Below the pieces are notes generated by a model. The model was not told the DNA's origin and searched no databases. It saw only the letters and a program-made list of their open reading frames with translations. DNA of 64,000 bases from assembly GCF_006345805.1 (NCBI RefSeq), contig NC_043009.1, forward strand, positions 29,884,001-29,948,000, given 5' to 3'. Origin of the DNA: Octopus sinensis. Lineage: Eukaryota. The number at the start of each line of letters is the position of its first letter. Positions within the stretch are counted from its first letter, which is position 1. The position numbers and the translations under genes are program-made. Of the stretch, positions 1-64,000 are shown piece by piece.

Positions 1-1519
1 TTATTTCAGATTCACTTCATAGAAACATAATATTCCCAAACATCTGAATCTAGCATTTTCTTCACCCGACCATCCCCAGAGAAAGCAGAAAATCACCCCA
101 ACAACGGACATTTTGACTCAGTAGTCACATATTCATGGCAAATATAATTTTCATTACTTGATTTTAAAATGAAGAATGGCCCATAACTATCTTCATGACT
201 ATAACAGTCCCACCAGCTTCTAGAGAATTGAGAGTATTTGTCGAAAATCTGAAACCATCATGAATTGTCAAAAATTAAGAAATATACACAGGCTTCGCAC
301 ACATGCGTGGACACTTATGTCCACGTATGTGTGTAAAGTTATTAAATACAACACGTAATGAAGTGCTTTATTACAACAAGTGATACCAGATTCGAAATAT
401 GTTTGCCTGTTTGCCATTTTCGTTACAGCTGCAAACACAATGCATGTGAATAGAATATTAAATATAGACAATTGAATGAAGCGAGGCACTAGTTACACAG
501 AACATTGCTTTTAATCTTGTACATGCAGCAGGAAGACATACACGACTCAAACATGCTTCCAAATACCAGAGACGATTCCGATTGGCATACGTCTTTTCTG
601 TAACCTCCAGAGCTATCAACAAGTAACAGACGCGAAATGTAGATGTTAGATATAACAACCAGAAACGAACAAAGATATGCCATTGCCCTCATTTCAATCC
701 TTCTTTCTGAATGTTTGCCTTAGTTTGCCATTGGTTTAACTGGGTATATCCTGAAGTATTTCAAACTACACTGATACCCAAGGATAAACAATGAAATAAA
801 TTTCGATTTAGGAGGTTGTAACTTGCCAAATCAGAAACAATCTTTTATATCTTTTCATCAAATTCGTCAAGATTCACGATTCGATTATCTTCTTCAGAAA
901 CAAATGTTAATTTGGTTAATGATATTACTTCAGAGACTATCGTTTGTCGTAGGCTGCAGCATGAGTTTTTAGTTGACTAAATAGCAGCTGTTTGATTTAA
1001 AAGTAAAATGCGTACCAAGGGCTGCCCTGCATTGAGCACAGTGCCCTTACCACTAGACGTCGCTGCTTTGCTAACACATTGATGTAAGTACAAACACACA
1101 TGTGCGCGCACGTCTGTGTATATTTACGCGTGTGTATACATATGCGTATATGTGTTTGTGATTGTGCGTAAAATATAATTTAATTACATTCAGTTTTATA
1201 TGACTTGAAAAAAACTAGGTCAATTTCTTGTGAAAGTATGTATAAACAGAAGCTGTAGAAATGTACTTTATATGGTTACAAAGATTTGTAAATTCTCGCG
1301 TTTCTTCACCTTAGCTATCTTATATGAAATATAAGTTTACAATCGCATCTACATATCTGTGAACCTATAACTACACGATGACGTACAAATATTCAGATTA
1401 TATTAAAGCGGTTTTCAAAATTTACGACCCTGATTTAATTTTCCGAAACTCGCGAAGATTTAATTTCAACATTCAAAAGGTAAAATGCTTCCAGTTATTG
1501 ACAGAAGTAAATTTTTTCT

Positions 1520-1555
<36 letters not shown>

Positions 1556-1758
1556 CATTTCAATATAAAAAAAAGGTGTATTATAAATATCAAATATCAT
1601 TAAGTAAGAATAGAGATATTTCGTGGATATAAATAATTTAACATTTTTAATAATGTTAATAAAATCTTGTAAATGTTAAAAATTAATTCATATTCATGAA
1701 ATACGTCCATTTTCTTAATAATAATACTACTACTACTAATAATAATATAATAATAATA

Positions 1759-1792
<34 letters not shown>

Positions 1793-1800
1793 TATATATC

Positions 1801-1861
<61 letters not shown>

Positions 1862-1920
1862 AAAGAGAGAGAGAGAGTAGAGTCCACAGTGATATGTATA
1901 TATATATATATATATATATA

Positions 1921-2113
1921 GTTAATCCAAACAAGGAAGCACAAAAAAACACAACAATGCGAGGACGTGGAACAAATATAGACGCTCAGGAAAGAAGGAA
2001 AGAAGGAGGATTTAAAGTTTCGAGCGAAGCTCTTCGCCGGAAACATAGGAGAAGGAAAGATCCAGAGAAGGGAAGACAGAGGAAAAAAATCGCCAACGGT
2101 ATGCACGCGGTCA
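1921..2113 (-). mobile_element. Short interspersed repeat carrying a decayed minimal hammerhead (paralogue of 34668-34863)
   Basis: Aligns by eye over about 190 bp with 34668-34863. The minus strand at 2010-2044 reads GTTT-CCGGCGA-A-GAGC-TTC-GCTC-GAAAC-TTT-AAAT, with a mutated core relative to the 34.7 kb copy. Confidence 0.7.
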
Positions 2114-2171
2114 TGTGTGTGTATATATATGTTTATATATATATATATATCTATATATACATGTATATATA

Positions 2172-2223
<52 letters not shown>

Positions 2224-2352
2224 ATATATAATATATAGAAAATTGTATAAAGTGAAAAACTACAGAAGGCTTAAAGGTTAAAAAATATATATATTTGCGT
2301 CAATATGTCTGAAGAATATTAGAAATTTTTTTCTTACAATGACATAGCTTAG

Positions 2353-2391
2353 AAGAAAGACCGGTTTCGCGTTTAGCTTTTCAAATTTCTT
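2353..2391 (-). ncRNA. Type I hammerhead ribozyme candidate, U3-A8 core variant
   Basis: Minus strand: AAGAAA-U-UUGAAAA-GC(UAAAC)GC-GAAAC-CG-GUC/UUUCUU. Stem I is 6 bp, stem III is the palindrome ACCGGU and the triplet is GUC. There is one extra U before the core. Confidence 0.55.
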
Positions 2392-2665
2392 ACGACGTTA
2401 TGTTTATGTTGAATAGAGTTATCGTTATGTTTATGTTTAAAAGAGTTCTAAATAAGGAGGTAATGAGTGATTTCTTCCGGTGTAAAGGAGATAATCGCTT
2501 AAATTTTTTTTCCTTTCCCTTCGTGTGAAAAAAGGAAAAAAGGAAAACAATTTTAAGCGATTATCTCCCTTACACCGGAAGAAATCACTCATTACCTCCC
2601 CTTATTTAGAACTCTTTTAAACATAAACATAACGATAACTCTATTCAACATAAACATAACGTCGT

Positions 2666-2704
2666 AAGAAATTTGAAAAGCTAAACGCAAAACCGGTCTT
2701 TCTT
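2666..2704 (+). ncRNA. Mirror copy of the U3-A8 hammerhead, GAAA mutated to AAAA (predicted inactive)
   Basis: AAGAAA-T-TTGAAAA-GCTAAACGC-AAAAC-CG-GTC-TTTCTT; G12 is replaced by A. Confidence 0.45.
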
Positions 2705-2858
2705 CTAAGCTATGTCATTGTAAGAAAAAAATTTCTAATATTCTTCAGTCTATTGACGCAATATATATATTTTTTAACCTTTAAGCCTTCTGTAGTTTTT
2801 TGACTTTATACTATTTTCTATATATTCAACCACGTTCTTTCACAAACCAACTTTCTTA

Positions 2859-2900
<42 letters not shown>

Positions 2901-3479
2901 TATATATATAATATATATATATTATATATATATATGCTAAAAATATATTGAAAAACAAATATGAACTAGATAATGTCAAGGAGATAAAAGTTTGGTCAAC
3001 GTAGCTGTCCTCAAGATGGATCAGGAACCTGGCGTATGTGATCCTCACTGTGTCCCCGGGGAGATCTTCGATCGCCTCCTTGATCTGATCACCAGCTCGA
3101 TCAGCATAGTGTTACATGCTGAATGGTTGGTGTCGTTATTATTTGCATCTCAGAAATAGCAATCCTTGGTTTTACAATCTGGAGAAATAGTAAGCCAGAA
3201 ATTGGAGGTACTGAAGTCTTAGAAATTCTCCGACAACAGATTCTGACTCGATTTGAAGCGACAACATTTAAATACAAACAAATGACCAAAAAAGGTTGAG
3301 CTAAACCTAGTCAGAATCAAACCCTCAAATCAACACTAGCATGGCTTTCTCTCCGAAACTTACAAGACCTTTCCGGTTTGTTTACAAATGTTATAGAAAT
3401 ATATGTGCACACATATATATACATATGTATATGTGTGTGTGTGTGTGTGTAAGTATTATACATACATACATATATGTAT

Positions 3480-3513
<34 letters not shown>

Positions 3514-3563
3514 ATATATATATATATATATAAGCGAGAAAGAAGCAACAAGAATGGATAGGT

Positions 3564-3653
3564 TTTTAGTACGATCGTTTCATACAGGACAGGTTTTATT
3601 AAAAGTTGCAAAGATTACAGCATATAAACGAGTCCCGTACTCATCAGCTAAAA
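3564..3653 (-). ncRNA. Type I hammerhead ribozyme (extended stem II)
   Basis: Minus strand: UUUUAG-CUGAUGA-GUACGGGAC...GUCCUGUAU-GAAAC-GAUC-GUA/CUAAAA. Predicted cleavage between 3570 and 3569. Confidence 0.85.
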
Positions 3654-3870
3654 TACATGTAAGTTCTCTAGACATCCTAGTGTTTGAGGCTATACTCATG
3701 AAGTAATGTAGATAATTAAACAGATTTCTAAAGTTCATTAAAGTTCTTTAAAGATGATGTACAGTCTTATCACAGAATTTTAAAAAAGTTTTGATAGCAT
3801 CACAGAGAAGGTGACCTAATCCATATGAATTTAGCCTCAAACACTAGGATGTCTAGAGAACTTACATGTA

Positions 3871-3961
3871 TTTTAGCTGATGAGTACGGGACTCGTTTAT
3901 ATGCTGTAATCTTTGCAACTTTTAATAAAACCTGTCCTTGTATGAAACGATCGTACTAAAA
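3871..3961 (+). ncRNA. Type I hammerhead ribozyme (extended stem II)
   Basis: TTTTAG(3871-76)-CTGATGA(3877-83)-GTACGGGAC...GTCCTTGTAT-GAAAC(3944-48)-GATC-GTA/CTAAAA. Predicted cleavage at 3955/3956. Confidence 0.85.
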
Positions 3962-4225
3962 ACCTATCCATTCTTGTTGCTTCTTTCTCGCTTATAATCA
4001 CCCCACATTACTGTATTGTTAAATCAGTATAGTTTTTTTTTTGGTGCATCTAAGTTAGGTACCATATTCAAGTAAATTTTTTAAATTAACTTGAATCTTT
4101 ATTGCTCTTTGAATATATATATATATATATATATACTTGATAATTGTAAGCACCTGTATATACCTTTTGGTGGTGTAGGTGGTAGAGTATATTAATCAAA
4201 ATAAAAACACGATGCCAAGGATTCA

Positions 4226-4303
4226 GCGGTACATATGTTTCGGGCCTTTATTAGACTGATTTATAACAATGCATAATGTGTGTCTATGGCCTTCTTCAGC
4301 CGC
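4226..4303 (-). ncRNA. Type I hammerhead ribozyme (extended stem II)
   Basis: Minus strand: GCGG-CUGAAGA-A-GGCC...GGCC-C-GAAAC-AUAU-GUA/CCGC. Confidence 0.8.
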
Positions 4304-4518
4304 GCACAATTACTAATTCAAGGACATGTATTACATCATAAATTCTATGTTGGGGATGCAAATCTTCACAGTCGCGTACGACAGAGTAGGTCACCAGCAC
4401 AAAAACGAAACGTCAATCCCGTCTTTCATTCAATGTAGACGTCGTACGCGACTGTGAGGATTTGCATCCCCAACATAGAATTATGATGTAATACATGTCC
4501 TTGAAGTACTAATTGTGC

Positions 4519-4596
4519 GCGGCTGAAGAAGGCCATAGACACACATTATGCATTGTTATAAATCAGTCTAATAAAGGCCCGAAACATATGTACCGC
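4519..4596 (+). ncRNA. Type I hammerhead ribozyme (extended stem II)
   Basis: GCGG(4519-22)-CTGAAGA(4523-29)-AGGCCATAGAC...GTCTAATAAAGGCCC-GAAAC(4581-85)-ATAT-GTA/CCGC. Predicted cleavage at 4592/4593. Confidence 0.8.
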
Positions 4597-4625
4597 TGAA
4601 TCCTTGGCATCGTGTTTTTATTTTG

Positions 4626-4696
<71 letters not shown>

Positions 4697-4698
<2 letters not shown>

Positions 4699-5105
4699 CG
4701 CAGGAGTGGCTGTGTGGTAAGTAGCTTGCTAACCAACCACATGGTTCCGGTTCAGTCCCACTGCGTGGCATCTTGGGCATGTGTCTTCTGCTATACCCTC
4801 GGGCCGACCAAAGCCTTGTGAGTGGATTTGCTAGATGGAATCTGAAAGAAGCCTGTCGTATATATATATACATATATATGTATGTGTGTGTATATGTTTG
4901 TGTGTCTGTGTTTGTTCCTCTAGCGTTGCTTGACAACCGATGCTGGCGTGTTTATGTCCCCGTCACCTAGCGGTTCGGCAAAAGAGACCGATAGAATAAG
5001 TACTTGGCTTACAAAGAATAAGTCCCGGGGTCGATTTGCTCGACTAAAGGCGGTGCTCCAGCATGGCCGCAGTCAAATGACTGAAACAAGTAAAGAGAGT
5101 AAAGA

Positions 5106-5106
<1 letters not shown>
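4697..5106 (+). mobile_element. tRNA-derived SINE (octopus-type; head, internal microsatellite, 3' module)
   Basis: Head GGCGCAGGAGTGGCTGTGTGGTAAGTAGC...GGTTCAGTCCC with A/B-box-like motifs. The 3' module GGGGTCGATTTGCTCGACTAAAGGCGGTGCTCCAGCATGGCCGCAG recurs at 28.5, 31.2 and 33.1-33.4 kb. Confidence 0.85.
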
Positions 5107-5147
<41 letters not shown>

Positions 5148-5560
5148 TTGTAAAAGAGCAAAAGTATAATTTATATTTCTACGGGGAAAAAAAAAATTAT
5201 TTTCACAAATAGAGTAAGCTGTTCAGAATTATGTTTTTACAATGACAGACTAGAAGCTTGTGAAAAACTGCAATATTTATTATTTTCCTTTATGAGAAAC
5301 TCGTCCAGACATGAGTCATAATTATAGATAGTTATGATATTTGTCGGCAACTAGGTCACTAGGAACGATGCTTTATCACACCCTCAGTTTAACTCATTTT
5401 GTATTTATATATTTATGGTAGATTATTTATATTACTGAGATGTACTTGCATAGCAAGTGACCTGATCTGAGATAGTGTGCTGGAACAAAAACAATTGCAG
5501 TGTGGAAGCCATTTAAAAACACACAAACATCGTTAGATTCACTTCAACATTTAAACTTAA

Positions 5561-5611
5561 TTTGCCAAAATATTTTCGTTGCTTTGAGACTGCGACCTGT
5601 TTACTGACAAA
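5561..5611 (-). ncRNA. Hammerhead-like fold with G3-C8 core swap and G5A change, inside an unclassified repeat (about 5385-5650)
   Basis: Minus strand: UUUGUCA-GUAAACA-G-GUCGC(AGUCUCAAA)GCAAC-GAAA-AUAUU-U/UGGCAAA. Stems I and II and palindromic stem III (AAUAUU) fit, but the core deviates. Confidence 0.4.
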
Positions 5612-5650
5612 ATTCCGTGCTGCATCTGAGAAAGTAACTGTTAGTTCATG

Positions 5651-5681
<31 letters not shown>

Positions 5682-6928
5682 TGTATGTATGTATGTATGT
5701 ACGTATGTATTAATGTGTGTGTGTACATGTATGTGCATATGCATATGTGCATGCCTATACGCATGTATGTATGTAAGTATATACGTATGTACTTATGTAT
5801 GTACATGAGTATTTAGGTAAGTGTGCAGACGTGTCTGTGTGTGTGTGTACATGTGTATGTACATGTGATTGTGATTATTTATAGTTTTCATTCTCTACAC
5901 GCACACACACATACACACAAATGTGTATACATATTACAGATTATTCTGTGTTAAACTAGAACTCTTATATATGCCCTTGATTGTTTATTCGTTTTCTGAG
6001 TTTTTTAATTGTTATTATAGCATGCGAAAGAAAGGAAATAAGGGTTATTGCTATTTATCGTTGGTTAAATATAACAGTTTGAGAGACAGGGTTGTTGTCA
6101 CTGTACTTACTGTTTATGTATATATCTTATACTGTCACATTGTAAACACATCCTCTCACCTTACAAAGCGATGTGCCACAGAGAACAACTTAATGTTGTA
6201 GTAATTTGGTTATTCTGGAGAAATAACGATTAAGTTGCACTGAATTCTTCTGTGGCTCACTGTAATAAGCCTCATTGCACAACATTTACGCAAGTTAAAT
6301 CTCACTCTTGTATCAACGGTAGAATTAAATAGCTCAAAAATGATTAGCAATTCTTACTCCTAATCTGGAAAGTGATAGTTTTCACCAAGGAGAAATATCA
6401 TTATCGAAGTTACGACAGTTCTCTCCTCCATTTATTTCCAACAGAATAAACATTCATTTCAGAACACCCCGCTGCATATATATATATATAACCGACTGTA
6501 TTCACACATTTTTCTTATATTTTTCTTATATGCTTGTATTGATGAGTTGTGTTTCATCTTCCGTGATTTTTATGCATGTATATTCTATGTGAAAGAAAAA
6601 GCATTATGTGATTAAATGTCCGAGATATGAAATGTTATGTGGATGAACTTATATTTCTTTCTTCTGCAACCATAGTTTAATATATATACACACACAGAAG
6701 AAATCGTGGATGTTGTAGATTGGAAATCTAGATTTACTTACGGAGACTGTCACTGAGTATCGCCCGAGGAGATACATATAGATCTTCTTATACAGGTAAA
6801 TCGTTACATAATTTAATCTAAACGTTAACTTTAAATCCTGTGTATACGAGGATTTGTATGTATCGATATATTTATAGTGATTAAAAAGCTGCCTAACTGT
6901 ACTTACTCTTGTTTTTTACTCTTTTACG

Positions 6929-6968
<40 letters not shown>

Positions 6969-6971
<3 letters not shown>

Positions 6972-7260
6972 ATACAAAATGGGACAAGCACGCAAAACAT
7001 CCGGACAACTAGGTGATACAAAATTGGACAACAAAACATCCAGATAGACGATACAAAATTAAAAACAAGGACGGGCCATTCGAAGCCTTTTTTCTTCAGT
7101 CAAGAACCGGATCGTCCTCGCACTTCGGCTGATCAATCTGGAGATTGCTCCAATCTGGTCAGCACCAAGGGAAAACTAAGTTAAGAGCATTAGATTCCTT
7201 GGAAAAAAGCATCGAATGTATACGAATCAAGGACGAAAAAATAGACGATGCTACACGAAT
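6969..7260. repeat. Unclassified interspersed repeat between (TA)n tracts
   Basis: Higher-complexity block bounded by microsatellites, with short internal direct repeats (ACAAAACATCC, GATACAAAATT). Family not identified. Confidence 0.35.
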
Positions 7261-8605
7261 ATATACATTATATATATATATATATACAATAGAATTTCAC
7301 AGACAATATGAACTGTCAAGATATCAGTGATTAGAAATGAAGTAAACAAGTAAGCAAGAGAAGGATGAAATGGAGCTTTTCACCAAAAAATGCTGCACAA
7401 AGCATACAAGTAAAAACAACGATGATTGAACTAATAATTGAATTTCTTTTCAAAATATTGTTTTAAAATATCACAACGCTGCAATTCTTACTTGATGACA
7501 TTTGATATCAGAAGACATCATATGTTCCAATGAAACATTCCCGTTGGTTTGTCTTTTCAATAGCTTGTAAATATTTATGTGTTCTGTTGTTTTTTGGGGT
7601 TTTTTTGCATATGAAGACGAAACATTAGATCTTCGCCAAGGTTCTCTGTGTTATATTGAGATCAAATCCCACAGGTGTCGCCATTGCTTTTTATCCTCTC
7701 GTGTCGATAAATATATTACCTGTTCATGGCTGTAGGTGGAATTTCTAACTTACTGCACGCAGTGCCTTTTGGTAGATTTTCTGACCCTTAGTCTTTTAAC
7801 TACAATACATGAAGAATCCGGTACTAGACCCTTTTTCCCATTTCCTTGTAACCACATGTATGGCGCGGAGATATGAAACACTCATGTATAGAACAGGCTA
7901 GTCTTCCACAAGAATTCTTACGTAGGTCTGCGTTGCACGGAAGATCTTCCTGCTACACGTGTGTAGCAGATACAAAAGCCATTGATTTGACGAGAACCAC
8001 TGAGGGAGATACTTATGTAAATGAAAGAATATGATGTAGTTTCAATTCTAGAATAAGGCTATTTTGTTAAGACGATGCAGCAAATTGTATTGCACTTACA
8101 TATCTAACATTATTGGAATGAAAGAAAACATCAATGTTGTACATCTAAATCATCTTTATGTAAACTGTAAGAGTTTTGTGCCTTTTCCAAAAGAAAGTAG
8201 TTAATGTTCTGTATATACTTTATTACAATTATAAATAAAATATCGAATCTTTTGTCTTGGTACACAGCCAGATCGTAGAAGGAAACTTTATGATCAATTG
8301 AAACAATCTGAATATATTATTTTTGTACAGGGGCCATAGAGCAGGGTAGATGGTATGATGCCAGAACAAGATTTTCATGACATTTAATTACATAGTTTTA
8401 TCTTCAGTGTACAAGGTTCACATTGCTATTTTCTCGATCGTAATTCCTAAATGAAGGAACATTTATGTATTCACTGCTACTGGCGTCGGTGGAGGTTTTC
8501 CTCGACCACTGTCCCTTTAGGTTCCCTGCCCAAATCTTGCAGATGTGAAACATAACTTTTAGCATTTCAATGGCGTTTTACAAAACAATATCAGTATCAA
8601 TTAAA

Positions 8606-8850
8606 TCAATTACAACTTAAGAGCTTGATTACGCAAAGAAGTCTATCCTGACTGCACCTAAGGGGAAAATGGTGCCATGCCGCACGAAATTTAAGCTTCT
8701 CTTGGAAAACATTAGTAGCGTGAACCGATAATGCCAAATATATGAGCAATTTTTGGCCATCAACACAACGTTGCCAAGACCTTTGCTCTGCAGAGAACAC
8801 TCGAGTACTGCTGTACCAGACTTTAGGAATAAAGACCAAAACTCGATTAT
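8606..8850 (-). CDS. Candidate terminal coding exon of an unidentified host gene
   Basis: Acceptor TTTGCTTCAG| then a phase-1 open frame xNRVLVFIPKVWYSSTRVFSAEQRSWQRC...LLSCN-stop in non-repetitive DNA. No recognisable domain. Confidence 0.3.
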
Positions 8851-9975
8851 CTGAAGCAAATGCATGTTATCTCAGGACGTGGATGACAAAAGGAAAAGCA
8901 GAAACACATCAATATGCCGAGTTCGATTCGTATTCTGCCGTGGTTACAAATAAATGCATTATTAATGTTTATTTTAATGCTCCTGTTGAGTTGAAATTTA
9001 AAATCAATTCTGGACGGATTTGATCTCAGAAACTTACGGTGTTGAACTAACTATATAGCAAACCGCTTTATTTCACAACACTGGACACTTAGACAGACAT
9101 AATCCAATAAATAATTTAAATATAAATGAAATTTGGATTTCCTTCCTTGAAGCGCCGCCATTACTTCAGACAGGAGAATTCAATCGTCTCTATGATCGAG
9201 TCTGGTATATTATAGTCCATTATATCAATGATGTCTATCATATCGTTTCCTATCCCCTCATGTACTAAATAACATGGTCAACCACTGAGGGAGTGGAACT
9301 AATAATACTAAATATGACCAAATCATATAGTCCAGAACACAACAGTATCACTTATATCTGCCACAATAAACACAATTTAATAATAAGTAAAATTGAATAT
9401 ATATGTAATGCGTCTGACAGAGCGGAAATTATCATATACATGTGCAGAACAATGAATATATAAATGTATTCAAGTCACTCATGCATGTCAAGATGTCTCT
9501 TGAAAATCATTCATAAAATTCCATAAAAACCGAATTATAAAATGGATTTCATTAAGTTATAGGATGGCTTTTGTAGAAGGCCCGTTTGACATCGATTGAA
9601 TTGTTTTCACGAGATTATTGGTTTGTTATTGAGGATGTCTCACCAGAAGAGGGATAGAGAGTGAAGATGACTAGGGTTTAATTTATGTATTATGTACATC
9701 AATTGCATCAAAATGATACTTAAATTATCCCTAGCTTAGAAACATTACACCATACAAGAAGAATGAATATATTTCATTTCATAACACAAGTTACATACAG
9801 CACTATGTGTATGAGACGCAGAAACATATACGAGATAAATCTTTAATGAGTTCATTGAAAACGGAAGCACATAGACATAGATCCATACGCTGACTCATGA
9901 GAAGTAAATCGTTAAAAACGTTGCGTGTAAGAAGGGATTAAGAAAATTTGAGATAAAGTTAATTATTCAAGTAGT

Positions 9976-10016
<41 letters not shown>

Positions 10017-10023
10017 ATAATAA

Positions 10024-10237
10024 TCCTTTCTACTATAGGCACACTGCCTGAAACTTTGGGGGCGGGGATGAGTCAATTACATCGACTCCATTGATCAACT
10101 GTTACTTAATTTATTGACACCAAAGTATGAAAGGCAAAGTCGACCTCGGCGGAATTTGAACTCAGAATGGAGCAACGGGCGAAATACCACTAAACATTTC
10201 GTCTAGCGAGCAAATAATTCTGCCAGCTCACCGCCTT
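10024..10237 (-). mobile_element. tRNA-derived SINE (AAGGCGGTGAGCTGGCAGAA family)
   Basis: Minus-strand head AAGGCGGTGAGCTGGCAGAA, plus B-box-like TTCTGAGTTCAAATTCCGCCGAGGTCGAC; same family as 17.9-18.6 and 30.2 kb. Confidence 0.85.
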
Positions 10238-10264
10238 AATAATAATAATAATAATAATAATGAC

Positions 10265-10335
<71 letters not shown>
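10237..10335. repeat. (TAA)n microsatellite, 5' flank/target of the R4/Dong element
   Basis: About 33 TAA units directly upstream of the element. TAA repeats resume at about 14345-14370. Confidence 0.95.
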
Positions 10336-10337
<2 letters not shown>

Positions 10338-10339
10338 CC

Positions 10340-10432
10340 GAGGAACACCGGGGACGTTTAAGAGGAACACCGGGGACGTTTAAGAGAGGAACACCGGGGA
10401 CGTTTAAGAGGAGGAACACCGGGGACGTTTAA
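10340..10432 (+). repeat. Four tandem 22-bp units GAGGAACACCGGGGACGTTTAA at the LINE 5' end
   Basis: Identical units at 10340, 10362, 10386 and 10411, with 0, 2 and 3-nt spacers. Confidence 0.95.
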
Positions 10433-10635
10433 GATGTAAGAAGGAAAATACAGAGCTCCGAAATCTATCCACAAACATCAAAAACAAGGATACCCTATGG
10501 AGCCAAAGATTTACTAACAAAGAATTGGACTATATCCGAGTAAGTAATACTAATTGAAATTTATTACTATTTTCGAAACGAAATGATGTATTTTGACTTG
10601 ATATTATCTCCACCTCTAACACAACACATGTAAAC

Positions 10636-13600
10636 ATGCGTGGAACAACACGATCATCCCCGACCTCAAACACCATGTACAAAGGAACTACGAAGAAATT
10701 AAATGCCACCGATACTATTCAACCCAAGAATAACAATCGAACGGTACGTACATTAAACTTACAACAAAAAATGTACGAAAAACTACACGTGCGAAATAAT
10801 GTGACAACAGAAATAAACGGACCGGTACCCTACGAAAATGACGACCGTCAAAATAATGGGCCGGACGTTGTACCTCATGTCCCGCAAATAAAACCCAAAA
10901 GACGTAAATGGACACGTGAGGAATACATTTCTATCTTACACGCATACTTCACAGCAATGCTCTACCCAAAAAATGAAAATACAACACACATACATATAAA
11001 ATATGGAAGGAAAGTAATAGAGATATAGACTTGGATACAGCAATGAACCCTAATATATTAGCTAACGTACGAAGATACATTCTCAAAGCCAAAAAAATAT
11101 CAGAAATAGAAATAGAACATTTAAAAGAAAAAATAAACCAGGAAAATGTAGATAGAAGCCACACAACAATGCCCAATAATATAAACATTGAAACTGTAAA
11201 ACACGAAGACAAACGCAACATTCCCAACAAACACGATGTAAACAACGAAGGGGAGCCTAATGATTATGATAATATAAAAAATAAAATAATCAAAGAACTG
11301 AAAACCACAGAGCCCAAAATGGACCACCGACCATACCTCCCAAGAATAAAAATAAACGCAATAACAACACCAATTATAAACAACATAAACCTAGCCGTCA
11401 CTGAACTAGCCACTGAAACAAAAAAAAGTGATATCACTGAACTAAATGACTTGATATACGCAGCAGCCACTGCAGCCACAAAAGAAGCTGGATACTCACC
11501 CAAACCCGCCCAAACAGGAGTACCACCACCCAAACAAACCCTGTGGATAAATAACATCCAAAACAAAAAAAAAAAAAAATAGAAAATACCTTTCTATTCT
11601 TAATGAAATCAGCAAACAAGCAACGCTACTGAGCAACAAAAAGAGAACAAAAATGCTCCGCAAATATAACATCACAGAAAAAGATTTGCCGGAGATAAAA
11701 GAAAAGCTGAAGCAAGATATCCTTGCCAAAGATCAAAGGATCCGTCGGTACGAGAAACGCCAACGCTTCTTTGAACAAAACAAAAAGTTCAACTCCAACC
11801 CCAAAAAGTTCTACCAAGAACTGGGAAAAAATAAAATAGAAGTCACTGCAGCGCCAACGGCAGAAGAATTGGAAAAATTCTGGAGAGAAATATGGTCGGC
11901 GAACGAACAGCCAAAAAAAAGGAGTATCAAAATAACAAACTCGGCATCTGAACAACTTTGTACCCCCATAACAACTGAAGAGGTCACCCAGGCACTGCAA
12001 AAACTAAGCAACTGGAAGGCACCTGGGCATGACAAGATCCCCAACTTCTGGTTGAAATATCTAACAGGAATGCACAAAAAGCTGGCTGAAAACTTTAACA
12101 GCATACTAGCAGAGCCAGAGACAATGCCTGAATGGCTCACGAAGGGCAAAACCATCTTAATTCCCAAATCAAATGAAACAACAAAACCAGAAAACTACAG
12201 ACCAATAACCTGCCTCCCTACTATGTTCAAGGCATTTACTGCAGTGATATCGCAAAGGCTGAACAAGCACCTGGACGAAAACAACCTGTTCCCAGAAGAG
12301 CAGAAAGGATGCCGCAAAGGCTCATATGGCTGTAAAGATCAACTAATGATTAATAAAGCCGTAACTGAAGACAGCCACAGAAAGAAGAAAGGCCTCAGTA
12401 TGGCCTGGATTGACTACAAAAAGGCGTTTGATAGCATCCCCCACACATGGATCCTCGAAACACTAGCCATTAACAAAGTAGCACCAACAATCATAAAATT
12501 CATAGAGCACTCTATGAATAAATGGCAAACAGTCCTACACCTCCAAACAAAAGAGGGACTCATGAAAACCAAAGACATCCCCATTAGAAGAGGAATATTC
12601 CAGGGAGACACGCTCTCTCTACTCCTTTTCTGCTTGGCACTGTCACCTCTATCTGATATGCTAAATAGAGCTGGATGCGGATATAAATGTTACGGCAAAA
12701 CGATCAGCCACCTTTTATATATGGAGACCTAAAACTATACGCTGCAAATGACAACAGCTGGAAACACTATTAAAGACAGTTCATGGATTTACCAAAGAAG
12801 TAGATATGAAATTTGGATTAGAAAAATGCGCCAAAGTAACCATGAAAAGAGGAAAACTAGTTAAGAGTAACAACATCACACTAGATAAAACCAATGAAAT
12901 AAAAGAATTAGACCAAAGCCAAACTTACAAATACTTAGGAATCCATGAACTAGATAAGACACAACACACACAAATGAAAGAGAAAATAAAAAAAGAATAT
13001 TATAGACGAGTTAGATCAATACTAAACACAGAGCTCAATGCTAAAAACAAGATAATAGGTATCAACACTTTAGCTGTCCCAGTTATAAGTTACAGCTACA
13101 ATATCCTTAACTGGACACGAAATGAACTGTCCAAAATAGATAGGAAAACAAGAAAAATACTGACAGGATCTAGGATGCATCACCCAAAATCTGACATAGA
13201 AAGACTATATATACAACGTATAGAAGGTGGTAAAATAACTACCATAGGACTGCAAAAATATCTACTTCAGAAGGAAGGAAAACTGATCCAGATAGCAGCA
13301 AAACACGAGCAAAACAAAAAACTGTTCTCAGTATTTAAGGAAGCTGACAAATACAAACAAGAAATCATACCACCTAATAAACACAAAGAAGAAGAAGAAG
13401 ATGATGAAGAAACAACAAAAGCTATAAAACAAATGAAATCCAAACTAAAAATAGAACAGCAACGAGCCATGATAAAACGATGGCAAGAAAAGCCCCTTCA
13501 TGGTAAATACCGCACTAAACTAAACGCAAAAGAAATAGACAAAGAAAAATCCCAGCAATGGTTGAGAAGCTCAGGACTCAAAGCAGAAACAGAGGGATTT

Positions 13601-14247
13601 TTAATTGCAGCACAAGACCAAAGCCTCCCCACCAGAAATTACCAAAAACATGTAATGAAAAGAAATAATACAAGTAACTGCAGAATATGTGGAGATGGAC
13701 AAGAAACAATAAATCATATTATCTCTAGCTGCCCAGTCCTGGCTAAGAAGGAATATATTCACAGTCATGACAGAGTTGGAACCTACATACATTGGAAGCT
13801 ATGCCAACATTATGGAATAACAACAGGAAAAAGATGGTATAGGCACACACCAGAAAAGGTCACAGAAAACGAGAAAGCAACCATACTCTGGGATATGCCG
13901 ATACACACAGATAGAGAAATTAAGGCCAACACACCAGATATAGTTGTCAGAGATCATGAAGAAAAAAAATGCTTTCTAATTGATGTATCAATACCGGCAG
14001 ATGACAACGTGTCTCTAAAAGAAATGGAGAAACCCTCAAAATACAAAGACCTGGAAATAGAGGTAACTAGAATGTGGAACCTGAAAACAGAAACAATTCC
14101 TATCATAGTAGGTGCATAGGCATGATAAAAAAATATTCAGACAAATACATAACAAAAACACCAGGACTTACAAACACATATAGCATACAGAAAATTGCAC
14201 TACTAGGCACTGCACACATCCTACGCAGAACACTTTCCATACAATAA
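10636..14247 (+). pseudogene. RT-RLE polyprotein of the R4/Dong element, at least 4 frameshifts
   Basis: RT motifs WKAPGHDKIPNFWLK, NYRPITCLPTMFK, AWIDYKKAFDSIPH and RGIFQGDTLS. YMDD is broken by a 1-bp deletion near 12725 (ATGGAGACCT). Other shifts occur near 11.0 kb, at the poly-A 11566-79 and near 14117. The C-terminal QKIALLGTAHILRRTLSIQ ends at 14247. Confidence 0.92.
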
Positions 14248-15224
14248 CCATCAGAGCATCACAACAAATCACAGCACATACCCAAGGCACACAGAGCTGC
14301 GCTCGGTAGTGAAGTGAAAGCACGCTATAAAAATAAAACTACTGAATAATATAATAATAATAATAATAATGTATCAGCCGTAACAAAAAAAATAGGTACT
14401 ATCGTTTACTTGTTCTCCAAGATGGTGCCCCAACATGCCGCAATATAATGCCTGCAAGAAGCGATAAAAGATTCATACATACATACACACATACATACAT
14501 ACATACATACATACATACATACATACATACATACATACATACATGCATAAATGCACATATACATACATATTTTTTGCAGTTCCATTATAGATAAGATCAA
14601 CAAATAAAGTCCCCTATCCAGTGAAAGAAAAATATTATTTGACATACAAAATTACCAAACAGCTACTAACAATGTAATGCTTTAAGATACATTAAACTAG
14701 CAGATTTACATAACATGCCTCCAGGCAATCTTTCAGACTCAGTTCCTTAAGTTAGATGTATTTAAAAAGCAGGATGCTGGACCATGGAAACACTTAAGGG
14801 GAGAAAAAAAAAACAGAAGAAAAAAGCGAAGAAAGTAGATGTACACACGCACGTGCATTGAGCATTATTGTGAGTTGAAATTTTACGTTGGAAAAAAAAG
14901 GTAAATTCTGATGATTTGGGACAAATCCTCTTTGAGTTACAGGTGTTGTTATTCCTTTGGAATTTAGCTATTTTTCCTACATTGAAATCGATTAATTTCT
15001 GACAAGTCACATGGATCAGTTGTAGCACCAAGGTTTAGTTTAAAAGTCATGTGACAAACAACCGAAGAGTAATTTACAAATTCATGCGAGGAACCTAAAG
15101 TAATGGATTATATGCAGAATATGCAAAATTAAGCAAGATATTTCTGTAATAAAATATGCAAGATGATATTTATTTTTATATTCTTATATATATGGATTTA
15201 TATTAGGTATAGACTCTCTCTCGG

Positions 15225-15286
<62 letters not shown>

Positions 15287-15430
15287 TGTCATACTGTATG
15301 CGTCCGTATGTGCCCTGTACGTAAGTATGTATGCATACATGTATGTATGTATGTATATATATATGTATATGTATATATATATGTATATGTATATATGTAT
15401 ATATATGCACATATATATATGTATATATAT

Positions 15431-15461
<31 letters not shown>

Positions 15462-15751
15462 GTCTATATATATGAATATATGTATATATATATGTGTAAG
15501 TATATGCATGACATGCACACACACACGCACATGCACAGACATATGTGTATGCGCACGTGTGGATTTGAATAGGTTTATTCCTAAAGTCACAAAAACACAC
15601 ACTCACACACACACGTTCACACAACCACGCACTTTGAAACACTAGAACAATCAAACAATCCACATATGTATGTAAATTTATTCCAGCATAAATAGTTTTG
15701 TCATCGTTAATATTCTTCTCCTTCCTACATATTCACATGCTCCACTTCATC

Positions 15752-16372
15752 ACTGATCATCATCATCATCATCTTCATCATCATCATCATCATAATCAAT
15801 ATCATCATCATCATCATCATCATCATCGTCATCATCAACATCAACATCATCATTTACACCAACAAAATCCACACGAACATCACATCAATTTTGCATCTAA
15901 TGTTCTTGTTTTGTTTGCCACCATTCAGTTGTTTAAAAGCAATAAACAAAATATCTGGCAATATTTACTCACATCTTTTTACGGTCTGCGTTCAAGTCGT
16001 GGCCAATTTTTGCCCTTCAATATCAGTCAAATGCATCGCACGAACGAACGAACGATCCTCAGTCACATATTCAATCACTTTGAGCATCATCAGCACCACC
16101 ACTACAGTCATCATCACCACCACCACCACCACCACCACCATCACCACCACCACCATCGCCGCCGCCACCACTACCACCACCACCGCCGCCACCACCACCA
16201 CCGCCACCATCACCATCATCACCACCATCACCACCACCACCATCACCACCATCACCATCATCACCACCATCACCACCACCACCATCACCACCATCACCAC
16301 CACCACCATCACCATCATCACCACCACCATCACCATCACCATCATCATCATCATCATTATCATCACCATCAC

Positions 16373-16398
<26 letters not shown>
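15752..16398. repeat. Compound (CAT)n/(CAC)n trinucleotide repeats
   Basis: Direct inspection; explains the poly-His/Thr/Met-Val pseudo-ORFs. Confidence 0.95.
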
Positions 16399-16404
<6 letters not shown>

Positions 16405-16626
16405 CCATCATCATCACCTTTATCATCGTGGTTAGAATCAGAGAAGATGCAGGGTTTATTTTAAAAAATTTTATGTATATGTGAATTTTGATTTTATAAC
16501 TTTTATAACTGCATTATGCCGCCTTCTCATCAGGAAAAACAAGGACAGCCTTCGAAACATATGTCAAGAATAAAGGAATTTTGTAAAATCGTCGTTCAAC
16601 TCCATTCTTTCATTTATATATATATA

Positions 16627-16660
<34 letters not shown>

Positions 16661-16667
<7 letters not shown>

Positions 16668-16932
16668 GAGAGAGAATCTAGTAAAGTGGACGCCCTTACG
16701 CTAACCACTAAAAATTGTTCTCAAGAAAAACTTAGCACACTATGAACGTAAGTGCGCAGGACAAATGAAAAATAACAAAAATACAGATTAACCTCACACA
16801 ATTGTTTCACTGTTAATAAATTATGCAATTTTACTTACACAAGTAAGTAAAATTGCTAAGTTTTTCTTGAGAACAAATTTTTAGTGGTTAGTGTAAGGGT
16901 GTCCACTTTAGTGGATTCTCTCTCATATGTGT
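16661..16932. mobile_element. MITE-like fold-back element with about 77-bp terminal inverted repeats and an internal hairpin
   Basis: 16661-16737 is the reverse complement of about 16854-16932. Internal hairpin GCAATTTTACTTAC-ACAA-GTAAGTAAAATTGC at about 16825-16856. Confidence 0.8.
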
Positions 16933-17812
16933 ATTAATAATATTTACTGAATCTCAGTTTTTTATGCGCTAAACCACAATTTTTTCACTCTCATTTTGAT
17001 TATATATATATATATATTTCAAAGATTATCTCACAAACAGTCATCTGTCTTCAATTTAAGACATAAATGAAAGATGTAGATAAAAAACTAAACGCATTTA
17101 ACTGATATAATCTTTCACCCAATTGCTGACGCTGATAAATGTTTTGAGTTGGGACATCGAAGTTGTTTGATATACATACACGCGTTTTCGTACAAGAGAC
17201 CGGGAAGCAAATCAGTGGTGGCTCTAACTTTTTAGACACTCCGTTGAGATATCTTTAAATAGAGATTTAATTGCAATACCAACACAAGTGTGGCACAGTA
17301 TTGACTTTGCCGTATACTGTGTTTGCACAACGAAATTCGGTGTCCTTACAAGCTATTAAAAATTGTGTGTGTATGATGTAGTAGTAGTAGCAGTAGTAGT
17401 AGTAGTAGTAGTTGCAGCAGCAGCAGTAGTTACAGCAGCAGCAGTAGTAGCAGCAGCAGCAGCAGCAAATTGTTCGTTTTTCATTAGCATATTTGTATTT
17501 TCCCGATATCTGCCTTCTTACGTGACAGTCAGACTACCTTAAAGGAAAAGCTAAATAGATCTCTTAATCCATAAATAGATGGGCATTAGTCATTTGCAAG
17601 TTAGAACCTTTTTTCTGACTATGCTTCAAATGTACTTTAAGAGTAAGGTTGACTGTTTCAACCATTATAATATACCTAACACCCTCCCTCCCTCCCTCCC
17701 TACCTACCTACCTACCTATACATACATATTACATACGTACATACATACATATATTCATTAATTCGTACATATGCACATTCATTCATTGATATATACATGC
17801 ATACACACACAC

Positions 17813-17856
<44 letters not shown>

Positions 17857-17954
17857 CTCTCAGGAAAGGGCGGAACGTTACTGTTATTTAGCCCCAAGAA
17901 ACACCGTTTCTATTCTTTTCTGCTCTAGACACAAAGACCGAGATTTTTTGGGGG

Positions 17955-18580
17955 GGGGGGTACCTGTCGCTTAGATCGACCCCAGTGCACAGTTGGTACT
18001 TAATTTATCGACCCCGAAAGGATGAAAGGCAAAGTCGACCTCGGCTGGATTTGAACTCAGAAAGACAAAATACCGCTAAGCATTTCGCCCGGTGTGCTAA
18101 CGATTCTGCTAGCTCTGCCACGCACACACATATATATATATATAATAGTATATATATATATATTTCTTTATCGCCCACAGGAAGCTATACATAGAGGGGA
18201 GAAAGAAGGGCAGAGAAACGGATTAAGTCGATTACATCGACCCCAGTGGTACTTATTTGGTACTTATTTAATCGACTTCGATAGGATGAAAGGCAAACTC
18301 GACCTCGGCAGAGATTGAACTCAGACTTTAACGGCAGACGAAATGCTTATTTCTTTACTACCCGCAAGGGGCTAAACACAGAGAGGACAAACAAGGACAG
18401 ATAAACGCATTAAGTCGATCATATCGACCGCAGTGCGTAACTGGTACTTATTTAATCCACCCCGAAAGGATGAAAAGCAAAGTCGACCTCGGCGGAATTT
18501 GAACTCATACCGTAACGGCAGACGAAATATGGCTGCGCATTTTGCCCGGCGTACTAACGTTTCTGCCAGCTCGCCGCCTT
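17955..18580 (-). mobile_element. Cluster of three tRNA-derived SINE copies (AAGGCGG family)
   Basis: The core GGATGAAAGGCAAAGTCGACCTCGGCGGAATTTGAACTC recurs at about 18020, 18285 and 18470. The complete head ends at 18580. Confidence 0.88.
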
Positions 18581-18923
18581 GAAACAGCGTTTCCAGTTGG
18601 CTACGCGACACAAGCGTTCATGTCGTTAAGTTTTCTTAAAGAGGAGATAAGCACCTCCACCCAGCGAACGCCACCACTTTATATATGGACACACACACAC
18701 ACATATATAAGTAATAGTATATATATAATCATCCAGTAACACGCACTGTCAGCACACACGTACACACACACACACACACAACACACTCACATATATAGCA
18801 TCAAACCAGCGCGATTAGAATTCGGAATTTTCATTGGAAACTACAAAGCTGATCTTCCGTTTGTGTTCCATGTTGTTTTACGGAAGATCACTTTCCTGTC
18901 ACGTACTGGAGAAAGTTACTCAC

Positions 18924-19107
18924 GCTCCTTGAGTTGATGGGACGTGAAGGCCTTGGACAAATAACAAATACTTTTGTTAAAATTCACAGAATGGCACCAA
19001 TCCACATGCTGAGATTCGTAATTTATTTTATTGATGGCAGAATGATGAAATGTTAATTTAACTTCAGCAGAAACGAAGCGATAATGGTAAAAACATTTCA
19101 AAAATAT
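18924..19107 (-). CDS. Candidate internal coding exon (184 nt, phase 0 to 1)
   Basis: Acceptor CAATACTTTCAG|, open frame IFLKCFYHYRFVSAEVKLTFHHSAINKINYESQHVDWCHSVNFNKSICYLSKAFTSHQLKE, donor |GTGAGT. No known domain recognised. Confidence 0.35.
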
Positions 19108-20619
19108 CTGAAAGTATTGTCTAATGCTGTAATGATACCCCAGATTCTCCGCTTTAAAACAGAAATTTCTTATAACACTGTATCGTATTGATTCAGTGAT
19201 AATATATTTAATGCTGGGTACATACAATAACGAACTAGAAAACAATATTTTCATCATTAATATGTGAAAAAAGTGTGTTTGTTCCTTATTGATTAGCGTA
19301 TGTTTCAAGATGCTGTTAAAGATGATACCGCTTGTTATATATCTAACTTGTAATAAATGAATTTTCTTTCTAGGTAATATTTCAGATGTTTCACTGTTAA
19401 CAAATTATATATTACTATGCTCTGTTGTCCTTCAGCAAAATCCATATATGTAGCAATAAATTGTAGTCAGGAATAATAGGTGTGAAGATGAACAGTAATA
19501 TGGCAAGAATACGCTACTTTACAATAGATACCATATTTTCATTCGCACCATGGAAGACAAGTAAGCATATTTCTTATTTCCAACTTTAGTTGCTGAATTC
19601 AATTTTGCGATCTTAACAATAGATAGAGATATGTGAAGAAAATGTTTTCTTGGAAATTTATCGAAAGCTGAGATGAAAGTTCATACTTGAAATGTCATCT
19701 GAAACGACAAAGCAAAATTTATAATAATAACAAGTTTTAACTCAGTTTGGGGTTTCCAAATTTATGGGAAACACGAAAGTAGAGGTTATACTAAATTCTA
19801 GTAAAGGATATTGGTTATTTGTACATAAGTATTACATTGTAACTGACAAATATGATAGCAATTCTTTTGGTGTCGGTATTTCTCGTTTAAGTACAAAAGA
19901 TGAGTTTTGCAAAGGAGAGGAAGGTTTTCAACTGATATATTTTTTAGTTATTTTCTTTCTGCATGATTTGACAATCACTCAGTGTTTTAGCACTGGTAGC
20001 TAATGTGTTTTCACGTAACGTCACTCAAAGCAATAAGTGACGGAGTCTGTTTCTCTATAAAATCCTAAACTCATTTCTGAGTGCACTATTTATAGTTACA
20101 CATAAAAAGCTTCAAAATGATTTTATTGAGATGCGCAGTGAAGAGTTAATATGTTACAAAGTCGGCACTCGCAGACAATTAAACACATAACTGTTCGTGA
20201 ATATTTCGTTTTTGGATTTGGTTTGCAAGATTCTTTATATGAATTCGTGTGTTGAAGCATATTCTGAGAGTCAAAACTATTGAAAAGGTTGCAACGCGTA
20301 ACGAAAATTGTAGGAAAATAAAAATAAGAAGTGTAAATTTTACCGGTGAGTGTGTTAAATAATAAGGCACAAAAAGAAAATGACTCTCCCAGACACAACA
20401 GAATGTTTATGAATACATAACATTGAGAGTAACTTCAAAAACGTTAACATCGATAAATTTTCAGGGACAAAATATATTCATAACGGAAATCATTGTTGAC
20501 CATAGCCGAGCCATATTTCTAGAAGAATGAAAACTTTGGCTGGGATTTTAGCATGAAAGTAAAGACAACATTATCAAGCACCTGCATAATTTCGCATTTC
20601 AATTATGAAATGCAGAATG

Positions 20620-21215
20620 ACCTGTCGTGATGTGGGCGCCGACGGTGATGTGAACGCAACCAACACCCAAGCGTGGAAATACATCGGGTCAGCCTGAACG
20701 GCATTCAAGCGACTCCTGTACGACCACAGATCCTCCTTCAGGATCCCAGAAAGACGATCCTTGCATCACTGGCCAACTACGTGTGGCGCCTCAAAAATTA
20801 GGGGATCCCATACAATATCAAGTAAAAGATCTTAGCAAGGCCGGGATCCCACATCAACGGCAGTGTTCTCGAAATCCTAGGTTACTGAATACTCGCCAAG
20901 AAATCTTCAGGATTGCCCGATCGCTAAATTCAGAAGATTTCTTACGATCTAAAAGCCACCCAAGGGATAAATCTTTTGTTACCCTCTCCCGGCCCACAGA
21001 TAGCTTGTCTAAGGGAGATAACTTGTGTTCACAAATGGTGGAATATTTAACCTTTGACGACTAAATGACGATTGACCGTAACAGACATCTGCCTCCCAGA
21101 ATTGAAGATTTAAATTTGCCTTCGGACTAGACTCTGGTGAGTCGTCCGCAAAGCTATAACCTTCGTGAATACGAAACCATCGGTCACTCTATGACCAGGC
21201 GCTAACTTTATTATT
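20620..21215 (+). mobile_element. Penelope-like element 3' remnant: decayed GIY-YIG endonuclease plus 3' hammerhead region
   Basis: Translation with stops and shifts gives WKYIGSA*TAFKRLLYDHRSSFR...LANYVWRLKN*GIPYNIK*KILA (YIG at 20680-88), typical of PLE GIY-YIG domains. GC-richer than the flanks. Confidence 0.78.
21129..21190 (+). ncRNA. Decayed type I hammerhead at the PLE 3' end
   Basis: AGACT-CTGGTGA-GT...AC-GAAAC-C(ATC)G-GTC/ACTCT. A6G core change and one stem I mismatch. Confidence 0.6.
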
Positions 21216-21298
21216 TTAATACTTTACTGCTCTATACTTCAGAGTCTGCCTCTTTTTCGGATATATAATACATGATAATATATATATATATAATATAT

Positions 21299-21332
<34 letters not shown>

Positions 21333-23105
21333 ATTAAATTAGGCAACCGTTTAGCAATGTATTACCAAAATGGAAGACAATAATTGTTATTAAATATGAC
21401 TAAGGGTGTTAAAACACCTACAACGCTAGAAATAAGAGCTAAAGTGCTCTAATCCTTCAATCAACGCACATAATTCTATACGTACATACTGGTAGCGTCA
21501 GTAAACTGCCGAATGTAGCAGCCGTGATAACCGTGAACCGTCAACATATACAGATATATGCAAAACCGCTTCATGATTAATCTTCGCACGGATACCCATA
21601 TAAATCTCTTATACATTTGTGGACATAACTTTCTAAGTTACATGCAAATCCTAAGAAATATCCACTTGTCAGAATCATTCATTAAAAATTAAGACACTGT
21701 TTTCTTTCGGTTATTGAATTGAAAATTATTTTTCTCGGCATTTAGTTCAGTCATGAATCACTTGCATGCTCGCCAATTAAAGTCTATGATTTAATAAACG
21801 AACAGTGTCATTTAAAAACAGAGAAATCAGAACCAGTGAAATGTTATCAGTGAGCGAAATATAGATTCCGATGTTTTGACGAACTGTCTAAACCGTATCA
21901 TATCAAGAAATGTTAACTTCAGAGCACAAGATTCAAACACTGTGTACTCACTTGTAAATGGCGTTTATGGGTCATATGGAAACCTGAACCGTTTGATAGA
22001 TTACTTTCTTCTCACTGAGCACCTCTGTATAATCATGGTAAAATTACCAGAGAAAGAATTAACATGCCGAAGTGCTGCTGTAGTACATATTCCTGGCAGT
22101 TAAGAGAAAATATTAGAGTAAAATGAATTAGTCTTTCCACTACAATATGATATGCACTATATAACCTATATTAACACGAACAGAAGAACTGTAAAATTTA
22201 TAATACAATGCTATTTCGATTAGGCGTTTAATTCTATTATAATTAAACTAACAAAATAAAACAAATCTTCTATACACACACACTCACATATACTAACACA
22301 CACACACATATTGTTTCGTACTCCACGCGCTCGTTTCAAACTCCCCACTTCGTATGAATATCACCATAATATTATTCCTCCTCCTCATCATCATCATCGT
22401 CATCCTTCTTCTTCAAGTATTTGTGGTACATGAATGGCTTATATAAAAAGGTAACCAAGTTCTTGAACTATCTGCATGTTCAAAACGTTCTAAGGAATTT
22501 GACCATCATAACACGAACGAATAAACAGCAAAATCATTCTTTAAATAACATAAAAAAACATATATATAGGAAAATAAAATGATTAGAAATGAAAAATTCT
22601 CATAAATGTTAAGAAACTAGATTGTAATAAAACAGAAAAAGAATTATTTTCAGTTGAAGACAATTGAAATTACATGATTGAAGTAGAAAGTCTGCGTAAT
22701 GTAAGAAAATGCTAGAAGCCTGTTTAATGAATTGATTTAGTTTGAAAGAAATAATTTCGCCTTTACTCCTTGAATCAGTATGATAATTAAAATGACAGAA
22801 AACTATAACAAGGTTATTTAATTTTCCCTACATTGCAGTAAATGATTTGCATTGAATAATTTGAAACTAAATGAAGAGAATGAAGATTTGTACACACATA
22901 CATACATCCATGCACCCATCCATTCATCGATCGATCCATCCACCCATCCATCCATCCATCCATCCATCCATCCATCCATCCATCCATCCATCCATCCATC
23001 CATCCATTCATACATACATTCATACGTACACACACATACCTAAATGCATGCATACATGCATACATATATACATAAATACATAGATATACATATATACATA
23101 GATAT

Positions 23106-23168
<63 letters not shown>

Positions 23169-23925
23169 TATATATATAAATGTACGTACGTGTGTGTAGA
23201 TATATATGTACCTGCACAAACAGTAACAATCACATAGTTAAGGGGATGATGTGCGGGAGCGTGAGCACGAATATACATGTGTTTGTGTTTGTATGTGTAT
23301 GTGTGTGTGTGTGTGTGTATATGTGTGTGTAAATATAATATTTAACACACACGCGCACACGCGTACTCACTTTATATAATTAAAAGATATAGCTGGATCA
23401 AGAGAGCGTCTAGAATCACAGTCATAATGTCGCGGTGGTGTTGGAGGACATCAGTAGTAACAAGAATTTTTAAAATTAATTTCAGTTGAGGCATTGGTAG
23501 CAGCGGGTATATATGCCGACCCTTTTCTAATATATTTCTTTGAATTCAATGTAAACATCACCATTACAACAGCAGTTCATCTTACCTATGGAAGCTCGTA
23601 CTTTAATTGAGTGTGGTTCCTAGTATGAACTGAGCATGTAACAATGGCACTGACATGCATAGATATATTCATGCTTTCGCACAGGAACACACACATGCAA
23701 CTTTAAAAATGTATATGTGTACGTACACACACACAAACGCACACACACATAAACACACACTTTTGTATGTATATATTTATATATAGATATCTTCATATAT
23801 GTATATATATTTCCTTTACTAGTTTCAGCCAGGGAGCAGCGGCCATACTAGAGTATCGCAAATGCTGGATTTCAGCCATGTGTATATATATATATAAGTA
23901 TACAAACCTTTATACATGTTGTATA

Positions 23926-23974
<49 letters not shown>

Positions 23975-26393
23975 TGTGTGTGTATGTGTGTGTGCATAAA
24001 TATATATACGTATATATATATATATATGCATGAATATACATGTATATAGATCTACTCAGATAAATAAAGAGATAAGTGTAGCTTTTTACATTCGGGTGTG
24101 GTCTCAGCCTTACACTTGAACATAAGAATAACAATGTAAATACTAATATTTTTAAAACATACTGGAATAAAGTGACTCCGCTCAGTCTCTTAACATGTTC
24201 GAAATAGCCGTAGAGTAACCTTAGATTTTCTACATCGTCTTGTGTTATAAAACAAAACTACTGTGGACAGTTGCCATTCTTTTACTGAAACAGTATGTTT
24301 TAGTATAAAATTGGAATGCCTTTGATCGTCGATTGGCTTTTTTACATAACAGCTTTGCGGTAGTTGCATTCAACAACCCTGATTGATCTGCCAGTTGTTT
24401 TGCATCTGTCGTTACAACTGCGGCCAGGAAGCTACGATGTCTCATTTGCACTAACGCAGGCCATCTCAGGAGTTTCTGTCTGCAGGATAGGAAGATAAAA
24501 GAAAGAACAAATCTGTTGCACTGCCTATGCCATTGAAACGACGATGACGACGACCAATACAACAACAACGACAACAAGAACAAATAAACCAGCAAAGAGT
24601 AACGTGCGATGACAACTGCAGCAGGAACAGCAAATGTAACAACTGCAAATGCAACACCTGCAGAAACGCAAAAGACAGAAACAGCAACCTCAATACTAAC
24701 AACAGCAGCATTATTAACAATAGAAACAGTGGCACCGCCCAATTAAGCAACAGAAGCGCCAAAGGCAACGACAACAACTAAAAAACAACAACATCAACAT
24801 CGGAAATAGAATCCCAAAATCCCAACACCTCATCACAAAATATATACCCGTCTCCACTACCATCTCCCGAAATATGAGCGATAAGGATGAAAATGGTTAT
24901 TCCTGTTTAAAAGAAAAGAAGAAAACAGAGAGTAAAAATTCTCAGTAGATATGAAGGGACTTGAAGAGAATACAATACCCAATCTAATCACCATCATCAT
25001 TTAAGCAGTATCAACAATGCAAACGCCCACAGATTAAGGTTAGGTGTTCAAACCCTGCAGAGATCAAGTTTACGTTTCATCTGTTCGATAATATAAAGTA
25101 CCAATCGAGTGTTGATTTTCTCAACTCTTTCGCTCCTCAACAATTGCTGCTACTGCTGCTGCTGCTGCTACTGTTGTTGTTACTGCTGTTGCAGTTCTTT
25201 TATTGACGAAAATATTGTTAACGACGTAGCGGTGGTCCATAATGAAAGCCAAGAGTCATACCGCGACATTTTGAGTTCAAATTCCCCTGTGGTTAACTTA
25301 GCTTCACCTCTCATGAAACCAGGAACTATTCAATCAGCTGTATACACACAAACGCAAAGCATTGTTAACATCGTGCCAATATTTGTAAATCATTATTCCA
25401 CGAATAGCAAATGTATTTCAACATAATCACTCAACCTGATCAACATAGCTACCAAATATCCGGCAAAAACCTGCCTTTAATCTCTTGCTGCCATTAAAAC
25501 GTGAACCTCATCTTTTAAGTTCTAAGTCTTAGGGCAGCAAGCCCTAATGTAAAACCAGATGGCCTTGGCTGGAAAAGCTGATCAAAGGCTCCGTTTTCTG
25601 CGATTACTCTTGTGTCAGAGATGTGCTGATGCGGAACATACAGGACTAACTCGGCAACAACAAATACAACAACAACAACAACAACAACGACACCTATGTT
25701 CACAGATTTGGAAATTGTTTGAAAACCATTTGCTCTTTCAGTCTCCTCCTGTATGCGTGGTGTGTGCGTGTAAGCGTAAGTGTGTGTGTGTGCGTGTAAG
25801 TGAATGTGTGTTTCTGTGTGTAGTCAACAATATGAAACTATCAATATGCGCATATTCATGCTTGTGTGTTTCGGCGTGTGTGTGAGTGTGAATAATTGCG
25901 TTCGAATGCGTTCATGCTTAACACCAAATGTTAAAACATGCTTTTGTTTTTGGTCTATCTATTTGAGATGTGAACATGCAAGTTAATGTATTTTTGTGTC
26001 TATGAATATGTGTTTGAAGCTATAGTTGTTTGTACACACATACACACACACATATAAACAAACAAAAGCATACATAAATACATACATACATAAATACATA
26101 CATATATACATACACATTTACACACATATATATAGGATAGTATAAATTATATATATGTGTATATGTATATATATATATATATTATATATATATATCTATA
26201 TATATATATATATACACATACATATATCTTTCGTGTATGTTTATAGGTGTGTCGCATATATTTAACAATATTGAATGTTTAGAGCTGTACATGCTTGTTA
26301 TGCAAGTGTGTATATGTGCATAAATGGAGAGCGAACGAGACAGTCAGACGGCGCGAGACAGAGGTAAAGATTTACAGAGACAGAAATAAGTAG

Positions 26394-26481
<88 letters not shown>

Positions 26482-26489
26482 ATATATAT

Positions 26490-26548
<59 letters not shown>

Positions 26549-26554
26549 CATATA

Positions 26555-26590
<36 letters not shown>

Positions 26591-26643
26591 TGCATCCGCC
26601 TCTTTCTGTATTTCCGCGTGCATGTCGGTGCTTACGTATGTGT

Positions 26644-26681
<38 letters not shown>

Positions 26682-26695
26682 TTATATATATATGC

Positions 26696-26773
<78 letters not shown>

Positions 26774-27305
26774 GCACACGAATATTCATACTATGTATGT
26801 ATATATATACATATGCACACGGACGCATATGTATGCATACATACATAAACACACACATGCAAGAACGACACACACTCACAAACATATATATATATATATA
26901 TATACTGGGAGAGATCTATAAAAGATGTCTCAGTCCAATAGATATGTGTGAGGGTGTGTGATGAAGTGTGTTTGTGCGTGAGCATGTATGTGCGTTTGTC
27001 TCCGAGTACGCGGGCGTTAATGTTTAATTGCATGCGCGAATAAAAGTGTTTAGGTACACTCACGCATACTGGCATGTGACTTTTCGTTTATTTGTTTTCT
27101 TAAATTCTTTAATTCCCAATTTCTTTTATACATCATGGCTAAGGTCATGATATGAGGCCGCTTTGTACATACAAGCTTCTATATATGTACGTATGAATGT
27201 ATGTAGGTGTATGTGTCGGGGGTATATTATGCATACACGTGTATACGTTTATGTATTTGTTTCTAGATCCGTATAAATGATACATATATATGTGTGTGCA
27301 TGTAT

Positions 27306-27339
<34 letters not shown>

Positions 27340-27357
27340 TATCTTATTCTTTTCTTC

Positions 27358-27392
<35 letters not shown>

Positions 27393-28213
27393 TACATATA
27401 TATATATATATATGGATGTATATACTCCTATCAATACGTATATTATCTACCTATCTATCGATCGATTTACATGTGTTTGTATGTGAATATACATGCTTGT
27501 GTGTGTCTGTATGTATATGTATATATATGCATATGAATATATATATATTCATATGGCCATATATATATACATACATACATACATATATATGTATATATAT
27601 ATATATATTATATATATATATATATATATATCCGTAATATATATATATATATATATCCGTAATATATATATATATATATATTATATTATATATATATATA
27701 TATATAATATATATATATGATGCGTGTAAGTGCAATGGAATGTAATATAGACCCTAAAACCGGTTAGCTATGCAACCAGCGAAAGTTATTAAATGTATTA
27801 AAGTTCTTTACGTGGTTGAGTATGTATTATTGCACTTTAGTAGATGGAGAGAAGATATTATTTTTAATATAAAACTGATCAAATTGCTTAGACCAAAGGT
27901 TATTCCTTAGTGCAAAAAAGTGGAAGTAAAATGTTAGAGAATAAAAAAGCTGTCGACATTATTTAGCAGTTTTAGGTGAGCAGTTACAATTAGCGCTACG
28001 GCAGAAGTTAACGAATGTCGCACTAGTTTTATGACACAATCAATAAACACCATGCTTTTGGAAGTGTGTTCAAGATTAAAGGATGTATTTCTATGCAGAT
28101 GTATTTCTAAAAGATGACAGCCCTGTTACTTTGTTGTTACTTCCAATCTGTCTCTCACACTCACTGTATGTATGCATTTATGTATATACGTACGTATATG
28201 TATATATAAATCA

Positions 28214-28268
<55 letters not shown>

Positions 28269-28413
28269 CTGATTTCGAAAATAGTAGAAGTGAAAACACA
28301 CATATCGTTTATATATATTTATATATGTTGTGTATATGAGAATATGTTGTCTATTGACTTTGTATACATGCTAGGCCACTGGCAGTGAAATTTCTAAAAA
28401 TATTTGCTACCCT

Positions 28414-28453
<40 letters not shown>

Positions 28454-28479
28454 CTGTATTTGTATCTTTGTTCGTAACA

Positions 28480-28615
28480 TAGTAATTTGACTCAAGAGAC
28501 TGATAGGATAGGTACCAGGCTTACCAGAATTACTGAGGTCGAGATTATTCGACTAAAAGTTCTTCAAAGCGTTGCCCCAGCAAGGCCAGAGTCTAATGAC
28601 TGAAACAAGTAAAAA
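28480..28615 (+). mobile_element. SINE 3' module (decayed)
   Basis: GAGACTGATAGGATAGGTACC...TTCGACTAAAAG...CCCCAGCAAGGCC...ATGACTGAAACAAGTAAAA resembles the 4.97-5.1 kb module. Confidence 0.7.
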
Positions 28616-29212
28616 ACACGATATGTGCTCGCGCGCGCGCGCGTGTGTATGAGTCTGTCTGTGTGTCTGTGTGTGTCTGTGCATATGTGCTACATATCTG
28701 AAATTATGCCTAGTTCAGCTAGTGTTGCTAACCTAAATTTATGAGCAACATAAATACATCTATTGCCTTAACTAAAATTAAATGCTGAATCGAAATTTAG
28801 TTTTACTTATCTTCTTCGCGACTTACAAACACTGCTTCCTCCTGAAGCATTTATTTCCAAGAGGATATCAGTGAAGAAAATAATATGTCTGTTGAAGGAA
28901 ATTATAGAATGTCGTCGATTGATGCAAGATGGCTGTTAGCCAAGTTGTCTCCCCTCTTTGCTTCATTCCATGTAGACTTAATACTTCTCTCTTCTCTTTT
29001 TTTCCTGCTCTCGCTTTCGTTTATAATTATATTTCATGCATTAAGAAGTTAGTTGTGAGATTAACCTCACTGATATCCCAGATTTCAATACCATCGCTGT
29101 ATTGATACCTGTAAGGCACTGAATCAACATTAGGAAAGGGTTTGTTAAAGTATTGAAGGGGAGAATGAGAAAGTTGAAGATACAAATACAGATTCGAAAA
29201 GAGCGAATGAAC

Positions 29213-29277
<65 letters not shown>

Positions 29278-30159
29278 AGAGAAAAACAGAGAGGGAGAGA
29301 GAGTAAGGAAAGATGAAGAGGAGATGGTAAGATAGGGGGAGGATGTAAGAAGGAAGATTGGATGAAAGTGTTTCTCCTTAAGCGGATAACGGGCGTTTCT
29401 GATTGGATGGATATCAAAAAAGATAACATTGGAAGGAAATGGTTGAAATTTCTGGCAACCAGATTAACTTTTAACCGAATTCCTTATTGTGGTGCCGACA
29501 ATGGAAGTTAAAGATTTAAGATATGGTTACACGCAAAAAGAAAACTAAATAAATAAGTAAATAAATAAATAAATATGTGAATTAATCCAGCATAGCACAT
29601 GGAGAATGTTAAATACTGAGTTTGCTTTCAAAAGCTCTTCCTAGGTTCATAATAATTCTCCAGAATATAAACCCTCTTCATGTTGGCAACAGTAAAGAAA
29701 GACAGAGAGGTGTAGGCAATTTGTCGGCGTTATTTGCACATGCTTATCTAGTTATTCCTACAATGAAATTATCCTCAATCGTCTTGTCGTTCATCTGTAG
29801 AGAAAGCAAATATTTTCAAATAATCCCCTGATTTTATTTAAGCAGCCATATTGTTCATATTACATCATCTCTGGCTTGAGAATTATTTCGCTGAAAAATA
29901 AGTAGATTCCTGAGACTGTAGAACACTGGAGTAAGTTCAGTGAAGACAGGACTGAATATCGAACTTCTTTGTAGAGAGTTCAAATCTGCGAATGAAAATA
30001 TTGCAATCGTATATTAATTGAGTTTGGTGTGTGGTTCTAACCACTACTCCAACATAAGTATCACTAAACGATAAGCATCAATATTGTTCAGTATTTGTTG
30101 CATAAAACACCTTCAATCTCAGTTAATGATTATTTCTCTGTTTATAGATTTGAAAATAT

Positions 30160-30468
30160 GGCGGTGAGCTGGCAGAAACGTTAGCACGCCGGGCGAAATG
30201 CGTAGACGTATTTCGTCTGCCGTTACGTTCTGAGTTCAAATTCCGCCGAGGTCGACTTTGCCTTCTTTCGGCGTCGATAAATTAAGTACCAGTTACGCAC
30301 TGGGGTCGATGTAATCGATTTAATCCCTTTGTCTGTCCTTGTTCGTCCCTTCTATGTTTAGCCCCTTGTGGGTAATAAAGAAACAGGTATTTCGTCTGCC
30401 GCTACGTTCTGCGTTCAAATTCCACCGAGGTCGACTTTGCCTTTCATCCTTTCAGGGTCGATTAAATA
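30160..30468 (+). mobile_element. tRNA-derived SINE with a partial tandem second copy
   Basis: Head GGCGGTGAGCTGGCAGAAACG; GTATTTCGTCTGCCG...GAGGTCGACTTTGCC occurs twice. Confidence 0.88.
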
Positions 30469-30479
30469 ATCTTGACATT

Positions 30480-30800
30480 TCCAATTTTTTACAGGTGTCC
30501 AAAAACAGATGTGCGAGATGTTTGGAGTTCTGATGAGAGTTTTCAAACCTTTGTTCTCGAATTTTGTTCAACCAAAGCATTTAATCTATCATGCCGAATA
30601 ACTGGTTTTGGCCTACCCCTTGGTTTATTTTCAACTCTATTATCCCCTGAACGAGAGCTTTGAAACCATCTTTGAACAGTTCTGATGTCAACAAAAACAT
30701 TATCAAAGGTCCTCTTGATATTCCGTAGAGCTTCTTCGGCAGAGTGACCCAGTTTGTACTCATACGAGAAAATCACTCAGCATAGTTTGGCTGTTATCAT
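30480..30800 (-). pseudogene. Mariner (Tc1/mariner) transposase N-terminal HTH remnant
   Basis: ORF 30543-30776: YEYKLGHSAEEALRNIKRTF...RTVQRWFQSSRSGDNRVENKPRGRP matches the mariner DNA-binding consensus. No DD34D catalytic domain is present. Confidence 0.85.
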
Positions 30801-31127
30801 TTTCATAAGGTCTGTGGGTACGAATTTTTATACCAATATTGTTGGGAAAGAAAAAAAGAGTCAAGATTAAATGCAAGGTATACACAATTGAGTTTTTAAA
30901 TTGAAATAAGTAATTAAAACTGCGACATTTCATGTAAAACAACTTAATAGTAGTTATTCCGAAAAACGTACTCACCGTTTGACGATACTATGATACATCG
31001 ACTTCATTTACTCAGGTGTATGACCCTATAATATGAATGGATCTATCCAGAGATTTTCTTTCCTTTCTACACATCGTAACTGTACGTCGAATTCTGAAAA
31101 CAATAGTGTGCCTTGAGGCAATAGCGC

Positions 31128-31322
31128 CGATGTGTGTCTGTGTTTGTCGCCCACCCCACCATCGCCTGATGGCCGATATTGGTGTGTTTGCGTCCCCGTG
31201 ACCTAGCGGTTCTGCAAAAGAGACCGATAGAATAAGTAGTAGACTCACAAAAAATAAGTCTTGCGGTCGATTTGTTCGACTAAAGGTGGTGCTCCAGCAT
31301 GGCCACAATCAAATAACTGAAT
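31128..31322 (+). mobile_element. SINE 3' module
   Basis: GTGTGTTTGCGTCCCCGTGACCTAGCGGTTCTGCAAAAGAGACCGATAGAATAAG...CGACTAAAGGTGGTGCTCCAGCATGGCC. Confidence 0.8.
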
Positions 31323-32603
31323 ATAATACCTTCTAAATCAAGTTGAAAATCGAGAATTTCGAACAGAAATATTAGTCAATACGATATACCTAGTACTTGA
31401 TGAGCAGTTTTGATTGTAGGCACTGAAGAGCTAAAATGTGAAGCTGAAGATGGCGGGATTTGAACGCAGACCATAAAGAGCCTGAACGGATACTGAAATT
31501 ACTGTTTTGCAGCGCTCTAACGCTTCTGTCTGCCCATTGTCATTTAAACATACATTAAATAAGACATCGTTGACTGGCCACTTTATTGAAAACGTATTTC
31601 CTCTTAATGAAATTGTTTAATGCTTTTAACTACTTGCAGTGCGCAAGTGTTTCCATTCAGAATTATCTTTACATGTGTTATATGTTGTTCAATCATGTAT
31701 CCCTGGGTGATAATGGTACACTAGATACCTGATATTATTCTATTCAGTGCCTCACTGCGATATTATTTAACACCAGCTATAAATCATAACATTTCTCTAA
31801 ATATCATAGGAAAGATACGTTTGAGCGGAAGGTTTGTTTCTGTCTAGAATGAAATCATAATTGTATAGCAAACGTGCCGACACTTATCACAAAGTTTGTT
31901 TGATGTTAACGTTTGTCGATCGGTATTAATGTCAAATATTAAGCACGGCTTTGAAGTAACATGTCTTATGCTTCTCAGTCAATTGACAGATTGACCAAAC
32001 GGTAATAAACCGGAAATATGCACTACTGACAGAGAACTGCTATGTCATTGGTTCCCTGTCCTTCTCTTTTAAGTAATGTTTTTTTTTAATTGCTAGGAAA
32101 TTTAGAGTAAATAAAAAAAAAATAGTCCACTTTGTGCATCAGGTAAAAATGGTTTGAAGCCTATTTACATATGTTGGTTATAAATATAACTAATTTAAAC
32201 TAGAGATTGCGTAAACTTATAGGCTGCAATTTATGCATGCAACGTTAGATAGAATACCTCGAGGTATGTGCTTCGAATCAATGCGTTCTGAGTTCAAAGC
32301 ACGCAAATATCATCATTGTCTTTCATTCACTCAGAGTCGTTAAAAAATACCGGACAGGAGTAATGGTTTCCTTGAGGGGTTCGATAAACGCATTTCAGCT
32401 ATGGATGAAATGCATTGTGATATCTATTCCCACATCTTGTACTCTGGCAATACACACACACATACACACAAACAACCCACACACCCTCAAATATATATGT
32501 ATGCATAAGTATTATATTTATACTTACATATATACACATACATACACACAGATACATATACACATACATGTGTATGCATATGTATTATATTTATACATAC
32601 ATA

Positions 32604-32765
32604 GACGTAGAAGTGGCTGTGTGATAAATAGCTTGCTTCAGAATCACATGGTTCCGGGTTCAGTCTCGCTGCGTCGCACTTTAGAGAAGTACCTTCTACT
32701 ATAACCTCGGGCCGACCAAAGCCTTGTGAGTTGATATGGTAGATAGAACTGAAAGAAACCCGTCG

Positions 32766-32809
<44 letters not shown>

Positions 32810-33415
32810 TATATAGGCGTAGGAGTGGCTGTGTGGTAAGTAGGTTGCTAACCAACCACATGGTTCTGGGTTCAGTCCGACTGCGTGGCATCTTGGGCAA
32901 GTGTCTTCTGCTATAGCCCCGGGCCGACCAATGCCTTGTGAATAGATTTGGTAGACGGAAACTGAAAGAAGCCTGTCGTATATATGTATATATATATATG
33001 TGTATGTGTGTGTGTTTGTCCCCCTAGCATTGCTTGACAACCGATGCTGGTGTGTTTACGTCCCCGTCACTTAGCGGTTCGGCAAAAGAGACCGATAGAA
33101 TAAGTACTGGGCTTACAAAGAATAAGTCCCAGGGTCGATTTGCTCGACTAAAGGCGGTGCTCCAGCATGGCCGCAGTCAAATGACTGAAACAAGTAAAAG
33201 AGAAAGAGAAAAGTGAATCTGTATGTGTGTGTTGACTGTGTTAGTCACCCGCCTCACCATCGCTTGAGGGCTGATATATGTGTGTTTGCGTCCCTGTGAC
33301 TTAGCGGTTCCGCAAAAGACCGATAGAATAAGTAGTAGACTTACAAAAAATAAGCCCTGGGGTCAATTTGTTCGACTAAAGGCGGTGCTGCCGCATGGCC
33401 AAAATCGAATAACTG
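32604..33415 (+). mobile_element. SINE array: head, head + 3' module, extra 3' module
   Basis: Heads at about 32604 and 32816 (AGTGGCTGTGTG...), and 3' modules at about 33015-33210 and 33235-33415, separated by (TA)/(TG)n. Confidence 0.85.
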
Positions 33416-34265
33416 GAATATATAAAAGAATATATACATACGAACGCGCACGCACACACACACACATACACTCACACGCACGCACATACACGCACACACA
33501 CACTCACACATACACTCACACGCACGCACATACACGCGCACACACACATAAACACATGGGCTGGAAGGTCCTCTGAATAGATGTAGTAATTTTGGCGTCA
33601 AGGATGGGCAAATAGACAGTCATCGCTGGTCATCATTTATCTCCTATTCTCTCAGCTGATAGCTCCTAGCACCACACCGTGGTACCTTACTTCAGTTGGA
33701 AGGCTAAATCAAATGAGGGGCTGGTATTACCACTGCAAATGTAAACGGAAGATACCAGATAATGCTTCTCAAGGAACCCTCGGCTAGGGAGGAGGAGCGT
33801 GGTCGGGTCAAGCCCCTACTGATCGGGGCCAAGGTGTATCCCAGAGAGAGGCATACAGTTATGGATAGCAGCTCTAAGTGGAGCTGCCAAGTTAACTTGC
33901 CGCACTTGCCAGCATATAATACGCACCTCTAGTTTACAAGCCATTGCTATTAAGTTAAACTATCGTATGTCCAAATTTGGTCAATTCCGTTTTTCTTTTC
34001 AATATTTATTTTTGCTTGTAGTTGTCAGTTCTTTTGATATCTCCAGCTGCTTCAGATGTCAAAATATGAAAATTGTGAAAGTGTAGTACAACAGTTTTGC
34101 TAATGCAAAAAAAAAAATTAAAATGGAATGGTGAAACTATTTTCTGTTTTCTGAAAAAGCAACGTTTTGGACTTACGACACTTTTGCATAATAGCAACGA
34201 AGTATATTTTGTGAGAAAATACTCCGCGCTATAAGCTACATATATACACACACACACATGTATAA

Positions 34266-34303
<38 letters not shown>

Positions 34304-34667
34304 TGTGTGCGTGTGTAATAATAATAATTTCTTAAGCAACGTTAATGATGAGATCCAGGTTGCAAAATTGATTCAACAAAACATGTTGAAAGGAGTCCCA
34401 CTCATAAGGGACAGTAGCAGAACCATTTTGCAAGATAAAGATTACTACCAAATCCATCTTGTGGTTACTTAAGAAATTATTTTCATCATCTCAACTAACA
34501 CTGCGGAACTTCTGAAGTAGACCCAACGGAAATATACCAAGACTGAGGATGACACAAGGTAGCCGAAACTGTGCCAGTGCTCTCTACTCAACACTACAAC
34601 ACACTAGTCGACATATACCCATTAGTCCCCAAACTATTAAATATATATACATATATATATATATATA

Positions 34668-34863
34668 GCTAATCCAAACATGAAAACACAAAGAGAAAAC
34701 TCAACAACGCGAGGGCGTGGAACAAGTATAGTGTTATTGGACGATCAGGAAAGAAGGAGGGTTTAACGTTTCGAGCGGAGCTCTTCGTCAGAAACATAGG
34801 GAAAGGAAAGATACAAAGAAGGGAAGACGGAGGAAAAACTCGCCAACGGTACACACGCGGTCA
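34668..34863 (-). mobile_element. Short interspersed repeat carrying a minimal hammerhead
   Basis: Paralogous to 1921-2113. Confidence 0.75.
34761..34795 (-). ncRNA. Minimal type I hammerhead ribozyme
   Basis: Minus strand: GUUU-CUGACGA-A-GAGC(UCC)GCUC-GAAAC-GUU/AAAC. Stem III is the loopless palindrome ACGU (dimer-type). Confidence 0.75.
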
Positions 34864-35347
34864 CACTTAGAAGAGAAAATTTCTATTTGTAAATCTCTCA
34901 ACGAGAGACATTCAGTAGCAGTACACGAGAGTATAGATTATTTGCCAACATAACGCGGCAGTCCTGGTTTAGGACAAAAGAGGCAGATAGGATTTCTGAT
35001 AATTCTTTATGAGTGATTTTATACATTCATGAGGATGGATTTTTCAGATTGTAAGAAATCCTCTTGAGTAGATGAAAGCGCTAAAAAAGAATTATTCGAA
35101 GTTCTGACTGCCATCTTTTTCTTAATATACGAAGTTGCTAAATCCCTTCAAACATTCAATACATACACATACATACACACACATCCACATCCACACACAC
35201 GCACAATCATGCACACATGTATATGTAAATATATACATGCGGGCATAAACTGATACATAGATGGATAAATATACATACGTGCTTGTGTAATCCTGTATCT
35301 GTTCGTGTGCGCGCATGCGTACTCCTTTTGTTTGTTTGTGTGTGTAT

Positions 35348-35410
<63 letters not shown>

Positions 35411-37622
35411 GTGAGTTGTGTGTTTGCGTATAAAGATATCGCCGAAAACGTACAAATTGCCACGAAATTGCCGATAAATCAATGCAAAGAAAAATACCTG
35501 GTGGTTTCCACTACACCCGAATTGCAAACAGACACTCCCTTTTCAGTCAGTTTCGTCATCAAATGTTCAGTGAACCAGTGATTGCTCTGTTGGAACGCTT
35601 CAATCAACGACGCTATTGTTCATAAATGCATGATGATATAAAGAATAAGAATTTAAAAGAAACACAAAACTGTATGCGTCGTTAGGCTCTTAGCAGTTTT
35701 ACTAGACATCAGTAAAAACAACAAAGAAAAGATAAGAGCAAATATAAAAACTATGACAGCAATAACAACAACAATAATAGTCAAACATTAAATTGCAGCG
35801 ATAACGCAATCTGGTGTTTGGTTGTAATTATAACGAAATTGATTATTTCGCTGCTAACATTCCTTTCTAATTGATCACCTCCCCCACTAACCTCTAAACA
35901 ATATATCAATCAAGATCTGGCACCATTAGCGACTACGTCTCATCAACGGGCCAAATGAAGAGGTCTCTATGCAGTAGTGAGAAATGCTAGTAATAGCAGC
36001 GGATTCCGTTCAATGGAAACACGCACACTCAACATTATGTCATGGACGCGTATGGTTTGTTAGCATGCTAGGTGCTTTCCTGAATGATGCTTCGGGGGCC
36101 CATGAAGCCACGAACAGATTAAGAAGCCCTGTCAATCCCTTTACTTTTGAATGCTCATGTGGAATATCTATGATGTGACAGGTGGAAAGGATGAAGGTCA
36201 CAGCAGCATTCAGACAATGTTCATTGACGTCTAGGGAGAGTAAGTACATCAGAATTGAAGTGTATTTTATTCTCAAGGACAAAATGTGCGGCAAGCCAGG
36301 GCAGGATCGAAACAACTGATTTCGAAACATGAGCTGAACATCCTACCCACTTGACCATGCACCTTCAGGAATCACATCATGCAGTTAAAGAAAAAAAAAA
36401 CAGTGCGTTTGATAGACCGTTTGTGTCTCCTGTATACACAAGAAAAGATGGAATGGTCACACACGAAATACTAATGTTAAGAGGTCAGCTCAAGCAAGCT
36501 AGGCCATCAGTGAAATACTAACGGCAATGTCTTATTAAAGCTTAATTTCACACAACCTACAAGAAGTTGCAAATCTTGGAAATTAACCCTATGGTCTTTC
36601 AAATAGGGAATAGCCCATTGGTGAGTCAATTCTTTAATACACATATCAACAGAATGGCCATGCATAGAACGCTTCCATTATACTCCATCTGGTTCGTGGC
36701 TTTCAGGAGTTAAACAAAACCAGTATCACACCCATCAGCGCGGTCTTCACAAATTGTAACAAAATTTTCCTCATATCCTACATTATTCTCTTGAAAGACG
36801 AAAATAAAAAGACTTTTGGTCATGAAAATGTAGTTTATATTTACAGGGTACAGTCGGGATGGCCACGCCTGGAATTTCTTTCAATTAAATAGAAATGTCC
36901 TATCAAATTACAAATGTATGCAGTAATATTGACAGCATGAGTAATAAGAATATATTTTCATTTGAATGTCTTCAGACGTTAAACGGAAATATAACTAAAA
37001 GAGGAAACACCAAAATGACGGCTGCGACAAAAGCATACGGCAAGAAATTTGCATGGAATGTTTATGGGATTAAATTGAACCCTGTATTGACTACTACTTT
37101 ATTGTATGAACACTGAAACACAAAGATGGCCTCGACGGAATTTGAAACTACATTATAAAAAGCTGGAACAAAAACCGCAAAACGCTGTTACGATTCCATC
37201 AATTTAAAGCCATCACCATAGTGGTGATAATGCAATAAAAATAAGAATAACAATACTAAGATAGTCAACGGCAATAACAATAAAAGCAACTAAAAGCAAC
37301 TAAAACTAAATAACAACAACAACGGTTATAAAAAACGGAACACGTTGTTTTCACCAATCTGCCATTGAAATAGTTGTGTGTTGTCTCCAGGGACATTTTC
37401 ATACTGTTTGGCAGATTAGTATAGAATGATTAGTGAGTAATCGTTTTAAGAATATTCCGTATGATGAGAGGGGAGTGTTACACGAAAAAGAAAGAAATAT
37501 ATTGTATAATGAAATAGTTGAGTGAAGGGCGTACATATTGTTTTGTATGTGTGTGTGTGTTCGTGTGTGTGTGTATGTGTGTGTGGGCGCGGACGAGAAA
37601 TAGCTTTTGTATTCTAGCAATA

Positions 37623-37659
37623 CGCAGAATGTTTCGCTTTAATCAACTCATCAGCTACG
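37623..37659 (-). ncRNA. Minimal type I hammerhead, one stem III change
   Basis: Minus strand: CGUAG-CUGAUGA-GUU(GAUUAA)AGC-GAAAC-AUU/CUGCG. ACAU would become the palindrome ACGU by reverting one CpG-type transition. Confidence 0.6.
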
Positions 37660-38175
37660 AAGAACACAATTAGAGGTTTGGAGGTCAACCCCATTGTTAT
37701 ATTATAATATTTCAGTTCTTTGGGAAAAGTGCCAGGCTTCATTCCTAAAATGTCTTTGAGAAAATATAAGCTAATATTGATTGTTCCATTGCGAAGACCA
37801 GAAGCGCACAATCAATTATAAGAGCAAGTTTTATTGCATCATGGCGCTCTCATCAGTGTATCAACTACATCCCGCTTTATGGAAAAATTCCATTGTCTTC
37901 ATGTCTTCATGCCAGCTTTGGTATTTAATGAACTCGCAACGAACGCATGTATAACATCAGTACAGGCTAATAGTTTAGTTATTCTCTGCGTTATTATTTT
38001 CCATGCATGAGTGTGTGTGATTAAATGGATACGTGTAAGTGTCCCTGTTTGAATGGTTGTATAAATATGTGTACATGAGCATATCTGAAGGCATGTGTGT
38101 ATATCTGAGTATGTGTGTGTGAGAGAGTGAGAGAGAGAGAGACACACACACACGCACACACACACACGCACACAC

Positions 38176-38214
<39 letters not shown>

Positions 38215-38713
38215 GACAGAAGGAGAGTTTGTGTTACAGTAGTGTGTATTGGAAGTACAATATATAAACATGCAGAAATTTGAATTATATAGCACATTGT
38301 GAACAAATTCCTGTTCATTCAAACATTCGCCATTTTTTTATTATTCTTTTGTCGTTCAACGCTTCAGACGAGCGCTCTACCTTTCTCTCTTTTTTAAGCT
38401 TAACGTATTCTAAGTTGATATAATTATATTTAAACGTCATACATTAGGGTGTAGTTTGTGGCAGATTCAGTCGTTGTTACTAACAGATCAGTCCATCACG
38501 AACATATGTCCTCGCTGGTTAACCAGTGTTTTGCAAGCAGGAAAGAGGAGGAAGAGAAGAAGCGGTAGGAAGAATAGAAAGACAAAGAGTTGGACAGATG
38601 AAAATGCAGAGCGGCATATAGATAGAGAGAGAGAGAGAGGTGGATAGCATGTGTTAGATAATCAGATAGATAGATGGATAGATAGATAGGTAGACAGATA
38701 TGTATACCGACAG

Positions 38714-38746
<33 letters not shown>

Positions 38747-38753
38747 TTGATAT

Positions 38754-38818
<65 letters not shown>

Positions 38819-39807
38819 GATAGATAGATCGATAGATAGATATATTGATAGATACATAGATAGAGATAGATAGAGATAGATAGATGGATGGAAAGATAGA
38901 CAGATAGATAGATAAGTAAAGAGATACATATAGAGATAGATACATAGATAGACAGACAGACAGAAAAATAGGTAGATAGATACCTGTTTACCAACCTACC
39001 TCCATACGTACGTACCTCCCTACCTACCTACCAAACATCCTACATACGCATATACATACAATTACACATACATACATACATACATACATACATACATACA
39101 TACATGCAGCGTAAGCGCATAAGCACGGATGTACGCGCAGTAAAGTTCTAAAAATATTTTTCACGTCTCTATTATAGTTTTTGGGAAGAAATCCAAGCGG
39201 AGAATCACCAATGTGCTCCTCTCATATACAAGCACACACGCACGCACGCACGCGCGCGCATGAGAAAGTGATCGTGAGCGTATATCATATGACTGCAAGC
39301 ACATCGATACAGCCAGCAACGTATGTAGTTTAGATACGTCAGCACTCTCAAATATTGCCAAATACACGGAGCCATCTTCAGTCCGGAAAAGAGGACTTGT
39401 CACATACTTAGTGAGCAACTAGAATTCTTCAATGTACATACAATGTTATAGACTAACACATACCACCACACACACAAACACACATGCATACACATGCGCG
39501 CGCACACACACAAACATTTACACACATGCACGTATGCATTTATAAGTATATACACAAGTAAATATATATTTGTGTATGTACATATACATACACACACACC
39601 CATATATAGATAGCTATAGATCTGTATATATATGTATATATATTGAGATGGCTATATATATATATATATTTGTCTGCATATATATATATATATAGACATG
39701 TCTATATATATACACATATATATATATACTTACATACATACATACACACACATATATATATATATATAGATATATATCTGTATATATATGTATATATATT
39801 GACATGG

Positions 39808-39843
<36 letters not shown>

Positions 39844-42800
39844 TGGATGCATTTACTCACACATGTGTGCATGTGCCAAGGAAGAATGGACGTATTGTAT
39901 ATGCATATTCTCGTCGATGTGTGTGCGTGCGTGTTTGTGACAGTGTGTTTGTGTGTTTATACGTGTGTGCATGTGTGTGTGTGTGCATATGCGTGTGTAT
40001 CAGTGAAAATAAGTTTCAGTCTATTAAAGAGCAAGAGAGAGAGAATGGAAGAAAGTAAGAGCAAAAAGAAAGAAAATGACAGAATGACAGAATGAGTGGA
40101 AAGAGAGAGAGAGAGAGAGAGGAGGATGGGAGAGAGAGAACGAGAGTGGGCAGAGATGTGTGCGTTAAGAATTTGTGACAGCTGCCTAGATTCTAGGTCC
40201 AGTGTGTGAGAAACTGTTGGCAAGTGAAGTGCCTTAAAGAGATAGTTTGAGATTATAAAAAGTGAGAGCAAACCTTCGTTGTACGATGAATGTTTTAAGA
40301 CAATTGCAAGGCGCCTCTGCTGCAAATATGTCAGAAGAATCATTAAATAATTATATAGAATATTACTGCGTTGTGTATCATAGACATAAGTGCATCGATA
40401 TGGTTGAAGTTTGACATGCGGTATGATAGGACTGATATCGGTGTTGATTACGACGTACAACTGGGGGGAAAGTGTATCTATATGTGTCTGTACGCGTGCG
40501 CCTCCGTGCGTGTGTATGTGTGTGTGCGCCTCCGTGCGTGTGTATGTGTGTATGTGGGCGTGTGTGTGTCTGCGTATAGACATGCATATATCTATAGCCA
40601 CATCTAAATATATGTGTAAACGTACGCGTACATGAATATTTACACACACACACACACATACGCTGTCAAACACTCAGATACATACATGCACACATATATA
40701 TGCATATATACATGAGGAAAAAGTGAGTGAGAAGGCGCGGAATATAGAAAAAAAGACATGATGAGGCTCACAAAAAGAACGCGAATCAGTAACACAAATT
40801 GTTCTAAATCCGACTCTAATATTATTCGCAGCCAAAATCATCGTCGTCATTGACATCAACGGTGGTCACAGAATTAACCCCCTACACCACCACCTTCATC
40901 ATCATTATCCACATCAGAAACATCACTTATTTCGTTATTCTCGTCCTCACATGATAGTTGCTATCAAGCTATGAATGCTAGTTAACTGCATTTTTGAATT
41001 AGTTGTTTAATATGCATGCCCCTAGTGCATAGCTGGTATTTATTGGAAAGAACCACACCAAGATATGCAATATTGAATAGAAAATACTGAATTCTTTTTC
41101 AGTTATAAAGTTGCAGAAATCAGCTTAACATAACATTCACGATACCGAATAGAAACTCAAGATTAGTAACACAACAGAGTTACTCTAACCGACCGCCATA
41201 CTTCATAGAAATCATTGCCTCTGTGTCATGTTGCAGCTTGAAATATGAAACAGCGATTTACGTGCTGTAAACTGTATGTTACTGCTTGGAAATGACGAAA
41301 AACGATATTACCCCGAATAGAATACCTTTCGTTAAAGGCAGGCCTAGCTTGTGGGGATAAATCACAAAAAAATATTTGGATAACTTTAAGAATATTTCCA
41401 AAGTTAGTTGAATCTTGTCGTGGTTCTTCAAAATATAGAGAATTATCGTACTGCCTTCATTCTCTTACATAATTTTTGTTCTATTTATTCCAAAAGAAAA
41501 CTGCGCCATATTTAACTCTATTTAAGCTACTGCTATTTCGGTTAGTGTTTGTTTTGTTTTTCCGTGCTGCTTCCTATCAATATTTTTTGCTTTTTTTTTT
41601 TATATTTCTCGCTCGAAGCCTTAGTCTCTTTCTTTCTTTTAGAAACTAGCTTCTGCATTTTCTGACACGCCATGTACTTCTCTGAATCCTTCTCTTTTGT
41701 AAGCTGCCACATTCTGATGTCTGCTTGTCACGCACACAGAAGCACATATGCATGACCAGTTTTATAGTATTTGATTGAACTATTTCTAAATTTCAAGAAT
41801 GCTAAAATATAACATGGTAATTCCAATAATGTTTTCAAAGTCGCAATATTATGTCTCTCTTGAGAGAAATATACAGAGCAGTGAGAAAGCTATAAACGGT
41901 CTGACTTTACGATGAATGAACGATTTGGTCCCATGGTGTCTCACATCAGAACAAGGTGTTTGGGAATATCTATCTCACAGCTTGCGTCCTTCGTTTATAG
42001 ACATTTGTCTAAACAGAAGGTTAGGCTATACTATCATGACAATATCTACCTAATTACCATTCCGCATTGTATATTCGTTCTCTCGTAACACTATTCCAAT
42101 TGCACTACACTTCCCTTTGAAGATATGCATATGAGACAAGTGATATGAACTCAGACATCACTTTTACACGACTGTTAAACCTCTTGTCTGATTTCCCCCA
42201 CTTGCATTTTCTTATAGTTCTGACATTCAAATATTTCTTCTTCGCTGTACTTGTTGCGGATTTGAGTCTTAGCGTGAATATAAGAAGCTAACACTAATGA
42301 ATGAAAAGAAAAAATTCTTCCATATTCCATGCTGTGAAGGATAATTAATTACACATTAATAATAGCGGCTTCAATGAGCTTCCAAAATATCCGTGCATTA
42401 TCTAAGTATTGTCGTGCACTATATTATCAATGGTCACGTACTTCTGAAAGGTTGTAGCGCGAAAACGGAAGAAAAATAGCTGCAAGCATCTACAGATATT
42501 TACCAGAAGTATGCACTACACTTCACAGCGAAAACATTGGACAACGGGTAAGAATCTAGTTTACACAAAAATAATAATATACGGAAGGTAACGAAATAAC
42601 ATCATGTGATTCCCATACATTACTTAGTGGCATCAATGCATAAAATTTAAGTATGTAATAATGCTCCAACAATGACGGTGGTGTTGATGTATGACCATGG
42701 GTCCGTTTAGATTCAGTGGATATATGTGTTCCAGCCGTGTCTGACCATCATGTATTCGGGTTAGATAAAGCAATATCTACAAAGTGCAGTATTAAACATC

Positions 42801-42890
42801 ACACTCTGTTAAGCTCACATACACCCACACATGTATATACATGAGTATACATGTGTATGATTGTATATATATAGATATATATATACAATC

Positions 42891-42925
<35 letters not shown>

Positions 42926-43647
42926 GCATATGTATGTATACATATACGTATGTATGTATGCGTATATACATGTATACATATATATATATATATATAATAC
43001 GCGTGTATATATATATACACGTATATGTATGTATACATATACGTATCTATACACATGTATACACACACACACACGCGCGTATATATATATATATATATAA
43101 TAATTCACGTCTATAAGAGATGATTTCTCGGGAAGTTTAGTGCAGTTTATGACTTTAAAACAGATAGTTTAAACAGCATTTTCAAAGTAGTCACTTCCAA
43201 ATTAATATTCCTCACAAAAATTGCTCCCGTCACTAATAGCTAAGTTATGCACAGCCTGCTAACTTGTTTGCGATATCACTGTCTGTTTAAAGTGTTTTAA
43301 ACTATATTATATCACTAGATTTTGGCCTGGCATTCTTTGATTGACTATCTATTCCTGATCATGCGAAAATATGCTGAAGTCTCATGATACATCTCTTCCA
43401 TCAGTGTGTGCCGACGAAATTTTTTAAAAATATATTATCTTTGCTATTTAGCTCTATACATCTACACGCCATGGCTTCTCAGGGCTGGTGCTTATGTCTT
43501 TTAAACAACACACCCAACTAAAGTTGGATGTACTCATTGGATATATACACACACAAACACACACATATATATCTTACCTGAAACCGAGGAAAGAAGTGTT
43601 TGTATATATATATATATATATATAATATATATATATATATATACGTG

Positions 43648-43760
43648 AAGACGCGTGGCCCAGTGGGTAGGCTTGCAGCAATTATGATCAGAAGGGGGAA
43701 TGTTGACCTGCTCAGTAAACCAGCGGGTCAAGGACATCATTAAAACGTTTATTAAACGCT
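43648..43760 (+). mobile_element. Decayed tRNA-derived SINE head
   Basis: GAAGACGCGTGGCCCAGTGGGTAGG resembles the heads at 47761, 57650 and 58863. Confidence 0.5.
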
Positions 43761-43825
43761 TGTTTTTTGGCAAGTGCAGTAAACCCGATAGTGTGCAGGT
43801 ATCTATTTCTCTCCTCTCTCTCTCC

Positions 43826-43882
<57 letters not shown>

Positions 43883-43920
43883 ATATAAAATATATATATA
43901 TATATATAGATATATATATA

Positions 43921-43951
<31 letters not shown>

Positions 43952-44034
43952 CAATGTAGGATAGTATTACTCACAGGACTATGTATACACATACATACAT
44001 ATTTTTATATTATGCACCTCCAGAAGTATATACA

Positions 44035-44251
44035 TACGAGGAGGTGCTGGAAAGATCCTGGCTTTGGGTGAACGAAAATACAGAAGAATCAGTTAATTAT
44101 GATTTTATTAACCATATTCACTTCTCAGATTCACACACTTATTATTGCGTGCCTTCAGTTTTTCTAAATCCTGTAAAGAAATCGGAAGGTTGAGCTTCTA
44201 ATCAGGCCTTTCGCGTATCCTTAAAGCCACGAATCGTTTCAGCACCCACCG
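44035..44251. mobile_element. Mariner-type MITE (about 217 bp)
   Basis: Left TIR TACGAGGAGGTGCTGGAAAGATCCTGGCTTT and imperfect right TIR AAAGCCACGAATCGTTTCAGCACCCACCG; mariner-like TACGAGG terminus; non-coding. Confidence 0.7.
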
Positions 44252-45841
44252 CCTACACGTTCCTTTACTGCATGCTATACAACGATAGGAAACCGTGTTT
44301 GGTTACATCTTGTTTGAGTGTGAAGGAAATTTCGTGGCATTTTACAAGCGTATCTTTACTGCTGCCTTCCTTCAGGTGTTGTTTAACACGACAGTAGCTT
44401 GTTTATTACCGCAAATCTAAGATTTCTACAGAGTAATCACAGAGAGAGAGAGAGAGAGACAGAGGGAGAGTGTGCGCGTGTGTTAATGTGTGCGCGCGTG
44501 CGCGTGTGTGTCAGAGAGAGAGTAGGAAGAGCGCGTTATATGGGTGGCACATTTTATCATCCCGAAAGAGTGACGGGCAAAGATGGCTTCAGCCTGACGA
44601 AATTGGAATTCAAATTCTCTATGTCAAACTAATGATTGTGACAGTTCTCTATCTTTGGGTATATAGAATAAGACATTTGCATGACAAAGAGAAACGCAGC
44701 TAATAAATACTGACATATTTACATACATACATACACACACAAACACACACACAGAGTCATATACTCATTGATATTACGCACATGGACATATATTCTACTA
44801 TTTGCCAGCTATATATATTTTTTAGAATATCATGAAATCTATGTTACAGAATGTAAGCACACATTAAACGTATGCATATATTCTATATTTATGCGCATAT
44901 TCATGCTTGGATGTATGCATTTATGTATGTAGACATAACCATAGGCTGGTGCTGGAAGGAAGGCAATAGCAGATGCGCTCTTCTTTAAAGGAAATAGCAG
45001 GACACCTACCGAAGTACGTGTCCATCGTTCACGCCCCATAAATCTTTGCGTATGTCTCTTTCCTTGTGTTTCTATGAGCTTGTGTGATTGTGTATTTATT
45101 AGCTGTGTGCTCAAGAGAAAGTGGTCACATATTTATTCTTCTGGTGTGTGGTTGTGAATGTCACGTGTTAAACTATTTGTTTATATGCATATATGCGTGC
45201 GTGTGTGTGTGTGTCTGTGTCTGTGCGTGGGTGTGCGAGTGGTCGGTATTCGCTTTAATAATTCTTTTTAATAATTCGTGAATTAAGATGTATTAAGGAG
45301 AGAACAATCAGGTGGGTACTGTTAGCAATGCCCTCCTTATCTTCTCTCTCCTCGCATTTTCCTTTGTGCTTCTTTGTCCTCCCGACCATATTTGGCATCG
45401 TCTTTATCGGTGATCACCCTCATTATCACAATCCACGTCGTCATCATCATCACCACCACCATCATCATCAATATCAACAACCCCATATTTCTTCATTACT
45501 AATAAACAAGTGTGATTGTGACGATGAGATGGCATTGATGATAATACTGACCACAGAGTAGATAGCTATTGTATAAAGATGCTAATAATAATAATAATAA
45601 TAATAAATTAATTAAGTAATTAATTAATTAAACTATAATGATGTTACGACAATATGGCAAAATAGATCCACAGCCAACAAAGAGTAAAGACGTAGTATGA
45701 CCAAACTTCAGAAGGAGTTACTGAGAATGAAGATGGCAAAAATTTTGTGTGATGTAAATTTTTCAGTGTGACTATGAGATCATACATCGGAAACCTGACA
45801 TTGTTGTGGTAAAAGAAAAAGTAAAAAAGTAGTAGTAGCAA

Positions 45842-45920
<79 letters not shown>

Positions 45921-46691
45921 AAAGTTGCTGTTGGTGATGCAGCAGCACCAACATTAGCATCACAAAATCAATTTTTGTGTATCATAATTTGATATAATTT
46001 CATCAGAAATATTTCATAAACTCATAAAATATTGAAAGTAAATGATAAGATAAATAAATAAAAAAATAAAAAAATAAAGAGATAAAGAGATAAAATAAAT
46101 TAATTTTCAAAGACAGCCAAAGTAAACTAATATGTAATTTTTGGTAACTTTTATTTATCGGGAAGAAAAGCAACGGAAAATAACGCAATGAAATAAAACT
46201 GAAATAACGAAAGATATTGAAGTTATAAAACCCAAAATGTTTCCAATTAAAAATGGTAAATCCATGAATAATTCTAAACTGACCACATTCACATTTGGCA
46301 ACTTTGTCAAGCGGCTTATGTTAATGTGACTCTATATTTCTAAAGAAGTAATCCTTTCAATCTAGGTCATTAGAGACGCTACAAGGAATCATTAAAAGAC
46401 AAATAAAGGTATTAGGAATCAGTCTAAAACAGCTTATAAAATTGTTGAGATGCCTAGATTTTAGCTTTAACAAAACCTTAACTAATGAATGTATTTCTCT
46501 CTTTATCTTCTTCATAGGTTGTGTACTTATGTTTAAGTATGTGTTTGTGTATATGCATATATAGCGTACGTCTGTATGTATGTATACAAGGTGTCTCAAA
46601 AATATATACAGGAAATGATCATTGAAAAACAAATTTGCTAAAAACAAAAGTGCTTATTAAAAAAAATTCATTTCCGAAATCTAGATTGAGA

Positions 46692-46733
<42 letters not shown>

Positions 46734-47103
46734 GTGTGTGTGTGTATATATATATATATATTATATATATATATCTATATATATATATGTATAGGTATGT
46801 ATGTATGTATGTATGTATGTATGTATGTATGTATGTATGTATGTATGTATGTATATGGACAGCGAAAGCTGATTACGTCATTTTATCCCAACTTAAAAAT
46901 ATTTTGACTTTTTGCGTTTCTATAATCATTTTTGCTTTTATTCATTCTCGAACTTGATGGCCATATAACAACCGGCCATCCGACAAAAAAATCTCTAGTG
47001 AAACTTCTTTATCAATATACCTGATGTGACCCAGTGTGATGGCTCGAAACATATGCTGCACCTAATAAAAGTATAATACGGAATCCACCTCCTACTTTTA
47101 ATA

Positions 47104-47142
<39 letters not shown>

Positions 47143-47150
47143 CACACACA

Positions 47151-47186
<36 letters not shown>

Positions 47187-47698
47187 AACGCTGCTCTTGA
47201 CCATTATTTTTGATATTGATCTTGTATACCTCTGTGTCTGTGCGTTCGATCACGCCGTTGCCATCGTGGTTGCTGTTGTTGTTGTTCGTGTTCTGATTGT
47301 TGCAGCTGTTAGTAAAGTTAACGTGTGTGTGTTCGTGTGTGTATATGGGTTTGTATACTATGTGGTTTGGCACAGTTACAAACAACTTCCGAATCGGTCG
47401 TTGACTTCCTATGTGCTTGGTCTATGAAATAGATATCTTCTTCAGAACTGTTGATTAGCAAAATTGTAAGGTTTGCTTCTGAGGCGGATTTAGGAAAGGT
47501 GGGTAGGGAAAAGGGCCACAGATGTAGGAAATAATCCAAGATAGGTTTTAAGTACTGGGAGTGAAAGAATAAACTTTAGAAAGACGAAGTACTACTGTAG
47601 TAGTATCACGAAACTGAATGTTAATTTTTGTGGGTTGGTGTAATTCAGCACGATAAGACAGTTTATGAATTGCAACACCCACCTTATACACACACGCA

Positions 47699-47756
<58 letters not shown>

Positions 47757-47760
47757 TAAA

Positions 47761-48077
47761 GGCGCGTGGCTCAGTTGTAAGGTATTCGGCTCGCGATCGT
47801 AAGATCGTGAGTTCAATTCCCAGCGACGCGTTGTATCCTTGAGCAAAAGACTTTATTTCACGTTGCTTCAGTTCACTCAACTGGCAAAAATGAGCAGTAC
47901 CTCTATTTCAAAGACCCAGCATGGTCACACTCTGTGTTACGCTGGATCTCCCTGAGAACTACGTTAAGAGTACGCGTGTCTGCGGAGTGCTCAGCCACTT
48001 GCACTTTAATTTCACTCGCAAGCCGTTCCGTTCATCGGATTGAGTGGAGCCCTCGTCGACGTTACCGACGGAGTGCT
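47761..48077 (+). mobile_element. tRNA-derived SINE with conserved central domain
   Basis: Head GGCGCGTGGCTCAGTTGTAAGG...GAGTTCAATTCCC. The central CCTTGAGCAAAAGACTTTATTTCACGTTGC is shared with 57650. Confidence 0.85.
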
Positions 48078-48079
48078 AG

Positions 48080-48125
<46 letters not shown>

Positions 48126-50742
48126 ATAATAACAAAATAATAAATAAAACATATGCATATATACATACATATACGTACATACCTACATCTATATGTATAT
48201 ATACATGCATATATGGGCACAGGGCGCCAAAAAAAAAACGTTGAACACAATAAGAAACGAAAACATAAAAACAAAACCAAGGAAACGGACATTTTTTAAA
48301 CAACGAAAAAACAGAGTAAAAAACATACAACACAAGGAAATTTTCCCTTCTTCAGCCGCCTCTGTTTCGTCTACTCCGTGTTTCGAAGGTAAAGGTGAGA
48401 CATGACTTCTTGGAAACAATCCTTCCCGCAAAGCAAATTAAATAAGATTTGAAATTTTTACCGGAGGGGTAAAAGTGGTGACAAAAACAGGACAGTAAAG
48501 ACAATACAATTAAAAACAGTTAAAGACAGGACAAGGAGAATAACAGTAACACAAACATTAAAGGCTGTTAAGCCTGAACGAAAGAAAAATTATTTTGAAC
48601 GCTTTGAAAACGGCTTGAGAGGGACAGAGAAAGTTCTGTGTACAGAAGAATTCCACCCTAAGTGTTTTAAAATAAAACGATGCAAGCGAGAGGTGGTGGT
48701 GGGTAATAGTCTGGGCCGCGTTCAGTGGTTTAGGTGTTGGTCCAATTGTTAAGGTTGATAGCATACTGAACAGTGTGGGCTATCTACACTTAGTAAATGA
48801 AAATGTGCTGCCATATTTAAATAATGAGATGTTACCGGGATCTGTTTTCTCAACTGTAATGAAAATTCTACAATATTTTCTCTCTAAACAGAAAAAAATA
48901 TTTTTAAGGTGTGTATGAGACAACTTTGTTATGCTTATAAGCATTTTGGGAGCATTCGAGATCAGTTATTTATAATCCACATTTCGTTACGGTCAAAATT
49001 ATATATTTAAGTGAAGCAACACCACTTGTCAGCTTGTGTTCTTTTAATCGATATCGCAAATATGAAAACTGCATTCGATCTATGCTGGATCTAAGCCCAA
49101 AACATATAACAGCGTGAATACTGCAACATCTCTTTCTAGTACTTAAACTACGCCTACGTGAATTATTCCGTTAAGAATTTCAAGCACCGAATTAACAGAA
49201 TCGTTCATTTGTCCTAGTTTTTATGGAGTTCATCTACTACTGACGTCAACATTGGTATTCATGCTTTTGATATCTATAGAATAACGTGTACTAGCTCAAA
49301 AAATAATTTATAGAGTAGCGAACAATGACGTTCCAAAATTACATTCGGTACTTTTCGTTTCTTTATATCCTATATCTAGTGCAGATCGGGTGAACTTCTC
49401 TGTACTTTTGCTGTATTCAAAATAGAAGAATTACTTTCAATGAATAATAAGCACTGCAGTTTCTCTTAAACGACAACGATGAAACTGCAGAAGGAGATAG
49501 ATCAAACCCGAATGATTAATAAATAAAAAATATTGCTTTCCAAAATAAACATATGAGGCCTTATTTTGAAGATGCGTATAATTGTTTATTTTGCATTCGT
49601 GCTTGAAAAGTGTTTTATGGAAATAGTAGACTCCAGTACAACTCAATCCCAAGCGAATCTGAACTCAGAGCAGAATTTAATTGAGCTGAATTAATACCTC
49701 ATGTCAGATTCGCCAGTGCCATTGTTAATTCCGATGGTCACATCCCACTACTATTAAGAAAACCGCAATATCAGTATGGCTCGAACGACAAATAATTATA
49801 TTATTCTTGATTGAATCATCTGCAGGTAGGTGTTTGATATGTTTTACAAAGTAATGTATATGCAACAGTTTTCGTCTTCCATAAAGCAAATATATGATTT
49901 TTGTAACACCTGGAACCATGAAATTAAATTCTGAATGCATTTTGTTTGCGGTTAGCTGTCAGAGAATAGAGTTCTTTGACCGATTTCTTTAACCTTCTAA
50001 AAAAATTAAAATATTTAATTCATGTATATCGAAATCGCTTTCCAGAAATGTGTGCATGCCGCAATATCTTAGACACTAATTCATAATGAATTTTGTGATT
50101 TGTCAAAGAAATCCATGCATTTTCTTAATATATTGATGCACATTAAACTGGTACTGCAGTGACAAATTTAATTAAATGATTTTGCAGAAACTGTTTTCGA
50201 CACTTCACAATTCTAATATTCCACTCAGAGAAAGGTTCACGTAATCTTTTATCTCTCCAAGGTCGATAAGATAGTTTCAGGTTATAAACTGAACTACATA
50301 TCTTCATCTTTCTTACAAGAAAACTGTGCTGTGCTTAAAAATGCAACTCCTTCACCAAAATCAATATTTTCATACAATTGATACCTAAATTCTGATTAGC
50401 TCTACTAAATCTAAATTATCATTAGTTTGGTCCTTGTCGTTGATAAAACATTGTTTATTAAACCAGAAAGATTAGAGATGGAGGCTAAAGAAATCAATAT
50501 TAATTAACATGATAATCTGTTGCCAAGTTACGTAGGGGGAACTGGTAATTCATTTCGTATTAGTTGAGGTATAAGATTGCTAGACATTATTGCCTAATGT
50601 TTCCTTTATCTTCTGCGGCTTATCAAACTACTGCAAACCATTTAGATTGTGGAATTTCCAATAACACAAAGGAAACTTTTCAATTCCGTATTTCGCCGTG
50701 AATTCTAGTAGCATGTAGTTAACGCTGTCATTATTATTATTA

Positions 50743-50820
<78 letters not shown>

Positions 50821-51177
50821 CATTATCATCATCATCATTATTATTTCTTTCCTCGTCGTGTTTTCAACAGTCTCATACGAGTTCCTACTCCACCCCAAAT
50901 TACACATTCCTGTTCTGTGGCATGTGTTTTATTGTGTTTTGGAATGTAGAATAGTCTTTGGCTATTCTTGGCTTCCTTCAATGCAAAAGCATTTTCTCTT
51001 TATGTGCGTTTGTGTTCTCTGGCTATGATTTTTCTTGTTCTTTAAAAGATATTGCCATAGTCCTACAGAAGATACGGCACAATAATTTTCTAGTTTCGTA
51101 GGACTTCTTGTATGTTTCTGTATTATCTATTATTAAACTGTGTTAAATTTTTGTTGGTTCATTCTAAATACACTTAC

Positions 51178-51219
51178 CTTGACTTTCTGCTTGGTCTTCT
51201 TACGGCATTTATTATGAAG
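51178..51219 (-). CDS. Candidate 42-nt frame-preserving micro-exon
   Basis: CTTTCTTATACATTTTCAG|CTTCAT...GTCAAG|GTAAGT. Open as LHNKCRKKTKQKVK (phase 0) or FIINAVRRPSRKS (phase 2). Confidence 0.35.
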
Positions 51220-52499
51220 CTGAAAATGTATAAGAAAGTATTTATCAGAAAGGTAATCAGTATATTGTAAATTGTCACCATATGTTTTACATTTAGTTCT
51301 GTTTTATTCAAATATTTATATATTAATTCTTTCCCAACCTCCTTTTCATTTTCACCATGTATTCTGTTATGATAGATTATACGCAAATAATTCATTTATT
51401 TTTACTAAGATTCAATTCTAACTAACATGATTACTGTTCTTATTTTATTTACTCCTCTTTAAGTTTTCCTTGGTGCATTTCTTTAATCAGAATTGTATTT
51501 AAATTACTCTATTAAGTCTGTGTACGTAGTGTAGCAATATTTCGTTACTTATCAGCGTACAACTTGATGTTGTCTACATACAAAAAGCTTAATATTATCC
51601 TCCCTTAGCATTTATATCCGAGTCTTGTCTAGTTTGACATGTTAGCCAATTCTTTTAGCAACAGACTGATTCGGATTGCCCTATACTGAGCGTGGCCCTT
51701 TGCGTGTTGGGTAAACGCAGTTAATCTGTAACTTTAGCTACGTTCAATTTGTTGTGGATCAACGTTTTTAATAATCATAACATGAACGGGCTAGCAGGTA
51801 GACGTAAGCATGAAAAGTATTTCACTGAAATTTGAAATGAATGACAAAAATCAAGCGGAGCAGAGATAGATATAGAAAAATGGTCGAGAGAAAGAATAGT
51901 CGAGAGAAAGAGATAAGGAAAGGTAACCTGATGCTAGGAGAAAAAGTTAAATGTAGAGATGCGAAAACCAAATGAACGCGAAAACTTTGGTAGAATAAAA
52001 GAAAATTATAGTGCAGTATAGAACTAAATTAGAAACGATAAATGTATCCATGTAGTGATTGGTGCATGTATGTGTATGTGTGTGAATGTAAGTCTGTGTG
52101 TGTGTGCATGTGGGAGTGTATTTTAAATTTAGATGTTTTATTAGTTTTCGATAATTATATGGCAACTTCACTTCCACAAAAAAATTTTGTGTTAATACAT
52201 AGCAACAAATGAAAATGTCTAAAGAATAAGAAGAATGCAAAACAGCTGGAGTTTGAGAGTAACATAATGCTGTGACGGCCACAGAAAAAGACAGAAAAGT
52301 TTGAATTTTAAATAATACTTGGAACTGTAGGATAATGCATCAATGTTTGTATCCGTTCCTTTGGGAAAGCATGATGGAATTGTTATAAAATTTCTGAGTA
52401 TTGTAAATCCCAGGTGGAATGGAAAAACATCACAGTGGAGGAAAGAAAAACTAATCTGAGTGGGAATTTTGAATAATATTTGCAGAACCGCACCAGATT

Positions 52500-53900
52500 A
52501 ACAGATGGATGGTTGGACCAGGAAAAAAAAGTTAAAAGAACCAGATATGTTGCTTTTGATATGGACTGAATTGGTATTGTAAAAAAACGTCTGAAAAATA
52601 AAAAGAAATCGTGGAATGTACAAAGTCAGTTATTAAAATACGTAAAACCATGTTATTCCATAAAGAGTTTAGCAGAGATTATAGAATGACAGACATAGAA
52701 AAATAAGACAGAAGAAAAATCAAAGTCATGTAAGTAGTTGAAGATGGATGAAGGATAAATTTGTAAATTTCTGCAAAAGTAAAAAACTTAGAAAGTAGGT
52801 ACCTGGCAAGAACAAGCTAATTAAAACCCCTGTAATGTTTGGTTGGCGTTCATATAGTTGTTTTTAGCTAAACTATTGTCCTGAAAACCTACAGCAGCAG
52901 CAACAGCAGCGGCAACAACAACAACATCAACTGCTACAACTACTATTACTACTAAAACTACTACTTATACTAAATCAATTGTGAGAAGTGATAAAGGTAG
53001 AGTGAGATAAAAGGAATGCTAGAATTCTTGGAGAGGTGCAACTGAGTCACAAGAATTTAGACTGTAGCACAAATTCAAATGTTTCCCCACGAGAATAGAA
53101 TGATAACAAGTTCATGACAGGACTTCAGAATATGAGGACGACGGTGGATAGGGGCAAAAATCAGCTCGTAGTGTATAAGTTCAATTGATTTTGGTGACAA
53201 GATATATTTAGATGACAGAACTGCAGTTTTCAGGAAAATAAATGAAACTAGAAGTGGTACAAAAGTACCTTCGACAAATATTCAAAGAATGACAGAGTTC
53301 ACATTAGAATATGCTTATTCAAGCACACATACTCACGGACATAGGATTTAGAACGAGAACCAAAGAAATATTGTTTGAATACGAATACAAGGGACATAAA
53401 CCATCACGAGAAATGGCACCAACAGATTTTTAAACGTAAAGAAGAAACTCTGCAAGTATGAAGATCTAGAAGCGTTGATAATCAGAACGTAAAAATTGAA
53501 TAATATACGACAGTGTGAGTTAATAAAACGAAACAAGTAAATGTTTTACAAAGACACACATATAAGACTTTCATTTATACAGAACAAAAAGTAAATAGAG
53601 CTAATTAGAACTCATAATGAACAAAGCTACAGCTCTCATTCCAAATACAGTGTGCTCATAAATATTGAAATCATAGCAGACTGCAAGGCCACCGTGTATC
53701 TATATTTGAGTATTTATATAAACACAGAGAGTTTGAAATATATGGCTTTAAAATGTGTCATATAAGAAGGAAAAGAGTACCACTCATTATAGGGACATTG
53801 CTGATAAAATCAAACAAGACTCTTGAAAAATATGCTCACATAACAGGAACTCCAAATGTATCAAACCTACTTTTGTTCTTATGACATCCTAAAAAAATAT
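52500..53900 (+). mobile_element. Highly decayed R4/Dong-like LINE 3' fragments
   Basis: Patchy similarity, in the same order, to the 10-14 kb element: GKNKLIK (NAKNKII), KLCKYEDLE (KPSKYKDLE), PLIIGTL (PIIVGAL). Confidence 0.5.
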
Positions 53901-54164
53901 AACGTCAACCTGAAAATATTAGAATCAAAGTCACATATACTACGAAAGAAAATGAACAAGAAACTTTCAACGAAGTCTGGATTTTCAGTATTTTGGCTCT
54001 TTTCCATGAAATATATGATTCCTATTTATAAATAAAACTCACGGTAAAACATCTTACTTGCTATTTTTTGAGGTCTCTGGGTGAGACTTGGGCAATCTCA
54101 TTTAAAACAAAATAACAGAAAGCATAACAAGAACGACGACAGCGGTAAGAAAACGAAGAAGTAG

Positions 54165-54455
54165 ATGAAGAAATAGAAGAAGAAGTAGAAGAAGAAGAAG
54201 AAGAAGAAGAAGAAGAAGAAGAAGAAGAAGAAGAAGAAGAAGAAGAAGAAGAAGAAGAAAGAAGAAGAAGAAGAAGAAGAAGAAGAAGAAGAAGAAGAAG
54301 AAGAAGAAGAAGAAGAAGAAGAAGAAAAGAAGAAGAAGAAGAAGAAGAGAAGAAGAAGAAGAAGAAGAAGAAGAAGAAGAAGAAGAAGAAGAAGAAGAGA
54401 AGAAGAAGAAGAAGAAGAAGAAGAAGAAGAAGAAGAAGAAGAAGAAGAAAAGAAG
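54165..54455. repeat. Long (GAA)n/(TTC)n tract
   Basis: About 95 GAA units with a few interruptions. Confidence 0.95.
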
Positions 54456-54819
54456 AATATTAATGTAATAATAAAACATTACAATGCATTATATATATAT
54501 ATAATTCGGCATGTATTTACTATAAGGTTACTTTTCGGCTCTTTGTATTTTCCGTCTGAAAAACTACTTTAGAGACATCGAAATAACAAATGGAATTTAA
54601 AATTCACTTTCTTAAAACTGTGATAGAAATACTTTCCTTCCATTTGCTTTTTTAAGCTCCTTAATTTCCTGATCTGGTATAAACTTCCATTTTACTTTTG
54701 CAGATCGTTTACACATAACAACTATGGTTTTAGTTTTGTTTTGCTCTTAAGAGAAGTCCGCTCACTGCCGCACACTCACATAGGCGAGTCTTTATATATA
54801 AGTAAGCATGTATGTATAT

Positions 54820-54855
<36 letters not shown>

Positions 54856-57330
54856 AGAGAGTGGTAGATGTATGTAGGGATATGTGTGGTTATGTATGTA
54901 GGGATATGTGTGTGTAAATACAATTCTTTCAGCTTCAAAATGTTTGTTTTGTTTTTATATGGCTCATAGTAAATGCATGTATTTAGTATGTATTTCGTGT
55001 GAAATTCAATCTGTTTGCTTCATAGCTGATAGTAAATGTGAAGAGATTGGCACCACTTTGTATATAATAAATAAAAATACATACAATCCTACACAGAGAC
55101 CCACAAACACACACAGACACACAGACACACACATACACACACACAGACATATATAGAATTTAGTAACAAAACTACTACGAAATGAACATTCGCATAGACA
55201 TACCTATGTATAACTCTGGTATGAATGATTTATAGGTTGTTTTCCTTCTATCTTTCCGTCACAATTGATCTTTGTTTGGGACGCTGAAGTGATTGAATAC
55301 AAATGTGTTTATTTATCTACAAACATTGTATAATAAGTATGACTGCGCAAGTCGATGTCCTAAAACAAAGACCATATTTAAATCAAGATTTCCGGTTAAA
55401 ATATAGGTGTGCATATTATTGTCAATCCTTTCTACTACAGGTGCATAACTTGTAATTTTTGTGAAGGGGAGGGCGGGGTTACTAGTCAATGATATCGACC
55501 TCAGTACGCAACTGTTATTTCTTTCATAACATCCATATTGGATGATAGGCATGGTTGGCGTTGGTACAATGATTAACTCTGTTTATGAATATATACATTC
55601 TTTACACATATTCAAACGTTTCCTGGGCCATGTTTCAGTAGAGGCCAAACAAGTGCGAACTACACACTGATTACATTTATACTCAAGAATAACTGTAAAG
55701 AGCCTAGAATACACAATTCGTCGCAATCCATGACGCCATAGAAATAGTTGCGATGAAATCAGAGTTATCAGATATATGTAACTGAATAACTATAGATTTT
55801 ATAACGCAATATGTGCGTTTGTGTGTGCGTGTGTGTGTGCGTGTGAGCATGTGTGTGTGTGTGTGTGTGTGTTTCAAATTTTGCTACTTATTTATGAACT
55901 CCGAAAGGGCGACAAATAAAGTCGACCGCTGCGGGATTTGAACTTTGAGCATAAAGACGGACGAATTGCCGTTAAGACATTGATATACACATACATTAGT
56001 AAATATTATTATATCCTGTAAAATTCTAAATTGACTTATTAAATATATTTACATGTTAAATGTTCTATATGTGTTGCAATAGGCTACAACAGCTGAAATG
56101 GCTAAAAGACATGTGTAAGGGTAACAGAAGAGAATATCAGGGCTCTTTCAAATATTCAATTGCTTCAATAATTCGTATGTAACTTTTATAGTAACAACCA
56201 AACTCATACAACTCTATAATCATGATACAACCAAGCAGGAGAGAATCATAACAATGTCAAATGTTAAAAGAATTCTCAATAATGTAATCATTACATCTTT
56301 CCGGATTACAATATGCTCATAAAATTATTTACCAACTAGCGGGACCTGTGAAAATTCCATGGAATTGAAAATATTAGGAGGACCTATTTGAGAAAAACAG
56401 GATGATCTGTATTTTTATAGCTTTCATATTTTGACTTCCTTTAAATATTCTTGGCGTTTGTCTACATTCGTTACCTCACGTCTCCGTTGATGTTGTCTTT
56501 TACCTATTTTTAATGTATTTTCTCATTGCTCCTCTCCGATCTGTGCTCTATATCTTCGCTTCCTTTCTCGGGCTCCTTGCAACCGTGTTTCTTGTGAATC
56601 TAGAGTTGAGGCTAAGTTAACCTTTATAAAGAAATATCAAGTTTTAAATCAGCCGACGATAAATAATTACACTTATGCATATGTGATGGTCGCTATAAAA
56701 ATTTAGTTCAATAACAAAAATTACTTTTCACTCTCAACACACAACCACCACCACCACCAACGCTATCTTCTCCTCTCTCAAACTCTTTCTCTATCTCTCT
56801 CTCTCTCTCTTTTGGAATATAACTGCTTCTTCTGTCCATCTCTCTCTACCTACCTTTCCTTTCAGCTAATTTCTAACTTCGAAATAATTACTCCTTCCCC
56901 ACTCCACCGCACATCGTTAACACTTCTCCTTCCCGCTATTTCTTTCGGCGTCTTTTTCTCTTGTTCTTCGTCTCAACACTCAACTAACCACGTGGCCATT
57001 TGGCCTAAGTGGTTTAATATTAACCACCTTTCTCTACTTGTTTCTCTCTTCTCTCTTCACTTCCCCTCTATCTCTCATTCTTACTTTACTTCTTATTCCA
57101 CATCTACCTCTCTATCTAACTAATGTATAACGAGCAATTAAACTCGCAGATTATGATATAGATATCTTTATACAATATATGATATAACGTAAGAATTGAT
57201 GAAACATATTGAAATAATTTCATACACATTCCTCAGTCAAATAGGTGGCGCTCAAGCATGGCCCTATTCAAATGACTGTAACAAGTAAAAAGAGTATAAA
57301 ATAGTATATATGTATGTGTACCTACGCGCA

Positions 57331-57363
<33 letters not shown>

Positions 57364-57370
57364 AATTATA

Positions 57371-57640
57371 AAAAGAAACATCTTTTCAAAATGAACAATT
57401 AAATTACACCATCTAGAAAATTACATATAATAGAAATATTAAAAAATAAAATAACAATAATATACCAATGATTAAGTAAATTGCAAAATAATAAAAAAAA
57501 CGTATATATTTATTAATATTTTACAATTTACTTAATCATTGGTATATTATTGTTATTTTATTTTTAATATTTCTATTATATGTAATTTTCTATATTGTGT
57601 AATTAATTGTTCATTTTGAATTGATAAAAGGTGTTCTTTT
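57371..57640. repeat. AT-rich inverted repeat (about 120-bp arms)
   Basis: About 57371-57490 is the reverse complement of about 57520-57640 (e.g. ATAACAATAATATACCAATGATTAAGTAAATTG / CAATTTACTTAATCATTGGTATATTATTGTTAT). Confidence 0.85.
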
Positions 57641-57649
57641 CATAGTGAA

Positions 57650-57990
57650 GGCGCATGGCTCAGTGGTTAGAGCGTCGAGCTTACGATCGTGAGGTTGTGA
57701 GCTCGAATCCCTGACCGGGCTGCGTGTTGTGTTCTTGAGCAAGGCACTTTATTTCACGTTGCTCCAGTTCACTCAGCTGTAGAAATGAGTTGCGACGTCA
57801 CTGGTGCCAAGCTGTATCGACCTTTGTCTTTCCCTTGGATAACACTGGTGGCGTGGAGAGGGGAGGCTGGTATGCATGGGTGACTGCTGGTCTTCCATAA
57901 ACAACCTTGCCCGGACTTGTGTCTAGGAGGGTAACTTTCTAGGTGCAATCCAATGGTCATTCATGACCGAAGGGGGTGTTTATCTTTTTT
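57650..57990 (+). mobile_element. tRNA-derived SINE, well-preserved head
   Basis: GGCGCATGGCTCAGTGGTTAGAGCG...GCTCGAATCCC (A and B boxes), then TTGAGCAAGGCACTTTATTTCACGTTGCTCCAG and a T-rich tail. Confidence 0.88.
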
Positions 57991-58081
57991 ATATATATAT
58001 ATTATATTTTGTGAAATATGATTTAGTTTTTCTGAATTGAATTTTTCCCTATAAGTTAGGAATAATATCCACTCAAATAAT

Positions 58082-58170
<89 letters not shown>

Positions 58171-58677
58171 TACCTATATATGAACACAGCACTTACACAC
58201 ACAATCACATGTGAATATATACAATTCTGTATATATGAATGTATATAAATAGCATTCATTAAAATATTGGAAATTAATGACAACATAAACAACAAAACAA
58301 AGACAAAATGCAATGTTAACCAAATCTTTTTGTTATTATATTTTCTAGAATTTAATAGATTGTTGCTGTCGTCGGTGGGAATGCAGTGCACCACCGAGTG
58401 GCCTGTTAAATATCTGCGATTAAGATCGTTAAGAAGAAAATACTCAATAACTTAAAAATATAAAAAAACAAGCTACCCGCATTTCCATAATGTTATTTTT
58501 TTTAATAATTCATAATAAAATTAAGATCAGATATAACGTACAACTTAATTGGTTCTATATTTTTCTGAAATATATTCATTAATTTACCTGGAATCTGGAG
58601 CAAAAGAAAATATATTAATTTATATGATACTAAGTACTCTTTTGTCCAACAGCTAGCATTAAATGGGTATATCAATA

Positions 58678-58766
<89 letters not shown>

Positions 58767-58807
58767 GTATGTATGTCTGTTTATTTCTCTATCTCTCTCT
58801 CTCTCTT

Positions 58808-58862
<55 letters not shown>

Positions 58863-58864
<2 letters not shown>

Positions 58865-59144
58865 AGGCGCAATGGTCCAGTGGTTAGGGCACCGGACTCG
58901 CGGTATCGATTCCCAGACCGGGCGTTGTGAGGGTTTATTGAGCGAAAACCCCTACAGCTCCACGATACTCCGGCAGTGGGGGTTATCCCTACTGTACTCT
59001 TTCAACACAACTTTCTCTCACTCTTTCTTCTGTTGGCCTGCTCGCTTAGCCAGCGGGGTGGTGTCACTGAAGGCTGAAGCAATGCGAAGCACATTGTGAC
59101 CAGCGATGTGTAGCAACATCTGATGGCCTGGTCGGTCACGTGAT

Positions 59145-59151
<7 letters not shown>
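58863..59151 (+). mobile_element. tRNA-derived SINE (GGAGGCGCAATGG family)
   Basis: Head GGAGGCGCAATGGTCCAGTGGTTAGGGC...TCGATTCCC; 3' end GGTCGGTCACGTGATCACGTGA. Confidence 0.8.
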
Positions 59152-59216
<65 letters not shown>

Positions 59217-59666
59217 TACATACATGTGTGTGTATGTGTGTGTTAATGCGTGTATGCATATCTGACAGTTAACTTGAGGACATATCTTCTACTGTAGGTG
59301 TGTAGTTACCAATATTTTTCAATGAAAAGCCATTATTGAATCGACATTTTGTGTTTGACAGAGTGTGGCCATATATGGTAATCGAAAAATTTAAAGTGCA
59401 TGTTCCAGCATGGTTTGGTTCATTGACAGAAACTAGTGAAATATGTAGATGCAAACGAACTCATATTTTTATAAAGAACGTAAGTCATCTCTAAGTTTTC
59501 CAGACATGTTTGCATAGTTTGTAATTTAAAGGAATGAATTTTAATGACGGTTTCTTAATCAGCTTTTTGTAACTAATGAGCTTTAAACCATCTCATCGTA
59601 CATTTTGAATACAAAAGCCGAGATTTTTCTACTGATAAAGCATTAAAGTAACAACCAATAATATAC

Positions 59667-59723
<57 letters not shown>

Positions 59724-61091
59724 GTAATAATAATAATAATAATAGCAATGTACCTTATTTTTCCTTTTGAATAACCGAATAAAAAAATAATATTGAGTAT
59801 CAAAATATCGAGCTAAATGGATTATTGTAATCACTACATTAAGAAATGGTTAGATAAACTTATATAAATACTTGTTTTTTTTTTCTTGTTCTTTTTTCTC
59901 TGTACGTAAAGTTACAGGTTTTCACTGCTACAAAACGTATCTGAGCAGATTGTTAGCATGTATTAAGTTTGAATACATCCAATTATCATTTGCCCGTTTT
60001 GCAAAAGAGAGGATGAAAACTGTATAGCAAACTTTCACACTTCTGTTCAGTAAATTATTATTCCATTGGTCAACGTCTACCTTGTGCATATTGTTCTTTT
60101 GAAGATTTATCCAATACCTTTCAATTATACAAAACGTCTTTGCATACAAACCATGAACCCTGGGACGTTTCCACTTGTACATGCTAGTGCTGGAGAGCCC
60201 AACCTGGTACCTGGGAGGTAAAATAAATGCGTGAAAAGTCATTTTGCTCTTGGACGTTATCGTCTAGTGGCCAGCACTCCACATTGGGACTATAGAAAGT
60301 CAAGTTCTAATCACGATTACGCCAGCGTCGCTCAAATTTTAGATGCTGCAGGCTCATGGTTCGATCTTGTTTCTTACTGTGATTCCTTGGGCAAGTGTAT
60401 TTACTATATCCCTAGGCATACCAAATACTTTTCAATAGATTTGGTCTGAAACAAGTGAACGGTAAACGATAAAAGAAATACAGGTGATGACAACCAAATG
60501 TAAAAACCCTTTATGAATATACTTAATTACTTTTCTACTTTTATCATTGATTACTACCCATTTTAAGTTAAATCTTTCTTGTTATTTGTAGATAACTATT
60601 GTACCTAATACACATTGAATGAACTGGTAGTTTTTCAATTGACAATTAAAAGATGATAAATAAAGTGTACTATTTCCCAGCTGTACCTGCGTGTGTTATG
60701 AGTGCCAACGTGAGCCCTCCAGGCCATTTATTTCATGGAATGTAAAGCAATGACTATTTAAAAAGTAGATTACTAATATCATTGGTATTTACATAGTTAA
60801 TTAGTTTTGACAATTTTTGATTATTTTTATATATACTTTGGTCTCTTCTAACAAGTAAAATTTATTCAATTTCTTTTAACAGATAACTGCATCTACCCCA
60901 ACTTCATTCGAAGTCTTTCTCACCTTCAACTTTATATCACTAAACTATTATATTTCAGCGATGGGGCACGCTACACGCACATATGAATGTATTTATTATT
61001 TATGTAAGTATATTTCTATCTATCGCCCTACACACACACACACATATATATATATATACATGCAGAGAGGAGAATAAACAACTTTTCGCAA

Positions 61092-61129
<38 letters not shown>

Positions 61130-61225
61130 CTGCGAATATGTTGTTTGTGTGTAATGTAGATATACCCGGTAGAAGACATCCAGAAATGTTTCGTAAAAAG
61201 GATAATAGAATAGCAAATGATAGAA

Positions 61226-61267
<42 letters not shown>

Positions 61268-62265
61268 CGGAAACAATAAATGAGATACCATACTGAGAGG
61301 AATATACTACATCATGTGACAACATTGTATGAACAACGATACAGCATGGAAACAGAAGACAAAAGAGGTAAGCAGTTTACTCTGGTTGTACATGTTTTAT
61401 ATCCTTTTGTAATATCATATTTATTATTTCATAGTTCCGTGTCAGTTTTGTATTAAGCGAGTTTTGGAGAAGTCATAGAAAACATGAATAATGTGGATTC
61501 GTTGTCGACTAGTGTGTATAGAGATCACATTCATCTACAAATATACAATATTATGTAAGAGTAAACATTTTGTTATGTCTCTCAATATACACATCCAGGT
61601 GTCGACTATTCTTTATGGAAGTTTGTGCTCAATGTATTTGAACGGCTAGATTACCCAGCTACACAGCACATACTACTTCTATGAGTCAACTGATTTCTAG
61701 AATCCAAACTTATGTCTACGTTAACTTAGTGAATAGGATGCTCATCTCTTATTCAAAGAAAAGTAGCAGTGAAACTGAAATAGAATAGTTTGAATCCTGC
61801 ATCACTAAAGAAAACGGAAGCACAGCTTTCTCTGGAATCTGTTTAAAATTCATTTATTTTGTGACTCAAAAGATCAATACATTTACATGAGAGATAATAC
61901 TTTAAGAACAAAGGAGAAATATATATCCATTGTTTCAAACAAAATGCATGCATGTATATTAGAAGAAAAATAATTAACATTAATTGCCAATGTTTGTAAG
62001 GGTCCCTAAATCTGCTTTTGCGCTTATCATCAATAATCAATAAAATCATCCTATCGATATATCTGGTTCGGTTCACTTGTATTTAATCCATTCTTACAAA
62101 ACTATTGATACCATAGAATTGAAAAATAATTAAGTAAATCTTATTACCTTAAATTTATTTAAATGTATTTCAGCCCACTCCAACATCCATGCATGCATGC
62201 ATCCATCCATGCATCCATCCATCCATCCATCCATCCATACATACATACATACATACATACATACA

Positions 62266-62296
<31 letters not shown>

Positions 62297-62840
62297 GTAT
62301 ATGTATGTGTGTGTGCATACATATATGTGTAAATATATATATATCGAGAGGTATACAGAGTACACACATACACACACACACACTCATACACACACTGACA
62401 CACACACTCATACACACACTGACACGCACACTCACACATACATCCTCGTAAAAAGACGCGCGAAGAAAAGTTAAGGAAAAGGATACATCAGGATGACGTT
62501 TGGAAATATAAGTAGGTGTCTTTTAATGTTTCGAGCTTACGCTCTTCTAGAGAAAGAATACAGTGGGGGCGGAGGAATGATCGCCATGCTGAAATGACTG
62601 GAAAAAAAAGCAATGGACTTGAAGTGTGGGTGCCATAGGAGACAACTATGAGTTGACATTTGAGTATGATATTCACATATAAATAAGTGCAGGCGTGGAT
62701 GTGTGGTAAGAAGTTTATTTCACAACCACATGATTTCCAGTTCAATCCCACTACATGGAATCTTACACAAGTGTCTTTTACGGGTGGACCAAAAGCATGT
62801 GAGTGAATCTGGTATTCGAAAACTGAAAGAAGCTGCTCAG

Positions 62841-62880
<40 letters not shown>

Positions 62881-63017
62881 TATATATATTATATAGAGGG
62901 CATTATTACACATAAATGCCGCGCGCTAGGAGGGACTTTTAAAGTTATAACTACCAAATACAAACAAATCGCACGGAATGCAATTCTCGAAGCGAGTCAT
63001 TTAAAAACAGAATTTAG

Positions 63018-63079
63018 CTCCAGATCACCTGTGATTTCGCAATTAACGCAGTATCAGCGTCCCTTACTCTTCAGTGAAG
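63018..63079 (-). ncRNA. Type I hammerhead ribozyme
   Basis: Minus strand: CUUCA-CUGAAGA-GUAA...UUGC-GAA-AUCAC(AG)GUGAU-C/UGGAG. Predicted cleavage at 63023/63022. Confidence 0.85.
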
Positions 63080-63495
63080 CGAACTCAAGATATTTCATGA
63101 ATGAAGAAAATCAACATACCAGATAGACAACCGTCGTCTCCATCGTAGCATATGGAACTGTTCACCCCTCATACATCTGTGTAAATGGCTCATAAGAGAA
63201 GAAATCTGTAAATATTTTTCACTTGAAAATATTTATTTATATTATATAGAGGGCATTATTACACATAAATGCCGAACGCTAGGAGGGACTTTTAAAGTCA
63301 TAACTACCAAATATAAACAAATCGCCATTTTCTAAATTTGTTCCGAAGAAGCATGTTGCTATCGAAATGCAATTCGAAAAAGCCCGACATTTACACAGAT
63401 GTATGAGGGGTGAACAGTTCCATATGCTACGATGGAGACGACGGTTGTCAATCTGGTATGTTGATTTTCTTCATTCATGATATATCTTGAGTTCC

Positions 63496-63557
63496 CTTCA
63501 CTGAAGAGCAAGGGACGCGGATACTGCTTTAATTGCGAAATCACAGGTGATCTGGAG
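63496..63557 (+). ncRNA. Type I hammerhead ribozyme
   Basis: CTTCA(63496-500)-CTGAAGA(63501-07)-GCAA...TTGC-GAA-ATCAC(AG)GTGAT-C/TGGAG. Predicted cleavage at 63552/63553 after AUC. Confidence 0.88.
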
Positions 63558-63833
63558 CTAAATTCTGTTTTTAAATGACTCGCTTCGAGAATTGCATTCG
63601 GTGCGATTTGTTTATATTTGGTAGTTATCACTTTAAAAGTCCCTTCCTAGCGTGCGGCATTTATGTGTAATAATGCCCCCTATATAATATAAATAAATAT
63701 TTTCAAATGAAAAAATTTACAGATTTTTTCTCTTATGAGGTTTTTCACGCTAACTACTTGATAATTCTTATTAAGATTTTATCCTATTTTATATACATTT
63801 ATATATATATACATTTATATATTATATATATAT

Positions 63834-63899
<66 letters not shown>

Positions 63900-63907
63900 T
63901 TTAACAA

Positions 63908-64000
63908 TTAAGGATAATCTCTTAATAAGGGATCTTAACAAGAAATTATCAGGCAGCTAGCGTGAAAACCTCATAAAAGAAAAGAATTCGAAAATAATTC
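63908..64000. mobile_element. Third arm of element D, truncated by the window edge
   Basis: AGGATAA...TTATCAGGCAGCTAGCGTGAAAACCTCATAAAAGAAAAGA is a diverged reverse complement of about 63722-63786. Confidence 0.7.

What the first reader, a model, noticed from the sequence alone, without database searches (positions are those of the whole stretch)
2231..4633. Family of fold-back elements each carrying two outward-facing hammerhead ribozymes
Seen in sequence: three long palindromes lie within 2.4 kb (A 2231-2826, B 3529-3996, C 4188-4633), with a fourth at 62888-63739. I see no sequence similarity between their arms, yet the architecture is the same. Each arm holds a type I hammerhead fold (stem I - CUGANGA - stem II - GAAA - palindromic stem III - NUH - stem I'), on the minus strand in the left arm and the plus strand in the right arm. 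None codes for protein. Established: type I HHRs occur in the pseudo-LTRs of Penelope-like elements, which often have inverted termini, and in non-LTR retrozymes, which are normally direct tandem arrays. Inference: these are a diverse class of non-autonomous PLE-derived two-ribozyme palindromes. Transcription of either strand yields one sense ribozyme plus its antisense, so the RNA either self-cleaves or collapses into a long dsRNA hairpin (a possible siRNA or ADAR substrate). I do not know of this being described for cephalopods, but cannot check.
Basis: partly seen in the sequence, partly recalled or inferred. Interest (0 to 1): 0.92.

Follow-up and report, generated by a model that had tools for sequence, protein, structure and literature searches.

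The report
Inverted retroelement copies carrying hammerhead ribozymes
The four long palindromes are real, and three carry a complete hammerhead ribozyme motif in each arm, but they look like the already described head-to-head insertion form of Penelope-like or retrozyme-type retroelements in (TA)n microsatellites, not a new class of element.

Summary
Four near-perfect palindromes lie at the stated coordinates, with arms 95-98% identical. The four arm sequences share no detectable similarity with each other, and none has a meaningful ORF.

A hammerhead descriptor finds exactly six hits in 64 kb: both arms of B, C and D, all facing outward. Dinucleotide shuffles give 0.02-0.15 hits. Palindrome A has no canonical hammerhead. 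It has one atypical U3-A8 variant in the left arm, and the right-arm copy carries G12->A. A fifth, solo, compact hammerhead lies at 34761-34795 on the minus strand, outside any palindrome.

Rfam supports only B, and below threshold: Hammerhead_1, 22 bits against a gathering score of 34.

Every architectural feature has a published precedent in Penelope-like elements (PLEs):
- an inverted 5'-truncated copy joined head-to-head;
- partial tandems;
- a bias for (TA)n targets;
- minimal type I hammerheads with a palindromic helix III that act as dimers;
- paired hammerheads on opposite strands 100-700 bp apart;
- siRNAs from Penelope inverted repeats.

The sources are PMC8557442, PMC4209133 and PMC3681739. 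Verdict: a new member of a known kind. Self-cleavage and the mobilising enzyme are untested.

The parts
2230..2516 (-). Palindrome A, left arm. The element copy reads on the minus strand and its 3' end abuts (TA)n 2134-2223.
   Evidence: blastn against the right arm: 95.9% over 290 nt; alignment.
2539..2826 (+). Palindrome A, right arm. A 34-nt non-TA stretch (2827-2860) follows before (TA)n 2861-2934.
2353..2391 (-). A: atypical hammerhead-like motif, aagaaa(u) UUGAAAA gc-uaaac-gc GAA ACCGGU C^uuucuu. It has the U3-A8 core variant, a 2-bp helix II and a 1-nt bulge beside helix I.
   Evidence: It is the only hit of the U3-A8 descriptor in the window; shuffle mean 0.93, or 0.15 when helix I is at least 6 bp. 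No Rfam hit. The U3-A8 variant is known in Cercyon PLEs (PMC4209133).
2666..2704 (+). A: right-arm copy of the same motif, with G12 changed to A at 2689 (GAAA becomes AAAA). Expected to be catalytically dead.
   Evidence: Arm alignment; sequence.
3529..3699 (-). Palindrome B, left arm. Its 3' end abuts (TA)n 3477-3532.
   Evidence: 98.3% over 172 nt against the right arm.
3700..3824 (.). B: central non-palindromic spacer, 125 nt.
3825..3996 (+). Palindrome B, right arm.
3564..3653 (-). B: type I hammerhead motif in the left arm. Helix I is 6 bp, the core is CUGAUGA, helix II is 9 bp with a 59-nt segment, then GAA, the palindrome ACGAUCGU, and A^.
   Evidence: Descriptor hits. The minimum-energy fold shows helices I and II.
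3871..3961 (+). B: type I hammerhead motif in the right arm, ending 38-41 nt before the outer end of the arm.
   Evidence: Descriptor. Rfam RF00163 Hammerhead_1, 22 bits (gathering score 34), E = 0.002 in a 121-nt search, model positions 1-45.
4188..4382 (-). Palindrome C, left arm.
   Evidence: 97.4% over 195 nt against the right arm.
4383..4440 (.). C: central spacer, 58 nt.
4441..4634 (+). Palindrome C, right arm. Its 3' end abuts (TA)n 4629-4696.
4226..4303 (-). C: hammerhead motif in the left arm, gcgg CUGAAGA a-GGCC...GGCC-c GAA ACAUAUGU A^ccgc.
   Evidence: Descriptor allowing one mismatch or bulge at the base of helix II. The minimum-energy homodimer forms helix III between the two molecules.
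4519..4596 (+). C: hammerhead motif in the right arm, identical in sequence to the left-arm copy. The cut site is 41 nt from the arm end.
   Evidence: No Rfam hit.
62873..63325 (-). Palindrome D, left half. It is a 1.3-copy tandem in minus orientation: unit positions 216-352, then 1-316, with the junction at 63187/63188. Its 3' end lies in (TA)n 62842-62888.
   Evidence: blastn of the right arm against the window; sequence.
63388..63739 (+). Palindrome D, right unit, 352 nt. A 51-nt extension (63740-63790) follows, reaching the TA-rich stretch that leads into (TA)n 63800-63897 (TRF: 63790-63897).
63017..63080 (-). D: hammerhead motif in the left arm. Helix I is 6 bp, the core is CUGAAGA, helix II is GUAA/UUGC plus an inner hairpin, then GAA, AUCACAGGUGAU, and C^.
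   Evidence: The minimum-energy homodimer is the double hammerhead.
63496..63557 (+). D: hammerhead motif in the right arm.
   Evidence: No Rfam hit.
34761..34795 (-). Solo compact minimal hammerhead, not in a palindrome: guuu CUGACGA a GAGC-ucc-GCUC GAA ACGU U^aaac. On its strand, (TA)n 34652-34667 lies about 97 nt downstream of the cut site.
   Evidence: Descriptor. Shuffle mean 0.04, and 0 of 300 shuffles for compact forms. No inverted partner. No Rfam hit.

Best explanation
Each palindrome is the footprint of one retrotransposition event of a short, non-coding retroelement that carries a hammerhead ribozyme. The element is either a 5'-truncated Penelope-like element (PLE) end or a non-autonomous 'retrozyme'-type derivative. 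It inserted into a (TA)n microsatellite.

The two arms are two cDNA copies of the same RNA species joined head-to-head, with 5' ends at the centre and 3' ends outward against (TA)n. This is the 'inverted 5'-truncated copy' arrangement typical of PLE integration. It probably arises when both sides of the endonuclease-made break prime reverse transcription, or by template switching or snap-back.

Unequal truncation points would leave the non-palindromic spacers of B and C. A nearly complete fold-back would give A. Template jumps would give the tandem junction in D.

The ribozymes are minimal type I hammerheads whose helix III is a palindrome of 6-12 nt. Like published PLE hammerheads, they should be active only as dimers of two sense copies, for example in tandem transcripts. 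In the inverted arrangement one transcript carries one sense and one antisense copy and folds into a long hairpin. The inserted palindromes are therefore most likely dead-end by-products, not working ribozyme devices.

Shown here: the palindromes, the motifs and their statistical excess, their outward orientation, the (TA)n context, the tandem junction in D and the solo copy. Inferred: the RNA origin, PLE dependence, the mode of palindrome formation, dimer-dependent cleavage and any dsRNA consequence.
For: - Six descriptor hits fall only in the arms of B, C and D, against 0.02-0.15 expected per window.
- A fourth independent canonical hammerhead occurs as a solo copy.
- All four palindromes have the sense strand pointing outward.
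- The outer (3') ends lie in or near (TA)n tracts.
- D contains a direct tandem junction of a 352-nt unit as well as the inversion.
- Arms are 95-98% identical within a palindrome and unrelated between palindromes. This matches the 'extreme sequence variability' of PLE hammerheads (PMC4209133).
- Several motif details were not imposed by my descriptor. Helix III is palindromic over 8-12 nt in B, C and D. Helix II is long and two-part. The solo copy has an unpaired nucleotide after A9. D and the solo copy have G10.1-C11.1. A has the U3-A8 variant. All are listed as PLE hammerhead traits in PMC4209133.
- The predicted homodimers of C and D use helix III between molecules and are about 10.6-10.8 kcal/mol more stable than two monomers.
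- Rfam Hammerhead_1 aligns over its full length to B.
- PMC8557442 describes the inverted 5'-truncated copy, partial tandems, a one-sided tail and a (TA)n bias for PLEs, and PLEs in Octopus species. PMC13282606 lists Penelope families in Octopus vulgaris.
Against: - No PLE reverse transcriptase or GIY-YIG ORF is in the window. The only RT found belongs to a LINE, and only 10 of the 33 ORFs of 110 aa or more were scanned.
- No other genomic copies or autonomous relatives could be examined, so PLE dependence rests on analogy.
- Rfam gives no hit at gathering score. C, D, A and the solo copy get no hammerhead hit even at E <= 10.
- The helix II segments of 29-60 nt are unusually long for hammerheads.
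- Monomer folds are not more stable than shuffles.
- A lacks a canonical ribozyme.
- tRNA-like SINE copies in the window are also bounded by (TA)n. The (TA)n association is therefore not specific to PLEs and could reflect LINE-type mobilisation.
- In D the directly repeated part does not contain the hammerhead, unlike classical pseudo-LTRs.
Confidence: 0.72

Rival explanations
1. Hammerhead-bearing SINE-like elements mobilised by a LINE rather than a PLE. The element ends in a (TA)n tail that a LINE reverse transcriptase recognises, and the palindromes arise by twin priming.
For: tRNA-like SINE copies in the same window are also bounded by (TA)n. A LINE RT is present in the window. No PLE ORF was found among the ORFs scanned.
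Against: Hammerheads with a palindromic helix III are documented in PLE pseudo-LTRs and retrozymes, and head-to-head inverted copies are a PLE hallmark (PMC4209133, PMC8557442; bioRxiv 10.64898/2026.07.22.740005). Twin priming in LINEs inverts part of one copy; it does not give near-full symmetric palindromes.
Confidence: 0.12
2. Foldback or MITE-type DNA transposons with very long terminal inverted repeats and TA target sites, which happen to contain hammerhead-like sequence.
For: The arms are long and near-perfect, the flanks are TA-rich and there is no coding capacity.
Against: Three unrelated 'families' would each need an independently acquired complete hammerhead in the same outward orientation, against a chance expectation of 0.02-0.15 per window. 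No other copy of any arm is in the 64 kb. D has a tandem junction and there is a solo hammerhead element, and neither fits a transposon with terminal inverted repeats.
Confidence: 0.06
3. The palindromes are maintained functional loci, such as hairpin-RNA, endo-siRNA or ADAR-substrate genes, or devices in which divergent transcription yields two identical ribozyme RNAs that pair through helix III.
For: As RNA, C folds into a hairpin of about 195 bp (-341.5 kcal/mol, z = -40). Outward transcripts of the two arms would be identical in sequence and could pair through helix III. Penelope inverted repeats give siRNAs in flies (PMC3681739).
Against: There is no evidence of selection. Arms differ by 2-5% with indels. 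One copy in A carries a core-killing G12->A change, and helix-weakening changes occur in D and B. Expression data could not be examined. The arrangement is explained by the insertion mechanism alone.
Confidence: 0.06
4. Assembly artefact, or DNA-level fold-back duplication at fragile (TA)n tracts acting on single-copy insertions.
For: (TA)n tracts are hairpin-prone. A diverged tail-to-tail pair does flank (TA)n 63800-63897.
Against: The palindrome centres are unique sequence, not (TA)n. There are four separate small palindromes inside the window, and their arms have diverged by substitutions and indels.
Confidence: 0.04

Closest known systems
Penelope-like element (PLE) insertions with an inverted 5'-truncated copy and pseudo-LTRs (Evgen'ev & Arkhipova 2005; Craig et al. 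2021, PMC8557442)
   Same: Head-to-head inverted copies with 3' ends outward. Partial tandem in D. Insertion in or next to (TA)n microsatellites. Extra non-repeat sequence on only one side of A, B and C. Hammerhead on the sense strand.
   Different: No RT or GIY-YIG ORF is present. Both copies are only 170-450 nt long. In D the direct repeat does not include the ribozyme. (TA)n bias was reported mainly for Naiads, which lack canonical hammerheads.
Minimal type I hammerheads of metazoan PLEs (Cervera & De la Pena 2014, PMC4209133)
   Same: CUGANGA...GAAA...UH core. Short helix I (4-6 bp). Long helix II. Palindromic helix III that implies dimeric activity. U3-A8 core variant (A). Unpaired nucleotide after A9 (solo copy). 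High sequence diversity within one genome. Paired motifs on opposite strands 100-700 bp apart.
   Different: The helix II segment is much longer here (29-60 nt) in B, C and D. Helix III is a longer palindrome (8-12 nt). Rfam scores are below threshold or absent.
Non-LTR retrozymes of animals (Cervera & de la Pena 2020, PMC7229834; Li et al. 2026, bioRxiv 10.64898/2026.07.22.740005)
   Same: Short non-coding, AT-rich units of about 170-400 nt with one type I hammerhead. D has a 352-nt unit with a tandem junction. The family is proposed to be non-autonomous PLE derivatives.
   Different: Retrozymes are defined by direct tandem arrays that yield circular RNAs. A, B and C are inverted, not tandem, so one transcript cannot supply two sense ribozymes.
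Rearranged Penelope copies with long inverted repeats that give siRNAs in Drosophila (PMC3681739)
   Same: Inverted PLE-derived repeats able to form long dsRNA.
   Different: Those are rearranged full-length elements with measured small RNAs. No expression data were available here.

Membership tests
Hammerhead ribozyme, type I (Rfam RF00163) | Conserved core C3-U4-G5-A6-N7-G8-A9, G12-A13-A14, A15.1-U16.1, and H17 not G | tested here: met
   Met in both arms of B, C and D and in the solo copy. A has only the U3-A8 variant in one arm, and G12->A in the other.
Hammerhead ribozyme, type I (Rfam RF00163) | Three helices around the core, with helix I open-ended | tested here: met
   Helix I is 4-6 bp, helix II is 4-9 bp (with one bulge or mismatch in C) and helix III is 4-5 bp. 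Shuffle expectation is 0.02-0.15 per window.
Hammerhead ribozyme, type I (Rfam RF00163) | Score at or above Rfam's gathering threshold (34 bits) | tested here: not met
   No hit at gathering score. B reaches 22 bits. C, D, A and the solo copy have no hit at E <= 10.
Hammerhead ribozyme, type I (Rfam RF00163) | Site-specific self-cleavage | not testable with these tools
   Needs in vitro transcription of monomer and dimer constructs.
PLE-type minimal hammerhead (PMC4209133) | Palindromic 15.2-16.2 / helix III, allowing an intermolecular helix III | tested here: met
   B ACGAUCGU, C ACAUAUGU, D AUCACAGGUGAU, A ACCGGU, solo copy ACGU. Cofolding gives an intermolecular helix III for C and D.
PLE-type minimal hammerhead (PMC4209133) | Unpaired nucleotide between A9 and 10.1, and a G10.1-C11.1 pair | tested here: inconclusive
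   The solo copy has both. D has G-C but no bulge. C fits only with bulges on both sides. B has G-U and no bulge.
PLE-type minimal hammerhead (PMC4209133) | Location in the pseudo-LTR of an element that encodes RT plus GIY-YIG endonuclease | tested here: inconclusive
   No such ORF was found among the 10 of 33 window ORFs of 110 aa or more that were scanned. The source genome was not searchable. A metagenome scan returned only chance bacterial matches.
PLE insertion architecture (PMC8557442) | An inverted 5'-truncated copy adjoining the 5' end (head-to-head) | tested here: met
   The sense strand, defined by the hammerhead, points outward in all four palindromes. Central spacers are variable.
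PLE insertion architecture (PMC8557442) | Partial tandem (pseudo-LTR) | tested here: inconclusive
   Present in D only (junction at 63187/63188, unit 352 nt). Absent in A, B and C.
PLE insertion architecture (PMC8557442) | Insertion bias for microsatellites, (TA)n | tested here: met
   One outer end of A, B and C and both ends of D run directly into (TA)n. The other ends lie 34-118 nt from the next tract. The window holds 54 (TA)n tracts and SINE copies share this context, so specificity is low.
Non-LTR retrozyme (PMC7229834) | Direct tandem repeats of about 170-400 nt monomers, each with a type I hammerhead | tested here: not met
   A, B and C are inverted, not tandem. D has only 1.3 tandem copies with one ribozyme per strand.
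Foldback / MITE DNA transposon | Terminal inverted repeats shared by many copies, with a fixed target-site duplication | tested here: inconclusive
   No second copy of any arm is in the window. Target-site duplications cannot be read in (TA)n flanks.

The most novel reading that the evidence does not exclude
Head-to-head hammerhead palindromes may be more than insertion debris. In this (presumably cephalopod) genome they could form an abundant, recurrently generated class of loci. Read-through transcripts would give about 200-bp dsRNA hairpins that feed siRNA or ADAR pathways. Alternatively, divergent outward transcripts, which are identical in sequence, could pair through the palindromic helix III and reconstitute an active dimeric ribozyme without any tandem copy.
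Probability: 0.1. Interest if true: 0.6.

Novelty: new member of a known kind. Interest (0 to 1): 0.3.

Why it matters
If confirmed genome-wide, this would add cephalopods to the animals whose genomes carry PLE or retrozyme-type hammerheads; I found no paper in the searchable library that describes them there. It would also supply clean, young examples of the poorly understood head-to-head PLE integration product: short enough to read end to end, with identifiable centres, spacers and one tandem junction. That could help in modelling how PLE reverse transcription resolves at both sides of a break. The hammerheads have unusually long helix II segments and are missed by Rfam thresholds, which is a practical warning for ribozyme censuses. 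Otherwise the finding is ordinary repeat biology.

Tried and rejected
- Rfam over the whole window at gathering score, and at E <= 10 over 2000-5000, gave no hammerhead hit. It returned only spurious miRNA-precursor matches to the hairpins and microsatellites.
- Short-stretch Rfam searches rescued only B.
These are chance matches, not relatives.
- I did not scan the prokaryotic genome collection, or the viral, phage, plasmid and E. coli collections, because they cannot hold this eukaryotic repeat.
- I looked for a canonical hammerhead in A on both strands, including the CTGAAGA at 2309 on the plus strand. None satisfies the helices.
- I looked for remote similarity among the arms and found none.
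- A shared 11-mer, ACTTGATAATT, in the flanks of C and D is not above chance.
- I looked for similarity between the one-sided flanking stretches and their own elements. Only a weak resemblance of 3997-4113 to the C element appeared.
- Monomer folding energies do not differ from shuffles, so thermodynamic stability is not useful evidence here.
- ARAGORN finds no tRNA in the window.
- A Pfam scan of 10 of the 33 ORFs of 110 aa or more found a LINE RT but no PLE protein.
Full report
**Observation.**
- Gap-free extension finds inverted arms at 4188-4341/4481-4634 (98% complementary), 2309-2457/2600-2748 (99%), 3586-3699/3825-3938 (98%) and 62931-63187/63388-63644 (96%).
- Gapped alignment and blastn extend the arms as follows. 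A: 2230-2516 and 2539-2826, 95.9% identical. B: 3529-3699 and 3825-3996, 98.3%. C: 4188-4382 and 4441-4634, 97.4%. D: 62873-63187 and 63388-63703, 95.3%.
- These are the only genuine long palindromes in the 64 kb. All other inverted pairs are microsatellite self-matches of 71-90% complementarity.
- The arms of different palindromes share no detectable similarity (local-alignment z < 2.5 for all six pairs).
- No arm has another copy in the window, apart from an 87% tail fragment of D at 63932-63983.
- No ORF longer than 62 codons lies inside A-C apart from microsatellite read-through. D holds one 90-codon ORF that I did not scan.

**Ribozyme motifs.** I wrote a descriptor for a type I hammerhead. 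It requires:
- helix I of at least 4 bp;
- the core CUGANGA;
- helix II of at least 4 bp, allowing one mismatch and a segment of up to 120 nt;
- GAAA;
- a self-complementary helix III closed by A15.1-U16.1;
- H17 not G.

It gives exactly six hits in the window: 3570-3647 (-), 3877-3955 (+), 4230-4299 (-), 4523-4592 (+), 63023-63074 (-) and 63501-63552 (+). One hundred dinucleotide-preserving shuffles gave a mean of 0.02 hits. A more relaxed version returned the same six, against a shuffle mean of 0.15. The two arms of a palindrome are copies of each other, so this amounts to three independent motifs. They fall in about 1.2 kb of arm sequence, where about 0.001 would be expected.

Several features that the descriptor did not demand are also present.
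- Helix III is a perfect 8-nt palindrome in B (ACGAUCGU) and in C (ACAUAUGU). In D it is a 12-nt palindrome with a central tandem G-A mismatch (AUCACAGGUGAU).
- Helix II continues into a second inner stem in all three: UAGAC/GUCUA in C, and a 4-bp inner hairpin in D.
- The predicted homodimers of C and of the D minus-strand copy are the double-hammerhead arrangement, with helix III formed between the two molecules. They are 10.6 and 10.8 kcal/mol more stable than two monomers. For B the best predicted dimer is a different structure.

**Independent check with Rfam.** The result is mostly negative and should be stated plainly.
- Nothing reaches gathering score in the window.
- No hammerhead appears at E <= 10 in 2000-5000.
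- In short-stretch searches only B's right arm matches Hammerhead_1 (RF00163). The match covers the whole 45-position model at 22 bits against a gathering score of 34, with a 54-nt insertion in helix II.
- C, D, A and the solo copy give no hammerhead match.
- Monomer folding energies are no better than shuffles.

The long helix II segments and the minimal helix III explain the low Rfam scores. Formally, though, these are descriptor-level candidates, not Rfam-grade members, and cleavage is untested.

**Palindrome A.** It has no CUGANGA-type hammerhead on either strand. A descriptor for the U3-A8 core variant (UUGANAA) is documented for Cercyon PLEs (PMC4209133). It has a single hit in the whole window: A's left arm, minus strand, 2359-2384, again facing outward. 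The motif reads aagaaa(u) UUGAAAA gc-uaaac-gc GAA ACCGGU C^uuucuu. It needs a bulge next to helix I and has a 2-bp helix II. The window-wide chance expectation is 0.93, or 0.15 when helix I is at least 6 bp. Its position and orientation make it suggestive, not established. The right-arm copy reads AAAA where GAAA is needed, which removes G12. The statement that each arm holds a hammerhead is therefore true for three of the four palindromes.

Allowing a very short helix III gives one further hit, 34765-34791 on the minus strand. It reads guuu CUGACGA a GAGC-ucc-GCUC GAA ACGU U^aaac. It has the unpaired nucleotide after A9, the G10.1-C11.1 pair and the palindromic 15.2-16.2 positions that Cervera and De la Pena list as hallmarks of PLE minimal hammerheads. 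Three hundred shuffles gave 0.04 hits for this descriptor and none for compact forms. The copy has no inverted partner. On its strand a (TA)n tract lies about 97 nt downstream of the cut site. Hammerhead elements in this window therefore also occur singly.

**Context.**
- The window holds 54 (TA)n tracts.
- One outer end of A, B and C and both ends of D run directly into (TA)n. The other end of A, B and C is separated from the next tract by 34, 118 and 52 nt of other sequence.
- D is not a simple palindrome. Read on the minus strand, its left half is unit positions 216-352 followed directly by positions 1-316 of a 352-nt unit, with the junction at 63187/63188. This is a partial tandem. The right half is one full unit (63388-63739) plus a 51-nt extension.
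- As RNA, the whole of C folds into a hairpin of about 195 bp (-341.5 kcal/mol, z = -40). That buries the ribozyme sequence in duplex.

**What it most likely is.** Taking the hammerhead strand as the sense strand, every palindrome is two copies joined head-to-head, with 3' ends outward against (TA)n. Published descriptions of PLE insertions match this.
- Craig et al. [quoted passage not shown] They also describe partial tandems that form pseudo-LTRs, a 30- to 40-bp tail at one end, a strong bias for microsatellites including (TA)n, and PLE families in Octopus species.
- Cervera and De la Pena 2014 (PMC4209133): PLE pseudo-LTRs carry minimal type I hammerheads with a short helix I, a large helix II and a small palindromic helix III, which act only as dimers. 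Within one genome these are extremely variable in sequence. [quoted passage not shown]
- Animal retrozymes are now argued to be non-autonomous PLE derivatives (bioRxiv 10.64898/2026.07.22.740005).
- Penelope families are annotated in Octopus vulgaris (PMC13282606).

I conclude that A-D are insertion products of short PLE-type or retrozyme-type RNAs. Each was made in a single event: its arms are near-identical to each other but unrelated to those of its neighbours.
- The variable centres fit two reverse-transcription tracts that started at both sides of the break and stopped at different points. This covers the 125-nt spacer in B and the 58-nt spacer in C.
- A, with a 22-nt centre, also fits a snap-back.
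- D records an additional template jump.
- The clustering of A, B and C within 2.4 kb follows from repeated hits into one long (TA)n region.
- A dimeric hammerhead needs two sense copies, and a transcript through a palindrome has only one plus its complement. The inserted palindromes are therefore probably dead ends for ribozyme function.

These mechanistic steps are inference. None could be tested here.

**Caveats and rivals.**
- No PLE ORF is in the window. The only reverse transcriptase (10636-14119, RVT_1 plus zf-RVT) is LINE-like, and only 10 of the 33 ORFs of 110 aa or more were scanned.
- tRNA-like SINE copies are also bounded by (TA)n. Mobilisation by a LINE that recognises (TA)n tails therefore cannot be excluded.
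- A MITE or foldback DNA transposon origin is unlikely. It would need three unrelated families to have acquired complete, equally oriented hammerheads independently. It also does not explain the tandem junction or the solo copy.
- A selected function as a dsRNA locus is possible. There is precedent for siRNAs from Penelope inverted repeats in flies (PMC3681739). Against it, the arms show ordinary decay, including a core-killing substitution in A.
- The source organism could not be identified with the tools.

**Novelty.** Each architectural element has a published precedent. What may be new is the host lineage, the unusually long helix II segments (29-60 nt) and the extended palindromic helix III. 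No paper in the searchable library describes hammerheads in cephalopods beyond a passing mention in PMC8557442. This is a new member of a known kind, of modest interest.

Noticed in passing
It has an unpaired A after A9 and a G10.1-C11.1 pair, as in published PLE hammerheads. (TA)n lies about 97 nt downstream.
   Followed up: yes
window 10636-14119 (+): A run of ORFs encodes a reverse transcriptase (Pfam RVT_1, E = 5.5e-20) followed by zf-RVT. This is a LINE-type retrotransposon, not a Penelope-like element.
   Followed up: partly
window 4697-5105 (+) and about 62690-62841 (+): Two copies of a tRNA-like SINE, starting GGCGCAGGAGTGGCTGTGTGGTAAG. Each abuts a (TA)n tract, and the first contains an internal TA/TG microsatellite. 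ARAGORN calls no tRNA. This shows that the (TA)n association is not specific to the hammerhead elements.
   Followed up: partly
window 63932-63983 (-) versus 63726-63777 (+): An 87%-identical inverted copy of the 3' extension of element D lies on the other side of (TA)n 63800-63897 (tail-to-tail). The window ends at 64000, so the rest of that copy cannot be seen.
   Followed up: partly
window 3997-4113: The stretch between palindrome B and the (TA)n at 4114 has two colinear patches that resemble element C: 4003-4031 matches 4541-4570 (z about 4), and its end resembles C's 3' end. It may be an old truncated C-like copy. The evidence is weak.
   Followed up: partly
window 2935-3405: A unique segment of about 470 bp is flanked by (TA)n tracts on both sides, between palindromes A and B. 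It has no hammerhead, no palindrome and no significant ORF. Its nature is unknown; it may be another insertion or the original flank.
   Followed up: no
whole window: There are 54 merged (TA)n tracts (96 pure runs of at least 6 units) in 64 kb, plus many (TG)n tracts. Rfam at permissive thresholds reports these and the palindrome centres as spurious miRNA precursors (MIR161, MIR5084, mir-297).
   Followed up: yes
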